Source: Candidatus Poseidoniaceae archaeon
Lineage (GTDB): Archaea; Thermoplasmatota; Poseidoniia; Poseidoniales; Poseidoniaceae
NCBI GenBank assembly: GCA_049438185.1
Contig: JBMTJI010000006.1
Location: forward strand, 10,859 to 74,858
DNA: 64,000 nucleotides
Direction: 5' to 3'
Shown: one piece after another, positions 1 through 64,000 of the stretch
Numbering within the stretch: the stretch's first letter is position 1
Layout of the letters: the number at the start of each line of letters is the position of its first letter
Program-made: the position numbers and the translations under genes
Notes under the pieces: model-generated
Seen by the model: the letters and a program-made list of their open reading frames with translations, nothing else
What the model was told of the DNA's origin: nothing
The model's database searches: none

Positions 1-38
1 TCCGAATCAAGGATCGAATAGTAGCGCCTTTAGCCTCC

Positions 39-482
39 ATGACAACCATCCGTTGGGCGATTTGTGGTCAACTTCATCGTTCGACTCAACCGTTCTTGAA
101 CCATATTGTTCCGTCGTTTTTCGCGAATGCATACTATCGTTTGGCTGGATGCAAAATTGGAAAGAATGTGAACATCAATTCTTCCACAATCAACGATCCT
201 TCATTGGTTGAGTTGGGCGACAATGTCGTCGTCGGCGGAGGTGCAACCATCAATGGACACCTTGTCGAGAATGGTAATATTGTGCTTGAGAAGGTCATCG
301 TTGGAGCGAATTCTACCGTTGGTGGTGCAACCATGGTTGGTCCCGGTTCTCGAATTGGAGAGAATTGCATCTTAGGTAGTCGGGCTGTACTTCCGAAGCG
401 GAAGATCATTCCAGATGGCGAAGTTTGGGCGGGAATCCCCGCACGCTTCATCAAACATTCTCAATCGGACTCATCCAAGTGA
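39..482 (+). CDS. Hexapeptide-repeat (LbH) acetyltransferase, WcaF-like. The reading frame is open back to the window edge, so the gene may be 5'-truncated.
   Basis: Repeated [LIV]-G-x-x-x-x hexapeptide motifs (NVNINSSTINDPSLVELGDNVVVGGGATINGHLVENGNIVLEKVIVGANSTVGG). N-terminal YYRLAGCKIGKNV resembles the WcaF/colanic-acid acetyltransferase N-terminus. No in-frame stop between position 3 and 39. Confidence 0.55.
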   Translation: MTTIRWAICGQLHRSTQPFLNHIVPSFFANAYYRLAGCKIGKNVNINSSTINDPSLVELGDNVVVGGGATINGHLVENGNIVLEKVIVGANSTVGGATMVGPGSRIGENCILGSRAVLPKRKIIPDGEVWAGIPARFIKHSQSDSSK

Positions 483-919
483 TGCACGTACGTAGGAATG
501 CCTCGTTGATGTGCTTCATCTGCGACCACCTTTGTCCACTTGCTACCTTCGCTAAGGAATGCAAGGACGTGTGTTGCTGCTTCGAGGAGTTTTTTGGTCA
601 ATTCCAATGGTGCCTCATCTCGTCCAGAATCTTCGAGTCCTGGTCGTGGATTGTCCCAGAATTCATTGAACATGATGAACTCGATGTGATTGTTGGTTGC
701 CCAGCGTTCCGCAAGATAATCAACACCACTAGCCCCGCCAACAATTATTAGATCAGGATAGCCCTCAATTTCAATCCATTGATCCAGAATTTCTTCGATA
801 ACAGAGTAGTCGTAGAACCGACTTGAACCAGCAATAACGAGGTTGATGATTCGACCGTCGTTGTTCAAATCTTGTGCCCCAAGTCGCAAAAGTTTCGCCT
901 CGCCTGTTGCCCCGCTCAT
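461..919 (-). CDS. SLOG/DUF2493-like Rossmann-fold protein
   Basis: 152 aa. LIIVGGASGVDYLAERWA glycine-rich motif reminiscent of LOG/DprA/YspA-type SLOG proteins. Family assignment is by memory only. Confidence 0.35.
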   Translation of the reverse strand: MSGATGEAKLLRLGAQDLNNDGRIINLVIAGSSRFYDYSVIEEILDQWIEIEGYPDLIIVGGASGVDYLAERWATNNHIEFIMFNEFWDNPRPGLEDSGRDEAPLELTKKLLEAATHVLAFLSEGSKWTKVVADEAHQRGIPTYVHHLDESD

Positions 920-1036
920 GTGGTACTATCACAATCCGTACGAATAAACCCTACGTTTTGTGAGCGTATTCGAAATTCCCGAGGGCAACTGTATTCAAGT
1001 GCCCGCGTCACCAGCATTCTATTGGGAGTGGACACT

Positions 1037-3394
1037 ATGGACGAGAAATCTTCTTCGGATTCAACAGTTCAACGCTCAGCATACCGTCAGCCGGTCACTG
1101 CAAAGGGACTCAAAGCGATTGAGGACGGGACATTGACTTGGCTTGATGACGAGATGTACAACAACCTGAACACAGGTGTTTTGGAACAATATCTCGAAGA
1201 GAAAAACCTCGATGAATCCTTCGAAGTATCGCATTGGTCTCCATCCAAAGTCATGATCGGAATTGCCATTGGTGCTATCTTCTCCGGTGTTACTGCATAT
1301 ATTGGACTGAAACTCGGACTTGCTATCTCCGCAGCATGGTACATTGCGTACTTGTTGGGTATGGCACTCAAGTGGTCACCTTCCGAAGTGAACATTGCGA
1401 CTTCTGCGACAACAGGTGCGACCCACGCATCCACGGGGTTCATTTTCACCTTCCCTGCAATCTTCTTGTTAGCATCGAAAGCTCAGTATTCACTTGCCGA
1501 TGGTCCGTTAATCACACTGGAGGATGGTGAAGCGTTCAGGCTTGCTTTCATTGCCATTGTCGCATCCATGTTCGCAGGTTTCCTTGGAGTGATGTATTTT
1601 ATCATCTTTCGACGTGTTTGGCTGGTTGAGGATCCTCTCCCACTACCTGGATTTGAAGCAACTTTGAAGATGCTAGATATTGCTTCTGACGTCAATACAG
1701 GTGCTGTCGAACACGCTCGTGAGTCACTGAAAACCATCGGGTTATGGACTGGAATCACGATGATTGGAATGTTCCTCATCGAATATCCCTTGATTTGGCT
1801 TTCCGATAAGAAACTCTCCGTTATGGATTATCTTGCAGAAACGTTACATGTCGGTGATGTTGGACTCGCCTCGTTTTACAGTGCAGGAAAAATCCACCAA
1901 CCATCTGGAATCTATGAAGATGGTTCGTCGAAAAAGTACACACAATGGTCAGAAGACAGCGCATGGAATCCTTTTGCTTACACCTATGTTGGTGTTGCAT
2001 TGACACCTTCCATGTTCGCCATTGGTTGGTTCATGAAAACACGTGTAGCGTTTTTGGTTAACCTCGGTACACTTGTCGGTTGGTTCTTCCTTGTTCCGCT
2101 TGCAGTGTTTGCAAATTTCCCTGTCTATGATGCAACCATGCAAGCCAACGTACCTATCCAAGCCTATGCGAGTGAAGGAGGTCAAGCCCTGCAGATGATC
2201 GCCTTTTCAAAGACGGTTCGAACCATTGCTATCGGTTCCATCGTCGGTGGTGGTATGTTTGGTCTGGCGAAAATGTGGCGAACGTTTGCGAACATCTTCA
2301 AGGACATTGGTGCAGCCTTCAAAGGGGAAGGTTCGCAAGAATACATGGAAGGTAAAGGCTGGTACGAATGGCCGCTTATGCACATTCCAATCTTCATGGG
2401 ACTGACCTTCCTCTCCATGATTCTCATCTTCTGGGTTGGTGGTTTCCCGATCGCCGCTGCAGTCATCTTTGCAACAGTCCTGATCATGACAACGTTCCTC
2501 TTGGGAGCGATTGCTGTACGTGTTATGGGTGAGACGGGTATTGAACCGGTTTCAGGAACCTCGTTCATTGTCCTGCTCATGCTTCTAGGTATCTTCCTCA
2601 ACTTCGATTCGGCTCTTGGACTGAATAAGCAAGATGCCGTCCTCCTCGGACTTGTTGGAACAACCGTTTTCGGATCAGCAATTTCAATGTCTGGAACGGT
2701 TATTGGAGACTACAAGAACAGCCTCTACATCGGTAACCGTCCGTACCACATTTCGAAAGGGAACATCATGGGTGTTGTCCCCGGAGCAATCATTGGTGCT
2801 GCCGTTGCTATCTTCCTCTCAATTCAGCTTGCTGAGGGTCGAATTGATTTGATTGCTCCACAAGCAAACGCCTTCGCAACCTTTTCGGTTATTTTCGCTG
2901 AAGGCCAAGGTGACTTGTACCTTCTCGGACTTGGCTTCCTCTTGGGAATGTTTGTTGAATGGGTTACTGGTATGGGTACTTCTTTCGGTCTTGGTATGTA
3001 CCTCGACGTTCCACATACGCTCCCAATGCTCATCGGTGGATACAGTCGTGACAAGTGGGAAGAGAAGAAACTCAAGCCAAAGATTGAGGCGATCAAGGCT
3101 GAGGAAGGAGCAACAGCTGCTGAGAAGAAGCGTGCGTTGATTCTCCTCAGCACCTTCATGGTCGCTGCTGGTCTCTTGACCGGTGAGGCATTCTTCGGAA
3201 CGGAATCCAGTATTCTCTCATTCATTGACACACTTGTGCCAGATCCGAACAGTTCGGGATGGTACATTGGTCGAATGGCAGGATTCATTGGACTCAACGT
3301 TGGAATCGGATGGATCATCTATGCTCTCTTCAAGCGAGCAGGTGTTATCGGTGCTCCACCGGTTATGGATGCTGAATTGGTCAACGAGTCGTGA
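1037..3394 (+). CDS. OPT-family oligopeptide transporter (polytopic membrane protein)
   Basis: 785 aa from ATG at 1037 (MDEKSS...). Many predicted TM helices. The N-terminal block IGIAIGAIFSGVTAYIGLKLGLAISAAWYIAYLLGMAL matches the OPT signature (LGLKVGLT..SASIPAA). The upstream in-frame extension 872..1036 is judged non-coding. Confidence 0.6.
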   Translation: MDEKSSSDSTVQRSAYRQPVTAKGLKAIEDGTLTWLDDEMYNNLNTGVLEQYLEEKNLDESFEVSHWSPSKVMIGIAIGAIFSGVTAYIGLKLGLAISAAWYIAYLLGMALKWSPSEVNIATSATTGATHASTGFIFTFPAIFLLASKAQYSLADGPLITLEDGEAFRLAFIAIVASMFAGFLGVMYFIIFRRVWLVEDPLPLPGFEATLKMLDIASDVNTGAVEHARESLKTIGLWTGITMIGMFLIEYPLIWLSDKKLSVMDYLAETLHVGDVGLASFYSAGKIHQPSGIYEDGSSKKYTQWSEDSAWNPFAYTYVGVALTPSMFAIGWFMKTRVAFLVNLGTLVGWFFLVPLAVFANFPVYDATMQANVPIQAYASEGGQALQMIAFSKTVRTIAIGSIVGGGMFGLAKMWRTFANIFKDIGAAFKGEGSQEYMEGKGWYEWPLMHIPIFMGLTFLSMILIFWVGGFPIAAAVIFATVLIMTTFLLGAIAVRVMGETGIEPVSGTSFIVLLMLLGIFLNFDSALGLNKQDAVLLGLVGTTVFGSAISMSGTVIGDYKNSLYIGNRPYHISKGNIMGVVPGAIIGAAVAIFLSIQLAEGRIDLIAPQANAFATFSVIFAEGQGDLYLLGLGFLLGMFVEWVTGMGTSFGLGMYLDVPHTLPMLIGGYSRDKWEEKKLKPKIEAIKAEEGATAAEKKRALILLSTFMVAAGLLTGEAFFGTESSILSFIDTLVPDPNSSGWYIGRMAGFIGLNVGIGWIIYALFKRAGVIGAPPVMDAELVNES

Positions 3395-4371
3395 CCGTCA
3401 TGAGCAGCGGCACAGTCCCAGCACATGTCTGGCTGGTTCTCGGTGTTGCGATCTGCGGTGTTTCGAGTGCAGGTGCGATCTTTACACATGTTGACGAAAT
3501 ACCGCCCCTGTTGCGTGCTTCATGGCGTTTACAACTGACGGCTTTGATTCTTGCACCCCTAGCATTTTGGCAATTCAACCAAATTGATTCGGAGATTCAG
3601 TCGAAATTGTTTGATTTGTCCACGGCAAAAATCATTGTGGCAAGTGGAATCTTCTTGGCATTGCATTTTGGTTTCTGGGTAACTTCACTTGACTATACGT
3701 CCCTAACACACTCTCTATTGTTTGTAACGGCACATCCTCTCGTTATTTTGATAGGAATGTTCGTCTTTGTTCGGAAACCAAATCGATTGGAATTGGTTGG
3801 AGGAATTGCTGCATTCACAGGTGCAGCCATTTCAATGCTGGATGCTGGAGATGTCCAAGGTGACCGTTCTGTGACCTTCTTCGGCGATCAATTGGCCTTT
3901 TTCGGTGCAGTTTTTGTTGTAGGTTACATCGTCTGTGGCCGGATTCTCCGGGAATGGATGCCACTGTTTCTGTATGCCTTCCCCGTGACACTTATCGGAG
4001 GTCTTCTCCTTGTTCCCGCCTCATATCTTCTTGAATCGGATTACTCCAATTTTGGAGCGTTTGGATACCTGGGTCATGAAACGCTGGTTTGGTTTGTACT
4101 CCTTGCGTTCATCGCTGGAATTCTTGGCCACACTGGTTTGAACTATTGTCTGAAATATGTTTCTCCGCTGTTGATTTCGATCAGCGTAACGCTCGAACCA
4201 GTGCTTGGTTCACTCATCGGTTGGATGTTTTTCTCGACAGGAATCCCAGGTATGTGGACATGGATTGGTGGTCCCATCCTGATGCTTGGTATCATTTCCA
4301 TTGTGTATGGAGAACACCTAACGAATCAAACATTACTTGATAACAAAGGTCATGGAGAGGCGTTTGAATGA
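3391..4371 (+). CDS. EamA/DMT-family (drug/metabolite) transporter
   Basis: 326 aa, about 10 hydrophobic helices in two halves, typical DMT duplication. 4-nt overlap with the upstream OPT gene. Confidence 0.5.
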   Translation: MTVMSSGTVPAHVWLVLGVAICGVSSAGAIFTHVDEIPPLLRASWRLQLTALILAPLAFWQFNQIDSEIQSKLFDLSTAKIIVASGIFLALHFGFWVTSLDYTSLTHSLLFVTAHPLVILIGMFVFVRKPNRLELVGGIAAFTGAAISMLDAGDVQGDRSVTFFGDQLAFFGAVFVVGYIVCGRILREWMPLFLYAFPVTLIGGLLLVPASYLLESDYSNFGAFGYLGHETLVWFVLLAFIAGILGHTGLNYCLKYVSPLLISISVTLEPVLGSLIGWMFFSTGIPGMWTWIGGPILMLGIISIVYGEHLTNQTLLDNKGHGEAFE

Positions 4372-5345
4372 TGGAAGAAAAATGGGTTCTCTTGACCAAC
4401 GATGATGGAATTGAAGCCCCGGGCTTCGAACTTCTTGTCAAAGCTATGAACAAGGCAGGAATTCCAATCATTGCTTTTGCACCATCAGGGAACAAATCTG
4501 CCTGCAGTATGCAATTGAATCTCGGAACACCGATCGATCTTCACAATCGAAATGAATTGATTCACAAGTGGAGACTTGATGAATCGATTGGCGTTCATTT
4601 GTTTGCACTTGACGGTACACCATGTGACACGATGATTGTTGCTCTTGATGGAGGCCTCAATCATGTACTTCCAGAGATTCAACCCTCGCTCGTTCTTTCG
4701 GGGGTCAATCTCGGACCAAATCTTTCTCAGGATTCGTATCACAGTGGGACGATGGGTGCTGCCCGTGAAGCGGGTTTGTATGGCATTCCAGCGATTGCAA
4801 GTTCCTATACTTCATTTGACCCCGAAGGGATGCATGTTGGTATTGATGCGACTGTTGAACTTGTTCAACGTGTTCTACCTCTCGTTCCAAAAGTACCGCA
4901 GAACCTTTGTCGTCCTCACATTGATGCTCGTTCAAAACACGTCTCATCATGGCCAAATCCTGCAGTCGAACGTTCACAACGTGAAGCAGATCAACAACTC
5001 ATGAGCGCATTCCATCATGGAGAACTCATGCTGAATCTGAACGTTCCTCCAGAATGGAATGGTGCCTACCAAACAACCCGATTGGGAATGCGATGGTACC
5101 GAAATGCCGTTCAATTCGGAAAGGGTAAAGCAGGTTCAGTTGAATCGACCTTCACCATTGGAGCGGCTTATATCGATACGGAAACAGTCGACAATGGGGA
5201 TTGTGATTCGGTCGCATCTGGTTATGCAAGTATTTCCTCACTTCCAACGTGGCCACAGACGCATCCGCTTGCACTTGATGACGAATTACTCGCACATGCA
5301 CTTCGTGCTGACGAGACAGGACATCCGACTTGGTTCAGAGGTTGA
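4368..5345 (+). CDS. surE: 5'/3'-nucleotidase SurE
   Basis: N-terminal VLLTNDDGIEAPG, the diagnostic SurE motif. 325 aa. ATGA-type overlap with the upstream gene. Confidence 0.75.
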   Translation: MMEEKWVLLTNDDGIEAPGFELLVKAMNKAGIPIIAFAPSGNKSACSMQLNLGTPIDLHNRNELIHKWRLDESIGVHLFALDGTPCDTMIVALDGGLNHVLPEIQPSLVLSGVNLGPNLSQDSYHSGTMGAAREAGLYGIPAIASSYTSFDPEGMHVGIDATVELVQRVLPLVPKVPQNLCRPHIDARSKHVSSWPNPAVERSQREADQQLMSAFHHGELMLNLNVPPEWNGAYQTTRLGMRWYRNAVQFGKGKAGSVESTFTIGAAYIDTETVDNGDCDSVASGYASISSLPTWPQTHPLALDDELLAHALRADETGHPTWFRG

Positions 5346-5988
5346 GTTGAACGCCCTCATCAAGCAGGAAATGACAAATCGCTATTGCATGATGTCCTTG
5401 CAGCCAAGTTGTTCCGAGCGACCTGGCAATGCCTGCATCCACATCTAACGGCTGATCGTCCGAGAGTAAGAAGGCTATCGAATCTTCATTCGGTGTTGAT
5501 TGGATTGGAATTGCGCTTTCTTGTTTCCAGAGACGCTCAGCATCTGCATCGAGTCGTATCAATGTCGAATCCTTCCATTCAGCAATCGTATGGGACAGTT
5601 TACCGCCTCCATCGTAAAGACCCGGCGTACGCTCAACCCAGTGACCAATCGCTGGCAGAGGCTCTCGAATGGCTTTGGCAATCAGTCCAGCAACGCTTCG
5701 CTCCTCAGCATGAAAACCTCGAAGCTCGGAACCAACAAATTTCAATCGACGTTGCGCCCCTGGACCTCCTTGAAGATGGAGGACAACTTCCACATCCTCC
5801 CGTAGCCCATGCGAAGTCAACAAGGCGGACATAACGGCACGAATGAGCACATCCATTCGACCAGCACCTCCTGCAAGGTCGTTCAGGGGTAATTTCCCTT
5901 TGCTCATCGCTCGATGGCCAATGACAGCAAAACGTCGCACATCAATCGCCTCGCTCGATGATGATCCGTAGTGCATCATTGAGGTCAT
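5335..5988 (-). CDS. trmY: tRNA (pseudouridine54-N1)-methyltransferase TrmY (SPOUT family)
   Basis: RFAVIGHRAMSKGKLPLNDLAGGAGRMDVLIRAVMSAL matches the archaeal TrmY/Mja1640-family N-terminus. Start chosen at Met32-36 of the long ORF, which overlaps the CoaBC 3' end by about 40 nt. About 215 aa. Confidence 0.6.
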   Translation of the reverse strand: MTSMMHYGSSSSEAIDVRRFAVIGHRAMSKGKLPLNDLAGGAGRMDVLIRAVMSALLTSHGLREDVEVVLHLQGGPGAQRRLKFVGSELRGFHAEERSVAGLIAKAIREPLPAIGHWVERTPGLYDGGGKLSHTIAEWKDSTLIRLDADAERLWKQESAIPIQSTPNEDSIAFLLSDDQPLDVDAGIARSLGTTWLQGHHAIAICHFLLDEGVQLNL

Positions 5989-7138
5989 CCTGTGTCTCAA
6001 GGACAAAATGACTTCCTTGCTTATCGACAAGGTATCCTCGAGGTTTTGATTGGTCACCAAGATCTTCCAATCGGTTTGCAACTACAGCGGTCATTTCAGA
6101 ATGTTCGATTTGAGCAGTTGCCCGATGAATTAAATCGCGTTGCTTGATTCCAGTTTCTAATTTGAATCCAATTCGTGTTGAACCTCGAACCTTTTCCTTC
6201 AATTCTTGAATGTGTTTTGCACCTTCAACGAGATTGACTTGCAGCGGTCCTTGTTGACTAGCCAACTTTCCTTCAGCAGGTGCTTCAACAACGTAATCAA
6301 GCACAGCAGCGGCATGAACCCATGCTTGAATCTCATCGTTTGCAAGCGCTTTCAGTTCTGAAAGCATTTCATCAGGCTGTTCTGCTTTGATGCAAAGGGG
6401 TAACCATGGTGGCTGGGCAATACTTGTTCTTCCAACAACACATGTCACATCGTGTCCGTATCGGTACAACTCATCTGCAAGAGCGTAACCTGTTGCTCCT
6501 GAGCTAGTGTTCTGCACACCACGTACATCATCGATTGGCGAGTAAGTTCCTCCAAGTGTAATCACGACATTCTTTCGATACGACAATTTTGAATTGATTC
6601 CATGAGCAAACCTGGCAACGATGTGTTCGTGACTCGGTGTCTTTCGCTTTCCTTCTTCTAGGTCGCCCCACATCACATCAATGCCTTCCTCGCGCAAACG
6701 GTCAACGATGTCATCGGTGACTGGATCATCGGCGAGGTCTGCATGCATGCTTGGAACCATCAGTACGTGGGTGTTTCGTGAACGTGCCGCGCTGAGTGCC
6801 ATTAACAGTGGTCCTTGCTGCATGCCATGCAGGTGAGCAGCAATTGTGTTCCGAGTTGCAGGCGCTACAAGAATTGCATCAACATCCTCAAGTTGTTTCA
6901 TGTCACCATCCCAATCGGTGATGACCTGGCATTGGCTTGCCCATTCAATGGCGAGTGGCGTAATGACACGTCGTGCACTTTCCGTCATGATCACCAGCAT
7001 CTCCGCCCCATGCCTTCGCATTTCACGTAGAAGTCGTACCGAATCAACTGCTGCGATTCCACCTGTGACGCCAACAAGTATACGCTTGCCAGCAAGGCTG
7101 GAGCCACGTATTTCTACGTCGGTATCACGGACGCTCAT
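5942..7138 (-). CDS. coaBC: Bifunctional phosphopantothenoylcysteine decarboxylase / phosphopantothenate-cysteine ligase (CoaBC/Dfp)
   Basis: N-terminal flavoprotein domain GKRILVGVTGGIAAVDSVRLLREMRRHGAEMLVIMTESA ... ILVAPATRNTIAAHLHGM. C-terminal CoaB domain (VVITLGGTYSPIDDVRGVQNTSSGATGYALADEL). Start set at MSVRDTDV. Confidence 0.8.
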   Translation of the reverse strand: MSVRDTDVEIRGSSLAGKRILVGVTGGIAAVDSVRLLREMRRHGAEMLVIMTESARRVITPLAIEWASQCQVITDWDGDMKQLEDVDAILVAPATRNTIAAHLHGMQQGPLLMALSAARSRNTHVLMVPSMHADLADDPVTDDIVDRLREEGIDVMWGDLEEGKRKTPSHEHIVARFAHGINSKLSYRKNVVITLGGTYSPIDDVRGVQNTSSGATGYALADELYRYGHDVTCVVGRTSIAQPPWLPLCIKAEQPDEMLSELKALANDEIQAWVHAAAVLDYVVEAPAEGKLASQQGPLQVNLVEGAKHIQELKEKVRGSTRIGFKLETGIKQRDLIHRATAQIEHSEMTAVVANRLEDLGDQSKPRGYLVDKQGSHFVLETQDDLNDALRIIIERGD

Positions 7139-7153
7139 GCCCTTGCGAATGTA

Positions 7154-7858
7154 TTGACCATCAAGACATCTTCGCTGTTCACAAGCCTTCATGAGCGGGT
7201 GATGATTCGACGATGTATGGCAGGGAATCGAGGAGACGATATTGTCCTTGCTGGTTCGGGAGGACAGCGTGCCTCAGCAACGCTTTCAGCCATCTTCGAT
7301 CAAACCCATCGTAGCACATCCCTTATCTTAGCGATTGATAGCCTGATCATCGTTCTGTTAGCATTTGAATTTTCAACAATCGCACAGGTCTATTTCGGAC
7401 GTGGTGCAATACTCATCTGGGCTATACCTTTGTTCATAACGACATCAACATGGTTCTCGTATCGTTCTCGACGAAGTTGGGCATACTGGCCTGCAGCACT
7501 CATCATCGCCTTTGCATCGGTCATTTTCTTCCTGTTCTTCTTGGTCAATTTGTTCGCAGTCATTTCAGGTGCAGCGGGTGGTCTTCTGTTTATGCTCATC
7601 ATGGGTTATGCAGCATACAGTTCATTTCAACGTGTTCGATATCATTTCTCTCCTCTCTATAGACAAGGCTATACAACATTTATTCCAACGCCTGAAGCCG
7701 ATCTCGAGGATGGAGAAATGTTAGCTGCTTGTCCAAGTTGTATGGCAGTTCTCGCCATCCGACCCGATCTTCTCTCGCCTTCGGATTCATGTCCACACTG
7801 CAACAAACCACTTGTGAGTAAGGAACTTGCAAAACGTCATGGTTGGGAAGAGGAATAA
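7154..7858 (+). CDS. Integral membrane protein with C-terminal zinc ribbon (CPSC...CPHC)
   Basis: 4-5 hydrophobic helices followed by CPSCMAVLAIRPDLLSPSDSCPHCNKP. True start may be an internal Met (MIRRCMAG...). No family recognised. Confidence 0.4.
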   Translation: MTIKTSSLFTSLHERVMIRRCMAGNRGDDIVLAGSGGQRASATLSAIFDQTHRSTSLILAIDSLIIVLLAFEFSTIAQVYFGRGAILIWAIPLFITTSTWFSYRSRRSWAYWPAALIIAFASVIFFLFFLVNLFAVISGAAGGLLFMLIMGYAAYSSFQRVRYHFSPLYRQGYTTFIPTPEADLEDGEMLAACPSCMAVLAIRPDLLSPSDSCPHCNKPLVSKELAKRHGWEEE

Positions 7859-7861
7859 GCC

Positions 7862-9391
7862 TCAACTCGAACAAGAAAGCATCGAGCATCCAACACGATG
7901 TCGTGCCCATTCAGGTCGTTTCTGGAACCATTGTTCCTCATGTTCCATTTGTTCCTTGTATGGCTTCTTGAGTAATTCGTATAGTGATTCAGCAATCGAA
8001 TAATCCCCTTTCTCTGCTGCATCGATAGCAAGTTGTGCCATCCAGTTACGGAGGACAAACTTTGGATTTGAAGCGAGCATTGCTTCTCGATTTGGTTGAC
8101 CGTTTGTTCGATCCCACCATTTTTGCAACCACTGATTCCATTCATCACGTGGAATGGTTGTTGGATCATAAAATGCAAACGCGAGGTGTTCGATGACTGG
8201 TTCTTCAAGCGTTGAGAGTAATCTGAAGAAAATAGTCATGTCCGTTTCGACCAACTGAAGGTTTGCGGTGAGTTCCTTAACAAGAAGTTCATCACCTTCC
8301 AAGAATTCATCGAAACCAAGTTTCCTCGACCACATGCTATTGTTTGCGCCCTCATATGCGCTGTAATAAGCGTCAAGACATTCGTACAATCGCTCCGGCT
8401 CTTCCATAAGAGGGGAAATCGATTCCAACAAACGAGCGAAATTCCAGGCACCTATCTGTGCCTGTTGGCCAAATCTGTACCTTCCTGTTCGTGCGTCAGT
8501 TGTATTTGGAGTCCAATTTGGATTAAAATCTTCAATCCAACCGTACGGACCATAATCGATGGTCAACCCATGGATGGACATGTTGTCGGTGTTCATGACA
8601 CCATGGACAAATCCGACCCGCATCCATTCCGATATCATGTGGGCGGTTTCTTCACCAACGTGCTTCAACCAATTCACCAAACCTTCATCACTGGTGGTCG
8701 TGTGATTTGGGAAGTGTTGTTTGACTGAAAAATCTACCAAGGTTCGCAGCGTGCTGACATCACCATTCATTGAATGGATTTGGTAGGAACCAAAACGAAG
8801 AAAACTCGGAGCGATTCGACAGACGATGGCTCCTTGTTCCGGAGCAGGATTCCCATCGTACATGACATCTCGAACCACATCCTCTCCAGTTGTGACAAGC
8901 GAGAGTGCCCGCGTGGTTGGGATTCCAAGATGATGCATTGCTTCGCTGCACAAAAACTCACGAATCGAGGATCGCAGTACAGCTTTGCCATCTGCAAATC
9001 GCGAGTATGGTGTTATCCCCGGTCCTTTCAATTGCAACTCAAGACGTTGCTTTCCAGTGTCCACCTCTCCTAATGTAATTGCACGTCCATCTCCAAGTTG
9101 ATTGGCCCAATTACCGAATTGATGTCCACCATACCGTTGTGCATAAGGATCCATTCCTTCAACGATTCGATTCCCGCCAAGAATGTCCGATGCATCAGGA
9201 TTGACGTTCAATTCCGTCGCCATCTCTTTGGACCACAGACGAAGAACTGGATCTGGAACCTGAGTAGGTTGAACACGAGACCAACATGCATGAGGAACTT
9301 GCCTTGGCTTTCCACCAATTTCTTGATCGCCAGGTGTACCCTGCAAAAAGTGATTGAACCACTTCAGTTCCGTAAACGAATCGGTTCCCAC
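7862..9391 (-). CDS. selO: Protein adenylyltransferase SelO (YdiU/UPF0061 family)
   Basis: YGGHQFGNWANQLGDGRAITLGEV...LKGPGITPYSRFADGKAVLRSSIREFLCSEAMHHLGIPTTRALSLV is the hallmark SelO/YdiU core. 509 aa. Confidence 0.75.
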   Translation of the reverse strand: MGTDSFTELKWFNHFLQGTPGDQEIGGKPRQVPHACWSRVQPTQVPDPVLRLWSKEMATELNVNPDASDILGGNRIVEGMDPYAQRYGGHQFGNWANQLGDGRAITLGEVDTGKQRLELQLKGPGITPYSRFADGKAVLRSSIREFLCSEAMHHLGIPTTRALSLVTTGEDVVRDVMYDGNPAPEQGAIVCRIAPSFLRFGSYQIHSMNGDVSTLRTLVDFSVKQHFPNHTTTSDEGLVNWLKHVGEETAHMISEWMRVGFVHGVMNTDNMSIHGLTIDYGPYGWIEDFNPNWTPNTTDARTGRYRFGQQAQIGAWNFARLLESISPLMEEPERLYECLDAYYSAYEGANNSMWSRKLGFDEFLEGDELLVKELTANLQLVETDMTIFFRLLSTLEEPVIEHLAFAFYDPTTIPRDEWNQWLQKWWDRTNGQPNREAMLASNPKFVLRNWMAQLAIDAAEKGDYSIAESLYELLKKPYKEQMEHEEQWFQKRPEWARHRVGCSMLSCSS

Positions 9392-9426
9392 ATGTGTTTC
9401 AGAAGGCGATGCCTATTGAACTTGAT

Positions 9427-11589
9427 TCAAATCCTAGTTGTTTGATTCTTTCTGAATACAACCAGCATGGCTAGGGTCATGACAACGATTGTTGACAACA
9501 CCCCAACCCCTGGAGTCGATTCACTCTCTTGTTTTGTTTGATGCTCTTCAATAGGGACGGTTTTGACCGCTTCTGTATAGACCCCATCCAAACACGTACC
9601 GTCACCAACGATTAATTCCGATTGATTAGAGGATAACACAACGGCCGTACTCGGATCGGAATTCAAATCCTCTTTCTCGTATAATGTAGTCTCAATGGAA
9701 TAACATCCACGGTTCATAGACAGCATCAAATCGTATTGTTCACCACTCGATTGAATGTCTTCCCACCACCATATTCCATTCCATTCACCACTACTGATGT
9801 TCTTGGCAACGATAATGGCAGTGTAGACCGTACCTTGGGCAAGATCCTTCACTTCGGATTGGTACGCATACGTCCATGATGCATCCAAATCATCAGGTGT
9901 GTTTGTAGGGCGGAGATGGTTCAATTGAATCTCTTCATCAACGTCGATAACAGGCGGATTGTATTCTCTCCATAACCAAACCATGTTGCTTTCATGGCGA
10001 CGAGTGTCCTCTCCAACGAGGACACTACCATCATCAAGGACAACGAGATTATCTGGTCCAGCAAGGTTGTTCATGTCACATTGGTATTGATTTGAGGAGA
10101 TGTATGGTCCTCCGATGATGGCGGGGTGAATCCTGTTAACATTCCACAATTCGTTCATCGTCATCTGGTAGACGATCCCGCAAAGGTTGTCTGAAACATC
10201 GATATCACCTTGTCCGTCGGTCATTGCATTGTCGATACTGGACATGGCGAGGTAAAGATTGTCCGGAGCGTTTTGATTAAAACCGACCCCTTCCATTTTG
10301 TTCCACTCATCAGTAGCTCCTATTGCTGCAGCCGCTTTACGGGTTTCAAGGAAAGCTACACGGTCATCCAAGGCATAACCAATGGTCCCATCGTTGTTCA
10401 AATCTTGATTTAGATAATCCTCTGCCCAATTGTTGATTTCTTCATCGGTAATGTACGAGTTTTCTCCTTGAATATAATCAGCAGTTGTTATGCCGTCATA
10501 ATCATCAATCCAACCTTGGATTTCATCGTTTGATGAAGATCCAAGTTCCAGCCATTCGACGTCAAACCCAGTTGAAGCAGAATTGTATGTGGAATCTTGT
10601 GTAACTTTTGCAGAATAAAGCGTACCTTCACTCAAATCACCTGCTGTATCTGCCTCGAATTTGAAGAAGACCGTTTCATAGCCATCATCGGTCAGATAGA
10701 CCGTCTTGTTATCGGGCATGACCAAAGCATTCTCATGTGAAAAACGACCCATAGTAAGGTGTCGTATCAGTTCAGGCGTTGTCGATGTTGCCTGTTCCAT
10801 CTCGATGATGTAACCATAATCGTATGGATTTGGATAATGCCCAAGATACTGCTCAAGGCGTAGTTGGTCTGAGTGATATCGATATCCATCGTTGTTCCAA
10901 TCCTCTGTATCATCAAAGTACAATTCTTCAGAGAACAATGGGGTACTCCAAGGGCTGACACTTCCAAAACAAAGAACCCAAGCTCCATTGATGTCTGAAA
11001 GATTCAACATTTGCTTTGAGAGAACATCCCATTCGCTTGATGATGGATTCCATTCGAGTTCGACTTGGCTGATACCCGCTGGACGATCCTCCCACGCAGT
11101 GTAGAGATATCCGGTGGTTCCATCGGAATTCGTTGGAATAAATGCATTGTAATCGGGTTTTTGACTCAACAAAATCTGTTGGCCGTCGTGTGCTGAGTAA
11201 ATTCCTCCAGCGATTGTACCGTCATCCATTGAATCTCCTGCTTGCAGGAGAACCTGGTAGTCGCCATAACCGGTTCGAATACCATGCCAAATGTCTGAGG
11301 CACTGCTCGATGATGAAAGCGAGGGAACTTCTTCAGGAAGGTTATTCCAGTCCACACCATTGATCACGCCAATTGTGGCATCATAATTGTCCGGATCAGG
11401 ATGCATTGCGTTCACAAAGAAGCGCCCGTTTTCATCGACATACATACCGGTTGCTTCTGCTTCAGGAGGGAGCATAACGATACGAATCATCTGATCTTCC
11501 TCTTCACTTTCTGCGACAACAAGGGGTGAAGAGAACAAACAGACCATCATGCCGACACAAAACAAGGTGAGTAGAGGTCGCATTCGCAT
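9427..11589 (-). CDS. Secreted PhoX-like (COG3211/DUF839) putative phosphatase with C-terminal TM anchor
   Basis: N-terminal signal peptide (MRMRPLLTLFCVGMMVCLFSSPLVVAES). Beta-propeller-like repeats. AGPDNLVVLDDGSVLVGEDT resembles the PhoX C-terminal motif. The extreme C-terminus is ESESTPGVGVLSTIVVMTLAMLVVFRKNQTTRI (sorting-signal-like). Confidence 0.45.
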   Translation of the reverse strand: MRMRPLLTLFCVGMMVCLFSSPLVVAESEEEDQMIRIVMLPPEAEATGMYVDENGRFFVNAMHPDPDNYDATIGVINGVDWNNLPEEVPSLSSSSSASDIWHGIRTGYGDYQVLLQAGDSMDDGTIAGGIYSAHDGQQILLSQKPDYNAFIPTNSDGTTGYLYTAWEDRPAGISQVELEWNPSSSEWDVLSKQMLNLSDINGAWVLCFGSVSPWSTPLFSEELYFDDTEDWNNDGYRYHSDQLRLEQYLGHYPNPYDYGYIIEMEQATSTTPELIRHLTMGRFSHENALVMPDNKTVYLTDDGYETVFFKFEADTAGDLSEGTLYSAKVTQDSTYNSASTGFDVEWLELGSSSNDEIQGWIDDYDGITTADYIQGENSYITDEEINNWAEDYLNQDLNNDGTIGYALDDRVAFLETRKAAAAIGATDEWNKMEGVGFNQNAPDNLYLAMSSIDNAMTDGQGDIDVSDNLCGIVYQMTMNELWNVNRIHPAIIGGPYISSNQYQCDMNNLAGPDNLVVLDDGSVLVGEDTRRHESNMVWLWREYNPPVIDVDEEIQLNHLRPTNTPDDLDASWTYAYQSEVKDLAQGTVYTAIIVAKNISSGEWNGIWWWEDIQSSGEQYDLMLSMNRGCYSIETTLYEKEDLNSDPSTAVVLSSNQSELIVGDGTCLDGVYTEAVKTVPIEEHQTKQESESTPGVGVLSTIVVMTLAMLVVFRKNQTTRI

Positions 11590-11658
11590 GTTGACAACTC
11601 GAACAGGCCTTGCAAAAAGATTCCCTTTCGACCCTTAGATTGGCGAGAGATTTTCGCT

Positions 11659-12366
11659 CTAGTCATGAATCCATTTTTGAACAAGGAATGGGAGAACCTC
11701 TCCTGCCTTCCCCTGAATAAATTCATCAAAAAAGTACACGTTCTCGGGTGGATCGAGATTGACGCCAATGGTATGGGCTCCATGATTTCGTGCCATATGA
11801 AGAAAATTCGCTGCAGGATAGACATTCCCACTTGTTCCAATCGCCACGAACACATCACATTCCGAGAGCGCCTTTTCAATTTCTGGCATCTGCATAGGCA
11901 TCTCATTGAACCAAACGATGTGGGGGCGCAAACGTCCATCACACTGCCTACAATAGAGGAATGCGTCCAAGAGATGTTGGTCCTCCATCAGCGTCTCAAC
12001 AAGCTGACAATCTTCACAACGAAGTTTTGCAAGTTCTCCATGCATGTGAATGAGATTCTTTGAACCAGCACGTTCGTGTAGATCATCCACATTTTGCGTG
12101 ACTAAAAGGAAGTTTTCCAAGTGGTTTTCCAGTTCTTCGAGTGCCAAATGCCCTTGATTTGGTTCAACGTTCAATAGTTGCCGACGTCGTTGCTGATAAA
12201 AATTCCAAACGAGTTCTGGATTCGCTCTCCAACCTTCTGGTGTTGCAACCTCTTCGATTCGATGGTTCTCCCACAATCCGTCCGAATCTCGAAATGTTCG
12301 AATCCCTGACTCGGCACTGATTCCAGCACCAGTCAAGATCACAACTCTGGATTGTTTCGTAATCAT
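11659..12366 (-). CDS. cobB: NAD-dependent protein deacylase, Sir2/CobB family
   Basis: VVILTGAGISAESGIRTFRDSDGLWENH, Zn tetrad CEDC...CRQCDG, HxxGEL region present. Start set at the internal Met (MITKQSRVV). The longer ORF would overlap the upstream gene by 265 nt. Confidence 0.8.
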   Translation of the reverse strand: MITKQSRVVILTGAGISAESGIRTFRDSDGLWENHRIEEVATPEGWRANPELVWNFYQQRRRQLLNVEPNQGHLALEELENHLENFLLVTQNVDDLHERAGSKNLIHMHGELAKLRCEDCQLVETLMEDQHLLDAFLYCRQCDGRLRPHIVWFNEMPMQMPEIEKALSECDVFVAIGTSGNVYPAANFLHMARNHGAHTIGVNLDPPENVYFFDEFIQGKAGEVLPFLVQKWIHD

Positions 12367-12373
12367 GCTATCA

Positions 12374-13078
12374 TCAGTCTGATTTTTTGTGTTCAAATGA
12401 AAAACCATCAAAATCAGTTTGATACACAGGGACTGCGTCAGGATCTTCATCAAAAGCCGGAGGAATGTTCTGCGATTGTTGGGCTTGAGACTGTGCAACA
12501 TTATGTTGCTGATTTGGTTGTTCTGTGGAAGGCGGGATGTATTGCTGGATTGTCGTTTGGTTGGGTTGATAGATGGTTCCATCAGGTTGCTGGAACACCA
12601 CCATTTGTGGAGCCTTTCGCCCAATTGAGAATCCAACAATCAAAAGAATAATTCCCAAGAGGCAACAAAACCCTCCACCACAGAATGCAAATACTGGGCC
12701 GAAGAGGTCATCTGCATCAACGATGACTACATCTCCATCCGCCACGATGTTGTAACTACCAGACACATAGACCTCGATATCCCCGACGTAAGTGTAGCCA
12801 TTAACATCACTCGACTCATCGCAATACGGAATGAAGTATTCATACACGTCATCGGTTACTGAAACGGAATAACTGTAGCAATCGACCTCGCCTTTTGCAT
12901 AGACTTCAAGCCAGCTCGATGAACCATCGAAATTGAAGACCGTACCGTCGGTTTCCGTATCATGCAGAATGTTATCGCTGTTAGGCTCGTACGAATCCAT
13001 CACGACAAGTGAGTAGCCCAAACTGAACAGGGACACCAGCGTTAGTACTCCACCAAAAATGGCTAGCCCTTTGTTCAT
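12374..13078 (-). CDS. Bitopic/bi-helical membrane protein with Cys-containing ectodomain and Q/P-rich tail (hypothetical)
   Basis: N-terminal signal-anchor helix, acidic ~130-aa domain with 4 Cys, second TM (CGGGFCCLLGIILLIVGFSIG), Gln/Pro-rich C-terminal tail. 9-nt gap to the upstream actin-like gene. Confidence 0.45.
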   Translation of the reverse strand: MNKGLAIFGGVLTLVSLFSLGYSLVVMDSYEPNSDNILHDTETDGTVFNFDGSSSWLEVYAKGEVDCYSYSVSVTDDVYEYFIPYCDESSDVNGYTYVGDIEVYVSGSYNIVADGDVVIVDADDLFGPVFAFCGGGFCCLLGIILLIVGFSIGRKAPQMVVFQQPDGTIYQPNQTTIQQYIPPSTEQPNQQHNVAQSQAQQSQNIPPAFDEDPDAVPVYQTDFDGFSFEHKKSD

Positions 13079-13087
13079 TTGAACAAC

Positions 13088-14113
13088 TCAGCGAGATGCA
13101 AGGGTAAGGTTCTTCCACATGTCTTCTGGAACTTCCATAGCCAAGCGAAGACCACCCATTGCACCGAGTCGAACAGGGTCATCAACAACGTGAACGTTAA
13201 CATCGCCCATATCAGAGAGTCGACGCTCGATAAGTGCTCCAAGTCCACGGATACCGGATCCGCCACCAGCGAGAACCATGTTTCGTCGGAACTGGTCGTG
13301 GTACTCTGGGTTGGAGTCTGCAATAAGCTGCTTCACATTCTCAACGATTGGATCAACAATCGACTCACAAGCTCGCTGAATGCAATCCGTGATATCGAGA
13401 TTCATTGCCTTACCTTCAATCGAGAAGTCAACCATAACTGGGTCATCCGGAGTGGATGTGGAGACGAAGGAGTACTGTTCCTTCCATCGTCGAGCCATGT
13501 CTTTGGTGATTTGAGCACCGTTGTACTTGGATTGAACTTCTTTGATGATTTGAGCATCAACATAGTCACCAGCGTATCCAGTGTGCATTTGGTCACCTGG
13601 ACCAGGGATTGTACCGTAAACACGGCAAAGATCCGTAGTTCCTGCACCGATGTCGATGACCAGTGTGTGCTCGATCATGTCAAGAGCGTAAGCAACAGCA
13701 AACGGCTCAGAGATAATCATAGCAGCATTAACGCTTCCTGCAGCGGCATCGAAGATAGCGGTCTTGTCGACGTGGCTGGCTTCTGCAGGTGCGCCGATAA
13801 CGGCGACAACACGGTCGTGTTCTTCTGGGTCTGCTAGACCAATCAGGTGGGTAATGAAGTGAGCGATGAATTGGCGGTCTTCAACAGTATCCTTGATGAC
13901 ACCGAGTTCGAGAGGACGGAAAAGGTTCAGTGCTAGCCTGTTCTTCAACGCATCCTCGCCGAAGAGAACATCTCGCTTGAGGAAGTTACGAGCAATTGGA
14001 TCCTTTGGAGTACCAATCACAGTGAGCTCTTCTTCTTCGTGGTTCCCTGAGGAGACCATTACCGAACGAAACGTTCCCAAATCAATTCCAATATACAATA
14101 CATCTTCTGCCAT
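13088..14113 (-). CDS. Actin-fold ATPase, MreB/Ta0583-like archaeal actin homologue
   Basis: Phosphate-1 YIGIDLGT, phosphate-2 LVIDIGAGTTD, adenosine motif MVLAGGGSGIRGL. 341 aa. Not eukaryote-like (Asgard-type) actin. Confidence 0.7.
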   Translation of the reverse strand: MAEDVLYIGIDLGTFRSVMVSSGNHEEEELTVIGTPKDPIARNFLKRDVLFGEDALKNRLALNLFRPLELGVIKDTVEDRQFIAHFITHLIGLADPEEHDRVVAVIGAPAEASHVDKTAIFDAAAGSVNAAMIISEPFAVAYALDMIEHTLVIDIGAGTTDLCRVYGTIPGPGDQMHTGYAGDYVDAQIIKEVQSKYNGAQITKDMARRWKEQYSFVSTSTPDDPVMVDFSIEGKAMNLDITDCIQRACESIVDPIVENVKQLIADSNPEYHDQFRRNMVLAGGGSGIRGLGALIERRLSDMGDVNVHVVDDPVRLGAMGGLRLAMEVPEDMWKNLTLASR

Positions 14114-14221
14114 AGCGTTCGCCAGTTCTACGGAACACCGTCCACTTTATGAAGCATCCCTCGCTCACGTTCGCCATTTTTTGTTGAAAATATACAACAA
14201 ATAAATTCTATAGAACATCAA

Positions 14222-15238
14222 TTAAAGCCAACTTTCACAAGGTTGACAATACCAAGCCGAGTACTCAGGATAGAGTTCTGCCATCTGGTTGCAATTTGGA
14301 CATTCCTTGAGTGCATTACCCCCGAAGATTTCCTGAACGAGCGCAACATGCTGTTCTTCAGTGACCCCCAATTGTTGGCGCATAACCCACATCATCTGAT
14401 CTTCGCTTGGCGAAATGATACCATCTTCGAGAACCAGAGCGATGACGTTGCGGTAATCATCCAACACATTCACATCTCGGAAGTCGAGTATAACACCACC
14501 CTTCTCTGCGACAATATCTTGGCCGCCTGGATCGTCAACAAACAGAACAAGCGATTCGGGTTTCAACTTATCATCTCGTAATTCGAACGAAATTCGATTT
14601 CCTTCGAGATTGGCATAGACAAGTCGCGATGAGCGGTTGATGACACTGGTAATCGAGCGTGCCGTATCTTCGCTATTGCGACCGCGTTTCCATCCTGTCG
14701 GGCTTCGCTCATTGTAGGCATAGAACTCGGTACCAATACCTGGATATTCAAGACGAATTTCTTCACCACCATCGAAACCATTTGAGACAATGGTCAGTGC
14801 AGCAACTTCGGTTGAAACGAGGTTATCGTCGTCATCAAAACTAATCATGAGTGGCTTTCGATCTTCAGAAGCTGCGTTGAAATGTCCTTGCATCCCACTC
14901 ATCCACTTATCTTCCAATCGCTTGAGTGATTGTTCTTGTTCTTCGGAAAGGTTTGAATTAACTCCTAAGACGCCTTTGAGGTCGCCACGTTCCATTTCTG
15001 CCTTGAATTCTTGAATTAATTCAGAATCACGTCGATGGTTTGGAGGAGGGCCTCTGACCTTTCGAGAAACATGGGATGGATCCGCCCACTCGTAAGAACA
15101 ACGGCTGCAAGAAAGATAACCTTCCATTGTGGACGGCTGACTTTCTCCACCGCATCGAGCGCAATCTCCTTCTTCTTTGATCGAAAGATTGTCAGCCGCC
15201 TCTTTCCTTCCTTTCCGAATGCCACCAAACCCAGCCAT
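14222..15238 (-). CDS. Hypothetical protein with N- and C-terminal zinc ribbons
   Basis: CARCGG...CSRCSYEW near the N-terminus and CPNCNQMAELYPEYSAWYCQPCESWL at the C-terminus. Acidic central domain. Same strand as, and immediately upstream of, the actin homologue. Confidence 0.5.
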   Translation of the reverse strand: MAGFGGIRKGRKEAADNLSIKEEGDCARCGGESQPSTMEGYLSCSRCSYEWADPSHVSRKVRGPPPNHRRDSELIQEFKAEMERGDLKGVLGVNSNLSEEQEQSLKRLEDKWMSGMQGHFNAASEDRKPLMISFDDDDNLVSTEVAALTIVSNGFDGGEEIRLEYPGIGTEFYAYNERSPTGWKRGRNSEDTARSITSVINRSSRLVYANLEGNRISFELRDDKLKPESLVLFVDDPGGQDIVAEKGGVILDFRDVNVLDDYRNVIALVLEDGIISPSEDQMMWVMRQQLGVTEEQHVALVQEIFGGNALKECPNCNQMAELYPEYSAWYCQPCESWL

Positions 15239-15285
15239 GGATTTGCCACAATACAGACTTTCTATGAAGGCTTCTATCCGAAACT

Positions 15286-16092
15286 TTAGGATTTTGAGAG
15301 TACGGCTTTCAGACCATAATGCATCATGCCATCCTGACCGTAGAGCCTTCTGAACACAAAATCCACACGTTCATCGATCTCCAGTTTTCCTGATTCGTCA
15401 TCTGCCATCATAAAGACACCCTTAGGACCTTCATCAAATTCGACAAGCACGGTCGCAACACCATCCAAAATTGGTGCTCGGTTTGAAAATTCGGAAGGTG
15501 CACCAGCGGCACTGAGACGCGTCCACGTGAGAATTGTAGCCGTTTCAGTCAGTTGCATCCCTTCGGTATCGATACGCTGCCCCATAGCATTGAGTTGCCG
15601 TGGAGGCCAAAGCATTCGCTCACCATCAATTTGGGCTTTCAAACCCAGTCGTGATGGAACCGAGATCGTGTGCTGCGCTTGGGAAACGTAAGCTCCTTGA
15701 CTGACACCTTCAACCTCAATTCTCCATTGATCGTTGAGTTCCGATTGCATGGTTTTGTCGTATTCTTGTGTTTCAAATTTAGGCCAATGTGGCACATCTT
15801 TTGATGGACTAACTGCGACACAGAATGCTTCCTTGTCAGTATGTAAGTACATGCCTGCATTCTCGTCAACAATCCAAGAGGTACTTGCCTCGATGATCGC
15901 TTGCACACTCACGCTTGGCGGATATTCGAGATGCTCCTCGAAACCATTCAGATTGATGGATTCTGCTGGTATCTCCTTCAACAGGGCAATGAGAACAGTC
16001 AATCTGTCGCCGTCTGGTCCCGCCCAGTTTGGACCGTATTGGCTACAAGCCATGTGTTGACTGCCATTGGAAATGATTTGAATTGGCATCAT
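15286..16092 (-). CDS. DUF35-like OB-fold protein (thiolase/HMGCS-associated scaffold family) with N-terminal extension and no Zn ribbon
   Basis: C-terminal GMQLTETATILTWTRLS...PILDGVATVLVEFDEGPKGVFMMADDE...VDFVFRRL resembles the DUF35 OB-fold. The Met at 16092 gives an ATGA start/stop overlap with the thiolase gene. No CxxC pairs. Confidence 0.5.
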   Translation of the reverse strand: MMPIQIISNGSQHMACSQYGPNWAGPDGDRLTVLIALLKEIPAESINLNGFEEHLEYPPSVSVQAIIEASTSWIVDENAGMYLHTDKEAFCVAVSPSKDVPHWPKFETQEYDKTMQSELNDQWRIEVEGVSQGAYVSQAQHTISVPSRLGLKAQIDGERMLWPPRQLNAMGQRIDTEGMQLTETATILTWTRLSAAGAPSEFSNRAPILDGVATVLVEFDEGPKGVFMMADDESGKLEIDERVDFVFRRLYGQDGMMHYGLKAVLSKS

Positions 16093-17258
16093 CTCTCTCT
16101 CCCGAAAACGTGGACTGCGCATGTCGCACCCGAACCACCGACATTGTGTGTCAATCCGATTTCTGCGCCACGTACCTGCCTCTCAGGCTCGACTTGGTGT
16201 CGAAGTTGCTTGAACAATTCAACGGCTTGTCCTGTTCCTGTAGCTCCAAGAGGGTGCCCTTTTGATTTGAGTCCTCCACTGGCATTGATGGTGACGCTTC
16301 CTTCATTCCTTCGACCTTCACCTTCTCGAGCGAACGTTCCTCCAAGTCCACGACCTGCGAATCCGAGATCTTCTGTGGCCAACACTTCAGCGATTGTGAA
16401 ACAATCATGAACTTCGGCCAGGTCTACATCAGATGCAGAGATGCCCGCCGACTTGTAGGCCTTTGCTGCGGCGGATTGCGTCGCTCTCAGTTGCGTGATG
16501 CTTGGCCTGTCATGGAGAGCCAAATGGTCGGAACCCGCACCAGATCCTTTGACCCAAACAGGTGTATCGGTGAACTTGTGTGCTAAGTGATCCGCAACCA
16601 GAATTACAGCAGATGCTCCATCGGACGTTGGGCAGCAGTCATAGAGCGTGAGTGGGTCTGCAACCATAAATCCTGATTGGGCTTTCTCAAACGAGACTTG
16701 TTTCCGAAGATGGGCAACTTCGTTCTCAAAACCGTGCATGTGGTTCTTAACGGAAACATGCACCAAGTCATCGTGTGTTGAATCAAATTCGTGAAAGTAT
16801 CTACGAGCTGTAAGCGCATAGGTTCCAGGGAAGGTCAAGCCTGCAAGACGTTCCCATTCTGTATCACCCGACACTCCGAGCCAGTAGCGTTTCCTTGAGG
16901 CAGACAAGTCGTTCATTTTCTCAATTCCACCTGCAACCACGACGTCGGCTTGACCACTCTTGATGGCCATCCAAGCGTCTCGTAGAGCAAAACCAGACGA
17001 AGCGCAAGCATTCTCGACACGACGGACGCTTACGCCTTCCATACCGGAATGTTCGGTGAGGAGGGCAGCCGTATTCCCTAACTGCGATCCTCCAAAAGCA
17101 ATGCTTCCAATGAAGGCTTCCTCGACATCGGGTGAATCGAACCCGTTATCGACACTTTGAATGGCCTTCTGGATTGCTTCTGCCCACATTCCTTTCAATC
17201 CGAGAGGATGGTTGCCGAATTTCGTTTGGCCTGCACCGACCATTGCCACATCGACCAT
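16089..17258 (-). CDS. Acetyl-CoA C-acetyltransferase (thiolase)
   Basis: MVDVAMVGAGQTKFG start typical of archaeal thiolases. Active-site regions ENACASSG and GxGxG. C-terminal NVGGSGATCAVHVF. The 105-aa upstream extension of the ORF is rejected. Confidence 0.8.
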   Translation of the reverse strand: MVDVAMVGAGQTKFGNHPLGLKGMWAEAIQKAIQSVDNGFDSPDVEEAFIGSIAFGGSQLGNTAALLTEHSGMEGVSVRRVENACASSGFALRDAWMAIKSGQADVVVAGGIEKMNDLSASRKRYWLGVSGDTEWERLAGLTFPGTYALTARRYFHEFDSTHDDLVHVSVKNHMHGFENEVAHLRKQVSFEKAQSGFMVADPLTLYDCCPTSDGASAVILVADHLAHKFTDTPVWVKGSGAGSDHLALHDRPSITQLRATQSAAAKAYKSAGISASDVDLAEVHDCFTIAEVLATEDLGFAGRGLGGTFAREGEGRRNEGSVTINASGGLKSKGHPLGATGTGQAVELFKQLRHQVEPERQVRGAEIGLTHNVGGSGATCAVHVFGRER

Positions 17259-17342
17259 GTTCTCTCCAGATGAATCAAGCATTTGATAGAGTCGGTCAAA
17301 ACACCCGCAGGGTTCATGAATGGGTGTCGATAGGCCACGAAC

Positions 17343-18032
17343 ATGCTGCGCCAATGTAGAAAGCACGGTCACTTTAGTGGCACCAACTGTCCTGTCTGTA
17401 ACGAGGAAGGAAAATTCATCATGAGCGACCGAGAAGCAGGTAGCCTCGGTCGAATGCTTGCTCTTGTTTTGCGACACGCACCGGAGAAGTTCAATGTTGA
17501 AATGGACATCAACGGATGGGTAAGCACACGAGAACTTGCTGACTCCATTTCTGGTCAGCGACGCCACTATCATTGGCTACGTGGATGGCACTTTGAAGCG
17601 ATTGCCAATGCCGATGAAAAGGGTCGATATCAGGTCGAAGGTGAAATGATTCGAGCCACTTATGGTCATTCCATTGAAATCGAACTTGACTTGCCAACCG
17701 ATGAAATTCCAGAGGCATTGTATTGGCCATGTGAACCAAATGAGGCCGATGCTATCGTTCAACTTGGTATCACCTCAGGTACTCGAAACCACATCCACCT
17801 TTCCAAGACAATCGTTAACGCACTCGAAGCAGGTCACGTTCGAATCGATCGTCCTGCCATTATTGAAGTCGATACCGTACGTGCAGTTGCTGATGGACAC
17901 ACGATCTATCGTGCAGGGAAGACTGTCTTCTTGACGGACGAAGTTCCTCCGGAGTATCTCTATCGCGTCGGCGATGACGATCCGATGATTGTTGATACCG
18001 TTGCACGCTGGACTCGAGAAGAAGAAGAGTGA
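17343..18032 (+). CDS. kptA: RNA 2'-phosphotransferase Tpt1/KptA
   Basis: LGRMLALVLRHAPEKFNVEMDINGWVSTREL matches the Tpt1 N-terminal region. Alternative start at 17421 (MSDREAG) would remove a Cys/His-rich 26-aa leader. Confidence 0.7.
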   Translation: MLRQCRKHGHFSGTNCPVCNEEGKFIMSDREAGSLGRMLALVLRHAPEKFNVEMDINGWVSTRELADSISGQRRHYHWLRGWHFEAIANADEKGRYQVEGEMIRATYGHSIEIELDLPTDEIPEALYWPCEPNEADAIVQLGITSGTRNHIHLSKTIVNALEAGHVRIDRPAIIEVDTVRAVADGHTIYRAGKTVFLTDEVPPEYLYRVGDDDPMIVDTVARWTREEEE

Positions 18033-18389
18033 TCACTTCGTTGCTCCGCAAGCCGGACAGAAGTCGAGATCGTTCTCGAGAAGTTTACCACATGTTGAGC
18101 AGGTAGATGATCCGAGTAGAATCGCTTGTCCTTTCGTAGCAGGTGGAGCAGGACGTTCCTGCTGAACCTTTGGGTCGACCAAGAGAAGTGGGTCAACGCC
18201 TTGATTTTGCAACTCTTTGTATCGGTTTGCGAAGATAATTGCTTCTTGAATGGATGATTCTAGTTGCAACAGGCGAATGTTTCGCTCAGCTTTGTCAGCA
18301 ATCTCATTGGCTGTCTCAACCTCTGTTTGGAGGTGTCGAAGGAAGGAATCCAGGCTTGGGCCTTCATCGCTCATGGCATCCTCAAACAA
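18033..18389 (-). CDS. Coiled-coil protein with C-terminal zinc ribbon (hypothetical)
   Basis: 118 aa. Helical N-terminus. CSTCGKLLENDLDFCPACG at the C-terminus. Confidence 0.35.
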   Translation of the reverse strand: MFEDAMSDEGPSLDSFLRHLQTEVETANEIADKAERNIRLLQLESSIQEAIIFANRYKELQNQGVDPLLLVDPKVQQERPAPPATKGQAILLGSSTCSTCGKLLENDLDFCPACGATK

Positions 18390-18452
18390 CGCAGACTATT
18401 GAATCCTGTGTTTTGTAGGCATACTCATGAAGGTCAGATTCTTGGCCATAGC

Positions 18453-19268
18453 ATGGTGAGGCGCATTATCATCAAATTTGGAGGTGCGCTCATCACCAAA
18501 AAAAATGAAGAATGCGTCGCAAACATCGAAATCATTCGGAATCTATGCTCCACCGTCCACTCCATAACCGAGCAAGGCGTTCACGTCATTATTGTGCATG
18601 GTGCGGGTTCGTTTGGCCACTTGAAGGCAAAACGATGGCGTCTTCATGAAGGTCATTTGCCTGGATTTGTAGTAGAAAATGACGCATGTTCATCCCAAAC
18701 CGAAGCCGTTGAACATGTCCGAAAAGATATGTTGGAACTCAACTCAATCATCGTTTCGGAATTAGACCGTGTTGGGTTGCATACACAATCGCATCCACCT
18801 CATGAATGGGCAACAAATCTTGGTCCAACGTTCAACGGTTCACTTGAGAGGTTTTCATTATCAAAACCAAACCATGTGCACCTATCATTTGGTGATGTAG
18901 TGGATGTCGATGGAGAGGATCAATTTGGAATTCTTTCTGGCGATGATCTCGTAGCTAGGCTTTCACTCGAACTTCCAGGGATTGAATCGCTTATCTTCGC
19001 AATGGGTGGCGTCGATGGGCTACTCAAGGTACCACCTCACCTCGCAGATGAACATGATTTGATCGATCACTGGTCACCAGATATTGCGTATGAAGGGCTG
19101 CATCAATCAGACATCGATGTAACAGGAGGTATTGGCTTGAAAATCAATCGAGGTCATTTGGTGGCTCAATCAGGGGTCGGAGTCTATCTCATTAATGGAG
19201 AACATCCAACGAGAATTGCAGCTCTCGTTCGAGGCGATCCTTGGAGAGGTACGACGATTTTACCTTGA
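18453..19268 (+). CDS. ipk: Isopentenyl phosphate kinase (amino-acid kinase fold)
   Basis: MVRRIIIKFGGALITKK...IIVHGAGSFGH. Glycine-rich kinase motifs. About 271 aa. Confidence 0.7.
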   Translation: MVRRIIIKFGGALITKKNEECVANIEIIRNLCSTVHSITEQGVHVIIVHGAGSFGHLKAKRWRLHEGHLPGFVVENDACSSQTEAVEHVRKDMLELNSIIVSELDRVGLHTQSHPPHEWATNLGPTFNGSLERFSLSKPNHVHLSFGDVVDVDGEDQFGILSGDDLVARLSLELPGIESLIFAMGGVDGLLKVPPHLADEHDLIDHWSPDIAYEGLHQSDIDVTGGIGLKINRGHLVAQSGVGVYLINGEHPTRIAALVRGDPWRGTTILP

Positions 19269-19278
19269 GGTGTGAATC

Positions 19279-19521
19279 GTGGAATTTGGATTGTATTCAC
19301 TCGGTATCGTTGTTGGTTTTGCAATTGTTCGGTGGGCTACTGAGAACACAACATTCCATCTACGAACAAATTCGATTTGGCTCCATCATTGGATCATTGC
19401 TCTCCTTGTGATGGTTCCAATGTTCTATTTTCAGATTGAATCTTCATTGCTTTGGGGTGGTATGACAGGAATGGCTCTTGAAGGTCTAGGCCGCAAGAAC
19501 TGGTCGATTCGACGTAAGTAG
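19279..19521 (+). CDS. Small two-helix membrane protein (hypothetical)
   Basis: 80 aa, two hydrophobic helices. Fills the gap between IPK and IDI-GGPPS with 10- and 17-nt spacers. Confidence 0.3.
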   Translation: MEFGLYSLGIVVGFAIVRWATENTTFHLRTNSIWLHHWIIALLVMVPMFYFQIESSLLWGGMTGMALEGLGRKNWSIRRK

Positions 19522-19538
19522 GGTCAATTCCCTGTCGT

Positions 19539-21344
19539 TTGAGGCGAACTCTCTATGTAGCGCCTGCCGAGAGAAAGTTTGGGGCTCATATGACGAACTA
19601 TGCGAGCGGGGACGTTCCTGAGGCAGATATCGATTCCGATGCCACGGAATTTTTGGCTGCACAATCCTCTGATTCGACCCAAGCCAGCATGATGGCAGAA
19701 GCGGTTTTGCAAGTTGATGAGAACGATGTTGTTGTCGGACCAATGAGCAAAGCGGACAGCCACTTCCAATCTGGCTCGCTTCATCGTGCATTTAGTGTTC
19801 TGTTGTTCAATTCAGAAGGACGTTTGCTTCTGCAACAACGAGCACATGACAAGATTACATTCCCAAGCGTTTGGGCAAACTCGTGTTGCTCACATCCTCT
19901 TGCAAGTAAGGACGAAATGGATGAATTAAACGCTCGTGGGGTCAAGATTGCAGCCATTCGTAAACTCGAACAGGAACTTGGTATTTCACCCGATTCGGTT
20001 GACATCAACGATTTTCACTTCATTACGAAAATGCGTTATTCTGCCCGAATGAATGCGGATTGGATTGAACGTGAAATCGATCATATTTTGATGATACAAG
20101 CTGATGTCGACCTCAATCCAAATCCGAATGAGGTGGCCGCAATCAAGTGGGTGAATGCTGAAGAATTGGATGCGATGTTGGTCGATCTGGAAAGTGATGA
20201 AATCATCGCCCCTTGGTTCCGTTGCATTGCTGCACGCTTGATGAACGAGGAGTGGTGGGAAGCAATCGGCAATCAAACTGCTTGTGAGGCACTCCAAGAT
20301 GGATTGATTCATGATATGGGCGATGTAACACATATGTTACCCAATGCAGAAGGTGCTGACTTGCTTACGAGCATCAACGAAGTCAAACCGTTCATTGAAC
20401 AGCGTATCATTGAGAGTTTGACAGCATCACGACACGAACGTTTGGCTAATGCGATGATGCATTTGATTCATGGCGGAGGAAAGCGAATGCGGGCAACACT
20501 TCCATGGCTGGTTGGCCGTGCAGTAGGTGACACGCATTCTGGTCTACTCGATATTGGTGCGGCCATTGAAACAATCCACAACTTTACGCTGGTACATGAT
20601 GATATCATGGACGATGATGAGATTCGTCGTGGTAGAAACGCTGTGCATATCGAATACGATATGCCGACGGCCATCAACGCAGGAGATGCAATGCTTGCTA
20701 TTGCTTTTGAACGCTTGGTCATGTCAGCAAACATTGAACTTCAGGACATTCCATCGCTTGTCAATCGAATAGCATGGATGGTGCGACGCGTTTCTGAAGG
20801 ACAACAGTTGGACATTGAATTTGAAACAAGGGATCGTGTTTCAGAAGAAGAATACTTAGAGATGATTGAAGGAAAAACAGCAGTCATGTTCCAGATTTGT
20901 GCAGAACTTGGTGCACGGGTTGCAGGTGCTGATGAAGAAGTCGTCCAATGTCTCGCCGAATGGGGTCTCTCCGTCGGTCTTTGTTTCCAGTTGATGGACG
21001 ATCTCATTGATGTGCTCTCAGACTCAGCCACACTTGGTAAACCCACGGGTTCGGATGTTGCTCAAGGGAAGCAAACGCTGATGGTCATTCATGCACTTTC
21101 GCAACCAGATTCGGATACAAAATCACGTCTGCTTTCCGTACTCGGAACGTGTGAGGATGCAACAGAATCGATGATTCAAGATGGAATTGCTGCCCTCGAT
21201 GAACTCGGTTCAATCGCTTATGCTCGTGCAAAGGCCAACGAATATCATCAACGTGCACATGCTTGCTTAGACCGTTTACCGGATGGACCAGCAATGATGG
21301 CATTGCGGGAATTAACTGACCTTCAACTTAAGCGTCTGAGTTGA
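19539..21344 (+). CDS. Fusion protein: type-1 isopentenyl-diphosphate isomerase (Nudix fold) + (E)-polyprenyl (GGPP/FPP) synthase
   Basis: N-terminal half has the IDI1 signature WANSCCSHPL and the Glu-rich Nudix-like segment. C-terminal half has FARM LVHDDIMDDDEIRRG and SARM FQLMDDLID. 601 aa. Alternative start at 19590. Confidence 0.8.
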   Translation: MRRTLYVAPAERKFGAHMTNYASGDVPEADIDSDATEFLAAQSSDSTQASMMAEAVLQVDENDVVVGPMSKADSHFQSGSLHRAFSVLLFNSEGRLLLQQRAHDKITFPSVWANSCCSHPLASKDEMDELNARGVKIAAIRKLEQELGISPDSVDINDFHFITKMRYSARMNADWIEREIDHILMIQADVDLNPNPNEVAAIKWVNAEELDAMLVDLESDEIIAPWFRCIAARLMNEEWWEAIGNQTACEALQDGLIHDMGDVTHMLPNAEGADLLTSINEVKPFIEQRIIESLTASRHERLANAMMHLIHGGGKRMRATLPWLVGRAVGDTHSGLLDIGAAIETIHNFTLVHDDIMDDDEIRRGRNAVHIEYDMPTAINAGDAMLAIAFERLVMSANIELQDIPSLVNRIAWMVRRVSEGQQLDIEFETRDRVSEEEYLEMIEGKTAVMFQICAELGARVAGADEEVVQCLAEWGLSVGLCFQLMDDLIDVLSDSATLGKPTGSDVAQGKQTLMVIHALSQPDSDTKSRLLSVLGTCEDATESMIQDGIAALDELGSIAYARAKANEYHQRAHACLDRLPDGPAMMALRELTDLQLKRLS

Positions 21345-21804
21345 TCCTTACTTGTTCTCCCTCTTGGATGATGCCTTCCACGAGAACTCGCGCATACCAA
21401 CGCGTCTGTCCAGGATACTTCTTATCAGAGAGTTGATTGAAATCACCACCTGTAAAAGAATCTTGAATGGTCTTGCATGGTGAAGCAGCCATCGTAATCT
21501 CGAGTTGTACGTTTTCAAATGAAATCTGAACACCTGGATAAAGTGCTTCCTGTGGGACGTTCAAAAGGAGATTTTCACCTGTTGAACCCCCAGTTATTGG
21601 ATGGCCAAGTGATTGCAAATATTCGATCGTTTCAGAACTGATCAAACATACTGCTTTTTCAGTGCCACCATGGTGTTTCGTATCACGAATAACCTCGTTT
21701 CGAATGCCAAGTGTTGTAACATCAAGAAACTCAACAGGTGGTTTGGGTACACCACCCTTCGTTGTAGCAAACAGGCCTGCAATGGATCCTGAAACCATGC
21801 TCAA
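21328..21804 (-). CDS. MOSC-domain protein (YiiM-like)
   Basis: HHGGTEKAVCL motif and beta-barrel-like sequence, 158 aa. Overlaps the aEF-2 3' end by 4 nt. Confidence 0.6.
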   Translation of the reverse strand: MSMVSGSIAGLFATTKGGVPKPPVEFLDVTTLGIRNEVIRDTKHHGGTEKAVCLISSETIEYLQSLGHPITGGSTGENLLLNVPQEALYPGVQISFENVQLEITMAASPCKTIQDSFTGGDFNQLSDKKYPGQTRWYARVLVEGIIQEGEQVRINSDA

Positions 21805-24017
21805 TCAGCATAATAGGATTCTGGGTTTGGCTCAGGCTTCAATCCCTTACGGGTTCGAATTTCACCGACAACCTTGTCAAAGAGTTGTGGTGGGAGCATT
21901 TCGAATCCAAGGTTCTCTGTGTTCCAAACAGCTCGTCCTTGCGATGCAGCACGGATGTCATTTGAGAAGCCAAAGGTCTCAGCAATTGGTAGGACACCAA
22001 CAACGGTTGTCACATCGCCTTCACTTGGCATGTCTTCGATAATTCCACGTCGGTTTGTGACCTCACGTGTGACTTGACCAAGCCAGTCGTTTGGAACGGA
22101 GACGAATGCCTTCTGCATTGGTTCAAGAAGAACCGTCTTCGCACGCATCATAGCACCCTTGATTCCGTTACGAACTGCAGGGATGGTTTGTGCAGGACCA
22201 CGGTGAATGGCGTCTTCGTGGAGTTTTGCGTCCGTCAATCGGACGAACATACCCTGAACAGGTTCATCAGCGATTGGACCCTTCTTACAGACTTCATTGA
22301 ACGCTTCAATAATCAATTCACGCGTTTCGTGGAGTCCTTGAATACCTTTTGTATCGTTGACGAGAACGTTGGTTCCATTGATGGCGTAGATCTTTCGCAT
22401 CAAATCCTTATCCATGCCAAGTTCCCCGAATTTGTTTCCAGTTTCCTTTGCATCACTGCTTCGAACAGGTCCATCGCCAAGATCACCGTTCCGTAGAGCG
22501 CTGACGACTTCAGCAGGAAGTGCTTCAATTTCAAAGAAGAAACGGTTGTGGCGGTTTGGAGACTTTCCTTCAAACGCATTTCCACGGTTGCTTCCTTGAA
22601 CACCTTCACGGTAGACAACGATTGGTGGGCTAACACTGACCTTGATGTTTTGTTCTTCTTCAATTCGGTACACTGTAATCTCAAGGTGAAGTTCTCCCAT
22701 ACCAGCGAGCAACGCTTCACCAGTTTCCTGGTTGGTTGTCACTTGAAGAGAAGCATCAGACTTTGCAAGAGAGCGTAGTGCGTCAATGAACTTTGGAAGA
22801 TCCTTCATGCTCTTTGGCTCGACAGCAACGGTAACGACCGGGTCAGAGTAGTGTCGAATGGCTTCGAATGGCGTGAAGTCTTTGTCACGAGAGAGCGTTA
22901 CACCAGCAGCAGCGCTTCGGATACCCGTGATTGCCGCAATGTTTCCAGCGACGACCTTTGGTACAGTGATTCGATCTCCACCAACCATCATGCTGACTTG
23001 TTGAACACGTTCTGGCTTTGCAGCACCGATGGCGAAGACGGATTCACCTTGAGAAATTGCACCGGAGTAAATACGTCCAACAGCAACTTCACCGGCGTGT
23101 GGATCCATCCAAATCTTGGTAATCATCATGGCGAGTTCTGCATCAGGGTCGCAGGCCATCATTGCCTTACCAATCGAGGAATCAAGGTCACCTGTCCAAA
23201 TGTTCGGAATACGATATGGTTGAGCTTCAACTGGGCTTGGCAGCTTCGTGACAGCCATGTCGAGGAGAACTTCGTGAACTGGTGCTTTTTGTGCCAGTTC
23301 CTTTTGTTTTTCATCGTTACAATACTGGAAGATGTCGGTCATGGTAACGCCAGATTTCTTCATGTATGGAATGGTGATTCCCCAGTTGTGGTATGCGCTA
23401 CCGAATGCAACTGTACCGTCCATAACACTGACTTGCCATTCTTTCTTGAATTCATCAGGAGCGAATTGCTTAATCAGTCTGTTGACCTTGGTAATGGTCT
23501 CTTGGAATCGGTTCATCATGTCTTCAGGGGTTACCTGAAGCTCGTTGATCAGTCGGTCGACTTTGTTGATGAAGAGAACAGGTTTCACCTTCTCCTTGAG
23601 TGCTTGTCGGACAACGGTCTCAGTTTGAGGCATTGGGCCTTCAACAGCACAGGCGAGAATGAAACAACCGTCAACAGCACGCATAGCACGAGTAACGTCA
23701 CCACCAAAGTCAACGTGACCAGGTGTGTCGATGAGATTGATGAGGTAATCTGTTCCTTCAACGGCGTGAACCATGGAAGCGGATGCGGCGTTGATGGTAA
23801 TTCCACGAGCAGATTCTTGCTCGTCAAAGTCGAGAACACGTGCTGCTCCAGCCAAATCACTGGACATCATACCGGCTCCAGCAATCAGGTTGTCAGAAAG
23901 AGTGGTTTTTCCGTGATCAATGTGCGCAGCAATGCACAGATTTCGAATCTGTGGAAGAACGTGCATAACTTCTGTAGCCTTTTTGATGTTGTCTTCTTTT
24001 CGTCCCATGGTGTCCAC
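21801..24017 (-). CDS. fusA: Translation elongation factor aEF-2
   Basis: AHIDHGKTTLSD G1 motif, DTPGHVDF. C-terminal diphthamide-loop region ...AIHRGPAQ.... 738 aa. Confidence 0.95.
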   Translation of the reverse strand: MDTMGRKEDNIKKATEVMHVLPQIRNLCIAAHIDHGKTTLSDNLIAGAGMMSSDLAGAARVLDFDEQESARGITINAASASMVHAVEGTDYLINLIDTPGHVDFGGDVTRAMRAVDGCFILACAVEGPMPQTETVVRQALKEKVKPVLFINKVDRLINELQVTPEDMMNRFQETITKVNRLIKQFAPDEFKKEWQVSVMDGTVAFGSAYHNWGITIPYMKKSGVTMTDIFQYCNDEKQKELAQKAPVHEVLLDMAVTKLPSPVEAQPYRIPNIWTGDLDSSIGKAMMACDPDAELAMMITKIWMDPHAGEVAVGRIYSGAISQGESVFAIGAAKPERVQQVSMMVGGDRITVPKVVAGNIAAITGIRSAAAGVTLSRDKDFTPFEAIRHYSDPVVTVAVEPKSMKDLPKFIDALRSLAKSDASLQVTTNQETGEALLAGMGELHLEITVYRIEEEQNIKVSVSPPIVVYREGVQGSNRGNAFEGKSPNRHNRFFFEIEALPAEVVSALRNGDLGDGPVRSSDAKETGNKFGELGMDKDLMRKIYAINGTNVLVNDTKGIQGLHETRELIIEAFNEVCKKGPIADEPVQGMFVRLTDAKLHEDAIHRGPAQTIPAVRNGIKGAMMRAKTVLLEPMQKAFVSVPNDWLGQVTREVTNRRGIIEDMPSEGDVTTVVGVLPIAETFGFSNDIRAASQGRAVWNTENLGFEMLPPQLFDKVVGEIRTRKGLKPEPNPESYYAD

Positions 24018-24099
24018 CTGTCTGGTTCAATTCGCCCACTTGAATGGGGTTCTTAAGTGAGTCGCAAAAGTTCGACGAAATTCGTCGCCGTATGCGGTT

Positions 24100-24705
24100 T
24101 CATCGAGCGGATGCTGCGATTCGCTCAACTTCTTCTTTCTTGGCGACAGCAAACGAAGTTGCATCGCCTTCAGATGCCTTGTTGAGCTCATTGACGATGC
24201 ATTGTTGAAGGGTTCGTTTCGACTTGTGCGTCCCTTGCTGAGCACCCTTTGCGAGATTCTTCAGTGCAACATCGAGTCGTCGAGATGGTGAGGAATCAAC
24301 GGCCTTTGGCTGAGAAACAGCACCGAACTTAATTCGTGTGATTTCTTCCATTGGAGCTGCATTGCAGATCGCATCAACGAAGATTTGGAGTGGATTCATC
24401 TTGCGTCGCTCAGCGAGAACATCGAGAGCATTTTCGAAGGCTTTCATGGCGGATTGTTTCTTGCCAGTGTAAGCTCCCGTTCGCATGAGTTTGTTGATGT
24501 AACGCTCGACGACACTGAGTTTGGACTTTCCAAACCACATGTTGGCGTGACGGCCACCAGTGTGTGGTACACCGACGGTTGTGAGGTTAACGTATGGTGC
24601 AAGACCAGGGTCATTGCAAACAACTTCAGCTGCATCCCACTTGCCAAAGACAAGTGTTCCGATTCCAGCGATAGGGCGTTCGTCGACTACTGCTTCTTCT
24701 GACAT
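24100..24705 (-). CDS. rps7: 30S ribosomal protein S7 (uS7)
   Basis: Start at internal Met (MSEEAVV), 201 aa. KLMRTGAYTGKKQSAMKAFENALD is a classic uS7 block. The upstream 62 aa of the ORF would overlap S12. Confidence 0.9.
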   Translation of the reverse strand: MSEEAVVDERPIAGIGTLVFGKWDAAEVVCNDPGLAPYVNLTTVGVPHTGGRHANMWFGKSKLSVVERYINKLMRTGAYTGKKQSAMKAFENALDVLAERRKMNPLQIFVDAICNAAPMEEITRIKFGAVSQPKAVDSSPSRRLDVALKNLAKGAQQGTHKSKRTLQQCIVNELNKASEGDATSFAVAKKEEVERIAASAR

Positions 24706-24715
24706 TACAAACACC

Positions 24716-25150
24716 TCAGCGGACTGGCTTCTCCTTGCGTCCTCGAACCATTTCGTCGAGGGACACGCCATTGACTTGAATGACCTTGTAACGGACTCCT
24801 GGAATATCTCCGTAGGAACGACCCATGCGTCCACCGATACCTTCGACCATGACTTCATCGTGTTCATCGATGAAGTTGATAGCACCGTCACCAGGTGCGA
24901 AAGCGGTCAATTTGTTACCGTTCTTGATGAGTGAAATTTTGACAGCCTTACGAATTCCTGAGTTCGGTTGCTTGGCTTCGATACCGACCTTCTCGACAAC
25001 GATACCCTTTGCTTGGGTGGAACCTGCGAGAGGATCGTGCTTGGCGCGAGACTTGAGCATGCGCTTCTTGTATCGTCGGTCAGACCAACGAAACTTTTGA
25101 CGGTCCTTGGCCATTTTTGCACCTGCAAAGAGTCCTCTACCCATGTTCAA
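24716..25150 (-). CDS. rps12: 30S ribosomal protein S12 (uS12)
   Basis: [29 protein letters not shown] is the canonical uS12 core. 144 aa. Confidence 0.9.
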
Positions 25151-25159
25151 ACCTCATTC

Positions 25160-25205
25160 GAGCGTTTTGGCGACTTTGCTTTCATATATCAAGTCGCCGT
25201 TTAAT
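25160..25205 (-). promoter_or_regulatory. Putative promoter of the S12-S7-aEF2 operon: TATA-like ATATATGA embedded in an 8-bp inverted repeat
   Basis: On the minus strand, ...ggcgacttgATATATGAAAGCaaagtcgcc... lies about 45 nt upstream of the S12 ATG. Perfect inverted repeat GGCGACTT/AAGTCGCC at 25169-25176 and 25191-25198. Confidence 0.3.
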
Positions 25206-25271
25206 CGAAGTAAGGATTCCACCGTCCGTAGGGAAGAATAACATCATAAACAAGTTGTTGTTAGTAAAAAC

Positions 25272-25502
25272 ATGATTCCACAAAATATCCGACCAATCGT
25301 GGCACTGCTGACCATGCTCCTTGGATTGTTGGTCATCGTCAATCATTGGATTGGGCTCGTTGAATCTGATGTGGACATTCTTACGGCGCACGCAGTTGGT
25401 CTGATCGGAGTGTTCTCCGGCATGAACATGATGGCTTCCAGTGCAGAGCCGATGGGCGAAGACCGTCCACGTTACCTCGAAGATACTCAGACAAAGTTCT
25501 GA
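25272..25502 (+). CDS. Small membrane protein (hypothetical)
   Basis: 76 aa with two hydrophobic helices. Lies in the only sizeable gap here. Confidence 0.25.
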   Translation: MIPQNIRPIVALLTMLLGLLVIVNHWIGLVESDVDILTAHAVGLIGVFSGMNMMASSAEPMGEDRPRYLEDTQTKF

Positions 25503-25514
25503 GGACGTGATATC

Positions 25515-26786
25515 TTGGCGTTTCGTGACCACCTCTCGCACGCTGAACGTATCGAAGATGAGACGAGTCTCATCCATGGAATTTGGGAGTTCAGCACGTC
25601 CCGCTCACACTCAAATTTATTGTTTGAGAACATCAAAGAAGTGCCTGGGCAACGAATTTCGGTAAACATGCTAACGCGCGATCGTCTTTGTGAAGCCATC
25701 GGAATTAAACCGGAAGTCTACATTGATACTTTGGCCTGGGCGATGAAGAATCCATCGACACCAGAACTCGTTTCACCTGCTGAATCGCCTGTTTTCGACC
25801 ATATGCAAGAAGAGGTCGATCTGCATTCCGTCGCAATTCCTTACCATTGGCCTCAAGACCGGGGTCGTTACATGTCTGCTAGCGTGATTATTGCAGAAGT
25901 CAATGGTCAACGAAACATGAGTTTCCACAGGCAATTCCTTCGTGACAAGAACCACCTTGTTGTGCGACTGGTACCTCGTCATTTGCGAACCATGGTCGAC
26001 CAGGCACGTGAACGTGGTGAGGAAGTCAATATTGCAATCGTTAACGCCCCCGATCCTGTTGTTTTGCTTGCTGGTGCAATGTCGTTTGATGAACCAATCG
26101 ATGAACTTACTATTGCTGCAGCATTGCATGAAAAACTCTACGACAAACCACTGCAATTGGTTGAGTTACCGAATGGTATCCAAGTTCCTGCTGATGCAGA
26201 ATATGCAATGTGGGGGCGCATTACGTTGGAGGACGACGATGAAGGTCCTTATGTGGACATCACGGGTACAGTCGATGATGTACGTCAAGAACCAGTGATT
26301 GAAGTCGATGGTGTCCTTCATCGTGAGCATCCTATCTTCCATGCGCTTATTCCAGGAGAAGCAGAACACAAGACGCTGATGGGATTGCCACGTTCGCCAA
26401 CCATCAAGGAAGCAGTTTCGCAGGTTGTTGACTGCATTGATGTTCACATGACTGAGGGTGGATGTGGCTGGCTTGCAGCAGTTGTGAAGATTCGAAAGTC
26501 ATCGGAAGAAGATGGACGGAAGGCCATCGAAGCCGCTCTTGCCGGGCACCGTTCGATGAAGATGGTCACGGTTGTTGATGAGGACATTGATATCAGCAAT
26601 CCTGTGCGGGTTGAATGGGCGATGGTCACTCGCTGGCAACCTGACCGAGATACGCATATTTTCCCACATCAGAAAGGATCCAGCCTTGATCCTTCACGGT
26701 ACGAAGACGGTCTCACTTCGAAGGTTGGATTTGATGCAACCATCCATCATTCAGATAACCCAGAAGGGTACATGAGCGTCCAGTAG
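25515..26786 (+). CDS. UbiD-family (prFMN-dependent) decarboxylase, candidate anhydromevalonate-phosphate decarboxylase of the archaeal mevalonate pathway
   Basis: 423 aa. UbiD-like blocks (NMSFHRQFL..., HREHPIFHALIPGEAEHKTLMGL, CGWLAAVVKIRK, WAMVTRWQPDRD). Function is inferred from family plus isoprenoid gene context. Confidence 0.65.
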   Translation: MAFRDHLSHAERIEDETSLIHGIWEFSTSRSHSNLLFENIKEVPGQRISVNMLTRDRLCEAIGIKPEVYIDTLAWAMKNPSTPELVSPAESPVFDHMQEEVDLHSVAIPYHWPQDRGRYMSASVIIAEVNGQRNMSFHRQFLRDKNHLVVRLVPRHLRTMVDQARERGEEVNIAIVNAPDPVVLLAGAMSFDEPIDELTIAAALHEKLYDKPLQLVELPNGIQVPADAEYAMWGRITLEDDDEGPYVDITGTVDDVRQEPVIEVDGVLHREHPIFHALIPGEAEHKTLMGLPRSPTIKEAVSQVVDCIDVHMTEGGCGWLAAVVKIRKSSEEDGRKAIEAALAGHRSMKMVTVVDEDIDISNPVRVEWAMVTRWQPDRDTHIFPHQKGSSLDPSRYEDGLTSKVGFDATIHHSDNPEGYMSVQ

Positions 26787-26788
26787 GG

Positions 26789-27823
26789 ATGGTCATGCGT
26801 CAATCTGCTCATGATGATTTGCAGCATCCAAGGAGAAATCTTGGCAATCGTTACCGCACGCAAGCACAAAAGTTTGTTCGACTTGCAAAAGCCGATCCTG
26901 AGCGAAAAGAATCCAACATGCAATGGGCTGAACAAAACGCTCGACAAGCTCTTTTGCACGATTTTACAGACGAACGAAATTGGCGTTGCTTAGCCGATAT
27001 CAAAGTGGGCTTGAAGGACAATGATGGCTTAGGCATCGTTTTAGAGGACGTTTTTACAGTTCTCGGGCGCGATACGGAACAATTTGAAAAATTGAAACAG
27101 TTGAATTACCTTGAATTTGGTTTGGAACTTCTTGAGGCAGCCTTTGCCCGTGATCCGCTTACAGCCGAAGCATGGTGGGATGCCCTTGTTGCCCGAGGCG
27201 GAGGGGATGAACAGAGCGATGCAGTCCTTTTGGAAATCGCTGATTTTGCAGACCGCTGCCGTGATTTGGATTTTCGAGACCAGCGTGCAAACATTGTCTA
27301 TGGTCGCCGAATTGAGCATTTGCGCTTGCAGGGATTTGAAGATCTGTTCATCGAATTGAGTCGGCATCTTCTTGCGCATCGACCCGTGAATCATGAACTA
27401 TGGATGCAACTGGGTCGTCTACATGAACGACGACGAGAGATTGATTCTGCTTGGTTATGCTACGACCATGTCCAAACACTGATGCCTCATTTATTGGTAC
27501 GTGACGAATTTTTGAATCGCTTAACAGAACGCATGGATGGTGGGGAGAAGACTCCTTGGAGCGGACCTAAACTCGAACATAGGACGGCTTTCCTTGAACA
27601 GATGGAACACCTCAACAAACGTGTGCGCCAAGAACTCCCTGAAAGCATTCCAGAACAACACCAAGATGAGGAAGTCCCAGAACTCAATCTCGACGAGAAG
27701 AAACTCATCGCACTGATTGAATCAGCAAATATTTCTGAAGCATTCTTCTTAGCACGACGCCTAGTAGCCTCCGGAGAATCTTGGGCTGAATCCTATCTCG
27801 AACAATGTCGTTCGCTCATGTAG
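26789..27823 (+). CDS. Hypothetical alpha-helical protein
   Basis: 344 aa, helical and charged, no recognisable motif. 3-nt gap after the UbiD-like gene. Confidence 0.4.
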   Translation: MVMRQSAHDDLQHPRRNLGNRYRTQAQKFVRLAKADPERKESNMQWAEQNARQALLHDFTDERNWRCLADIKVGLKDNDGLGIVLEDVFTVLGRDTEQFEKLKQLNYLEFGLELLEAAFARDPLTAEAWWDALVARGGGDEQSDAVLLEIADFADRCRDLDFRDQRANIVYGRRIEHLRLQGFEDLFIELSRHLLAHRPVNHELWMQLGRLHERRREIDSAWLCYDHVQTLMPHLLVRDEFLNRLTERMDGGEKTPWSGPKLEHRTAFLEQMEHLNKRVRQELPESIPEQHQDEEVPELNLDEKKLIALIESANISEAFFLARRLVASGESWAESYLEQCRSLM

Positions 27824-28248
27824 GTGTTCGTGTGGTTCCAACATTTGTGTTAGCGTATGTTGTTCCAAAGAGCAATCCGAAGTCGGTATTGCATTCAGGT
27901 TCAATCCTCATGGTCTACCATCCTGAACGGGGGTGGGAATTCCCAGGCGGTCATGTTGAACAAGGCGAACTTCCCGAACAAGCCCTGCATCGAGAATTGA
28001 TGGAAGAAGTCGGCGGTACTGGAACACTTCTTGCCTGGAACAAGACCTACTATCCGAAAGGTTGGGTCGGATTGGTTCAAATCAATGATGAGGATATGCC
28101 ATTCTCAGAACCAATGTGGCACGTCAACGATCAACATGTTTCCACCGTACAATGGTTCACAGATTTACCAGAATTCACGCATTGGGATGTGCAAGAAGTC
28201 ATTGACTTGAGCAACTGGATCAATTCTATAGAATCAGGGCATGAGTGA
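27805..28248 (+). CDS. NUDIX hydrolase
   Basis: Nudix box GGHVEQGELPEQALHRELMEEVG. Confidence 0.75.
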   Translation: MSFAHVGVRVVPTFVLAYVVPKSNPKSVLHSGSILMVYHPERGWEFPGGHVEQGELPEQALHRELMEEVGGTGTLLAWNKTYYPKGWVGLVQINDEDMPFSEPMWHVNDQHVSTVQWFTDLPEFTHWDVQEVIDLSNWINSIESGHE

Positions 28249-29283
28249 TTGCATTCGCTCAGTCCATGCCGAATGTTGAACATCATCCAGTGAGCAACCA
28301 AGAACGACAGCAACCAACATCGAATCGTCAATTTGACCTGGTTCATTCAACAACCAATCGAATTCATCCAATCGGTCGAGTCGATGCCCCATCATGACCA
28401 TTGCTCGAAGATCTGGACGATCGTGTCCTGAGAGTTCTCGATTCAAGTGTTGCATACACCAATCGAAGACACCTGAGACATCAGCGGGATGAACCCGTAG
28501 TTCAGGTGCCTGTTCACCCGCATCACGTGGTTTTGATTCATCGACCTGTTTTTGGAATCGGACAGCCTCTTCGTCTTGTCCATCGATGGACAAATCGAGG
28601 AACAGGCTTCCTGCCTCAATGGCCATGGTCACTTGACTTGCAAGTATGGCATGGGCATGCCCATTCCAAGCGTTACGGGCAGCATCGAACATCTTACCGT
28701 ATCGAGCATGGATACGTGAAGCGCCAATGCGGGAAATTGCAATTGTTTCATGTGCATGATTTTCCTTTCTGGAGATATCACCATAGACTTGTAGAGCCAT
28801 CAAATCTTCACCTGATGCCATGTGATACGCTGCTTTGTTGAGCAAGGAGAGGTCATGGTCGCGACTTGCTTTTGCAACAGATTTCAATCGAGTTTCAGCC
28901 CAAGTGAGATCCTCTTCAGCTCCTGCTGAATCACCTTTTTCGAAACGTTGCAAGCCACGTTCCATGCGCAAACGCCCTTCAAGAGCCAGATCACGAGTTT
29001 CAGGTTGTCGACAAATCTCCAAGGCTTGATCAATGGCATCTTCAAGTCGCTGATCACCGAGCATTCTTCGTCGAACCAAATCAAAGGTTGCACGTTGTGC
29101 AGGTGTTAACTCTGGCAAGAGGAGTTCGACCAATTCTGCAGCATCGAGGTAGAGAGCCGCTTCAATGATGGCCATCCAATCCTTCCAACCACTTTCCTCA
29201 CGCCAAGTTTCAGCAACATCGAGCGATACAGGTCCTTGTTCTCTCCATTTGGAAATGTACATTCCTGGGGCTGTTGGTCTCAT
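28234..29283 (-). CDS. Hypothetical helical protein (first gene downstream of the DHH phosphoesterase)
   Basis: 349 aa, no recognised domain. 4-nt overlap with the upstream DHH gene. Confidence 0.4.
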   Translation of the reverse strand: MRPTAPGMYISKWREQGPVSLDVAETWREESGWKDWMAIIEAALYLDAAELVELLLPELTPAQRATFDLVRRRMLGDQRLEDAIDQALEICRQPETRDLALEGRLRMERGLQRFEKGDSAGAEEDLTWAETRLKSVAKASRDHDLSLLNKAAYHMASGEDLMALQVYGDISRKENHAHETIAISRIGASRIHARYGKMFDAARNAWNGHAHAILASQVTMAIEAGSLFLDLSIDGQDEEAVRFQKQVDESKPRDAGEQAPELRVHPADVSGVFDWCMQHLNRELSGHDRPDLRAMVMMGHRLDRLDEFDWLLNEPGQIDDSMLVAVVLGCSLDDVQHSAWTERMQSLMP

Positions 29284-30272
29284 TGTTTCACCTCTCTTTG
29301 GAGTGTAAGTTGAGCAATGAAAGCAGATTCGGCACGGATGCGATCCACCTGACCCGTCCAGCCTGCTGCCCCATCATGCCCTCCTCCATCGCCTCCATGT
29401 TGTTCAGCAATGGTTTGCATGATGGCGCCAAGATGAACTCCACGCAACGTCGCTTTGCGTGTCGCCCTTGCAGTGAGGCGTGTCTCACCTTCGCGATGCC
29501 GTGAAACAAGGGATACATCGAAACCTGTGCCGAGTAACATCGATGCGAGTCGCCCTTCAAGCGTACCTGCATAGGTCGTTACGAGACTCCAGGCTCCAAC
29601 ATCGTGAGATTTCGCTCTTCCGAGTCCACGCAATAAACTTCCTCGTTCGGATGGTGAGGTCTCCTCCCGTTCAATGTACTCACAAAATTTGGCATAGTCA
29701 ATCTTGGTTCCATGAAGGAGTTTTGTCGTCACTTCAAACGATGTTGTGTTGGCATGTTTGAAACGAGCCGTGTCCGTAATCATCCCAGCGAGTAACATTT
29801 TGCGAACTGGGGGACTAAGCGCCTCTATGGCGTGTTCGAACATGTAGGTTGCAACCATTTCGGTTGTTGCACGAACATCCCATTGCAACATATGATCGCC
29901 GTCACGTAGCGTCCAGCCGTTTGTAGCATGATGATCGAGAATCAAACGAGGTACATCAGGTAAGTCAATACCAACTTGGTCTGGGGCAGCAGCATCGACA
30001 ATGATGATACCTCCAAGTTTTTCTGGAAAAGCCGTCCCTTGTGGAGTCACTTTGCGAAATGGTGCTTGCAGGTCTTCGACAAGACGCTTTGCAATTCGTC
30101 CTAGGTGCAAGCCACAAGCGAGGAGCGAAGGATGAATCGAGGCAAGGGCGATTGCAGATCCAATTGTATCCATATCGCCATTTTGACCGGCTACTACAGG
30201 GACTGCACCCCGTTCAATGGCTGAATCGATCCATTGCTTCATTGCAGCAATGTCTTCTTGATGAGAATTCAA
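29280..30272 (-). CDS. DHH-family phosphoesterase (NrnA/aRecJ-like, DHH+DHHA1)
   Basis: ILDHHATNGW motif, upstream Asp-rich motifs (GDMDTIGS), C-terminal GGGH (DHHA1 GGGH motif). Confidence 0.7.
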   Translation of the reverse strand: MNSHQEDIAAMKQWIDSAIERGAVPVVAGQNGDMDTIGSAIALASIHPSLLACGLHLGRIAKRLVEDLQAPFRKVTPQGTAFPEKLGGIIIVDAAAPDQVGIDLPDVPRLILDHHATNGWTLRDGDHMLQWDVRATTEMVATYMFEHAIEALSPPVRKMLLAGMITDTARFKHANTTSFEVTTKLLHGTKIDYAKFCEYIEREETSPSERGSLLRGLGRAKSHDVGAWSLVTTYAGTLEGRLASMLLGTGFDVSLVSRHREGETRLTARATRKATLRGVHLGAIMQTIAEQHGGDGGGHDGAAGWTGQVDRIRAESAFIAQLTLQREVKQ

Positions 30273-30583
30273 GCTTCTCCCTCAAGTGATTTCTTGAGTT
30301 CTTCATAGGCTGCGACAAGTTTTGCTTCATGCTCAGAGAGTCGCACAGCATGTTCTGACAGCGTTGAATGTGTGGTTTTCAGATCTTCAATCAACTCATC
30401 TTTGTTGTCAACCTCAACCAAGACGCCACCAAGTTGTCGATGAAGCGCCATTCCTTCAGGATGTTTTTCAACAGCAGTAATGGTTGTTTCCAGTTCTTGC
30501 AATTGTGCACGAACGGTTGCAACCTGATGACGTGCATTCTGGACTTCGGAGACGACGACTTGGAGTTGTTCGACGGTGCTCAT
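30269..30583 (-). CDS. pfdB: Prefoldin beta subunit
   Basis: 104-aa coiled coil - beta-hairpin (LGGVLVEVDNKDE) - coiled coil. Conserved position in the exosome superoperon. Confidence 0.6.
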   Translation of the reverse strand: MSTVEQLQVVVSEVQNARHQVATVRAQLQELETTITAVEKHPEGMALHRQLGGVLVEVDNKDELIEDLKTTHSTLSEHAVRLSEHEAKLVAAYEELKKSLEGEA

Positions 30584-30855
30584 GCTTCCATCGAATCGTC
30601 TTTGGTTGAAGAACCTGCGGATTGAATCGCCTGTAGAATTTCGTCAGCAGCAATCAATCCGCGAATGCGTGTATTCCACATAGCACGCAAATCTTTGGCA
30701 TTTGCTTCATCCAAACGGAACGAAAAGGTATGGTCATCGGTTGCTTGACTCTCTGTTTCAGAAACAAGGGAATCACGCATGGCACGAATGTCTGAAGCAT
30801 CTGCTCGTGTAATCGTACAAAGAAGTGAAAACGGCGTTTCCGCCATTACACTCAC
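30580..30855 (-). CDS. pcc1: KEOPS subunit Pcc1-like
   Basis: 91 aa. ASDIRAMRDSLVSE...AKDLRAMWNTRIRGLIAADEIL resembles the Pcc1 pattern (A..I..AL.PE ... ALRAS.NS.LRWI). Position next to L37ae and prefoldin is typical. Confidence 0.45.
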   Translation of the reverse strand: MSVMAETPFSLLCTITRADASDIRAMRDSLVSETESQATDDHTFSFRLDEANAKDLRAMWNTRIRGLIAADEILQAIQSAGSSTKDDSMEA

Positions 30856-31208
30856 TCCTCTTCAGAGGTGTCTTCAGCAGCCTTGCGCTCAAAGTCGAGA
30901 GCGGCTTGCTGTGCAATGAATGCCATATCAGCGGTTGTTGCACCCTCAACGGATCGACGAAGAATACGAGAGTTTGCATCGCTTGCACGAGTGAATGGCT
31001 CCCAAGCACCACCAGCGAATGTGTGGCCACACTTGCCGCAAGACCAGATGCCGACGGATTGTCGGGCAACCTTACGGTAGTGGCAGACTGGACACGTGTA
31101 CTTCGCATTCTTCTTTGCCAATGCGCTGCCAGCGTTACGTCGAACGCTTACACCATATCGTGCACCAAATCGTGCTGTTGCCTTTGCTTTCTGGGTTCGC
31201 TTTGCCAA
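30852..31208 (-). CDS. rpl37ae: 50S ribosomal protein L37Ae (eL43)
   Basis: RFGARYG..., zinc ribbon CPVCHYRKVARQSVGIWSCGKCGHTFAGGAW. Confidence 0.9.
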   Translation of the reverse strand: MAKRTQKAKATARFGARYGVSVRRNAGSALAKKNAKYTCPVCHYRKVARQSVGIWSCGKCGHTFAGGAWEPFTRASDANSRILRRSVEGATTADMAFIAQQAALDFERKAAEDTSEEE

Positions 31209-31994
31209 TCAGTTCCCCTCCTTTTCTGCTACCATTTCTCTAAGTTCACTGCACTTTTGTTCGGCGACCGCAAGAATCTCGGCAAATTCGTCCGGAGTGA
31301 AGACTCCTTTTAGCCCCTTCTGTAACGAGTGAAGGTGACCTTCATCACCAAGTGTGATGTGAATACGCTCGTCTCCACCGAGTTCTTCTTCTTCACTTGG
31401 GTCGTAAACGAAGCGTCCACCGGCTCGCTTGAAGGATGCCATGATTGGTGTTCCATTGACCTTCAACGTGTGATCTTCGCCAACATCGAAACGCTCTGCT
31501 GGAACAACGGCTGTTCGTAGTGCTGCAATGGCTGCGAGTCCTGCAGCATCGAAGATGTTGCCTCCATCGGAAAGAACGTGGATATCTATCATGACGCCCC
31601 AGACTTTCTCGCCAGGAACAATGCACAATTCGTCCATATCGATGCAACCAGATTCACGGATTCCTCGGTCAACAACACGGCCGAGTTCGATGGATTCCGG
31701 AGATGGTGGGCCAGGCTCATACTTTCGATGAGCGACAGGTCGAAGTTCTGCACCACACATGAGTGAACCTTGTGTTGGTCGGTCAGGCCATGGGGTTCGA
31801 ATTTCGAACTTAACGCCTGCATAGATGATGGTGTCACCCCAAACGACCTTCGCAGATCCTTCGGCGTTGTAGAGGCAGTCGACCTCAAGATGGACTTCTC
31901 GTCCATCAAATTGCCCACGACCGTCGAGTCTCTGGCCGTCAGCAGCAAGGCGTTCAAGTTCTTGTCGCAAGAGGGAAGGAACCAACTCAACCAT
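31209..31994 (-). CDS. rrp42: Exosome complex component Rrp42 (RNase PH-like, non-catalytic)
   Basis: RNase PH-fold sequence. Follows Rrp41 with a 1-nt overlap. LDGRGQFDGREVHLEVD. Confidence 0.8.
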   Translation of the reverse strand: MVELVPSLLRQELERLAADGQRLDGRGQFDGREVHLEVDCLYNAEGSAKVVWGDTIIYAGVKFEIRTPWPDRPTQGSLMCGAELRPVAHRKYEPGPPSPESIELGRVVDRGIRESGCIDMDELCIVPGEKVWGVMIDIHVLSDGGNIFDAAGLAAIAALRTAVVPAERFDVGEDHTLKVNGTPIMASFKRAGGRFVYDPSEEEELGGDERIHITLGDEGHLHSLQKGLKGVFTPDEFAEILAVAEQKCSELREMVAEKEGN

Positions 31995-32722
31995 CAGGCT
32001 TCACCTCCTTCATATCGACGCTTGAGGGCGTCGACCATAATTTCGTGAATTTCTTTGGCAGCCTTGTGATTGTACTCCATTGCAAGATTGTATTCTTCGA
32101 TCGAAAGGTCACCATCCATCTGAAGGAAGGCGATTTCGCCCGTGTTCGGGAGAATACCGACAGGAAGGTCTGCTTGACCGTAATTGTCCTCTGCCTTATC
32201 GAGGTCAAGGACGACAGTGTCCTCAATCTTACCAGAAGCAACACCAACGATCATGTCGCGCATTGGAATTCCAGCGTCTGCGAGTGCAACAGATGCAGCA
32301 GTGATACCCGCACATCGTGTTCCAGCTTCAGCAGCAAGAATCTCGATTTCAACTCGAATCTTTGAGCGGGGATAACGCTCGACGAGAACAACCGATTCAA
32401 GCGATTCGGCCGTAACTTTGGAAATCTCTCGACTACGTCGATTGAATCCTGGTCGAATTCGGTCACCCGTTGAGAACGGTGCCATGTTGTAACGCACATC
32501 GATGACAGCACGATCTTGTCGCTGAATCTTTCGAGGATGTGCTTCCATTGGTCCATACACAGCTGCAACTGCAACGTTGAGTCCGTGTGTGACCATCGCA
32601 GATCCATCAGCAGCAGGAAGTACTCCTGCCTCAATTGTTACCGGTCGCATCTCGTCGATTGCTCGACCATCAAGTCTTTTTCCATCTTCGCGTAGTAGTT
32701 TTACGTCTCCATACCCACCCAT
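31994..32722 (-). CDS. rrp41: Exosome complex exonuclease Rrp41 (RNase PH-like)
   Basis: REDGKRLDGRAIDEMRPVTIEAGVL...GTRCAGITAASVALADAGIPMRD. Confidence 0.85.
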   Translation of the reverse strand: MGGYGDVKLLREDGKRLDGRAIDEMRPVTIEAGVLPAADGSAMVTHGLNVAVAAVYGPMEAHPRKIQRQDRAVIDVRYNMAPFSTGDRIRPGFNRRSREISKVTAESLESVVLVERYPRSKIRVEIEILAAEAGTRCAGITAASVALADAGIPMRDMIVGVASGKIEDTVVLDLDKAEDNYGQADLPVGILPNTGEIAFLQMDGDLSIEEYNLAMEYNHKAAKEIHEIMVDALKRRYEGGEA

Positions 32723-33438
32723 CAGTGTTCACCTCGTTCGTTTTCAAGTGCTTCCACAGCACCTTCGAATGTTTTCTTATGCCCTTCTTCGTTGAGGGTC
32801 TGTATCAGATTGCGTGCAACACGCATGTTGTCAGCATCGCCATGAATCCATACACGACCATTGTCAGCGACAATGATTCTGCAATCAGTTGCATCACGAA
32901 TTCGACTCAATGTTCCATTGTTGTGCCCGCGGAGGGTGTCGATCAAATTCACTGGAATGGATACAACTGCTCCTTCGTTCAATCGTCGAAGTCCAACTCC
33001 TTTCATCGTCAAGACCATGTTATGGGTTTCATCGACTTCTTGAATGCGTGCAAGAGCAGCGTCTCCAATGCCAAGATGTTGGCGCGTTGAACCGAATTCC
33101 ACCTTCCAAGGTGCCAATGACATTGGAAGAAGTGCTTGGAAAGGACCGTTCACATCGAAAAACCAGAGGTTGTTTCGAACCTCGGCAACAAAGCCGATGA
33201 TGAGGTCGCCTGAACGTGGCATGTAAGCGCTGTTGATCGGTAGAACAGAAACGACATCGTTCTGTTCGTTGAGCCATCCCAATCGGGTGGCAATGAATTC
33301 ATTGTTTTCGGCAATCGTACCAGACCCTGCTCGCTTCCCGGATGATGGTCCGATGACCATTCCCGGGGTCACGAGGCGCTGCTCGGCGCCAACTTGACCT
33401 TCGGACATACTTTTCTCTCCGAACCGCCCACTCGACAT
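32722..33438 (-). CDS. rrp4: Exosome RNA-binding subunit Rrp4 (S1 + KH)
   Basis: S1 region (SGDLIIGFVAEVRNNLWFFDVNG) and KH region (GAVVSIPVNLIDTLRGHNNGTLSRIRDATDCRIIVADNGRVWIHG). Confidence 0.8.
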   Translation of the reverse strand: MSSGRFGEKSMSEGQVGAEQRLVTPGMVIGPSSGKRAGSGTIAENNEFIATRLGWLNEQNDVVSVLPINSAYMPRSGDLIIGFVAEVRNNLWFFDVNGPFQALLPMSLAPWKVEFGSTRQHLGIGDAALARIQEVDETHNMVLTMKGVGLRRLNEGAVVSIPVNLIDTLRGHNNGTLSRIRDATDCRIIVADNGRVWIHGDADNMRVARNLIQTLNEEGHKKTFEGAVEALENERGEH

Positions 33439-33462
33439 CCCATGATAAAGGACACCCTTTTG

Positions 33463-34155
33463 TCATGAGGATAATTCTTTGACTTCAGCGTCGTTTGCAC
33501 GCTTCAAAACTTGACCGATTACATCACCCTTCATACCTGCTGGAATCTCAATCACGCAAGCCCAGTCTCCGTTTTCAAGCCAGCCTTCTTTTTGCTGATG
33601 CGTGCGCAGCAATTGACTCACGCTTCCATAGGCGCTTCCTGGAATACGGAAAGCGAGCCGCACGGACTCAAAACTGAGTGGAATGAGTGGTTTGAGTTTA
33701 GCAATAGCATCTTTGACCTGATCTTCAAGCCGCTTGAACGGATCCACGGAATACTTTGACTCTTCCAAAGCCAGTTCAATACGCGTCCGTGGATGTGGAG
33801 ACTTGCTTTTGGGATCGATGGCTTGACTGTGGATGTGATGGATGATTTGTTGACGCATGTGTTCAACACGTGCTTTCCGTTGAGCTGTTGTTAACTGGAT
33901 TGAACCTTTTTCGAGAATGATGTTGAGAATAGTCTCAACCTCGAGGGTTTGAAACGTATTCATTAAAGCTTCTTCAGTTGGGCGTTCGCCAGCACGTGCA
34001 TCGTGAAAAATTTCGTCCATGGCCATAAAATCGTCCAAGTCGATGACCGATGAATCGCTCTTCCATTGATCGACAAGGTCAGGGTCAACGAGAACTTCGT
34101 AACGCTTTCCACCCTTTTCGAGTCGTGCGAGAACAGCATCATCGAGACTGACCAT
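33463..34155 (-). CDS. sdo1: SBDS/Sdo1 ribosome maturation protein
   Basis: VSLDDAVLARLEKGGKRYEVLVDPDLV N-terminal FYSH domain. 230 aa. Canonical superoperon position. Confidence 0.8.
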   Translation of the reverse strand: MVSLDDAVLARLEKGGKRYEVLVDPDLVDQWKSDSSVIDLDDFMAMDEIFHDARAGERPTEEALMNTFQTLEVETILNIILEKGSIQLTTAQRKARVEHMRQQIIHHIHSQAIDPKSKSPHPRTRIELALEESKYSVDPFKRLEDQVKDAIAKLKPLIPLSFESVRLAFRIPGSAYGSVSQLLRTHQQKEGWLENGDWACVIEIPAGMKGDVIGQVLKRANDAEVKELSS

Positions 34156-34192
34156 ATGGTCACCTCACGCCTGTGAACGGTTTTCTTGCTGC

Positions 34193-34915
34193 TCAGTCCT
34201 CAAGAGGCTTGAGTCGGTCAAGTTGTTTGTTCACTTCTCCTCGGTCGAGAATACGATATCCGTCGCCGTCAACGACGACAACTTCGACCGCATCACGGTT
34301 CAATTCAGTATCATTGGCTGAGCGAAGGGCTTCAAGTCCCATCTTCATTGCGGCATTGAGTGTCATTCCACTCTTCCAATTCTTTTCGAAGTACTCGATG
34401 ACGGTGTTTCTGTTGCTTCCAATTGCGCCAGCATGGTAGGATTGGTAGGCGCCTGAAGGGTCGGTCTCGTAGAGATGAATTCCTTCGTCATCGACTCCAC
34501 CGATGAGTAGGGCTGTACCGAATGGACGTGATCCACCGTATTGCGTAAAGGATTGCTTGAAGTCACAGATTTTCTTTACCAACACGTCTACTGGTACTGT
34601 ATCAGCATAGGTGATTCTGTTGATTTGAGACTCGACTCGGGCACGAGCAACAAGTTGTCGTGCATCGGCCACGAGACCAGATGTAGCAACGCCAACATGC
34701 TCATCGATTTTGAACATCTTTTCGATGGATTCAGGAATAATCAATCGTGAAGCAATACGCTTGTCACAGACGAGAACAACTCCTTCTTTGAACTTCAATC
34801 CTGCTGTTGTAGTACCTCGCTTAACAGATTCACGAGCGTATTCTACCTGAAACAGGCGTCCATCTGGGCTAAATGTTGTAATTCCATGATCGTATCCTCT
34901 TCCACTCGGTTGCAT
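34193..34915 (-). CDS. psmA: Proteasome subunit alpha
   Basis: YDHGITTFSPDGRLFQVEYARESVKRGTTTAGL alpha-type N-terminus. Confidence 0.9.
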   Translation of the reverse strand: MQPSGRGYDHGITTFSPDGRLFQVEYARESVKRGTTTAGLKFKEGVVLVCDKRIASRLIIPESIEKMFKIDEHVGVATSGLVADARQLVARARVESQINRITYADTVPVDVLVKKICDFKQSFTQYGGSRPFGTALLIGGVDDEGIHLYETDPSGAYQSYHAGAIGSNRNTVIEYFEKNWKSGMTLNAAMKMGLEALRSANDTELNRDAVEVVVVDGDGYRILDRGEVNKQLDRLKPLED

Positions 34916-35054
34916 TTTCTCACCAATTCCTTCTCGTCCTCGACGCTTTATGAGGGTGATGCTTCACCACCCTATGCTATCCACTTGAACGACCCATTTG
35001 AACACTTGGCTTGTTTTCCCTTAATCTCATGAAGTTGAAGTTCATGGGTGGATT

Positions 35055-35711
35055 ATGCGAATCGCCGTTCTCAGCTCGGGAGGCAAGGACTCCTCAGCAG
35101 CATGGTGGTGGGCGATGTGTCGTGGGTGGGACATTACTGCTATCGTCACTGTGGACATACAAGACGGTGATTCACACATGTTCCAAGTACCATCGACGAA
35201 TTGGGTTGAGAGTCAAGCACTTCTAGCAAATGTGCCGTGGGTCAACGTTCCAGCCTCAGGAACGGTCGAAGATGAAATTGAGGCACTTGAACAGGCTTTA
35301 TCGAAACTCGAAATCGATGGAATTGTAAGTGGTGCCCTGCGATCGGACTTTCAAAAGCAGCGTCTTGAATGCATGTCCCAACGATTGAACATCCACTCGT
35401 TCTCACCTCTATGGCATCAAACACCCATCGAGCACCTGAAAGGCATGGTTGAAGCGGGATTTCAGATCATGCTCACTTCCGTATCCTGTGAAGGATTAGA
35501 CCACACTTGGCTGGGGCATGTCTTGACAGAATCATCCCTGACGAAACTCCATGCATTGTCGAAACAACATCGGTTCAATGTTGACGGAGAGGGTGGAGAA
35601 TACGAAACCTTTGTCCTCGGCGGTCCTATCTGGTCAAGAGCCTTGCGAGTGGAGGGTGCGGAGCAGCATACAGCGAGTCGTGGTATCTTTGCGATTCATT
35701 CCGTTGAATGA
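35055..35711 (+). CDS. Diphthine-ammonia ligase-like PP-loop ATPase (Dph6 / MJ0570 family)
   Basis: MRIAVLSSGGKDSSAA PP-loop, ...GEGGEYETFVLGGP... at the C-terminus. 218 aa. Confidence 0.65.
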   Translation: MRIAVLSSGGKDSSAAWWWAMCRGWDITAIVTVDIQDGDSHMFQVPSTNWVESQALLANVPWVNVPASGTVEDEIEALEQALSKLEIDGIVSGALRSDFQKQRLECMSQRLNIHSFSPLWHQTPIEHLKGMVEAGFQIMLTSVSCEGLDHTWLGHVLTESSLTKLHALSKQHRFNVDGEGGEYETFVLGGPIWSRALRVEGAEQHTASRGIFAIHSVE

Positions 35712-37054
35712 ATGGCTGCACGAGCGAGGGCAACCGCTTCATCAACGATTTCTCCTGATACACCAATGTGATTGCTTGGTTCAAACATCGCCTCCAATTC
35801 TTCCGCACTAAACGCTGCGGAAATTGCAGGTGTTCGGCTACAGACATCGATAAGTTCCTCTTTGTTTGCAACAGCAGTGAAGGATGCCTCACGAAGAATT
35901 TCGTGCGCTTCATCGCGGGGAATTCCACGTTCAACAAGATCGATCATGACCTTTTCAGCCATGACCAAACCACGTTGTGCTCGAATGTTTTCCATACATC
36001 GTTCAGCATCAACCCACATATTTGTCAACACTTGTCGTGTTTTGGCGATGACATCTTCACAAAGTGCACTTCCGTGGGACAATGTAAACCGTTCACTGCT
36101 CGAGTTCGCAAGATCTCGTTCATGCCAAAGGAGTGCATTTTCGTAGGTTGGAATGATGAATGAACGAACGATTCTGGCCAATCCAGAAGCGTTCTCTGAT
36201 TTGATTGGATTCTTCTTGTGCGCCATTGTTGAGGAACCAACTTGCTTTTTGACGTCAAACCCTTCGCCTGCTTCTGAAAGTTCAGAACGTTGCAGATTTC
36301 GAATTTCCTGGAGAACCTTCTCACACGTTGTTGCTACATTAGCAAGCCAAGACACGTACTCGACATAGCGGTCACGTCCAACAACTTGGGTCGTTGCGAG
36401 TGGGACGCCAAGCCCCAAGTGCGTAAGGATGAGTCGTTGAAGTTCACGAGCATGTTCACCTTGAGCAGCACCTGTACCAACAGCGCCGAGGAATTTGCCT
36501 ACTGCAATACGAGGTGTAGCCTCATCGAGGCGGATGAGTTGCCTTCTCATTTCATCAAGCCATACGGCTGCTTTGAGTCCAAAGGTAATCGGAACAGCTG
36601 CCTGTCCATGGGTTCGTCCAAGCATGACAGTGTCACGCTCTCGTTCTGCAACATCGGCACAAACGCCGATCAAAAGACAGAGTTGTTCACGCAGAAGAAC
36701 GATGCTGTCACGCAATTGAAGGGCGACAGCAGTATCGACGATGTCGTTGGATGTGGCACCAAGGTGGATGCACCATCCGGCTTCTCCAGCGGCCTCAGCC
36801 ATGGCTTTGGTTAGTGCCATAATGTCGTGACGAGTCTCTGCTTCGATTTCTGAAACACGCTCTTTTCGTACAGATTCAGGGTTTGCAATAGCGGCTACTG
36901 CATTGTAGTCCTCTTCGGAGACGCGTCCAAGCTGCCAATGCGCCCAAATGAGAGCACGTTCAACTTCGAGTTGTCGTTCATGCCGGCCAGATTCAGACCA
37001 GATGTGTTTGAAATCTTGGCAACCATATCGGTAATCGAGTGGACAAAAGGCCAT
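35696..37054 (-). CDS. purB: Adenylosuccinate lyase
   Basis: Fumarase/ASL family signature GATSNDIVDTA, HLGATSND.., MAHKKNP. Start set at MAFCPLDYRYG. Confidence 0.85.
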   Translation of the reverse strand: MAFCPLDYRYGCQDFKHIWSESGRHERQLEVERALIWAHWQLGRVSEEDYNAVAAIANPESVRKERVSEIEAETRHDIMALTKAMAEAAGEAGWCIHLGATSNDIVDTAVALQLRDSIVLLREQLCLLIGVCADVAERERDTVMLGRTHGQAAVPITFGLKAAVWLDEMRRQLIRLDEATPRIAVGKFLGAVGTGAAQGEHARELQRLILTHLGLGVPLATTQVVGRDRYVEYVSWLANVATTCEKVLQEIRNLQRSELSEAGEGFDVKKQVGSSTMAHKKNPIKSENASGLARIVRSFIIPTYENALLWHERDLANSSSERFTLSHGSALCEDVIAKTRQVLTNMWVDAERCMENIRAQRGLVMAEKVMIDLVERGIPRDEAHEILREASFTAVANKEELIDVCSRTPAISAAFSAEELEAMFEPSNHIGVSGEIVDEAVALARAAIHSTE

Positions 37055-37076
37055 ATTTCGTGGTCGAGAAGAGGCT

Positions 37077-37541
37077 TCATGAACCTTGCTCAGTGGCATT
37101 TGGGTTCATTTCTTCGCGTGTTGCTTCATCGGTTGTCATGGCATAACGAACCAAAATCATTGCAAAGGCAGTCGATGTAAGGAAGGCAACGCCGACGAAA
37201 ATCGAAAGGTTGTACCACAACATGGCTACCCCAACCAAGGAAACATAGGCGAACATTTGGCAAATGTTCGAAGCAATCGTTAGTTTCTTTACCATGTGAT
37301 GGCTTAATCTCCCGTTGTTTTCCAACATGAAGGTGTAGATCAGAAAATAAATCGCTTGGAATGGAAGCGTTGCAGCAATGATGGTCAAGGCTACTTCGCG
37401 GATTTGTGTCGGGTTTGCCTCTTGCTCCATCCCCTGGAAAAGCATCACTGCGGTATTTGTTCCGAGCAATGCGGCCATAATTGTCCAGCGTTTGTCTTGT
37501 GATGAGGTTCTGCTCTCAACATTGACAGATCCATCACTCAT
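37077..37541 (-). CDS. Membrane protein (hypothetical, ~4 TM)
   Basis: Hydrophobic helices. Start chosen at MSDGSVN. A further small upstream membrane ORF (37627..37893, minus strand) is possible. Confidence 0.3.
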   Translation of the reverse strand: MSDGSVNVESRTSSQDKRWTIMAALLGTNTAVMLFQGMEQEANPTQIREVALTIIAATLPFQAIYFLIYTFMLENNGRLSHHMVKKLTIASNICQMFAYVSLVGVAMLWYNLSIFVGVAFLTSTAFAMILVRYAMTTDEATREEMNPNATEQGS

Positions 37542-37917
37542 GAGCAAGACCTTGCAAAAACGGGTTTGAATATATCGCTTCTTGCACGGATTTGAAGGTA
37601 GTTTTGATGGTTTCCTCAAAACTCCATCAAAGGGATTCAAGCAGTTTGATGGCTGCACCTGTAATGGTTGCAACGATGAAGAGCAGTATCATCATACCAA
37701 TTGGTCCATACTGATTTGCATCATTGATCGAGGTGTTGAAGAAACCGTCCCGTGTTATGGCTTGACCAAAACTTTCAGCTTCTTCGTAAGGAGGGGGGTC
37801 TCTCCGAGGAATCCGTTCTCCCTTCCGTACTTCTCCCGCCATGTTGATACCATCCGGAGAGAGGTCAAGAGCATTTTGTATGAACGCAATCAAATCCTAA
37901 GACTCCCACGATGGAAT

Positions 37918-38505
37918 ATGGCGGAGCGATGGTCGATGGACATGAGTGGAAAACGTATTCATCTCTCGGTCGAAGGTGGATGTGGAGGAACTACGTTTGG
38001 TCTTCATTGTGCAGTCAATGAGATTCAATCAGGACGACGCGTCTTGTGGGCTTCACCCGAGATGCCAAATGCTACACGTTTCTCTCAACTCTTTTCATCA
38101 TTAAATATCGTAGAATCGAGTCGATTTCACGCCCTCAATCTCATCGGAGCTATGGATCGCTGCGTGGATGCTATCGTTGAAGCTGAACGTAGTTTGCCAA
38201 GGGTTGGTTTGGTTGTCCTCGATGACTGGTGTGCTCCAACCGGTCGAATTGAGAAAGAGAATATCGATGCCGTTCTCGATCTTGCAAAGCGAATGAAGCA
38301 AGAGACAACACTCCTGCTCATTTCGAAGTCAGGTACAGATGTTACAGGGGCTGAAGAAGCATACAGACCACGTTCAAAATCTGATTTCAAAGAAAACGGA
38401 TTTGAAATCTGGGGATTGTATTCCAATCCGAAGAAGACAATTCAGCTTGACATTTCAGGACTTATCATCGAAGGAAAAATCGAGGAATCAGGCTTCGTCT
38501 TCTGA
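37918..38505 (+). CDS. RecA/KaiC-like fold protein with degenerate Walker A (no lysine)
   Basis: SVEGGCGGTTFGL in the P-loop position, LVVLDD Walker-B-like, ~195 aa. Start placed at MAERW. The upstream part of the six-frame ORF overlaps an opposite-strand gene. Confidence 0.3.
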   Translation: MAERWSMDMSGKRIHLSVEGGCGGTTFGLHCAVNEIQSGRRVLWASPEMPNATRFSQLFSSLNIVESSRFHALNLIGAMDRCVDAIVEAERSLPRVGLVVLDDWCAPTGRIEKENIDAVLDLAKRMKQETTLLLISKSGTDVTGAEEAYRPRSKSDFKENGFEIWGLYSNPKKTIQLDISGLIIEGKIEESGFVF

Positions 38506-38754
38506 ATCTTCGCCCAGAAGTTTGGCCATTTCTTCAAGGGCTTCCTCATCAGGCTCATCAAAGCGTTGGGGATGTCGAGCACCACCTTCCAACGTATCTT
38601 CACCAGCAACTTTTGGTGCATGATTCTTCAACATCTCTTCTCGATTCTTTCGTGCTCGCATGGCAACAAAAATCATCATTCCAAGGAAGGCTAGAATGAG
38701 AATTACGGTAGTGATGGTCTTGGTGCTGTCTTCTGCCATGGATGCCTCTTGCAT
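38488..38754 (-). CDS. Small single-pass membrane protein with acidic tail (hypothetical)
   Basis: 88 aa. ITTVILILAFLGMMIFVAM helix then a charged tail. Confidence 0.3.
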   Translation of the reverse strand: MQEASMAEDSTKTITTVILILAFLGMMIFVAMRARKNREEMLKNHAPKVAGEDTLEGGARHPQRFDEPDEEALEEMAKLLGEDSEDEA

Positions 38755-38760
38755 TCGCCT

Positions 38761-39963
38761 CTAAAGATTGTTTTGCACTGTTGGCGATTCATCGAGGGGT
38801 TTCGCCAAATGCCGACGTGATGAGGCAGGAGGTTGAATCCATTGATTCCTAGGCAAATCACGATGTGTTTCAGTCCAAGCATCTTCAGTCTTAAATCCAC
38901 ACTTTTTACATCGAAGCCCTTGATTGACTCCCATGGATGAGAGGGCTTTTTCACATGTGGGACAGGATGGTCGATTCTGATTGGCGACGAGGTGTCGAAT
39001 CCGTAAAACTTCGATGTGAATTGAACGATTTGGTGACATGAGTCCATTGCATTCAAGGATGTCATGTGGTTGCAATTGTTGACAAATTCTTGCAATTTCG
39101 CCTGATTCCTTGAAGGCTACAAAACGATGCTCACCAGAATGAATCAGCGTGTGACCTCCCTTGAGAATCTCAACCTTCTCAACACGAATCTCGATTGGTT
39201 CATCCAGATGATCGTTGGTTGCATGATTTGTTTCAAACACCATCGAACCTGAAGTGGCTTCGGTTTCTGACGCATTGAGAAGAAGTTGCAACGCTTCATT
39301 CGCAGCATCTTGAGTCCAGGTGCGAATCCCAAACAGGACGGGAGACGCACCCCTTGGTGCCAACAAACTCGTACCAAGTCGTTCATCGCGACACAGGAAA
39401 GATTCTGCCATTTCTTCAATGTATTTCATCGCATTTTGATCCAGTTGTCGAGGATTCTTATTGGTGGATTCTCTCCATGCAATGGCCTCGAAGGTTGTCC
39501 TCTTTGCAGGCCATAGGACTGCCAGTGTGGCTCCAATTCTGCCATGACCTCCCCAAGATTGTTTTGGAATTGGCAATTGTTCAAGAGATAATTCTTCCCT
39601 TAGACCTCTTCTATAGAATTCTTCATCATTGATTTTATCTGTGAACCATACCATTCCTGGATCTGAAGGATACTGTTCTCGTTCACTGTGTTCACTCTCT
39701 ATTACTGTACCCTTTAGAGGCAGAAGATGGTTGAACCAATACTCATCGAGGAATGCTAGCAATGCGGATTCATCTGTTGTTGACAATTCAACAGCAACTG
39801 CAGCATTTCCACGGGTTCGACGCCGAGCGAATGGCCAGAGACGAACGAGCCGTGCTTGGCCAACTGCAACATGTTGCGGAAGGGATTGGATGAGGCGGTA
39901 GAGAACTTCCGTAGTACAGCCTCCCTTGAGAGAATCAGTATCATCGAGTCCTAACCATCCCAA
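38761..39963 (-). CDS. tiaS: tRNA(Ile2) 2-agmatinylcytidine synthetase TiaS
   Basis: N-terminal GLDDTDS kinase-like motif. C-terminal zinc ribbon CPTCEKALSSMGVNQGLRCKKCGFK. 400 aa. Confidence 0.65.
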   Translation of the reverse strand: MGWLGLDDTDSLKGGCTTEVLYRLIQSLPQHVAVGQARLVRLWPFARRRTRGNAAVAVELSTTDESALLAFLDEYWFNHLLPLKGTVIESEHSEREQYPSDPGMVWFTDKINDEEFYRRGLREELSLEQLPIPKQSWGGHGRIGATLAVLWPAKRTTFEAIAWRESTNKNPRQLDQNAMKYIEEMAESFLCRDERLGTSLLAPRGASPVLFGIRTWTQDAANEALQLLLNASETEATSGSMVFETNHATNDHLDEPIEIRVEKVEILKGGHTLIHSGEHRFVAFKESGEIARICQQLQPHDILECNGLMSPNRSIHIEVLRIRHLVANQNRPSCPTCEKALSSMGVNQGLRCKKCGFKTEDAWTETHRDLPRNQWIQPPASSRRHLAKPLDESPTVQNNL

Positions 39964-39964
39964 A

Positions 39965-40579
39965 CTACCACCTCATGGGATCGTAATCATCACCCTGATC
40001 GCTGTCATCCAGAACTCGCTCAATCACTTGTGGCAAGCCCAATTGATCGGATACCTCGAATGTTCTCGCACCCACTGCCCAGCCAGCCCCCATATCGGAT
40101 TTACGATCACCAATCATGGCATCGAGTTGGTGCCACGGTTTTGGTTTTGCACCCGCCCAATGAATCCTTCCGTTGGTTCTTCGCTCATTCCGAAGGAGAT
40201 TGTTCCCCTTGACCAACATTCCTGGCCATGGCTTACGACAACCGCAACGATCTCTGTTTCTATGTGGGCAGGTTATGATGACATCAATTACCGCATCCGG
40301 GTGTTCATCGAGAAGTTGTTCACGCAATGCTGCGTGAATGGCATGCAGTCGCTCAACAGACCACAGTTTCCGCATAATGGGTGACTGATTTGTGACAACA
40401 CAAATGGAATATCCTTTCGAACGTAATTGCGCAATCGCTTTTCCACTACCTGGGATAATCTGCAGCTCATGTGGATGATTGACGTAGCCATTTCGCCCAT
40501 AATTGAGAACACCATCACGATCGATGAAAGCGATTGGCCCTTTGGCCAAACCAGAACCATCGACAATGGGTCCATCCAT
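39965..40579 (-). CDS. HAD-IIIA phosphatase, GmhB/histidinol-phosphatase-like
   Basis: FIDRDGVLN motif I, VVTNQS motif II, Zn-site-like CPHRNRDRCGCRKPWPGM, GDRKSDM motif III/IV. Confidence 0.7.
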   Translation of the reverse strand: MDGPIVDGSGLAKGPIAFIDRDGVLNYGRNGYVNHPHELQIIPGSGKAIAQLRSKGYSICVVTNQSPIMRKLWSVERLHAIHAALREQLLDEHPDAVIDVIITCPHRNRDRCGCRKPWPGMLVKGNNLLRNERRTNGRIHWAGAKPKPWHQLDAMIGDRKSDMGAGWAVGARTFEVSDQLGLPQVIERVLDDSDQGDDYDPMRW

Positions 40580-40652
40580 AGCCGTTCGATATCAAGCCAG
40601 TTGTTGGACTTAATGGGCAAACGTTTCTATTTGGAGGAGTTCTAGGCATGGT

Positions 40653-41579
40653 ATGTTCCTTTCCAAAGAGGTTGCCACCATCGCAGGCGCTCTTGGAATG
40701 GTTTTTCTCGCCATATCATGGCACAGACGGCACAATGAAGGTGTTTCACGCCTCGCTCAATGTGGTTGGATTTTGGTCGGCCTGTATTTCTTCAACGACT
40801 CCTTATATTATTTCGAACTTGAGGATCTTGTACTTACCATCATGACGGCGCTAGCACTGCCGATTTCGGTAGCATTGGTGATTGCAGAAGCTCGATCGTT
40901 GACGGAACGTGATCGAGCAGCCCTCAATTGGGCACGTGGATGCGTTGCCTATGCAGGAGGCCCCTACCTTCTTGTCGCTCACATTCCATGGCTCTCTGTT
41001 TTGGCGATTTGGTTCGTTGCTTCTCAAGTCGCTATGTTCCTGTCCTTCACCGGGACAGTGGATATCAAACTCGGTGAAACGTATGTCAATACATCTGAAG
41101 GTCGCTTTTTGTGGGACGATTGGGATGGCAACAAGTGGTTCATGACCGACGGTTTTGCAGAACACCCGTTCCAAACAGAATTGATCATGGCCGATGGTGG
41201 ATTCATTGGCATTAATTTCGTATTAGCTTGTACTGCGCTTCAATCGATGATCGTATTTATTGGAGCGATTTCAGTCCTTGATGTCGATCGAAAGCGCCGC
41301 ATTCGAGCCCTGCTCTTCACGGTACCAATCATTCACATTCTCAATCTGTTCCGAAATGCAGGGCTTGTATGGATGCATCTCTCTTACGAAGGATGGGAAT
41401 ACCTTGGTTTGAGCATGTTCGAATTTGGACATTCTTATGCTGCACGAGTCGTCTCGCTCTTTGCCATGTTTGTGATGGCGATTGCGATGTTCGAGTTACT
41501 TCCTGAGTTGCATCGACACATCCTTCGATTGATGGATGCATCTGGACTTCGTAAGAAAAAGACGAAGATTAGTCCTTAA
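40653..41579 (+). CDS. Archaeosortase/exosortase-family membrane protein (candidate archaeosortase)
   Basis: 308 aa polytopic. Cys193 in VLACTALQS (cf. exosortase CSGxRS). Arg234 in NLFRN is 41 residues downstream, the same spacing as H. volcanii ArtA Cys173/Arg214. A third Arg is at 265. Confidence 0.55.
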   Translation: MFLSKEVATIAGALGMVFLAISWHRRHNEGVSRLAQCGWILVGLYFFNDSLYYFELEDLVLTIMTALALPISVALVIAEARSLTERDRAALNWARGCVAYAGGPYLLVAHIPWLSVLAIWFVASQVAMFLSFTGTVDIKLGETYVNTSEGRFLWDDWDGNKWFMTDGFAEHPFQTELIMADGGFIGINFVLACTALQSMIVFIGAISVLDVDRKRRIRALLFTVPIIHILNLFRNAGLVWMHLSYEGWEYLGLSMFEFGHSYAARVVSLFAMFVMAIAMFELLPELHRHILRLMDASGLRKKKTKISP

Positions 41580-44500
41580 TCCAAGGTGAATCAGGATCGT
41601 CACGATGCCATAGTCGTCCACTGTTCGGTGGATATTCAATGTGCTCTCGACCCTTTGAATCCATCATTCCCATCAAACTCGCTGCTGGCTGGTCATGTTC
41701 GGGTTGAGACTCAAAATTATCCCCGCCAAAGTCGTAGATGGGTATATTGGTTGTTTGGCCAGATGGGGCAACTTCGTTCACGATGATTGATTGCAGTGCC
41801 TGACGTCCGGTGGATGATGCTTCTGCAAGGTTGTCACCCATATTCAACATCTGTTCTGAGAAAGCATCTGTTTTGTTCCATTCTTGATCCAAGTTTTGGC
41901 GAGAACCGCCTCCGCCACGGGCAAAGAGAACCAAGAGCCCGATGAGGACGATGAGCATAGCCCCTCCAGCACCATAGAGCATGTCATTGGCAACGCTTGG
42001 TGCAAAGTCAGCATTGTCGCCGATTCCGTCACCATCTGCGTCTTTTGACTCATTGGGATCGTTGGGGAATTGATCATCAACATTTGGCACACCATCACCA
42101 TCTGTATCGAATGGATTGAAGGTGGTCTTACAGTTTTCAATCGCTTCCTCAAGTTCATCTTGTGTGATGTAGTCGTCGCCGTTTTCGTCCAAGAACTTCA
42201 AATCGTAGGTATTTCTCAAATCCAACGATTCAAAGAATTCCGTCGAAGTCTTATACGGAAGTTGCTCCATCATCGAATTGAGTTCGTTCTCGCACGTGCA
42301 CGAGAATGCAACAACTTCAGTGAATTCAATCATACCATCGCCATTCACATCAACATCGGCAAATTCGATATCATTTGGTGGATCTGACCGCCTAAACTCA
42401 TCCGCATTCATCAATCCATTGCCGTTGATATCAACCTCTTCGAAAAACTCTTCGAGATTATAATCGCATGCATAGATATCTTCGGGTTCAGGTTCAGGAT
42501 CTGGGTCTGGCCCTGGACGGTCGTTTGTTTTCCAATAGGCAACAATGGAGACATCTGAGAAATCATCTTGTGCAACGACTGTAATGTCAAAACGACCCGC
42601 TGCAGGTGAATAGATGTACAATTCTTGGTAGGTACCTTCTCCATATGATGTGAACTCTTCTTCGAAGATGTCCTCATCCATAAAGTCATCAAAACCTTCG
42701 AACTCATCAAAGCCGAAGAAATCGCCATAGTCCACCTCGCCATCAGCAGTGATGTACAGTGAACCGTCTCCACCAAATGTTGTGATGATCAGTTCTTCTG
42801 CGCGAGACTCGAGATCGACATAGAAATAGAGTTCTTCTCCGGCAGGAGCACTGAGTCCGTCGACGTCTTCATCATTGAACAACTCAATCGGTGTACCATC
42901 GTATTCCCAAATGTAGAGGTCTTCGAAGGATGCTGTGATCGACACTCCACTGAACACACTTTCAGAGTCGAGGAGAATGTGCCACTTGCCTGGAGTTGGG
43001 TTGTTGAATCCAATCTTGTCTCCTGCACCTGGAGCTCCTGAATGATGATCTGCTTCGCTTGCCGTAGGTGTGTTTTCATAGCGCATGTGGAGCGTTGCCT
43101 CACCGAATCCTCCGTCGAGGTCAACTTCAAGTCGCTCTGTTCCAGTTGGAACGTCGATGAAGAAATATTGGTCAAGACCATCGTAACCGCTCATTGGCCC
43201 ATATGCAACACCTGGTTGTAATTCGATAGCAGTTGATGGATCTGCATTGTCTGGTGCATACGTGAAATCAGCGACGATTGTGAAATCAGAAGCCTTTCGA
43301 TAGGTGAAGGCTGTGATGTAGTATATTCCAGGTTCGACATCAAACAAATTAACCTCTTCACCATTACCATCGTTGGTTGACCAAGCAATGTTGCTTTGCT
43401 GATATTCTGCTACGGAATATTCATCAAAATATGGTTCCCCGTAATAGTAGTAGTAATTCGGGTCAATCGGCCCTCCTGAGGAGAGAATAAGGTCGATGTT
43501 TCCTTTTCCTCCATACGTTTCAATCTTCAATTCTGTGAGTGAATCGGTAACATTAACGTAATAGTATTCCAAGGCCGCATCCCAGCTATCACGACCGGAT
43601 TCGACGGTTTGGGATGTGATGGGGACACCATTGAACAACTGGGTCATTTCATCAAGACTTGGTGGCTCTTCGGCAACTTCCCAAGAGGCGATGATTTCCA
43701 ATTCCTCGATGTCTTGCTTGGCAACGATGGAGTACCACATAATATTGTGTTCTGGCCATGTCCATGAGTTGAAGACTGAACCCCAATAACTGGTCAACTC
43801 CATGTCGTAATCCCAAGGCGCTGGTATGCGATCGTAACCAACATATGCGTCGAAGAGCATGTTCTCTTCGTAATCATAATCCCAATCGTCGTAAAATATT
43901 TCAGACCAAGAATAAATAGCAATGTCGGTCATGAATGTGTAGTCGTCGAGTTCTGCATAGAAGAGGAGGGTGTCGCCTTCCTGGATGTTTTCCAATACAA
44001 GGAATTCATCGTTGGGTAGTTCTACCGCTTGCGCGACGATCGAACCATCAGGCATGACCCAATCGGCACCGTGAATGGTACCAATACGATCCATTGTAGC
44101 ATCGTTCAATGCATCCCCTGTGTCCCCACCTTCACCTTCCCAGAACGTCCATCGACTGACAGGCTCCCACATGTTCTGTTCAACAAATGAGATGGTAAGG
44201 TCATCGATGATGCCTTCGAAATGATAGCAGTCGCAACCAGCACCCATTCGAGCGATGTACAATTCATCGCATGCGTCGCCTGAGGTGAAACAGTCATTGG
44301 AGCCAAAATCCCCTTCAGGAATGTTGGCATCCTCGGCAGAAATGTTCCCTGCAGGAACACCATCAATGGTGAAAAATCCTCCAACTCCTTCGATGAGTTG
44401 AACACCGATGGTATGCCAGGTGCCTTCAGTAATGCTCATGTTGGATGTCGGATGCTTGGAAAGACTGTATTCGGATGCGTATCCAATGGCGCCATTAGAG

Positions 44501-45195
44501 AGATACATGCCCCATCCATAATCCCCTTTCATGGTAATAAATCGAATACCATCAAGACTGCTTGCTTTGATGGTCGCTTCGATGTTCAGCGTTCCATTTG
44601 CGATCAAACCCTCGTCATGGTCGATGACGATGTGGTCTTCAATACCATCAAATCTGAGAGAGAAATCTGCACCGGGTCCAACTTCAACAACACCGTAGAC
44701 GGGGAAGTATTCTGGATTGTTTTCCAAATCGTTCCATGTTTGAGGATCAATGTTGCCCATGTTGGTTGAAGCGATGTGTACATAGTCAGAATCATCTCCT
44801 CCTGTTGGTTGGTCGACACCCCAATTGCGGTACAAGAATGGCGTGCCATCGTGCCATCGGTAAATGCCTTCGTCTTGAACATCGTTCAATCCAATCCACA
44901 AATGCCGACTTTGATTGTCAAAACTGGCAAAGGTGTCGAATACCCAAGTGTTCTCTTCAGAATCGTCGATGGTCGTTAGATAACCATCGAGAGAACGCGC
45001 CTTGAACGCAGCATCTTCCCAAGACGATGCGGAGAGAAGGTGGTACGTCTTGTTGTTATCGGGATTGACTGCTGTATGCAAGATATCGATTTCATCGAGT
45101 TCACTTGAATTTGCTTGAACCATTGCGACCATGCATGTTGAGGCGAGCATCATCAGAATCAGTGTTGTAGCAACGAACGGAGAGCCTTGGGCCAT
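41569..45195 (-). CDS. Giant multidomain cell-surface protein: signal peptide, Cys-less C-type-lectin-like domain, LamG/ConA-like, 3x PPC (pre-peptidase C-terminal)-like domains, TSP3/EF-hand/dockerin-like Ca-binding repeats, TM helix and ~115-aa cytoplasmic tail
   Basis: 1208 aa. CTLD pattern WIGLNDVQDEGIYRWHDGTPFLYRNWGVDQP...WNDL. PPC-like YYVNVTD...GKGNIDLIL and QYFFIDVP...LHMRY. DVNGDGMIEF (EF-hand/dockerin). DTDGDGVPNVDDQFPNDPNESKDADGDGIGDNAD (TSP3-like). TM LIVLIGLLVLF. Confidence 0.8.
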   Translation of the reverse strand: MAQGSPFVATTLILMMLASTCMVAMVQANSSELDEIDILHTAVNPDNNKTYHLLSASSWEDAAFKARSLDGYLTTIDDSEENTWVFDTFASFDNQSRHLWIGLNDVQDEGIYRWHDGTPFLYRNWGVDQPTGGDDSDYVHIASTNMGNIDPQTWNDLENNPEYFPVYGVVEVGPGADFSLRFDGIEDHIVIDHDEGLIANGTLNIEATIKASSLDGIRFITMKGDYGWGMYLSNGAIGYASEYSLSKHPTSNMSITEGTWHTIGVQLIEGVGGFFTIDGVPAGNISAEDANIPEGDFGSNDCFTSGDACDELYIARMGAGCDCYHFEGIIDDLTISFVEQNMWEPVSRWTFWEGEGGDTGDALNDATMDRIGTIHGADWVMPDGSIVAQAVELPNDEFLVLENIQEGDTLLFYAELDDYTFMTDIAIYSWSEIFYDDWDYDYEENMLFDAYVGYDRIPAPWDYDMELTSYWGSVFNSWTWPEHNIMWYSIVAKQDIEELEIIASWEVAEEPPSLDEMTQLFNGVPITSQTVESGRDSWDAALEYYYVNVTDSLTELKIETYGGKGNIDLILSSGGPIDPNYYYYYGEPYFDEYSVAEYQQSNIAWSTNDGNGEEVNLFDVEPGIYYITAFTYRKASDFTIVADFTYAPDNADPSTAIELQPGVAYGPMSGYDGLDQYFFIDVPTGTERLEVDLDGGFGEATLHMRYENTPTASEADHHSGAPGAGDKIGFNNPTPGKWHILLDSESVFSGVSITASFEDLYIWEYDGTPIELFNDEDVDGLSAPAGEELYFYVDLESRAEELIITTFGGDGSLYITADGEVDYGDFFGFDEFEGFDDFMDEDIFEEEFTSYGEGTYQELYIYSPAAGRFDITVVAQDDFSDVSIVAYWKTNDRPGPDPDPEPEPEDIYACDYNLEEFFEEVDINGNGLMNADEFRRSDPPNDIEFADVDVNGDGMIEFTEVVAFSCTCENELNSMMEQLPYKTSTEFFESLDLRNTYDLKFLDENGDDYITQDELEEAIENCKTTFNPFDTDGDGVPNVDDQFPNDPNESKDADGDGIGDNADFAPSVANDMLYGAGGAMLIVLIGLLVLFARGGGGSRQNLDQEWNKTDAFSEQMLNMGDNLAEASSTGRQALQSIIVNEVAPSGQTTNIPIYDFGGDNFESQPEHDQPAASLMGMMDSKGREHIEYPPNSGRLWHRDDPDSPWIKD

Positions 45196-45278
45196 GTTCC
45201 TGTCATCAAATGGACGTTCATAACTCCATTGCCTGCCTCAAGGGATTTCACCATACAGTATATAGGCGGAATACAAAC

Positions 45279-48200
45279 CTATTCGATTTTCTTTCCACCA
45301 ATTCGTAATTCCGTATGGAGTGGCATTTGGTGTTCCCAGGCAAATTCTTTCACAATACGCCAGCCCTTTTCGCTACCTTCGTAATCCGTCACATCGATTG
45401 TTTTGTTCCGAGTATTTGCTTTGAAAGCGGCAACTGGTTCAGCATTTCGGAACACAAGATAGGCGCTTCCGAAACCAAATTTTTCTTTTAGAACATCTCC
45501 AAAGTACGGTGCAATAGGGTCTGTTGGTGGTAAGACAAAGTCCCGGATTGGGTTGATCGTTTTGGCTGTTTCAAGCAGTTCTTTTCGCCCCCAACAAACT
45601 TCATGCAAATTCTCGATGAGGAATCCTTTGACGAGTGTTCCATCTTCCTCAAATTCATTGAGAACGGCTTTGAGTTCTTCTGGTTTAAATGGTGTGCCAG
45701 ATAATCGTAGTAATTGTTTGATAGTGATGACCGGATAATCCTTGACGAGATTTCGTAAATATTCCCGTCGAAGGTGAACGGGATCTTCGTCGGTTCTCGG
45801 GTGAACAGCACGGAATCCCCCACGAAAATCTTCTACGATATGTCCTGTTCGAATAAGCGGCTGAACGAGTTTCCTAAATTCAGATTGAGTGAGTGCATGA
45901 CGTTCCTTGAAGATGTTAGGATCGGTTTGTGAACTGAAGAAATCGATAATGTCAACCAAATCTTCCTCGGGAGGGATACCGCGAATGCTAAGCAAGGTTT
46001 CGAAGTATTCGTACGGTGCCCATACCTGGTGACCTCGCATATTGACACCTTTGTGCAAACGGTTTGCGCTGGCCATTGACTTGAGATTCGTTCGGAACAC
46101 TTCGCAGCGGCCACGTAAGGCAAAATCATCACGAATTTCCTTGATTTTGCGAAGGGCTAACGTCTCATTCTCGTGACGGGTTTCTTGATGCAGATGATGT
46201 TGATGGAAGAGGGCACGCTCGGCAATTTCACGAGGCTGTGGGTCGACAACACCACCTCGAATCATTCGTTCCCCAACTTGTTTGAATCCTATTCGTTCTA
46301 AACCATCACGCATTGGTTTGCTGAGTTCTGAAATTGGTTCACTGTTTACATTTGTGAGCACTGCAACATCAACCAATTGATCGGCATGATTTTCGAGCAA
46401 AATCAGGAAGGCATCACAAAATTCTTCAAAATAGGCCGTTGGAACATGCATGTCTTTGATTTCGAGATAATCGTTGACTCGGAACATCAAGACTTTGCCA
46501 ACAGGATCGACCCCTTTGAAGACAGGAAGATACCATCCTCGATCCAATGCTGAACGGACTTCCCAAATAAATCGAGAAACGTATGGGTCGGATTGTGTTA
46601 AAATCCGGATCGTACGATCTTCGCGTCGTGGAACTTGCAACATTTCAACTTCAGTTGGTGTACAGTAGAAGTCCTCAGTATCGGGAACCAAGGCAGTGAC
46701 CTTTGAAATACGGCCACTCGTTTCTAAATTATGCAAAGCTACGAGAAGATCTTCATAATTCCTCGACACATAAAATCGCAACGTGCTTGCCTTCACAGGA
46801 CCCATGCGACGAACAACTTCTTCCAGAGCATCTTCGAAATCCATTGGCTTGTAGACGCCATAGACCTTGTGGAACAACGACAATCGACGACGACGTCCAA
46901 TGACCTCTTCGAATTGCTTTACAAACAGCATTTGTCGGTCAAGATTTGAAATCGCATTTTTGACATCCCGTTCCATTTGTCGATGTTCCTCACCTTTCGG
47001 GAAATCTTGAACCAATTCTTGTCGCGTGATGTTTTCTTCTGGGTCAAGTTTGGAGAGAACAACCTCTTCCATCGCTCCTATCCATGGTTCTGGTTTGAGT
47101 CCAAGAAGCATTGGGATGTTGTTCTTTGTCGTGTACCCCATGCGATTGTGAAGCAATCGACCGCTGACGACATCGGAATCGAGCTGCAAATCTTTCCAAT
47201 CTTTGAATCTGAAGTCTTCAATTCTGTAGAGTAATTCTTGTTGTTTCTGTACCAGGACATGTTCGTTAAATGCCTCGAATACATCATCGTATTTTTTGAA
47301 CGATTTATCGAGAACAAGATTTTGAATCCACCGATATTCAACAATATCTTCCTCTCCACCAGTGATGCGATGTTCGTCAACCTTTAGGATCAGTTCTGCT
47401 TCATCTGTTTGCGTAAAGAAGCCAACGGAAAGGACGTTTCGGGTTTCGAGTTCATGAACGATACGATCGACAGATTTCTCAGAGAATGGAAGTCGTTGAT
47501 GCAAAACTTCGGTTGTTTTCGGCCCTTCAGAACCGAGAATTTCGAGCACTTTGACTCGGAGTGCTTCATGAGGATCACCTACCGATACGGTCTTCCACTT
47601 GGTAGGCGTTGTCTTGTCAAATTCGTTCGCGATTTTGAAGGACATTCCTTTTGTATCGTAATCTCGTAAATCAACGATTGATTTCGAATCATTTGAAGCA
47701 AGGCAAGCGAGTGTACCGTGAATTTCAGCCATGAATGGGTTGAACCATTTCCCATCAATTTCTGGTTCACCCGTACCATCAATTTTGGTAATTTTTCCTC
47801 CCTTGCAAAGTTCTTCAACCCACGTTCGAATGAGGTCTAAATCGATGCCTTCCAACTTTTCTCGATACAATGGATTGTTGAACTCTCGGTCAAGTCCACC
47901 TCCGTGTTGCATAAGCTCGTAAAGCGTTTGTGGAGAATGAGGTACTGGGGCTTTGTCGGTGTAGTACTTGTCCAGTTGTTCCTTGGTCATTTCAGTCGCA
48001 AGGCTTCGTGTCCCCATCAATCGTCGAAGGACTTCTGGATCGATGTCTTTGACAAGGAAAGCACGGGTTTTCATGGACATAAGATCCTCAAATGCGGACA
48101 TGTAGAGGCTCATACCGAGTCGTGAAGGAATGGTTACCTTGGTGTGTACAATCCGAGCATCACCTTCGATGCATGATTCGAGGAATTGGTTGAGACCAAA

Positions 48201-50570
48201 GACGTCAATGTCTCCGAACAATACTTCATTCTTGGCTTCTCTCATAAGCAGCGAGTTTTCCATTGTTCGATGTCTTGTAAGCAAAGCCTCTGCCTTTTGT
48301 TGGAATTGTTGCGGACTAATTTCTTCTGCACCAACACGTTTTGGAATGATCATCGAACGTCCAGCAACTTCTCGAAATCGCTTTGCAAAAATTTGTGTGT
48401 TGATGATGTATCGTTCAATTACTTCGATATGGTTGTTTGAACGGAATGCTTCGTACAATTGTCCTGGGTCGACTTCTTGAGCCGTTCGAATCAGTAACCC
48501 ATTCTCATCAAAAGACAGTTCGATGACACTCACGCCAGAAGTTTCTGCAATTCCGGCCATAAAATAACCAAGTGCAGTATTGAATGCACGTCCCCTACAT
48601 GTCGTAATCAAGTACGCTGGATGTCCTGTGCCGATGATTTGTTCGATAAGGATACGATTTGCCTCAGGAACCTGGAAACTATCGATGGTGTGTTCTTCCA
48701 GATGACGGGCGATTGCATTCGAAACAGGTGTAGAGAGGCCATATGCGTCACGAAGGACAACGCGCGGGTCTTCCTCCCTGCGTAATGAAATCATGCAGTG
48801 TTGAATCAAGGAGAGAAGTGATGATGACAATTCACGGCTCCTTGACCTTGCTTCACCTGACCACGATGGGACTGTTGGTCTGTATCCGGTGACACTTGAC
48901 ACATTGACACGGGTACCCTGAATGTTGGTAACCCGATAGGTGGAACCACCAAGGAGGATGACGTCACCTCCCCGCAAATTCGAAACGAAGGAACCTGAAA
49001 GTTGTCCAAGAATCGACCCCTCTGCATTGAAAACCAGATAGGAATTGTCAGGAGCAATCGTACCGATGTTGGTATAATAGATCATTCGAGAATAGCCTCG
49101 TTTTCCGTACGTGTTGTCTTCCCAGTCAATCCATACACGACGTTCTTCCTCAAGCATATCCAAAACTTCAATGAAATCATCGTATTCAAAATTTCTATAA
49201 TTCCATGCACTGGAGACGATTTCAAAGGCTTCATCGATGTCGATTTCATTGATAATCACCAAACCAATGAGGAATTGTGCGACAACATCGAGACAATTTT
49301 CTGGGAAATCAAGACGATCCATATCTCCGGATTGAATGGCTGCTTGCAAGGCAGCAAGCTCAATCAAATCATCGACACTGGAAGGTAAGAATCGTGCACG
49401 AGGTATACCACCTACATGGTGTCCAGCACGTCCAATTCGTTGCAATGCTGTAGCAATGTCGCCAGGCGATCCAAGTTGAATCACCATGTCAACCGTACCG
49501 ATGTCGATACCCATTTCCAATGATGAGGATGTAACTACAGCCCTGAGGTGGCCATTTTTCAGTTGCTGCTCAACGTTGAGTCGAATCTTTTTATCCATTG
49601 AACCATGATGGCCAGCAACCAATTCACCCAAGCCAAACTCAGGACGTCGGAGTCGCTGAACAAGGGTTTCTGTCATCTTTCGGGTGTTTGCAAAGACCAG
49701 TGTGGTTGTGTGTGCTGCGATAAGATCGGCAATGACGCTGATGTTTTCATCCAAAACTTTCAGGACGGGTAAATCACTAAATTTTGGATGAGGTAGCAAA
49801 ATATCCAGATCAAGTTCTCTTGAACCAGAGACTTTTGCAATGTGGACTTGTTGTCCCTCGCCTCGTGATTCCCGATCATCACTTGCCACCAAATACTCTG
49901 CAACGGTTTCGAGCGGTTCCATGGTGGCTGAAATACCGATACGTTGTACTGGTCGTTCGAGGAGTGTGTCAAGATAAGCAAGCGTGAGTGCAAGGTGGAC
50001 ACCACGTTTGGTTGGCACCAGCGAATGCAATTCATCAATAATCATGTATTCAACATCACTTATGATTGGTTGAAACTTTGGTGAAGTAATAGCAATTGCA
50101 AGGCTTTCCGGTGTTGTGATAAGAATGTGTGGAGGATTTCGAAGCATCTTTTGCCGTTCTGATTGCGGTGTATCTCCAGTGCGCAATCCAACTCGAATTT
50201 CTTGCGCCCTGTCAGGCAAAAAGCGCTCAGAGATTTCATTCAGTGGGCCGATGAGATTCTTTTGAATATCATTTGCAAGCGCTTTGATTGGAGAAATATA
50301 CACGCAATGAATTCGCTTTTCCAATTTCCCATCAAGTGCTTTTCGTACCAGTTGATCGATAATCGTAAGGAATGCGGTCAATGTTTTTCCAGACCCTGTT
50401 GGAGAACACAACAAGAGGTGGCCACCGTCCATAATGGTTGGAATGGCTAGTTTTTGTGGCCGAGTGAAATCAGGAAATTTATCCTTGAACCAATTTCGGA
50501 CTGGTGGACACAATTTGTCCATCAGAGCATCCGTTTCGGTTGGATGTTGGAGATATGTAATCTCAGGCAT
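45279..50570 (-). CDS. lhr: Lhr-like large SF2 helicase (DEAH) with long winged-helix-rich C-terminal region
   Basis: 1763 aa. Walker A CSPTGSGKTLTAF, motif II DELH, SAT, QRIGRAGH motif VI. Long C-terminal extension as in full-length Lhr. Confidence 0.75.
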   Translation of the reverse strand: MPEITYLQHPTETDALMDKLCPPVRNWFKDKFPDFTRPQKLAIPTIMDGGHLLLCSPTGSGKTLTAFLTIIDQLVRKALDGKLEKRIHCVYISPIKALANDIQKNLIGPLNEISERFLPDRAQEIRVGLRTGDTPQSERQKMLRNPPHILITTPESLAIAITSPKFQPIISDVEYMIIDELHSLVPTKRGVHLALTLAYLDTLLERPVQRIGISATMEPLETVAEYLVASDDRESRGEGQQVHIAKVSGSRELDLDILLPHPKFSDLPVLKVLDENISVIADLIAAHTTTLVFANTRKMTETLVQRLRRPEFGLGELVAGHHGSMDKKIRLNVEQQLKNGHLRAVVTSSSLEMGIDIGTVDMVIQLGSPGDIATALQRIGRAGHHVGGIPRARFLPSSVDDLIELAALQAAIQSGDMDRLDFPENCLDVVAQFLIGLVIINEIDIDEAFEIVSSAWNYRNFEYDDFIEVLDMLEEERRVWIDWEDNTYGKRGYSRMIYYTNIGTIAPDNSYLVFNAEGSILGQLSGSFVSNLRGGDVILLGGSTYRVTNIQGTRVNVSSVTGYRPTVPSWSGEARSRSRELSSSLLSLIQHCMISLRREEDPRVVLRDAYGLSTPVSNAIARHLEEHTIDSFQVPEANRILIEQIIGTGHPAYLITTCRGRAFNTALGYFMAGIAETSGVSVIELSFDENGLLIRTAQEVDPGQLYEAFRSNNHIEVIERYIINTQIFAKRFREVAGRSMIIPKRVGAEEISPQQFQQKAEALLTRHRTMENSLLMREAKNEVLFGDIDVFGLNQFLESCIEGDARIVHTKVTIPSRLGMSLYMSAFEDLMSMKTRAFLVKDIDPEVLRRLMGTRSLATEMTKEQLDKYYTDKAPVPHSPQTLYELMQHGGGLDREFNNPLYREKLEGIDLDLIRTWVEELCKGGKITKIDGTGEPEIDGKWFNPFMAEIHGTLACLASNDSKSIVDLRDYDTKGMSFKIANEFDKTTPTKWKTVSVGDPHEALRVKVLEILGSEGPKTTEVLHQRLPFSEKSVDRIVHELETRNVLSVGFFTQTDEAELILKVDEHRITGGEEDIVEYRWIQNLVLDKSFKKYDDVFEAFNEHVLVQKQQELLYRIEDFRFKDWKDLQLDSDVVSGRLLHNRMGYTTKNNIPMLLGLKPEPWIGAMEEVVLSKLDPEENITRQELVQDFPKGEEHRQMERDVKNAISNLDRQMLFVKQFEEVIGRRRRLSLFHKVYGVYKPMDFEDALEEVVRRMGPVKASTLRFYVSRNYEDLLVALHNLETSGRISKVTALVPDTEDFYCTPTEVEMLQVPRREDRTIRILTQSDPYVSRFIWEVRSALDRGWYLPVFKGVDPVGKVLMFRVNDYLEIKDMHVPTAYFEEFCDAFLILLENHADQLVDVAVLTNVNSEPISELSKPMRDGLERIGFKQVGERMIRGGVVDPQPREIAERALFHQHHLHQETRHENETLALRKIKEIRDDFALRGRCEVFRTNLKSMASANRLHKGVNMRGHQVWAPYEYFETLLSIRGIPPEEDLVDIIDFFSSQTDPNIFKERHALTQSEFRKLVQPLIRTGHIVEDFRGGFRAVHPRTDEDPVHLRREYLRNLVKDYPVITIKQLLRLSGTPFKPEELKAVLNEFEEDGTLVKGFLIENLHEVCWGRKELLETAKTINPIRDFVLPPTDPIAPYFGDVLKEKFGFGSAYLVFRNAEPVAAFKANTRNKTIDVTDYEGSEKGWRIVKEFAWEHQMPLHTELRIGGKKIE

Positions 50571-50636
50571 ATTTTTTTCACCAATCTCAGTGGTTTGGAG
50601 GCTAGGTACGATACATATCTATGTTTCGCTTTTCCC

Positions 50637-51005
50637 TTAAGCCCAACCGAGACCCTTTTTGCCCCAGCGTTGCACGGTTTCCGTTTCAGGATTATCCGTT
50701 TCAAGCAACAATGGTGATTGTGTGGAAAGTGGTGGCATAAGAATCTCATGGAGTGCCTTTGTAGGACAAGATCCAATGCAAGAAAGACAGCCTACGCACT
50801 GAGAAGCAACAACAACAACGGGTCGCTTCTTGTGCTTCCGATCGGTTGGATTCTCTGTCAATGGGAGAAGTGCTTCAAATGGGCAATGTGGTATGCACAA
50901 ATCACATCCTGTACAATCCGCTTCGGTAATCGCTACCATGGACTGTCCCATGGAATGCCCTATGTGTTCAGGTTTTTGAATCCAAGCCTTTGTTCCAGAG
51001 GTCAA
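50637..51005 (-). CDS. 2x[4Fe-4S] ferredoxin
   Basis: CTGCDLCIPHCP and CVGCLSCIGSCP cluster motifs. 122 aa. Confidence 0.8.
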   Translation of the reverse strand: MTSGTKAWIQKPEHIGHSMGQSMVAITEADCTGCDLCIPHCPFEALLPLTENPTDRKHKKRPVVVVASQCVGCLSCIGSCPTKALHEILMPPLSTQSPLLLETDNPETETVQRWGKKGLGWA

Positions 51006-51046
51006 GTTGAAATGCCATCTCCATCAGGAAGAGATGAGGGGATTTC

Positions 51047-52723
51047 TTGTCCAAAGATGATGCACGTCTTGAACGGTTGCAAGGAATGTTGCGTCAGCGT
51101 GGTATCCTTCTGCCTGCATTCGATATGTACGGTGGTGCAAAAGGATTGTACGATTTTGGCCCAGTTGGAGGCCGACTTCGCTCTCGATTGAACCAGGTCT
51201 GGCTCGACCATTGGCTCTCAATGGGTGACATCGTGGAAATTTCTTGTCCAACCGTGACGCCATATGAAGTTCTTGAAGCGAGTGGACATGTAGGTGAATT
51301 TTCAGATTTCATGACGGTTTGCAATCAATGTGACGAGGCGAGTCGTGCTGATACCCTCTTGGAAGAACATCACCCAAATCCAGATGCATTATCAAAATCA
51401 GAATTGCAGGAGATGTTAACGATGAACAACCCGTCGTGCCCATCCTGTTCTTCATCTGATTGGAGTGAAATCGTTGCTCAAAATTTGATGTTTTCAACGA
51501 CCATCGGCGCTGGAACCTCTGGCCGTCAAGGATTTATGCGGCCAGAGACGGCTCAAGGTATGTTTACCTCGTTCCCATCGTTGTACCGACACTTCAGAGA
51601 GCGACTTCCGTTCGGTGCTGTGCAGGTTGGAAAGGGTTACAGGAATGAGATTTCTCCACGCCAAGGAATGATTCGCCTCCGTGAATTCAATATGGCTGAA
51701 TTGGAATATTTCATCGATCCCAACCAACCCATCGATCACGATTTCTCTGCATGGATGTCAACTGAGTTCAACCTCATCGATGGTGATGGAAACATGCACC
51801 AAATGACACTTGCAACAGCCGTTGAGAAGAGCTTAGTCCGACATGCTACGGTTGGTTTTTTCATGGGTAAGACCTATGATTTTCTTACTGGTGTTGGTAT
51901 CGACCCTGCTCGTTTACGATTCCGTCAACATGCTTCGGATGAGATGGCACATTACGCAACGGACTGCTGGGACGCAGAAATTGAAGGTTCGTATGGATGG
52001 ATTGAATGCGTTGGCATTGCCCATCGAGGATGTTATGATTTAGAAGCACACGAAAAGGCGACTGGAAAAACGCTTCGAGCACGACGGGAATTCTTGGAGC
52101 CTAAAATTGTCGAAATCGACGGTTGGACGATTGACGGCGGCGTTGCAGGTCCTGCCTTCCGCGCTGATGCAGGACAGGTCAAGAGCATCGTTGAAACACT
52201 CGATTCGGACGTGGATTTCCCCATTGACGTCACCCTCTCGGATGGCCGCACATTGACAGTAGGGGTAGAGCACGTTAAGCGAGTACAGAAGACCGTTAAG
52301 GAAACGGGCGAATGGTTCATTCCTCATGTTGTCGAACCTGCATTTGGAATTGACAGAATTTTATGGCATGTTCTTGATCATGCCTTTGTTGAAACAGAAA
52401 AGAGTGGCGAACCTTATCGTATGCTCAAATTATCAACCTTGATTGCGCCTATCGATGTTGCCATACTCCCACTCTTTGAGAAGGACGGTATGGGTGATTT
52501 GGCGAATCAAATCCATCGACGTTGTTGTCAAACCTCAGGGATTGTCTCCCTTTATGATGGTAGTGGATCCATCGGAAAACGATATGCTCGTGCTGATGAA
52601 ATTGGTGTTCCGATTTGCATTACGGTCGATCACCAATCCATCGAAGATGGGACGGTTACAATTCGACATCGCAACGATGGTTCACAAACGCGAATAACAA
52701 TCGATGAACTCCCATTCTTTTGA
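51047..52723 (+). CDS. glyS: Glycyl-tRNA synthetase (archaeal/eukaryal alpha2 type)
   Basis: Class II motifs. LKLSTLIAPIDVAILPL, SLYDGSGSIGKRYARADEIGVPICITVD anticodon-binding domain. 558 aa. Confidence 0.9.
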   Translation: MSKDDARLERLQGMLRQRGILLPAFDMYGGAKGLYDFGPVGGRLRSRLNQVWLDHWLSMGDIVEISCPTVTPYEVLEASGHVGEFSDFMTVCNQCDEASRADTLLEEHHPNPDALSKSELQEMLTMNNPSCPSCSSSDWSEIVAQNLMFSTTIGAGTSGRQGFMRPETAQGMFTSFPSLYRHFRERLPFGAVQVGKGYRNEISPRQGMIRLREFNMAELEYFIDPNQPIDHDFSAWMSTEFNLIDGDGNMHQMTLATAVEKSLVRHATVGFFMGKTYDFLTGVGIDPARLRFRQHASDEMAHYATDCWDAEIEGSYGWIECVGIAHRGCYDLEAHEKATGKTLRARREFLEPKIVEIDGWTIDGGVAGPAFRADAGQVKSIVETLDSDVDFPIDVTLSDGRTLTVGVEHVKRVQKTVKETGEWFIPHVVEPAFGIDRILWHVLDHAFVETEKSGEPYRMLKLSTLIAPIDVAILPLFEKDGMGDLANQIHRRCCQTSGIVSLYDGSGSIGKRYARADEIGVPICITVDHQSIEDGTVTIRHRNDGSQTRITIDELPFF

Positions 52724-52765
52724 GAGTAGAAACATCTTCAAGAACCGTCGTTAGGTTGGAAAACT

Positions 52766-54292
52766 ATGACCGGTGCTTCAGATTGGACTGAACGGCACCG
52801 CCCCACTTCGGAACACCAACTCGAAGGCAATGAAGGTCAACGACGTAAAATCCGTGAATGGCTCGATGACTGGGTCAAAGGTCAACCGAAAAAGAAAGGA
52901 ATTCTCCTCGTCGGACCTCCTGGTGTTGGAAAGACAACGGTTGCTCGTGCGATAGCTCAGGATATGGGTTGGACGGTCATTGAACTCAATGCGAGCGATG
53001 CTCGGAATGCAATTGCTATACGTAAGGCTGCAACACAATCATCAACACATCGTTCTCTGTTTCACGATCCAAACAAACCTCAGCAACGTACGCTGATTCT
53101 CTTGGACGAGGTTGATCATATTGGGGGCGGTCTACGTGCCGTGAGTGAGGATCGTATCCGGAAAGGCATTGAGGACGATGAAACCGTATCGCTCGCTGGT
53201 GATTCAGGTGGTAAAGCAGAATTGTTGCGACTTCTTGAATCAACAAAGCAACCCGTGATTTTAGCATGCAACGATGTGATGGGGCTCTGGGGACGCTCAT
53301 CATCGACATGGAGGAACACGAAAGATCGATTTAATCGTCACCTCATCACGGTCACATTCGATCGAGTTTCCGATGAAGCACTTCGCAGAATTGCTCGCCG
53401 GGTTCTCCGTGAAGAAGGCATAGGCTATACAAACGATGCAATCGATACGCTTGTTCATGGAAATCATGGGGACTTGCGCGCCTTGGTTCGCGATTTGCAA
53501 GTGCTTTCATCCGGAGACATTGAAGCACTCAACTCCGAGATGGTGAGAGAACATCTTGCAGCCGGTGTACGTGATATGACGACGGAGGTCTTTCCTGGGA
53601 TGGAATCATTGTATCGTTCGGAATCTGCAACAGATGCGGTTACCATTGGGCGCAGTATCGATAAACAACCCTCTGATTTGATGAATTGGGTGCACTGGAA
53701 CAACGCATCTCTATTCGATGAAGTTGCTATGAGGCGAGGTTCGAAGGCATTGATTCTCGCTGATCGTTCTGTTGAGAGCCGTTATCGCGACCTTGCACAT
53801 CACTCCTCATACTGGACCTTGCACTTGTCCTCCCTGTCTGCTAGCGTTGCGAACAACACGCCTTTGCCAAGCAGAATTTATCCAAGTTATCCGAATTACT
53901 TGAGGCGGTCTGGATCTTGGGCTCGTCCGGCCATCATCAATCACCTTGCAGACTTATCAAAAACCAGTAAATCAACAGTGAGAAGGGAATTCATGCCGCT
54001 CTTAAGTGCTCTACATCAAGAAAACCCAGTGTTTGGCGATCCGAATCGGTTTGAGGTATCACTTGCATTGGGACTTAGTGCCGATGAGCATGCTGCATTG
54101 TGCAATCTACCAGTCTCTCGTAAATCAACAAAGGCATTGATTCAGGCTTACGAAAAGGCAGAGGAGCAATGGAAAGATCCCGTTATAAATTCTGTACTTG
54201 AGGAGTTCCATGAAGATGTATCTGAACCGGCATCTGAGATTGAAGAAGAACCTGAATCAAAAAGAGACTCAGCTCAAAGGACCTTGTTCTGA
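52766..54292 (+). CDS. rfcL: Replication factor C large subunit
   Basis: WTERHRP...GILLVGPPGVGKTT, DEVD Walker B, SRC-like region. Acidic C-terminal tail. 508 aa. Confidence 0.8.
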   Translation: MTGASDWTERHRPTSEHQLEGNEGQRRKIREWLDDWVKGQPKKKGILLVGPPGVGKTTVARAIAQDMGWTVIELNASDARNAIAIRKAATQSSTHRSLFHDPNKPQQRTLILLDEVDHIGGGLRAVSEDRIRKGIEDDETVSLAGDSGGKAELLRLLESTKQPVILACNDVMGLWGRSSSTWRNTKDRFNRHLITVTFDRVSDEALRRIARRVLREEGIGYTNDAIDTLVHGNHGDLRALVRDLQVLSSGDIEALNSEMVREHLAAGVRDMTTEVFPGMESLYRSESATDAVTIGRSIDKQPSDLMNWVHWNNASLFDEVAMRRGSKALILADRSVESRYRDLAHHSSYWTLHLSSLSASVANNTPLPSRIYPSYPNYLRRSGSWARPAIINHLADLSKTSKSTVRREFMPLLSALHQENPVFGDPNRFEVSLALGLSADEHAALCNLPVSRKSTKALIQAYEKAEEQWKDPVINSVLEEFHEDVSEPASEIEEEPESKRDSAQRTLF

Positions 54293-55909
54293 TTCTTGAT
54301 GTGGTTCCCTTGATATCATGCGCTTGAGACGAGCCAATGCCCCTCGGGGAGCTTGATCTTTGGACTCAGACCGCCATGTATGTGGATGCAAGAGAATAAC
54401 GGCGGTTAACAATTCCAAACGACCAAACCACATCAGAATCGATGTCAACAACAGTGCTCCAGAATTGAGCCCTGCCCACGTTTCTGTAGGGCCATAATTC
54501 CCAATCGTAGGTCCAGTGTTTCCAAGACTTGATGCGACCAGTGCCAAAATAGATTCAAAATCTTCACCAGGTACAATAAAGGCGAGCAAAATCGATGATA
54601 TCGCAAACAATCCAATCCAGACGAACAACATCCCAACGATGAGTCCTAGTTGTTGATTGCCAACGACCTTTCCATTCATTCGAATGGTCTGAACCTTTCG
54701 TGGCTGCGCAATTCGAACCAATTCACGCATGGCGACTTTGAACGCCAAATTGATTCGCAGAAGTTTCAATCCACCGCTTGTACTTCCTGCAGAAGCACCA
54801 ACGATCATCAACACGAACAAGAACAAATGTGTAACAACTGGCCATTGCATGTAATCGGTCGATGTATATCCTGTCGACGTTCCAAGAGAAACAACATGGA
54901 ACAATGAATCGATGAACGAGTCGACGGTTGTGTAATCGCGTGTTGCAAGTAGCGCAATGGTGATGAACAGGAAGGTCGTGAGAATGTAAACAACATAATT
55001 TTTGAATTCCTCATCTTGAGTTGCCTTACGAAATTGCCCTTCTCGAATGAACCATAAAAGTGTGAAATTGATTCCTCCGATAAACATGAACAAGATGATG
55101 ATTAACTCAACAGTGTAGGATTCAAAATGACCGATGCTCGCATCATACGTCGAGAATCCACCTGTTGGCATCGTGGTTAATGCGTGATTGATCGAATCGA
55201 ACCAATCCATGCCACCAATCGACCACAACAGACCAAATTCAAGTAACGTAAGTGCGAGATACAGACCCCATAGCGCCAAGGCAGTTTCTTGGAGTTTCGG
55301 CTTCAACCTTGACAAGGATGGTCCCGTTAATTCCGCACGTGCGAGCGCCATCCCACCACCGATAACGCGCGACAAAATCATCATCCCAAGCATAATGATC
55401 CCCATACCTCCGAACCATTGTGTTAAGGAACGCCAAAACAACAGTCCACGGGGTTGTGAGTTGATACAATCCATTCCAGGTAGACAGTTTGGACTCATCG
55501 AGGTTGAAATAACGGTCGCTCCTGTTGTGGAGAATCCAGACATTGATTCGAACCATGCATTCACGGCTCCACGTGCAACATCTGCAAACGATGACCCATC
55601 TGTAAATGGCCCATGGAACATCCCTCCAAGCCAATACGGTAATGCTCCAATAAAGACTGCGAGAGGCCATACAAGGGCAACTGCAGCGAATGCTTCACGA
55701 TCCCGCAAACGCATGTGTGTGTTTCGTTTTGTTCCAAATCGTAACATCAAAGATCCAATGAGCAGTGATAGACCTGCTGGAATCGAGAATGCTCTTAACG
55801 CGAGTTCCCAATTGTCGAGGTAACCCGTTACGATAACACACAACAACAGAGGGACAGTTAACGCTACAAGCGTCCATCCCAGAATTAGGTTGAGTACGTC
55901 AAACCGCAT
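54269..55909 (-). CDS. trkH: TrkH/KtrB-family K+ transporter membrane subunit
   Basis: 546 aa. Repeated pore-loop segments (GFSTTGATV, TMPTGGFST, GTSTGYTSTD, GNTGPTIGNYG). 24-nt overlap with the RFC gene end. Confidence 0.85.
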   Translation of the reverse strand: MRFDVLNLILGWTLVALTVPLLLCVIVTGYLDNWELALRAFSIPAGLSLLIGSLMLRFGTKRNTHMRLRDREAFAAVALVWPLAVFIGALPYWLGGMFHGPFTDGSSFADVARGAVNAWFESMSGFSTTGATVISTSMSPNCLPGMDCINSQPRGLLFWRSLTQWFGGMGIIMLGMMILSRVIGGGMALARAELTGPSLSRLKPKLQETALALWGLYLALTLLEFGLLWSIGGMDWFDSINHALTTMPTGGFSTYDASIGHFESYTVELIIILFMFIGGINFTLLWFIREGQFRKATQDEEFKNYVVYILTTFLFITIALLATRDYTTVDSFIDSLFHVVSLGTSTGYTSTDYMQWPVVTHLFLFVLMIVGASAGSTSGGLKLLRINLAFKVAMRELVRIAQPRKVQTIRMNGKVVGNQQLGLIVGMLFVWIGLFAISSILLAFIVPGEDFESILALVASSLGNTGPTIGNYGPTETWAGLNSGALLLTSILMWFGRLELLTAVILLHPHTWRSESKDQAPRGALARLKRMISREPHQESEQGPLS

Positions 55910-55911
55910 GT

Positions 55912-57333
55912 TTACACCTTGAATCGCTTCTCAAGATCTGCGACTCGATCCGGCCGACAAAACAAGATGAGTCGGTCGCCTTCGACAATGGTCTTTTCAC
56001 GAGCAGGACGGAGCGTTTCCCAAAATCCTGCTGTGTTCCTCCGTTGAATGAAAGCGATTCGAGACCATTCTGGCAATCCGGAATTTCCAATCTTTTTTCC
56101 GGCAAATTTCGATTCCTTAGAAACGGTTTGACTGATTCCTACGACATCGGGTACGTTGGAAAGAATCGCATAAGCACCGGATGCCTTGGTGTGGATGTGA
56201 GCGAGAATATTGTCGACTGCAACACGCTTGATGTCAACTGCGAAGGTAATTCCCATTCGCTGTGTGACGGTGACAAGGTCGGAATCCTTGAGAATCAATC
56301 CAGTTCTTGTAACGCCCATGTCGTTTGCAAGAAGTGCGGCTGCAATGGATATGTGGTCATCTTCAAGAGCAGCAATTGCAATATGGTGCTCTTTGATTCC
56401 GATTTCGGTCAATATATTTCGGTCGAGGAAATCACCATGAATGACATCAAGATTAGCATGAGCCCCTATATCAGATCCAGAGAGATTGTTTGCAGTGTTC
56501 AGATTTCGCTCGATCACAGTTACATAAGCACCATTTCTGAGCCAATTCTCAGCAATTCGACGACCAACATTCGTAGCTCCGATAATAGCAACACGAGGTT
56601 GTGCTGGAAAATCAATGGATTCGTGACCAAATGCGGTCAAGATACGACTAAACGATCCGAGACCACTTGTTGCTACAGCGATACGATCCTTCGGCATCAA
56701 TGTGAAATCCTTGTTTGGGACGGTGCTTGGCTCGCCATCACGCTTTACACCGACAATAAGAGGCAATCCGCCTTCAATACCTAGACTTGCTTCTGCTAAG
56801 GTTTGGTAAATCACTTGTTCAGCATCTTTCGTTACGTTCAATTCGATGATGAATGCCTCATGACCAAACGGTATAACCTCTTCAATTGCAGAGGAGCGAA
56901 GACCGGTTGCAAGGCGTTGGATGGCTCCATCGACAGGATCGATGGCATAATCGACAGCAGCCCATCGTGAAAGATGGCCTTGTTCATGCTCTTTGACATA
57001 GGTTCTGTTTCGGAAGCGTCCGATTGACAAGAGGTTTTGCTTGATGGATACGCCATTCTGTCGTTTGTACTCATCTTCTGCAAGAGCACATGCAATGAGA
57101 TTACGGTCGTCGGAATCCGTTACTGCAACGAAGACTGTAGCATCACCGATTCCAGCCTCTTGGAGCGATTCCCGAGAAGTGATGTCACCATGAATCACTA
57201 AAGCATCCAACGACTGTGCGTTTTTGACTGCTCTCGAATCATTGTCAATCAAGACAACGTCCATGGTTTCTGCACGCATGGCTCGCGCTAATTCTGAACC
57301 AACTCGGCCAGCACCTCCAATGATTACTCGCAT
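55912..57333 (-). CDS. trkA: TrkA K+ uptake regulatory subunit (tandem RCK: 2x NAD-binding + 2x C-terminal domains)
   Basis: MRVIIGGAGRVGSELA and VAIIGATNVGRRIA Rossmann motifs. 473 aa. Confidence 0.85.
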   Translation of the reverse strand: MRVIIGGAGRVGSELARAMRAETMDVVLIDNDSRAVKNAQSLDALVIHGDITSRESLQEAGIGDATVFVAVTDSDDRNLIACALAEDEYKRQNGVSIKQNLLSIGRFRNRTYVKEHEQGHLSRWAAVDYAIDPVDGAIQRLATGLRSSAIEEVIPFGHEAFIIELNVTKDAEQVIYQTLAEASLGIEGGLPLIVGVKRDGEPSTVPNKDFTLMPKDRIAVATSGLGSFSRILTAFGHESIDFPAQPRVAIIGATNVGRRIAENWLRNGAYVTVIERNLNTANNLSGSDIGAHANLDVIHGDFLDRNILTEIGIKEHHIAIAALEDDHISIAAALLANDMGVTRTGLILKDSDLVTVTQRMGITFAVDIKRVAVDNILAHIHTKASGAYAILSNVPDVVGISQTVSKESKFAGKKIGNSGLPEWSRIAFIQRRNTAGFWETLRPAREKTIVEGDRLILFCRPDRVADLEKRFKV

Positions 57334-57344
57334 TGTTCATCACC

Positions 57345-58928
57345 TCAACTGTAAACTGGGAACTTGCCACCACCATAACTGACGGGTCCCTCTAATGCAA
57401 AGACTCGATCTCGCTGAACGCGTTCGAAATCGTTGTCTTTGTCGGAATAGGCGAGTGGTCGGTAGTAGGCGTTAATGTAGGTGCCATCCCTATTTGGATC
57501 CGGTTGTTCAATCCAATCGATGAGTGCGGATGCAGTATGCAGTAGCCACTTGTTGTTCGTTACATCAACAGATGCCTCGATGTAGCAACTATCCAATTCG
57601 ATGTTGTTCTCATTGCACCATTCCGTTGACATTGGTAGTTGGATATAGCCCCATGCGTGAGCTTCCCATTTTGTGTACGATTGACTTGAAAGAATGCCAA
57701 AGACATACCATCCAGGAATGCCCTTGGCTCGAAGCAAACTCAAGAATGCGTTCGTCTGTTCGTCACAGTCCCCTTGGCCTGCAGCAAGACAAGCAGGTCC
57801 GCTTAATGCGGGTGAGCCTGAGCCAGGGTCGGTGTAATACTCGATGTTTTCTCGAATGTAATCAAAAGCTGCCTTGGCAAACTTGAATGCGTTCTGATTG
57901 TTTTCTGGAAGATTTGAATCAATAGCTGATACAGCAGCAATAACGGTTGCACCAGTCGCATCAATAGCGTAATCAGGTCGATTTTTGTCGTACCATCGTA
58001 TGGCTGTGAAATCGTCAACTCGTTCACCAGATCCACGGTTTTCAAAATCATCAAACGTACCACTGTTCTGCTCAAGTATGCCGGATGCGAAACCAGGAAT
58101 TCGAGGATCAACGCCCTCATCTGCATCAGACCACCACGTATACGACTTCGAACTAATGGTCACAAGATACTCAAACGATGTAGCTTGGTTTGGACCAAGA
58201 TTGATGGTCACCTTGACACAAGGGCCGCCAATACAGTACTGGCTTCCAGTCCCCGATGTCCCAGGCCACCATACTTTGTGCCCACTCGCAGTTGTAATGG
58301 CTTCAGCATAGGTTCGTATTGCAGAGTTTTCAAGTGGAATATTGATCGACTGGCCATCGATTCGCAACTCAATCGATGTAACGTCCTGAATTTTCTGATT
58401 CGGGACATCTTGTGTGCCATCGGTATAGGTATACATCGAATTGCTATCCTCAAGGGCGTAAATGTCCGGTGAAATTGGCAATGTCTCGTTAAAGTACTCG
58501 CTCATGTCACTGTCCATATTCTCAAATGAAACGATTCGATTAAGGGTGTAATCTGCTTCGATGTCATACACCAAATAACCTGACGTTGGATTCATGATGA
58601 ATTCTTTAACTTCTGAAATTTTACCCATGGTCATTTCTCTCGCTTGTGGTGAAAGCATGATGAATGCGACGAGTCCGAGCATGATGAGGCTGCGAAAACG
58701 ATTCTTTCGACCCTTGAGGATATTCTTTGTTCTTCCACGATCGGTTTGGACAAGTCCTCTTCGCTGTGGTGTCGTGGTCATCTTGTACGCAGAAACGTGG
58801 TTGTGACGGTCTTTTTGCAGGTGGATTCGATGTTCCATAATCGAACTGTTGGCTAAAACCCTCCCACAGGAGTAGCAGATGGTATCACCATCCAGCGTCG
58901 TCGCAGCACAGTACGGGCAAGAACCCAT
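57345..58928 (-). CDS. Transglutaminase-like cysteine-protease-fold protein with N-terminal zinc ribbon and signal-anchor
   Basis: N-terminal CPYCAATTLDGDTICYSCG. TM (LIMLGLVAFIMLS). TGase core GDCDEQTNAFLSLLRAKGIPGWYVFG and WEAHAWGYIQL (Cys-His). Confidence 0.55.
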   Translation of the reverse strand: MGSCPYCAATTLDGDTICYSCGRVLANSSIMEHRIHLQKDRHNHVSAYKMTTTPQRRGLVQTDRGRTKNILKGRKNRFRSLIMLGLVAFIMLSPQAREMTMGKISEVKEFIMNPTSGYLVYDIEADYTLNRIVSFENMDSDMSEYFNETLPISPDIYALEDSNSMYTYTDGTQDVPNQKIQDVTSIELRIDGQSINIPLENSAIRTYAEAITTASGHKVWWPGTSGTGSQYCIGGPCVKVTINLGPNQATSFEYLVTISSKSYTWWSDADEGVDPRIPGFASGILEQNSGTFDDFENRGSGERVDDFTAIRWYDKNRPDYAIDATGATVIAAVSAIDSNLPENNQNAFKFAKAAFDYIRENIEYYTDPGSGSPALSGPACLAAGQGDCDEQTNAFLSLLRAKGIPGWYVFGILSSQSYTKWEAHAWGYIQLPMSTEWCNENNIELDSCYIEASVDVTNNKWLLHTASALIDWIEQPDPNRDGTYINAYYRPLAYSDKDNDFERVQRDRVFALEGPVSYGGGKFPVYS

Positions 58929-59014
58929 GCCTTCTTGGTTGAGCAGTCATGGTTTAATGGTTGTGTGAGATGACCGACCAAACGATTGATACGTGAGGTC
59001 TTGGGGGCGCGAAA

Positions 59015-59815
59015 TCACTCCTCTTCTGCTTGAATTGAGTTTGGCTGTTGAAGAAGTCTCGCAGCGACCTGTTTTTCCCGCTTTTTATCCGCTTGCATTC
59101 TTCGCCATCGTCGACGACCTTCTTTGGGTACTGAATCCCAAACCCATTTCTCTGCTGAATCCTGAACCAGCAGGATTGGTGGAATGATGAAAACCCAAGC
59201 CAGTGGGCTAAACCAAGCGAAATAGAACATTGTGAGCGAAGATGCTCTCCAGAATGTAGCTCTGAAAATAGCACCCCATCGCTTTCCTCTCAACATGAGC
59301 GTTCCATGAAATGCCGTGATGATGGCTTCAACTCGTGGTGCGAAAAACCCGATGAGCAATACTGTTAGGACATCCTGCAATCCATCGATCCCAGTCTGAA
59401 CTTTTCTCGTGATCAAAACGATGGCGAGCATCCCTCCAACTGCAAGACCGAGCGCCCATCCACTGGTTGCTTGTGAGCCGCCTTTTCGAACACGTTTTCG
59501 ACGAAGCAAAAAATGCATACCAATCGTTGCAATTAGAGGGATGAGAATCAGGCGAACGAGATTTAATTCCGCTGTTCGAGTCCCTGTCACTTGAGCCTCG
59601 TAATAGGGCAGAAACAGTGAGCTATCTGCATACGAAGCAAACGCCCCTCCGAGAAGGATTCCCCAAAACACCTGATTCCATGCAGTTGGCAAGTCATAGA
59701 ATCCAGAATATTTTGTCATCACTCCGCGCCAGCCCAACGTCATACCGATGAGGCCACATATTGCGGCAATCTGGAACGTGACAAAATCATTGACCACAAC
59801 ATATCCTGATAACAC
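59015..59815 (-). CDS. Polytopic membrane protein (hypothetical) with basic/acidic C-terminal tail
   Basis: 266 aa, ~7 hydrophobic segments, RRRWRRMQADKKREK tail. Confidence 0.4.
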   Translation of the reverse strand: MLSGYVVVNDFVTFQIAAICGLIGMTLGWRGVMTKYSGFYDLPTAWNQVFWGILLGGAFASYADSSLFLPYYEAQVTGTRTAELNLVRLILIPLIATIGMHFLLRRKRVRKGGSQATSGWALGLAVGGMLAIVLITRKVQTGIDGLQDVLTVLLIGFFAPRVEAIITAFHGTLMLRGKRWGAIFRATFWRASSLTMFYFAWFSPLAWVFIIPPILLVQDSAEKWVWDSVPKEGRRRWRRMQADKKREKQVAARLLQQPNSIQAEEE

Positions 59816-59877
59816 GCATACATAAGTTGGTTAGGAGTAAATGTGAGCAATGAGTTCAAACACCACCACAAAGTGTC

Positions 59878-61134
59878 ATGGTCATGGCGAGATTGTTGTT
59901 GTTCGGAGGAAAGGGTGGTGTTGGGAAAACAACAACCTCAGCATCAACCGCAGTATGGCTCGCAGACTCTGGTCTGAAAGTCCTTCTCGTATCGAGCGAT
60001 CCTGCTCACTCCACTTCGGACTCGCTTGGCGTTGACTTGTCATCGGAACCAACACCCGTTGATGGTGTACCTGGTCTGTTTGGCTTGGAATTGAACCCCG
60101 AAGCGAAGTTATCGACCTTTATGCCTAAACTTGGTGAAAGTCTCTCGGGCATGTCAACTTCTCCACTTGCAGCTTTTGGCGGTCTTGGTGGAATGTTCGA
60201 CCAATCAGCAAAAGAAGAAATGGAATCCATCAAAGAAGAGGTAGATTCGAGTGAATTAGTCCTTCCTGGACTCGATGAGGCGATAGCCTTTGATGAATTA
60301 CTCAAACATGTTGAAAATCCAGCATGGGATGTGATTGTATTCGATACGGCTCCGACAGGACATACACTTCGCTTCCTTTCCTTGCCAGAACTCATCGAGG
60401 CTTGGTCTGGACGTTTGCTTCGAATGATGCGAGTCTCTGGCGGTCTTCGTTCGATGCTTTTTGGACGGAAGCAAAGCGATGCCATGAAAGAAGAACTTGA
60501 GCGATTCCGCCGACGTGTTCTTCATGTACGCCGAGTATTGAGCGACCCATCAACAACCTCGTTCACCCTCGTGACCATTCCCGAACGGATGGGTGTGAAC
60601 GAAACCGTACGTGCAAATGCTTCACTGAACGAATACGAATTGCCCGTGACGGGATGTTTGGTCAATCGCGTAACACCCGAACTTGATCATCCATTCCTCC
60701 AGAGACGCCGTACCGAAGAACAAGGACACATTGCTGAGTTGGAAGACACGCTTAATATTCCAGTTACGACAATGGATTTGTTTGACTCTGAAGTACAAGG
60801 ATTGGAGCGATTACGAACGTATGGATCTCTTTTGTACGGAGAACCAAAGACACTTGGTGAGGAACTTGGACCGTACTCTGTAGGTGACCGATTGCATCAT
60901 TCCATCCATCGAGGTACATTTACGGAGATGGGAGATGGTGTTGAAATTATTCACCTTCATTTCCCTGGTTTGGAACGAGATGACCTTTCCTTACGTAGCG
61001 AAGAAGGTGTACTCTATGTCGGTGTCAACGGCCGAGAACATGCAATTCCAACAACTTCTCCAGCAAAATCGACACAGGTCAAGGCAAAACTTGAGGACGA
61101 TGTCCTTCGGCTTGAAGTTCCTCTCGATGAATGA
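59878..61134 (+). CDS. ArsA/Get3-family ATPase with C-terminal HSP20/alpha-crystallin-like domain
   Basis: Deviant Walker A GGKGGVGKTTTSAS, switch DTAPTGHTLR. C-terminal ~90 aa (GVEIIHLHFPGLERDDLSLRSEEGVLYVGV...LRLEVPL) looks like an ACD/CS beta-sandwich. Confidence 0.8.
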   Translation: MVMARLLLFGGKGGVGKTTTSASTAVWLADSGLKVLLVSSDPAHSTSDSLGVDLSSEPTPVDGVPGLFGLELNPEAKLSTFMPKLGESLSGMSTSPLAAFGGLGGMFDQSAKEEMESIKEEVDSSELVLPGLDEAIAFDELLKHVENPAWDVIVFDTAPTGHTLRFLSLPELIEAWSGRLLRMMRVSGGLRSMLFGRKQSDAMKEELERFRRRVLHVRRVLSDPSTTSFTLVTIPERMGVNETVRANASLNEYELPVTGCLVNRVTPELDHPFLQRRRTEEQGHIAELEDTLNIPVTTMDLFDSEVQGLERLRTYGSLLYGEPKTLGEELGPYSVGDRLHHSIHRGTFTEMGDGVEIIHLHFPGLERDDLSLRSEEGVLYVGVNGREHAIPTTSPAKSTQVKAKLEDDVLRLEVPLDE

Positions 61135-61175
61135 ACATCCGTTGGATTGAAAGGAGAAGGCTTGGTGGGTAATTT

Positions 61176-62546
61176 ATGGCGCTTGAAGGCCTATCACGTG
61201 GAATTTTCCGTTCACTCGGACTTCTTCGTAGCAAGCGTCGATTAAATGAAGAAGAACTCAAAGAAATGACCAAGAGTCTTCGTCGCGCTTTGCAAGAGGC
61301 AGATTTTAACGTTCGTCAAACAAAGGAAATCGTTGATCGCCTTGAAGAAAGAATGCGAGAAGAGGAACCACGTCCTGGTATCGATCTTCAGACGCATGCG
61401 ATGAATATCCTCTATCTCGAACTGGTTCGTATCCTTGGCAGTAGCCATGAATTCCAGCCGCGTGGTGCGACGCTTCTTCTCGTTGGGTTGTACGGACAAG
61501 GTAAGACGACCACGACCGCAAAACTAGCAGAATGGTATCGAAAAAAGCACGGTTTACGCGTTGCAGTGATTGAAGCCGACGTTCATCGTCCCGGAGCCTA
61601 TGCTCAACTTTCACAATTGCTTGAAGATTCAAGCGTTATGGTCTATGGAGAACCAGACGAGAAGGATGCGGCCACTATCGTGCGAAACGGTCTTGCAGCA
61701 TGTTCTGCTGCAGATTTGGTTATCGTCGATACAGCAGGACGCCACCAACTTGATGAAGAACTCGTTGAAGAATTAGAGCGCATTGCAGCAATAACAAGAG
61801 CAACGGAGCGATGGTTGGTTATTGATGCGCAGGTTGGGCAAGCTGCAGGTCCCGTAGCGGCCTCCTTCCATGACCTTGCTGGTGTAACAGGTATTGTTGT
61901 TACAAAACTGGACGGTACTGCACGTGGTGGTGGGGCACTGTCGGCTGTTGCTGCAACTGGTGCTCCATTGGTTCACATCGGTGTTGGTGAGAAGGTTTCG
62001 GATCTTGAAAAATTTGAAGCAGACCGTTTCATTTCACGACTTCTCGGGATGGGAGACATTCGTGGTCTGATTGACCTTGCACCCGAGGATTTGGATGAAG
62101 AGGAAGCAATGCGTTTGACGCAGCGTCTCATGTCCGGACGATTCACATTGAACGACATGTACAAACAGATGGAAATGATGGCAAAAGTCGGAACGATTGA
62201 CAAACTCATGTCGTTCCTTCCTGGTAGCATGTTTGGTGGGCTAGGTGGGATGTCAAAATCACAAAAAGAAGCCATGCAAGGCAATCTTGACCGTTATCGA
62301 ACCATTATGGATTCCATGACTGCTTGGGAGAAAAATGAGCCTGCAAAAATTAAGGCTGAACGCATTCAACGTATCGCTCGTGGTTCAGGTGTTAAGGAAA
62401 AGGATGTTCGCGAACTCATTGCACAATGGAAGCGTTCTCGCAAGATGATGAAGGGAATGGGTGGAAACCGTAAGTTGAACAAGCAAATGAGGAAGATGAT
62501 GAAGGATGGGGAGATGGATATGGATCCTTCATCGTTTGGAATGTAA
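61176..62546 (+). CDS. srp54: Signal recognition particle protein SRP54
   Basis: N domain, G domain LLVGLYGQGKTTTTAKLA, DTAGR, TKLDG. Met-rich M domain (KMMKGMGG...RKMMKDGEMDMD). Confidence 0.95.
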   Translation: MALEGLSRGIFRSLGLLRSKRRLNEEELKEMTKSLRRALQEADFNVRQTKEIVDRLEERMREEEPRPGIDLQTHAMNILYLELVRILGSSHEFQPRGATLLLVGLYGQGKTTTTAKLAEWYRKKHGLRVAVIEADVHRPGAYAQLSQLLEDSSVMVYGEPDEKDAATIVRNGLAACSAADLVIVDTAGRHQLDEELVEELERIAAITRATERWLVIDAQVGQAAGPVAASFHDLAGVTGIVVTKLDGTARGGGALSAVAATGAPLVHIGVGEKVSDLEKFEADRFISRLLGMGDIRGLIDLAPEDLDEEEAMRLTQRLMSGRFTLNDMYKQMEMMAKVGTIDKLMSFLPGSMFGGLGGMSKSQKEAMQGNLDRYRTIMDSMTAWEKNEPAKIKAERIQRIARGSGVKEKDVRELIAQWKRSRKMMKGMGGNRKLNKQMRKMMKDGEMDMDPSSFGM

Positions 62547-62549
62547 GCA

Positions 62550-62888
62550 TTGTGTGATCGCATGCGTCTCTATCACAATCCACGTTGCTCAAAATCAAGG
62601 CAAGCCGTTACGCTTCTGATAGAGGCAGGTGTAGAATTTGAGGATTATCGATACCTCTCCGAAGGCATCCATTCGGATGATCTTGAAATTCTTTCAGCCT
62701 TACCCGATATACTTCGACGAAACGATGTGGTTGGTTCATTCGATTTGGGAAATCTCAAATCCGATGCAATCAAAGAATTGCTTGTTGAACAACCAAAGTG
62801 CCTTGAGCGACCCGTACTTGTTTTCAATGGTAAGGCAGTGATTGGAAGGCCACCAGAGAAGATACTCGAATTTCTCCAACATCAATAG
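62550..62888 (+). CDS. ArsC/Spx-family thioredoxin-fold protein (arsenate reductase-like)
   Basis: MRLYHNPRCSKSRQ matches the ArsC/YffB N-terminal catalytic Cys motif. 112 aa. Confidence 0.7.
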   Translation: MCDRMRLYHNPRCSKSRQAVTLLIEAGVEFEDYRYLSEGIHSDDLEILSALPDILRRNDVVGSFDLGNLKSDAIKELLVEQPKCLERPVLVFNGKAVIGRPPEKILEFLQHQ

Positions 62889-64000
62889 GTCTTCGCTAGA
62901 AGTACACGACGTTTGGTTGGTTTTCCACTCATGTGGCATGGCAATTCATCTGTGAAAGAATCCGTCGAATCTCCAAGGAATGTGAGTCCTGTTGCTCGCT
63001 CAATCGCCTCTGCATGAGCATCTGTACCGTCGAAAGGTAATTCGTAAATGTGGCCATCCTTGACTTCTCCATCCATCTTCCATTCACCGTTTTCTTCGAC
63101 AAATGGTGGGAGTGGTTGAATCACATGTTCCATGTGCTGAGTTGAACGTTCCCTCAAGACATCGGAAATTTCGTTCAACACCTCGTTCACAGATTGAACG
63201 ATGGATTCCATTGGTAAGGGTTGTTTTCCACCTGTTCGTTTTGCTGCAAAAGCAGTTCCCTGTTCGACATCACGTGGCCCAATATCCAATCGAAGAGGGA
63301 CGCCTTTTATCTCCCAATCGTAATATTTCTGGCCAGGATGCAGGTCACGGTCGTCAACATGTACTCTCAAACCTGCGTCTCGCAGCGTATCTGCAACTTG
63401 ATGTGAAATTGCTACTGTATCAACTTCTGAATTCTTTCGAATCATTGGACAGATGACGACTTGCCATGGTGCAATCGCCGGCGGCATAATCAATCCAGAG
63501 TCATCGCCATGCATGCCGACAACAGCCCCCAGTAGTCGTTCAGACATCCCATATGTTGTCTGATGGACGTGTTGTTGCTTTGCATCCAGATTCTCGTATG
63601 TAATATCAAATGCCTTTGCCCATTGATCGAGATAGTGGTGACAACTTGCAACCTGTAGTGTTCGTCCATTCGGCATGACGGCATCGATTCCTATCGTGTA
63701 GTGTGCGCCAGGGAAGGTGTCCCATACAGGACGCTTTGCCTTGATGATTGGTAGGCACAATTTCTCCATCAACCGGTCAACAATTTCCAAATCTTGCTCA
63801 ATCTGCCGCGTAGCATCGGCTTCATCGGCATGTGCTGTGTGTGCTTCAAAGAAGTGAATCTCACGGACTCGGATAAACGAACGTGTTTGTTTCGTTTCAT
63901 ATCTGAACGTATTGACCATTTGGTATACTTTCAGTGGTAGGTCTTTGTGGCTACGAATCCACAATGGAAACATTGTGTACATTGCAGTTTCACTGGTTGG
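62882..64000 (-). CDS. proS: Prolyl-tRNA synthetase, archaeal/eukaryal type (partial: N-terminus lies beyond the window end)
   Basis: Class II motif 2/3 region (FRYETKQTRSFIRVREIHFFEAH). Archaeal-type C-terminal Zn domain (...CHMSGKPTKRRVLLAKTY). The frame stays open through 64000. Confidence 0.85.
   Translation of the reverse strand, partial: PTSETAMYTMFPLWIRSHKDLPLKVYQMVNTFRYETKQTRSFIRVREIHFFEAHTAHADEADATRQIEQDLEIVDRLMEKLCLPIIKAKRPVWDTFPGAHYTIGIDAVMPNGRTLQVASCHHYLDQWAKAFDITYENLDAKQQHVHQTTYGMSERLLGAVVGMHGDDSGLIMPPAIAPWQVVICPMIRKNSEVDTVAISHQVADTLRDAGLRVHVDDRDLHPGQKYYDWEIKGVPLRLDIGPRDVEQGTAFAAKRTGGKQPLPMESIVQSVNEVLNEISDVLRERSTQHMEHVIQPLPPFVEENGEWKMDGEVKDGHIYELPFDGTDAHAEAIERATGLTFLGDSTDSFTDELPCHMSGKPTKRRVLLAKTY

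Follow-up and report, generated by a model that had tools for sequence, protein, structure and literature searches.

The disulfides of the C-type lectin-like domain (CTLD), which link C1 to C4 and C2 to C3 and, in the long form, also C0 to C0', are commonly taken as a hallmark of the C-type lectin fold. Many CTLDs bind protein, lipid or mineral ligands instead of sugars. Among the planktonic archaea of the surface ocean, none are more abundant than the Poseidoniales (MGII), which are uncultured. The PGF-CTERM of archaeal surface proteins is a tripartite signal at the extreme C-terminus, consisting of a PGF motif, a transmembrane (TM) helix and a short basic cluster.

Halomucin (Hmu) of Haloquadratum walsbyi HBSQ001, a mucin-like, secreted protein of 9159 aa, provides an archaeal precedent for CTLDs: it has two of them (IPR001304), a pair that varies between strains and is absent in C23 (PMC4378361). 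For the order itself, the available text of Rinke et al. 2019 describes "thrombospondin genes" that are widespread in Ca. Poseidoniales and are read as adhesion factors, on the basis of KO annotation and without domain analysis; contacts of MGII with phytoplankton and particles are inferred there mainly from flagellar and "thrombospondin" genes, and the word "archaeosortase" does not occur in that text (PMC6461757). In view of the halomucin CTLDs and these thrombospondin genes, the original prediction overstated its case in calling the present architecture unusual for archaea.

The window, the whole 64,000-nucleotide stretch of Candidatus Poseidoniaceae DNA that was analyzed, encodes a 1208-aa surface protein whose membrane-distal domain is a true CTLD. 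Like halomucin, with which it is compared by description, its family consists of giant secreted or surface archaeal proteins with CTLDs; in contrast to halomucin, the family is membrane-anchored, fixed in architecture and order-wide. The animal long-form CRDs (CEL-I, SRCL/CL-P1, DC-SIGN and the mannose-receptor family; PF00059) are homologous to the archaeal domain by profile and have the same fold, with WIGL, WND, a Q/E-P-x tripeptide and the long-loop region in common. The mannose receptor and the selectins also share its layout as type-I membrane proteins with a membrane-distal CTLD and a cytoplasmic tail. Compared with the animal CRDs, however, the archaeal CTLD is only 19-26% identical, is Cys-free and carries Q-P-S/T instead of EPN/QPD, and the other parts of the protein are prokaryotic (PPC, Laminin_G_3).

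Domain architecture of the surface protein

The features of the locus are as follows:
41569..45195, minus strand: surface protein ORF from ATG to stop, 1208 aa plus stop, type-I membrane protein
45109..45195, minus strand: signal peptide, residues 1-29, hydrophobic core 5-27 by hydropathy, ending in VQA before NS
44671..45090, minus strand: disulfide-free long-form CTLD, residues 36-175, with WIGL, Q129-P-T131 and W154-N-D156 (Pfam, AF2, Foldseek)
44020..44670, minus strand: LamG/ConA-like domain (Laminin_G_3) plus conserved linker, residues 176-392, invariant Cys 302, 309, 321 and 323
43660..44019, minus strand: PPC-like beta-sandwich A, residues 393-512, without Pfam match, placed by hhalign
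43252..43659, minus strand: PPC-like beta-sandwich B, residues 513-648, slightly short of the Pfam PPC gathering score at 24.5 bits
42916..43251, minus strand: PPC domain C, residues 649-760, above the Pfam PPC threshold (41 bits, E 3.5e-10)
42517..42915, minus strand: PPC-like beta-sandwich D, residues 761-893, with an acidic insertion, without Pfam match
42121..42477, minus strand: EF-hand module with three loops (at 922, at 949 and near 1003), residues 907-1025
41986..42120, minus strand: two TSP type-3-like Asp-rich repeats, residues 1026-1070, DTDGDGVPNVDDQFPNDPN and DADGDGIGDNADFAPSVAN, candidate Ca-binding
41917..41982, minus strand: transmembrane helix, residues 1072-1093
41572..41916, minus strand: cytoplasmic tail, residues 1094-1208, in which a conserved module follows a low-complexity linker of variable sequence
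41572..41700, minus strand: conserved C-terminal cytoplasmic module, about 35 aa, residues about 1166-1208
40653..41579, plus strand: archaeosortase A (ArtA), convergent neighbour, TIGR04125 98.4 bits (cut-off 75)

Read from the N-terminus, the protein thus begins with the signal peptide; the CTLD and the LamG/ConA-like domain come next, then the four PPC-like beta-sandwiches, the three EF-hands and the two Asp-rich repeats of TSP3-like type, and the TM helix leads into the tail of 115 aa. More than 325 full-length homologs were found. The ORF stands as originally predicted, with the addition that it lies on the minus strand. Hydropathy resolves two hydrophobic segments, one at residues 5-30 in the signal peptide and one at 1071-1098 for the TM helix, which agrees with the predicted TM helix and tail of about 115 aa. 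The signal-peptide region is only 16% identical within the family, as expected of such a sequence.

The predicted LamG/ConA-like domain is suggested by the wider family, in which 12 of 20 diverse members (52-78% identical in the LamG region) match Laminin_G_3 (PF13385) with a best E of 4.9e-12; the LamG segment of the 1208-aa protein itself, by contrast, has no PF13385 match at E<=10. Behind it, at least three PPC-like domains had been proposed, and Pfam together with hhalign yields four. One match to Pfam PPC (PF04151, gathering score 25.9) lies above threshold (residues 677-743, 41 bits). Profile-profile alignment with hhalign connects sandwich A to D with 96.7% probability (E 4e-10), B to D with 97.8%, B to C with 88.8% and D to C with 83.8%. 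No associated protease domain is present in the 1208-aa protein, and the NCBI name "pre-peptidase C-terminal domain-containing protein" therefore covers the stalk only.

The membrane-proximal part had been described as EF-hand/dockerin-like. The EF-hand half of this description is well founded, with EF-hand_1 (PF00036) at 43.6 bits against 25.4 and three stretches above threshold, and EF-hand_7 (PF13499) at 39.4 bits against 30; the dockerin half is not, as Dockerin type I (PF00404) reaches 12.8 bits against 22.9 (E 0.14). The dockerin reading of DVNGDGMIEF was rejected, the loop being explained by the EF-hand models. The module contains four invariant Cys (910, 966, 968, 1022). The adjoining DxDxDGxxDxxD..P...N repeats begin at residues 1030 and 1052 and are 73% identical across distant members. 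They are in the right register for TSP3, with F or A where TSP3 has Cys. The thrombospondin type-3-like label is accordingly apt as a description of two motif repeats, but falls short of the curated threshold, with Pfam TSP_3 (PF02412) reaching only 21.5 of the required 25 bits (E 1.8e-4). The "thrombospondin genes" of Rinke et al. probably reflect a similar annotation signal, arising from Asp-rich TSP type-3-like repeats in MGII surface proteins, a likeness drawn by description; in the present protein, TSP_3 stays below the Pfam cut-off and makes up a small part of the whole.

A C-type lectin-like domain without cysteines

Profile and structural evidence agree on the CTLD assignment. Pfam Lectin_C (PF00059 / IPR001304) matches residues 56-156 with 38.5 bits in the whole protein and with 43.2 bits (E 7e-11) on the isolated segment, both above the gathering score (22.6). 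Among the matches listed, a precomputed PF00059 is found in 120 of 120 homologs, and a phmmer search of the PDB returns animal CTLDs as the only matches. The fold check proposed with the original prediction came out in its favor: the AF2 model of the domain (pLDDT 90.2, pTM 0.86) has the secondary structure b0-b1-a1-a2-b2...b5, in keeping with the double-loop alpha/beta fold of CTLDs (two helices, pairing of the N- and C-terminal strands, a long loop), and Foldseek of this model against the PDB gives 463 matches at E<=1e-3, the top matches listed being all CTLDs. CEL-I is among them (E 5e-9), and the best superposition is on SRCL, a solved CRD (2ox9_B; TM 0.84, rmsd 1.8 A, 134 columns). The hydrophobic-core motif WIGL corresponds to W100-I-G-L103, whose W and G do not vary within the family. 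The CTLD also ranks with the best-conserved regions of the protein, staying 71% identical between members whose overall identity is about 50%.

The predicted absence of the canonical disulfide cysteines extends to the entire family, as the CTLD columns contain zero Cys in 121 of 121 members and both conserved CTLD disulfides are accordingly missing. In the 1208-aa protein, the first 301 residues contain a single Cys, C21, inside the signal peptide, and residues 22-301 are Cys-free. The canonical positions are replaced by T50 (C0'), A66 (C1), Y138 (C2) and N159 (C3), and in the family A66 is invariant, with Y or F at 138 and N or D at 159; by pattern, the counterpart of C4 is probably the V169/V170 strand. 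The loss is specific to the CTLD, because eight invariant Cys are kept in the LamG and EF-hand regions. Hydrophobic or aromatic packing of A66 with the V169/V170 strand, and at Y/F138, probably substitutes for both disulfides.

The putative Ca2+/sugar site is mostly kept. Q129, P130 and the WND motif, including N155 and D156, are invariant in the 121-member family. The third residue of the tripeptide is Ser in 88 members and Thr in the other 33, and never Asn or Asp, so that Q-P-S/T in place of EPN/QPD is a family-specific feature. Glu136 is kept in 88/121 members; in the subclade of the window, which carries QPT (33/121), it is replaced by Ser or Ala, with Ser in the 1208-aa protein. Because of the Ser/Thr third residue and the loss of Glu136, canonical Ca-dependent sugar binding may be weakened or changed. 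The family also has its own invariant CTLD loop, H-I-A-x-T-N-M-G-N-I-x-P, and together with the mostly kept site this loop argues for one conserved ligand rather than a diversifying repertoire.

Distribution and origin of the family

The gene is present in at least 181 GTDB species genomes, essentially all of them Poseidoniales, from both Poseidoniaceae and Thalassarchaeaceae, with fixed synteny and native GC and composition. It is an old gene common to the whole order and not a recent import. Beyond the order, the CTLD is closest, by profile score, to a large bacterial disulfide-free clade. This clade numbers at least 1683 proteins, with named members in Verrucomicrobiota, Acidobacteriota and Planctomycetota, many with PEP-CTERM. 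The bacterial proteins are 30-46% identical to the archaeal CTLD, are named "C-type lectin domain-containing protein" or "lectin-like protein" and are often about 190 aa long with PEP-CTERM; the best 120 matches are short (170-273 aa) and often bear an exosortase signal. As in the archaeal family, the domains lack Cys (107/124), and some of the proteins pair Lectin_C with Laminin_G_3. The archaeal protein differs from them in its length of 1208 aa, TM helix, long tail and lack of a sorting motif, and in its tripeptide, since the bacterial domains retain EPN (79) or QPD (29). No experimental characterization of the archaeal family or of the bacterial disulfide-free CTLDs was found in the literature. 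The C-type lectin fold exists without any disulfides in this large, apparently unstudied prokaryotic lineage.

The original prediction had called the domains eukaryote-like and proposed phylogenetic profiling for a horizontal transfer signal, with the implication that they were recently acquired from a eukaryote for attachment to eukaryotic surfaces. The PDB and Pfam matches are indeed to animal CTLDs, and the top summed scores in a search of 1.84 billion proteins belong to animal multi-CTLD receptors. These sums, however, run over 8-16 repeats. Per domain, animal Cys-rich CTLDs score at most 68 bits against the archaeal family profile, whereas the bacterial disulfide-free CTLDs score 38-134 bits, with a median of 107. 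The Cys-free state, the N-terminal NPxN.H.Y.LL motif (an NPxNGHxYYLL-type hairpin in the comparison with the bacterial proteins) and the GVVEV C-terminal strand are common to the archaeal and bacterial domains, and the order-wide, syntenic, compositionally native gene also speaks against recent transfer, which is extremely improbable. The disulfide-free trait was probably inherited from a bacterial CTLD lineage and not from eukaryotes. The tempting eukaryote-like reading is thereby corrected: the archaeal domain groups with bacterial and not with animal CTLDs.

Proposed function and alternatives

For this protein we infer Ca2+ binding, sugar binding, a ligand, an adhesion role and a function of the tail. 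It is rather likely to be a Ca-stabilized, glycan-binding surface adhesin or receptor common to the Poseidoniales, and is predicted to help their cells, probably, to bind sugars. The protein would be exported by its N-terminal signal peptide and anchored in the membrane by one C-terminal helix, and its tip would consist of two carbohydrate-recognition-type modules, the long-form CTLD and the LamG/ConA-like domain, on a stalk of four PPC domains. The three EF-hands and two TSP3-like repeats probably bind seawater Ca2+ and would stiffen the membrane-proximal part, while the cytoplasmic C-terminal module probably docks an intracellular partner. The domain content thus bears out the original picture of a surface-exposed protein rich in Ca motifs and equipped with lectin-type domains. 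Bacterial relatives combine the CTLD with PEP-CTERM, Laminin_G_3, NPCBM, PKD or SdrD_B, partners associated with glycan binding or adhesion, and an adhesion capacity of MGII has been inferred independently (PMC6461757). Attachment to particles or eukaryote surfaces, as originally suggested, would be a reasonable extension of this reading. Being order-wide and strongly conserved, with two carbohydrate-recognition-type domains at its tip, the protein is a concrete, clonable candidate for testing MGII binding.

Conservation this high is nonetheless atypical of adhesins whose environmental ligands vary, and a self or structural ligand fits just as well. The protein could be a structural component of the cell envelope, a stalk or tether that organizes or anchors the S-layer or glycocalyx via the cell's own surface glycans instead of an adhesin for external particles. 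The order-wide occurrence, fixed synteny and extremely conserved ligand-facing loop suit an invariant self ligand, and the protein is large, very acidic (D+E = 20%) and C-terminally anchored, as archaeal envelope glycoproteins are. Its gene adjoins that of ArtA, which matures the haloarchaeal S-layer glycoprotein according to 10.1101/2023.06.07.544157. Three N-X-S/T sequons are conserved (N48, N252, N548), although the total of 7 is no excess over the 6.7 +/- 2.3 expected by chance. An envelope role is unlikely all the same, as the set of CTLD, LamG, PPC, EF-hand and TSP3-like domains typifies adhesins and not lattice-forming S-layer proteins, and the match of the LamG-region profile to a PDB "S-layer domain-containing protein" is insignificant (E 0.19). 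It is quite unlikely that the CTLD is not a lectin and instead binds proteins, lipids or minerals or acts only as a structural cap, even though many vertebrate CTLDs with degenerate Ca sites have non-lectin roles. The non-canonical Q-P-S/T, the Glu136 loss in the window's subclade and the divergence of the archaeal family at exactly the site where its bacterial relatives retain EPN/QPD would favor such a role; against it stand the four invariant site residues, the retention of Glu136 in most members, the sugar-binding CRDs (CEL-I, SRCL, MGL, DC-SIGN) as best structural matches, and the pairing with a second carbohydrate-type module.

The neighboring gene suggests a further possibility, that the surface protein is a dedicated, non-canonical ArtA substrate, cleaved at or near the TM helix so that helix and tail are removed and the ectodomain is lipid-anchored or released. 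The 3' end of the ArtA gene overlaps the surface-protein ORF by 11 bp, and a TIGR04125 gene lies downstream of the surface-protein gene in 58/58 loci, directly convergent in 32 of them. Such processing would mirror the bacterial CTLD relatives, which are exosortase (PEP-CTERM) substrates: a PEP/PTP motif is found near the C-terminus in 83 of the 120 closest bacterial CTLD proteins, many with PF07589. The stretch just ahead of the TM helix is also highly conserved, but the second TSP3-like repeat, by its register, already explains this. As convergent genes the two are not co-transcribed; an unrelated gene of about 365 aa intervenes in 26 loci, mostly of the Poseidonia clade, and synteny covers the whole region (Lhr, HAD, TiaS) anyway. 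No PGF motif was found in the 1208-aa protein, no PEP-CTERM match to Pfam or NCBIfam in the protein or its TM-proximal segment, and no match of NCBIfam sorting-signal models to this segment in six diverse members, even at E<=10. Known signals stop within a few basic residues of the TM helix, whereas here about 115 residues and a conserved module follow. The protein does resemble the haloarchaeal S-layer glycoprotein and PGF-CTERM substrates in being large, acidic, Sec-exported and C-terminally anchored at the surface, but differs from the S-layer glycoprotein in lacking a PGF-CTERM, in its 115 residues beyond the TM and in an unrelated domain composition. Of the traits that would mark an ArtA substrate, only the gene neighborhood is present, and processing by ArtA is very unlikely.

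The conserved tail module counts in favor of the preferred reading, a membrane-anchored adhesin or receptor. The TM helix is followed by an Arg and a Gly/Ser/Asn-rich stretch, in line with the positive-inside rule, and the protein ends in a module of the pattern PP..LMGM.D..G.E.IEYP..SG..W.R..P..PW, with invariant G, M, G, E, P, S, W, R and W. The cytoplasmic tail has no Pfam or PDB match, and in the window and 82 loci searched the module is confined to the surface-protein gene. Strong conservation of this terminal module makes the inward-facing role proposed for the tail plausible. It would also suit a transmembrane glycan receptor, in which binding by the disulfide-free, Q-P-S/T-type CTLD outside is coupled, via the single TM helix and the 35-aa C-terminal module conserved throughout the order, to an intracellular partner; a receptor in this full sense is improbable, as is the variant in which TM helix and tail form a new, long sorting or regulatory signal for ArtA. 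If real, the receptor would be the functional counterpart, in archaea, of the animal type-I CTLD receptors, with a CTLD of bacterial lineage, and the ArtA signal of the variant would be a remnant of the link to exosortases in the bacterial relatives. The cytoplasmic module and the constant archaeosortase neighbor are testable leads on archaeal surface-protein biogenesis or signaling.

Gene, topology and extracellular domains

The 1208-aa surface protein carrying a C-type lectin-like domain (CTLD) is encoded by an uninterrupted reading frame from ATG to stop, flanked by archaeal housekeeping genes.

41569..45195, minus strand: CTLD gene, 1208 aa
45279..50570, minus strand: Lhr-type helicase, upstream neighbour, 1763 aa
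40653..41579, plus strand: archaeosortase A (ArtA) gene, TIGR04125 98.4 bits (cut-off 75); it converges on the CTLD gene and shares 11 bp with its 3' end

Downstream of the CTLD gene are also a HAD-IIIA phosphatase, TiaS (the archaea-specific tRNA-Ile2 agmatidine synthetase) and adenylosuccinate lyase. The Lhr-type helicase is extended at its C-terminus by a region resembling the DNA glycosylase AlkZ (PF06224, E 9e-6). Across the whole 64-kb window (1-64000), no tRNA genes were found and no Rfam family matched at gathering thresholds.

The protein is very acidic (Asp+Glu 20%, Lys+Arg 3.7%). Its two hydrophobic segments are a signal-peptide-like core (residues 5-30) and a single transmembrane (TM) helix (~1072-1093), which is followed by an Arg and a Gly/Ser-rich stretch; the 115 C-terminal residues form a cytoplasmic tail. 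Exported by a Sec-type route, it is a single-pass membrane protein (N-out/C-in) with a distal CTLD and LamG-like domain, a stalk of four beta-sandwiches and a membrane-proximal part full of canonical Ca-binding loops. A lipobox at C21 was rejected: A-S-T-C is non-canonical, and the Cys is also unconserved (median of 0 Cys in the family's signal-peptide region).

Extracellular domains of the 1208-aa protein (residue positions)
56-156: Lectin_C, Pfam 38.5 bits in the whole protein and 43.2 bits as a segment (cut-off 22.6)
176-392: LamG/ConA-like
393-512: PPC-like (pre-peptidase C-terminal beta-sandwich), no Pfam match; hhalign to 761-893 at 96.7%
513-648: PPC-like, Pfam 24.5 bits (cut-off 25.9); hhalign to 761-893 at 97.8% and to 649-760 at 88.8%
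649-760: PPC, Pfam 41 bits
761-893: PPC-like, no Pfam match; linked by hhalign to 393-512 and 513-648 (values as for those domains)
907-1025: three EF-hands, EF-hand_1 43.6 bits
1026-1070: TSP3-like repeats, Pfam TSP_3 21.5 bits (cut-off 25)

The description in the original prediction was right in essentially every element, the refinements being the strand, the number of PPC-like domains and the absence of a dockerin. Pfam and hhalign together identify four related PPC-type sandwiches in the stalk, where at least three had been proposed. The LamG/ConA-like assignment holds by homology, since 12/20 diverse family members match Laminin_G_3 (best E 4.9e-12); the query itself has no match, and a profile of this region had no significant match among PDB sequences (best E 0.19). 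The proposed EF-hand/dockerin-like segment is made up of EF-hands; a dockerin was ruled out because its Pfam match is unsupported. The thrombospondin-type-3-like region stands as a motif, with two Asp-rich repeats in type-3 register (DTDGDGVPNVDDQFPNDPN and DADGDGIGDNADFAPSVAN), and not as a curated match, its Pfam score lying below the cut-off.

A C-type lectin-like domain without cysteines

The CTLD is genuine and belongs to the CTLD superfamily by both profile and fold. The Lectin_C segment score is well above the cut-off, and phmmer matches among PDB sequences were animal CTLDs only (mannose-receptor family, CEL-I, DC-SIGN, CD23). A first structural model, built from a family-only alignment of 24 sequences, had a pLDDT of 58, falling to less than 50 in the long-loop half; even this poor model gave only CTLDs in Foldseek, at a TM of about 0.5. 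With a deeper alignment to which the closest non-family relatives were added, the model rose to pLDDT 90.2 and pTM 0.86, and its secondary-structure order was as expected (b0-b1-a1-a2-b2...b5). Foldseek of this model against the PDB returned 463 matches at E<=1e-3, the top matches listed all being C-type lectin carbohydrate-recognition domains. The best were CEL-I (E 5e-9) and SRCL (2ox9_B; TM 0.84, rmsd 1.8 A, 134 columns). The structure-prediction check set beforehand thus supports the predicted fold.

The predicted lack of canonical disulfide cysteines was likewise confirmed: the 121-sequence family alignment contains 0 Cys in the CTLD columns. Aligning the query with 40 Cys-rich CTLDs placed the canonical positions as follows.

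Residues at canonical cysteine positions of the CTLD
C0': query T50, invariant in the family
C1: query A66, invariant in the family
C2: query Y138; Y in 104 members, F in 17
C3: query N159; N or D in 117/121
C4: probably the query Y-G-V-V-E-V strand; V169 in 119/121, V170 invariant

Eight cysteines elsewhere in the protein are invariant (121/121 members).

44227-44292, minus strand: residues 302-323, four invariant Cys of the LamG-like domain (C302, C309, C321, C323)
42127-42468, minus strand: residues 910-1022, four invariant Cys around the EF-hands (C910, C966, C968, C1022)

Cysteines of the LamG and EF-hand regions may form disulfides, probably four extracellular bonds, unlike the Cys-free CTLD. 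Since these eight residues are kept in the same protein, the organism evidently tolerates Cys in exported proteins; Cys loss is a trait of the CTLD lineage concerned.

Compared with the CTLD superfamily, the domain lacks the disulfide hallmark and also has a non-canonical sugar/Ca motif.

44785-44811, minus strand: residues 129-137, putative two-state Ca/sugar site

Q129, P130 and W154-N-D156 are invariant in the family. Residue 131 is Ser in 88 members and Thr in 33 (121 in total), a place taken by Asn (EPN) or Asp (QPD) in CTLDs that bind sugar. Position 136 is Glu in 88/121 and Ser or Ala in 33. The matching 88/33 counts, which are family totals and not per-sequence pairs, suggest that the two states covary. 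The protein encoded in the window carries both QPT and Ser136, which may reflect a change in how one lineage binds its ligand or a metal. Also invariant is a loop specific to the family, H140-I-A-x-T-N-M-G-N-I-x-P151. Between members that are ~50% identical overall, the CTLD reaches 71% identity, which puts it with the best-conserved stretches of the protein; only the TSP3-like repeats equal it (73%). Because the site residues, the loop and the domain are so strongly conserved, we read the putative Ca/ligand site as kept but modified, and as probably aimed at one conserved ligand, sugar or other.

Distribution and origin

The search returned more than 325 family homologs. All 120 of those listed have lengths of 1180-1343 aa and identical Pfam content, and those that are named come from Poseidoniaceae, Thalassarchaeaceae and Poseidoniales (Marine Group II, MGII). 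NCBI names among them are 'pre-peptidase C-terminal domain-containing protein' or 'hypothetical protein', and automatic Lectin_C matches are already attached to the family in public databases. Scanning a single genome for each GTDB species located 181 CTLD-gene loci. The 80 retrieved are all from Poseidoniales or 'Methanobacteriota/Euryarchaeota' MAGs, apart from three contigs (loci L008, L011 and L057) whose MAGs carry the names Salipiger bermudensis, Rhodobiaceae and Verrucomicrobiales. These are almost certainly archaeal contigs mis-binned into bacterial MAGs, as indicated by the 74-93% identity of their CTLDs to the query and, in L057, by the presence of the downstream ArtA gene.

Where the flanking sequence is long enough, Lhr is always the direct upstream neighbour (62/62 loci); downstream, an archaeosortase gene is present in 58/58 Poseidoniales loci. 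The CTLD gene is old and common to the whole order. A scan of viral contigs found no CTLD relatives.

The most eye-catching implication of the original prediction, a eukaryotic origin, fails. A family-CTLD profile searched against 1.84 billion representative proteins gave 17,000 matches, and animal multi-CTLD receptors, such as a Ptychodera mannose-receptor-like protein, topped the raw ranking because their scores are summed over 8-16 repeats. The raw ranking was dropped as a sign of eukaryotic affinity after rescoring per domain.

Per-domain scores of the family-CTLD profile
Family members: 230-285 bits
Other domains with 0-1 Cys: 60-113 bits
Cys-rich animal domains: 68 bits or less

The 'eukaryote-like' look mirrors the make-up of the PDB and of the Pfam seed alignment. 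The proposed check for a transfer signal found an order-wide gene in fixed synteny with a GC content of 0.466, close to that of the window (0.474), and composition gives no sign of recent import. Recent transfer from a eukaryote is therefore very improbable, even though the matches among PDB sequences are exclusively animal.

A second profile, made from Cys-free relatives outside the archaea alone, yielded at least 1683 matching proteins (E<=1e-10). The best 120 are 170-273 aa long, with 107/124 domains Cys-free and a canonical EPN (79) or QPD (29) retained; many pair the CTLD with PEP-CTERM, and 83/120 have a PEP/PTP motif near the C-terminus. Those named belong to Verrucomicrobiota, Vicinamibacterales, Pyrinomonadaceae and Tepidisphaerales. 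Larger relatives join the CTLD with Laminin_G_3, NPCBM, PKD, SdrD_B or FlgD_ig, and one lies on a bacterial-looking 2.25-Mb contig with DUF1501 and cytochrome-c/HEAT neighbours. Archaeal and bacterial domains (30-46% identity) have in common the Cys-free state, an N-terminal NPxN.H.Y.LL motif and a terminal GVVEV strand. The most economical reading of these similarities would place the Poseidoniales CTLD within, or sister to, a prokaryotic disulfide-free lineage.

The bacterial disulfide-free clade of at least 1683 proteins (including database proteins P0272-P0391, P0198, P0188 and P0145) is apparently uncharacterised. The closest members found are ~190 aa long with a PEP-CTERM exosortase signal and EPN or QPD, and named members span Verrucomicrobiota, Acidobacteriota and Planctomycetota.

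Cytoplasmic tail, archaeosortase neighbour and possible function

The tail (residues 1094-1208) consists of a variable low-complexity linker and a module conserved across the entire order (consensus PP..LMGM.D..G.E.IEYP..SG..W.R..P..PW). It matched nothing in Pfam, as a segment or across 17 members, or in the PDB, and when the window and every fetched locus were searched with an HMM of the C-terminal module, the CTLD gene was the sole match. Such a pattern, a variable linker ending in a short conserved peptide, suggests that a cytoplasmic partner docks there, which supports the earlier suggestion that the TM helix and tail could signal or anchor inward.

We lean towards a glycan-binding adhesin or receptor. 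The EF-hand and TSP3-like loops would be Ca-loaded in Ca-rich seawater and stiffen the base; the CTLD, possibly with the LamG domain, would bind a conserved glycan on particles, phytoplankton or the cells themselves; and the tail module would couple the protein to something intracellular. The layout is similar to that of animal type-I CTLD receptors, which the protein resembles without being one. A structural envelope protein binding the cell's own glycans is an unlikely alternative, and a non-carbohydrate ligand is slightly less likely still. Processing by ArtA ranks just below these. In its favour are the constant downstream archaeosortase gene and the bacterial CTLD relatives, whose status as exosortase substrates makes the adjacency notable. 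Against it, the protein lacks a PGF motif, and TM-proximal segments of six members matched no NCBIfam model for PGF-CTERM, PEP-CTERM or similar signals at E<=10. The conserved 'APSVAN' ahead of the TM helix is the end of the second TSP3-like repeat, the two genes are convergent, and an unrelated ~365-aa gene separates them at 26 fetched loci, mostly from the Poseidonia clade. The ArtA link is therefore kept as a lead only, outside the explanation of the protein as an adhesin or receptor. A simple regular-expression search found no canonical PGF-CTERM protein among the window's ORFs.

Halomucin is an earlier case of CTLDs in archaea (PMC4378361). A passage in Rinke et al. (PMC6461757) describes 'thrombospondin genes' as adhesion factors found widely in Poseidoniales; these may be the CTLD-gene family. 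Literature searches of incomplete coverage, and hence weak as evidence, found no description of the family or of the disulfide-free prokaryotic clade, nothing relevant linking MGII/Poseidoniales with C-type lectins and no paper joining Marine Group II to archaeosortase. The finding is solid, open to testing and of ecological relevance; it is mainly careful domain annotation, with function read from sequence.

The intervening ~365-aa gene, whose product has the N-terminus ...RNRTVLAAMTNKQSHDDG..., lies at 9625-10713 (-) in locus L048, 9558-10658 (-) in L080 and 5165-6304 (-) in L033.
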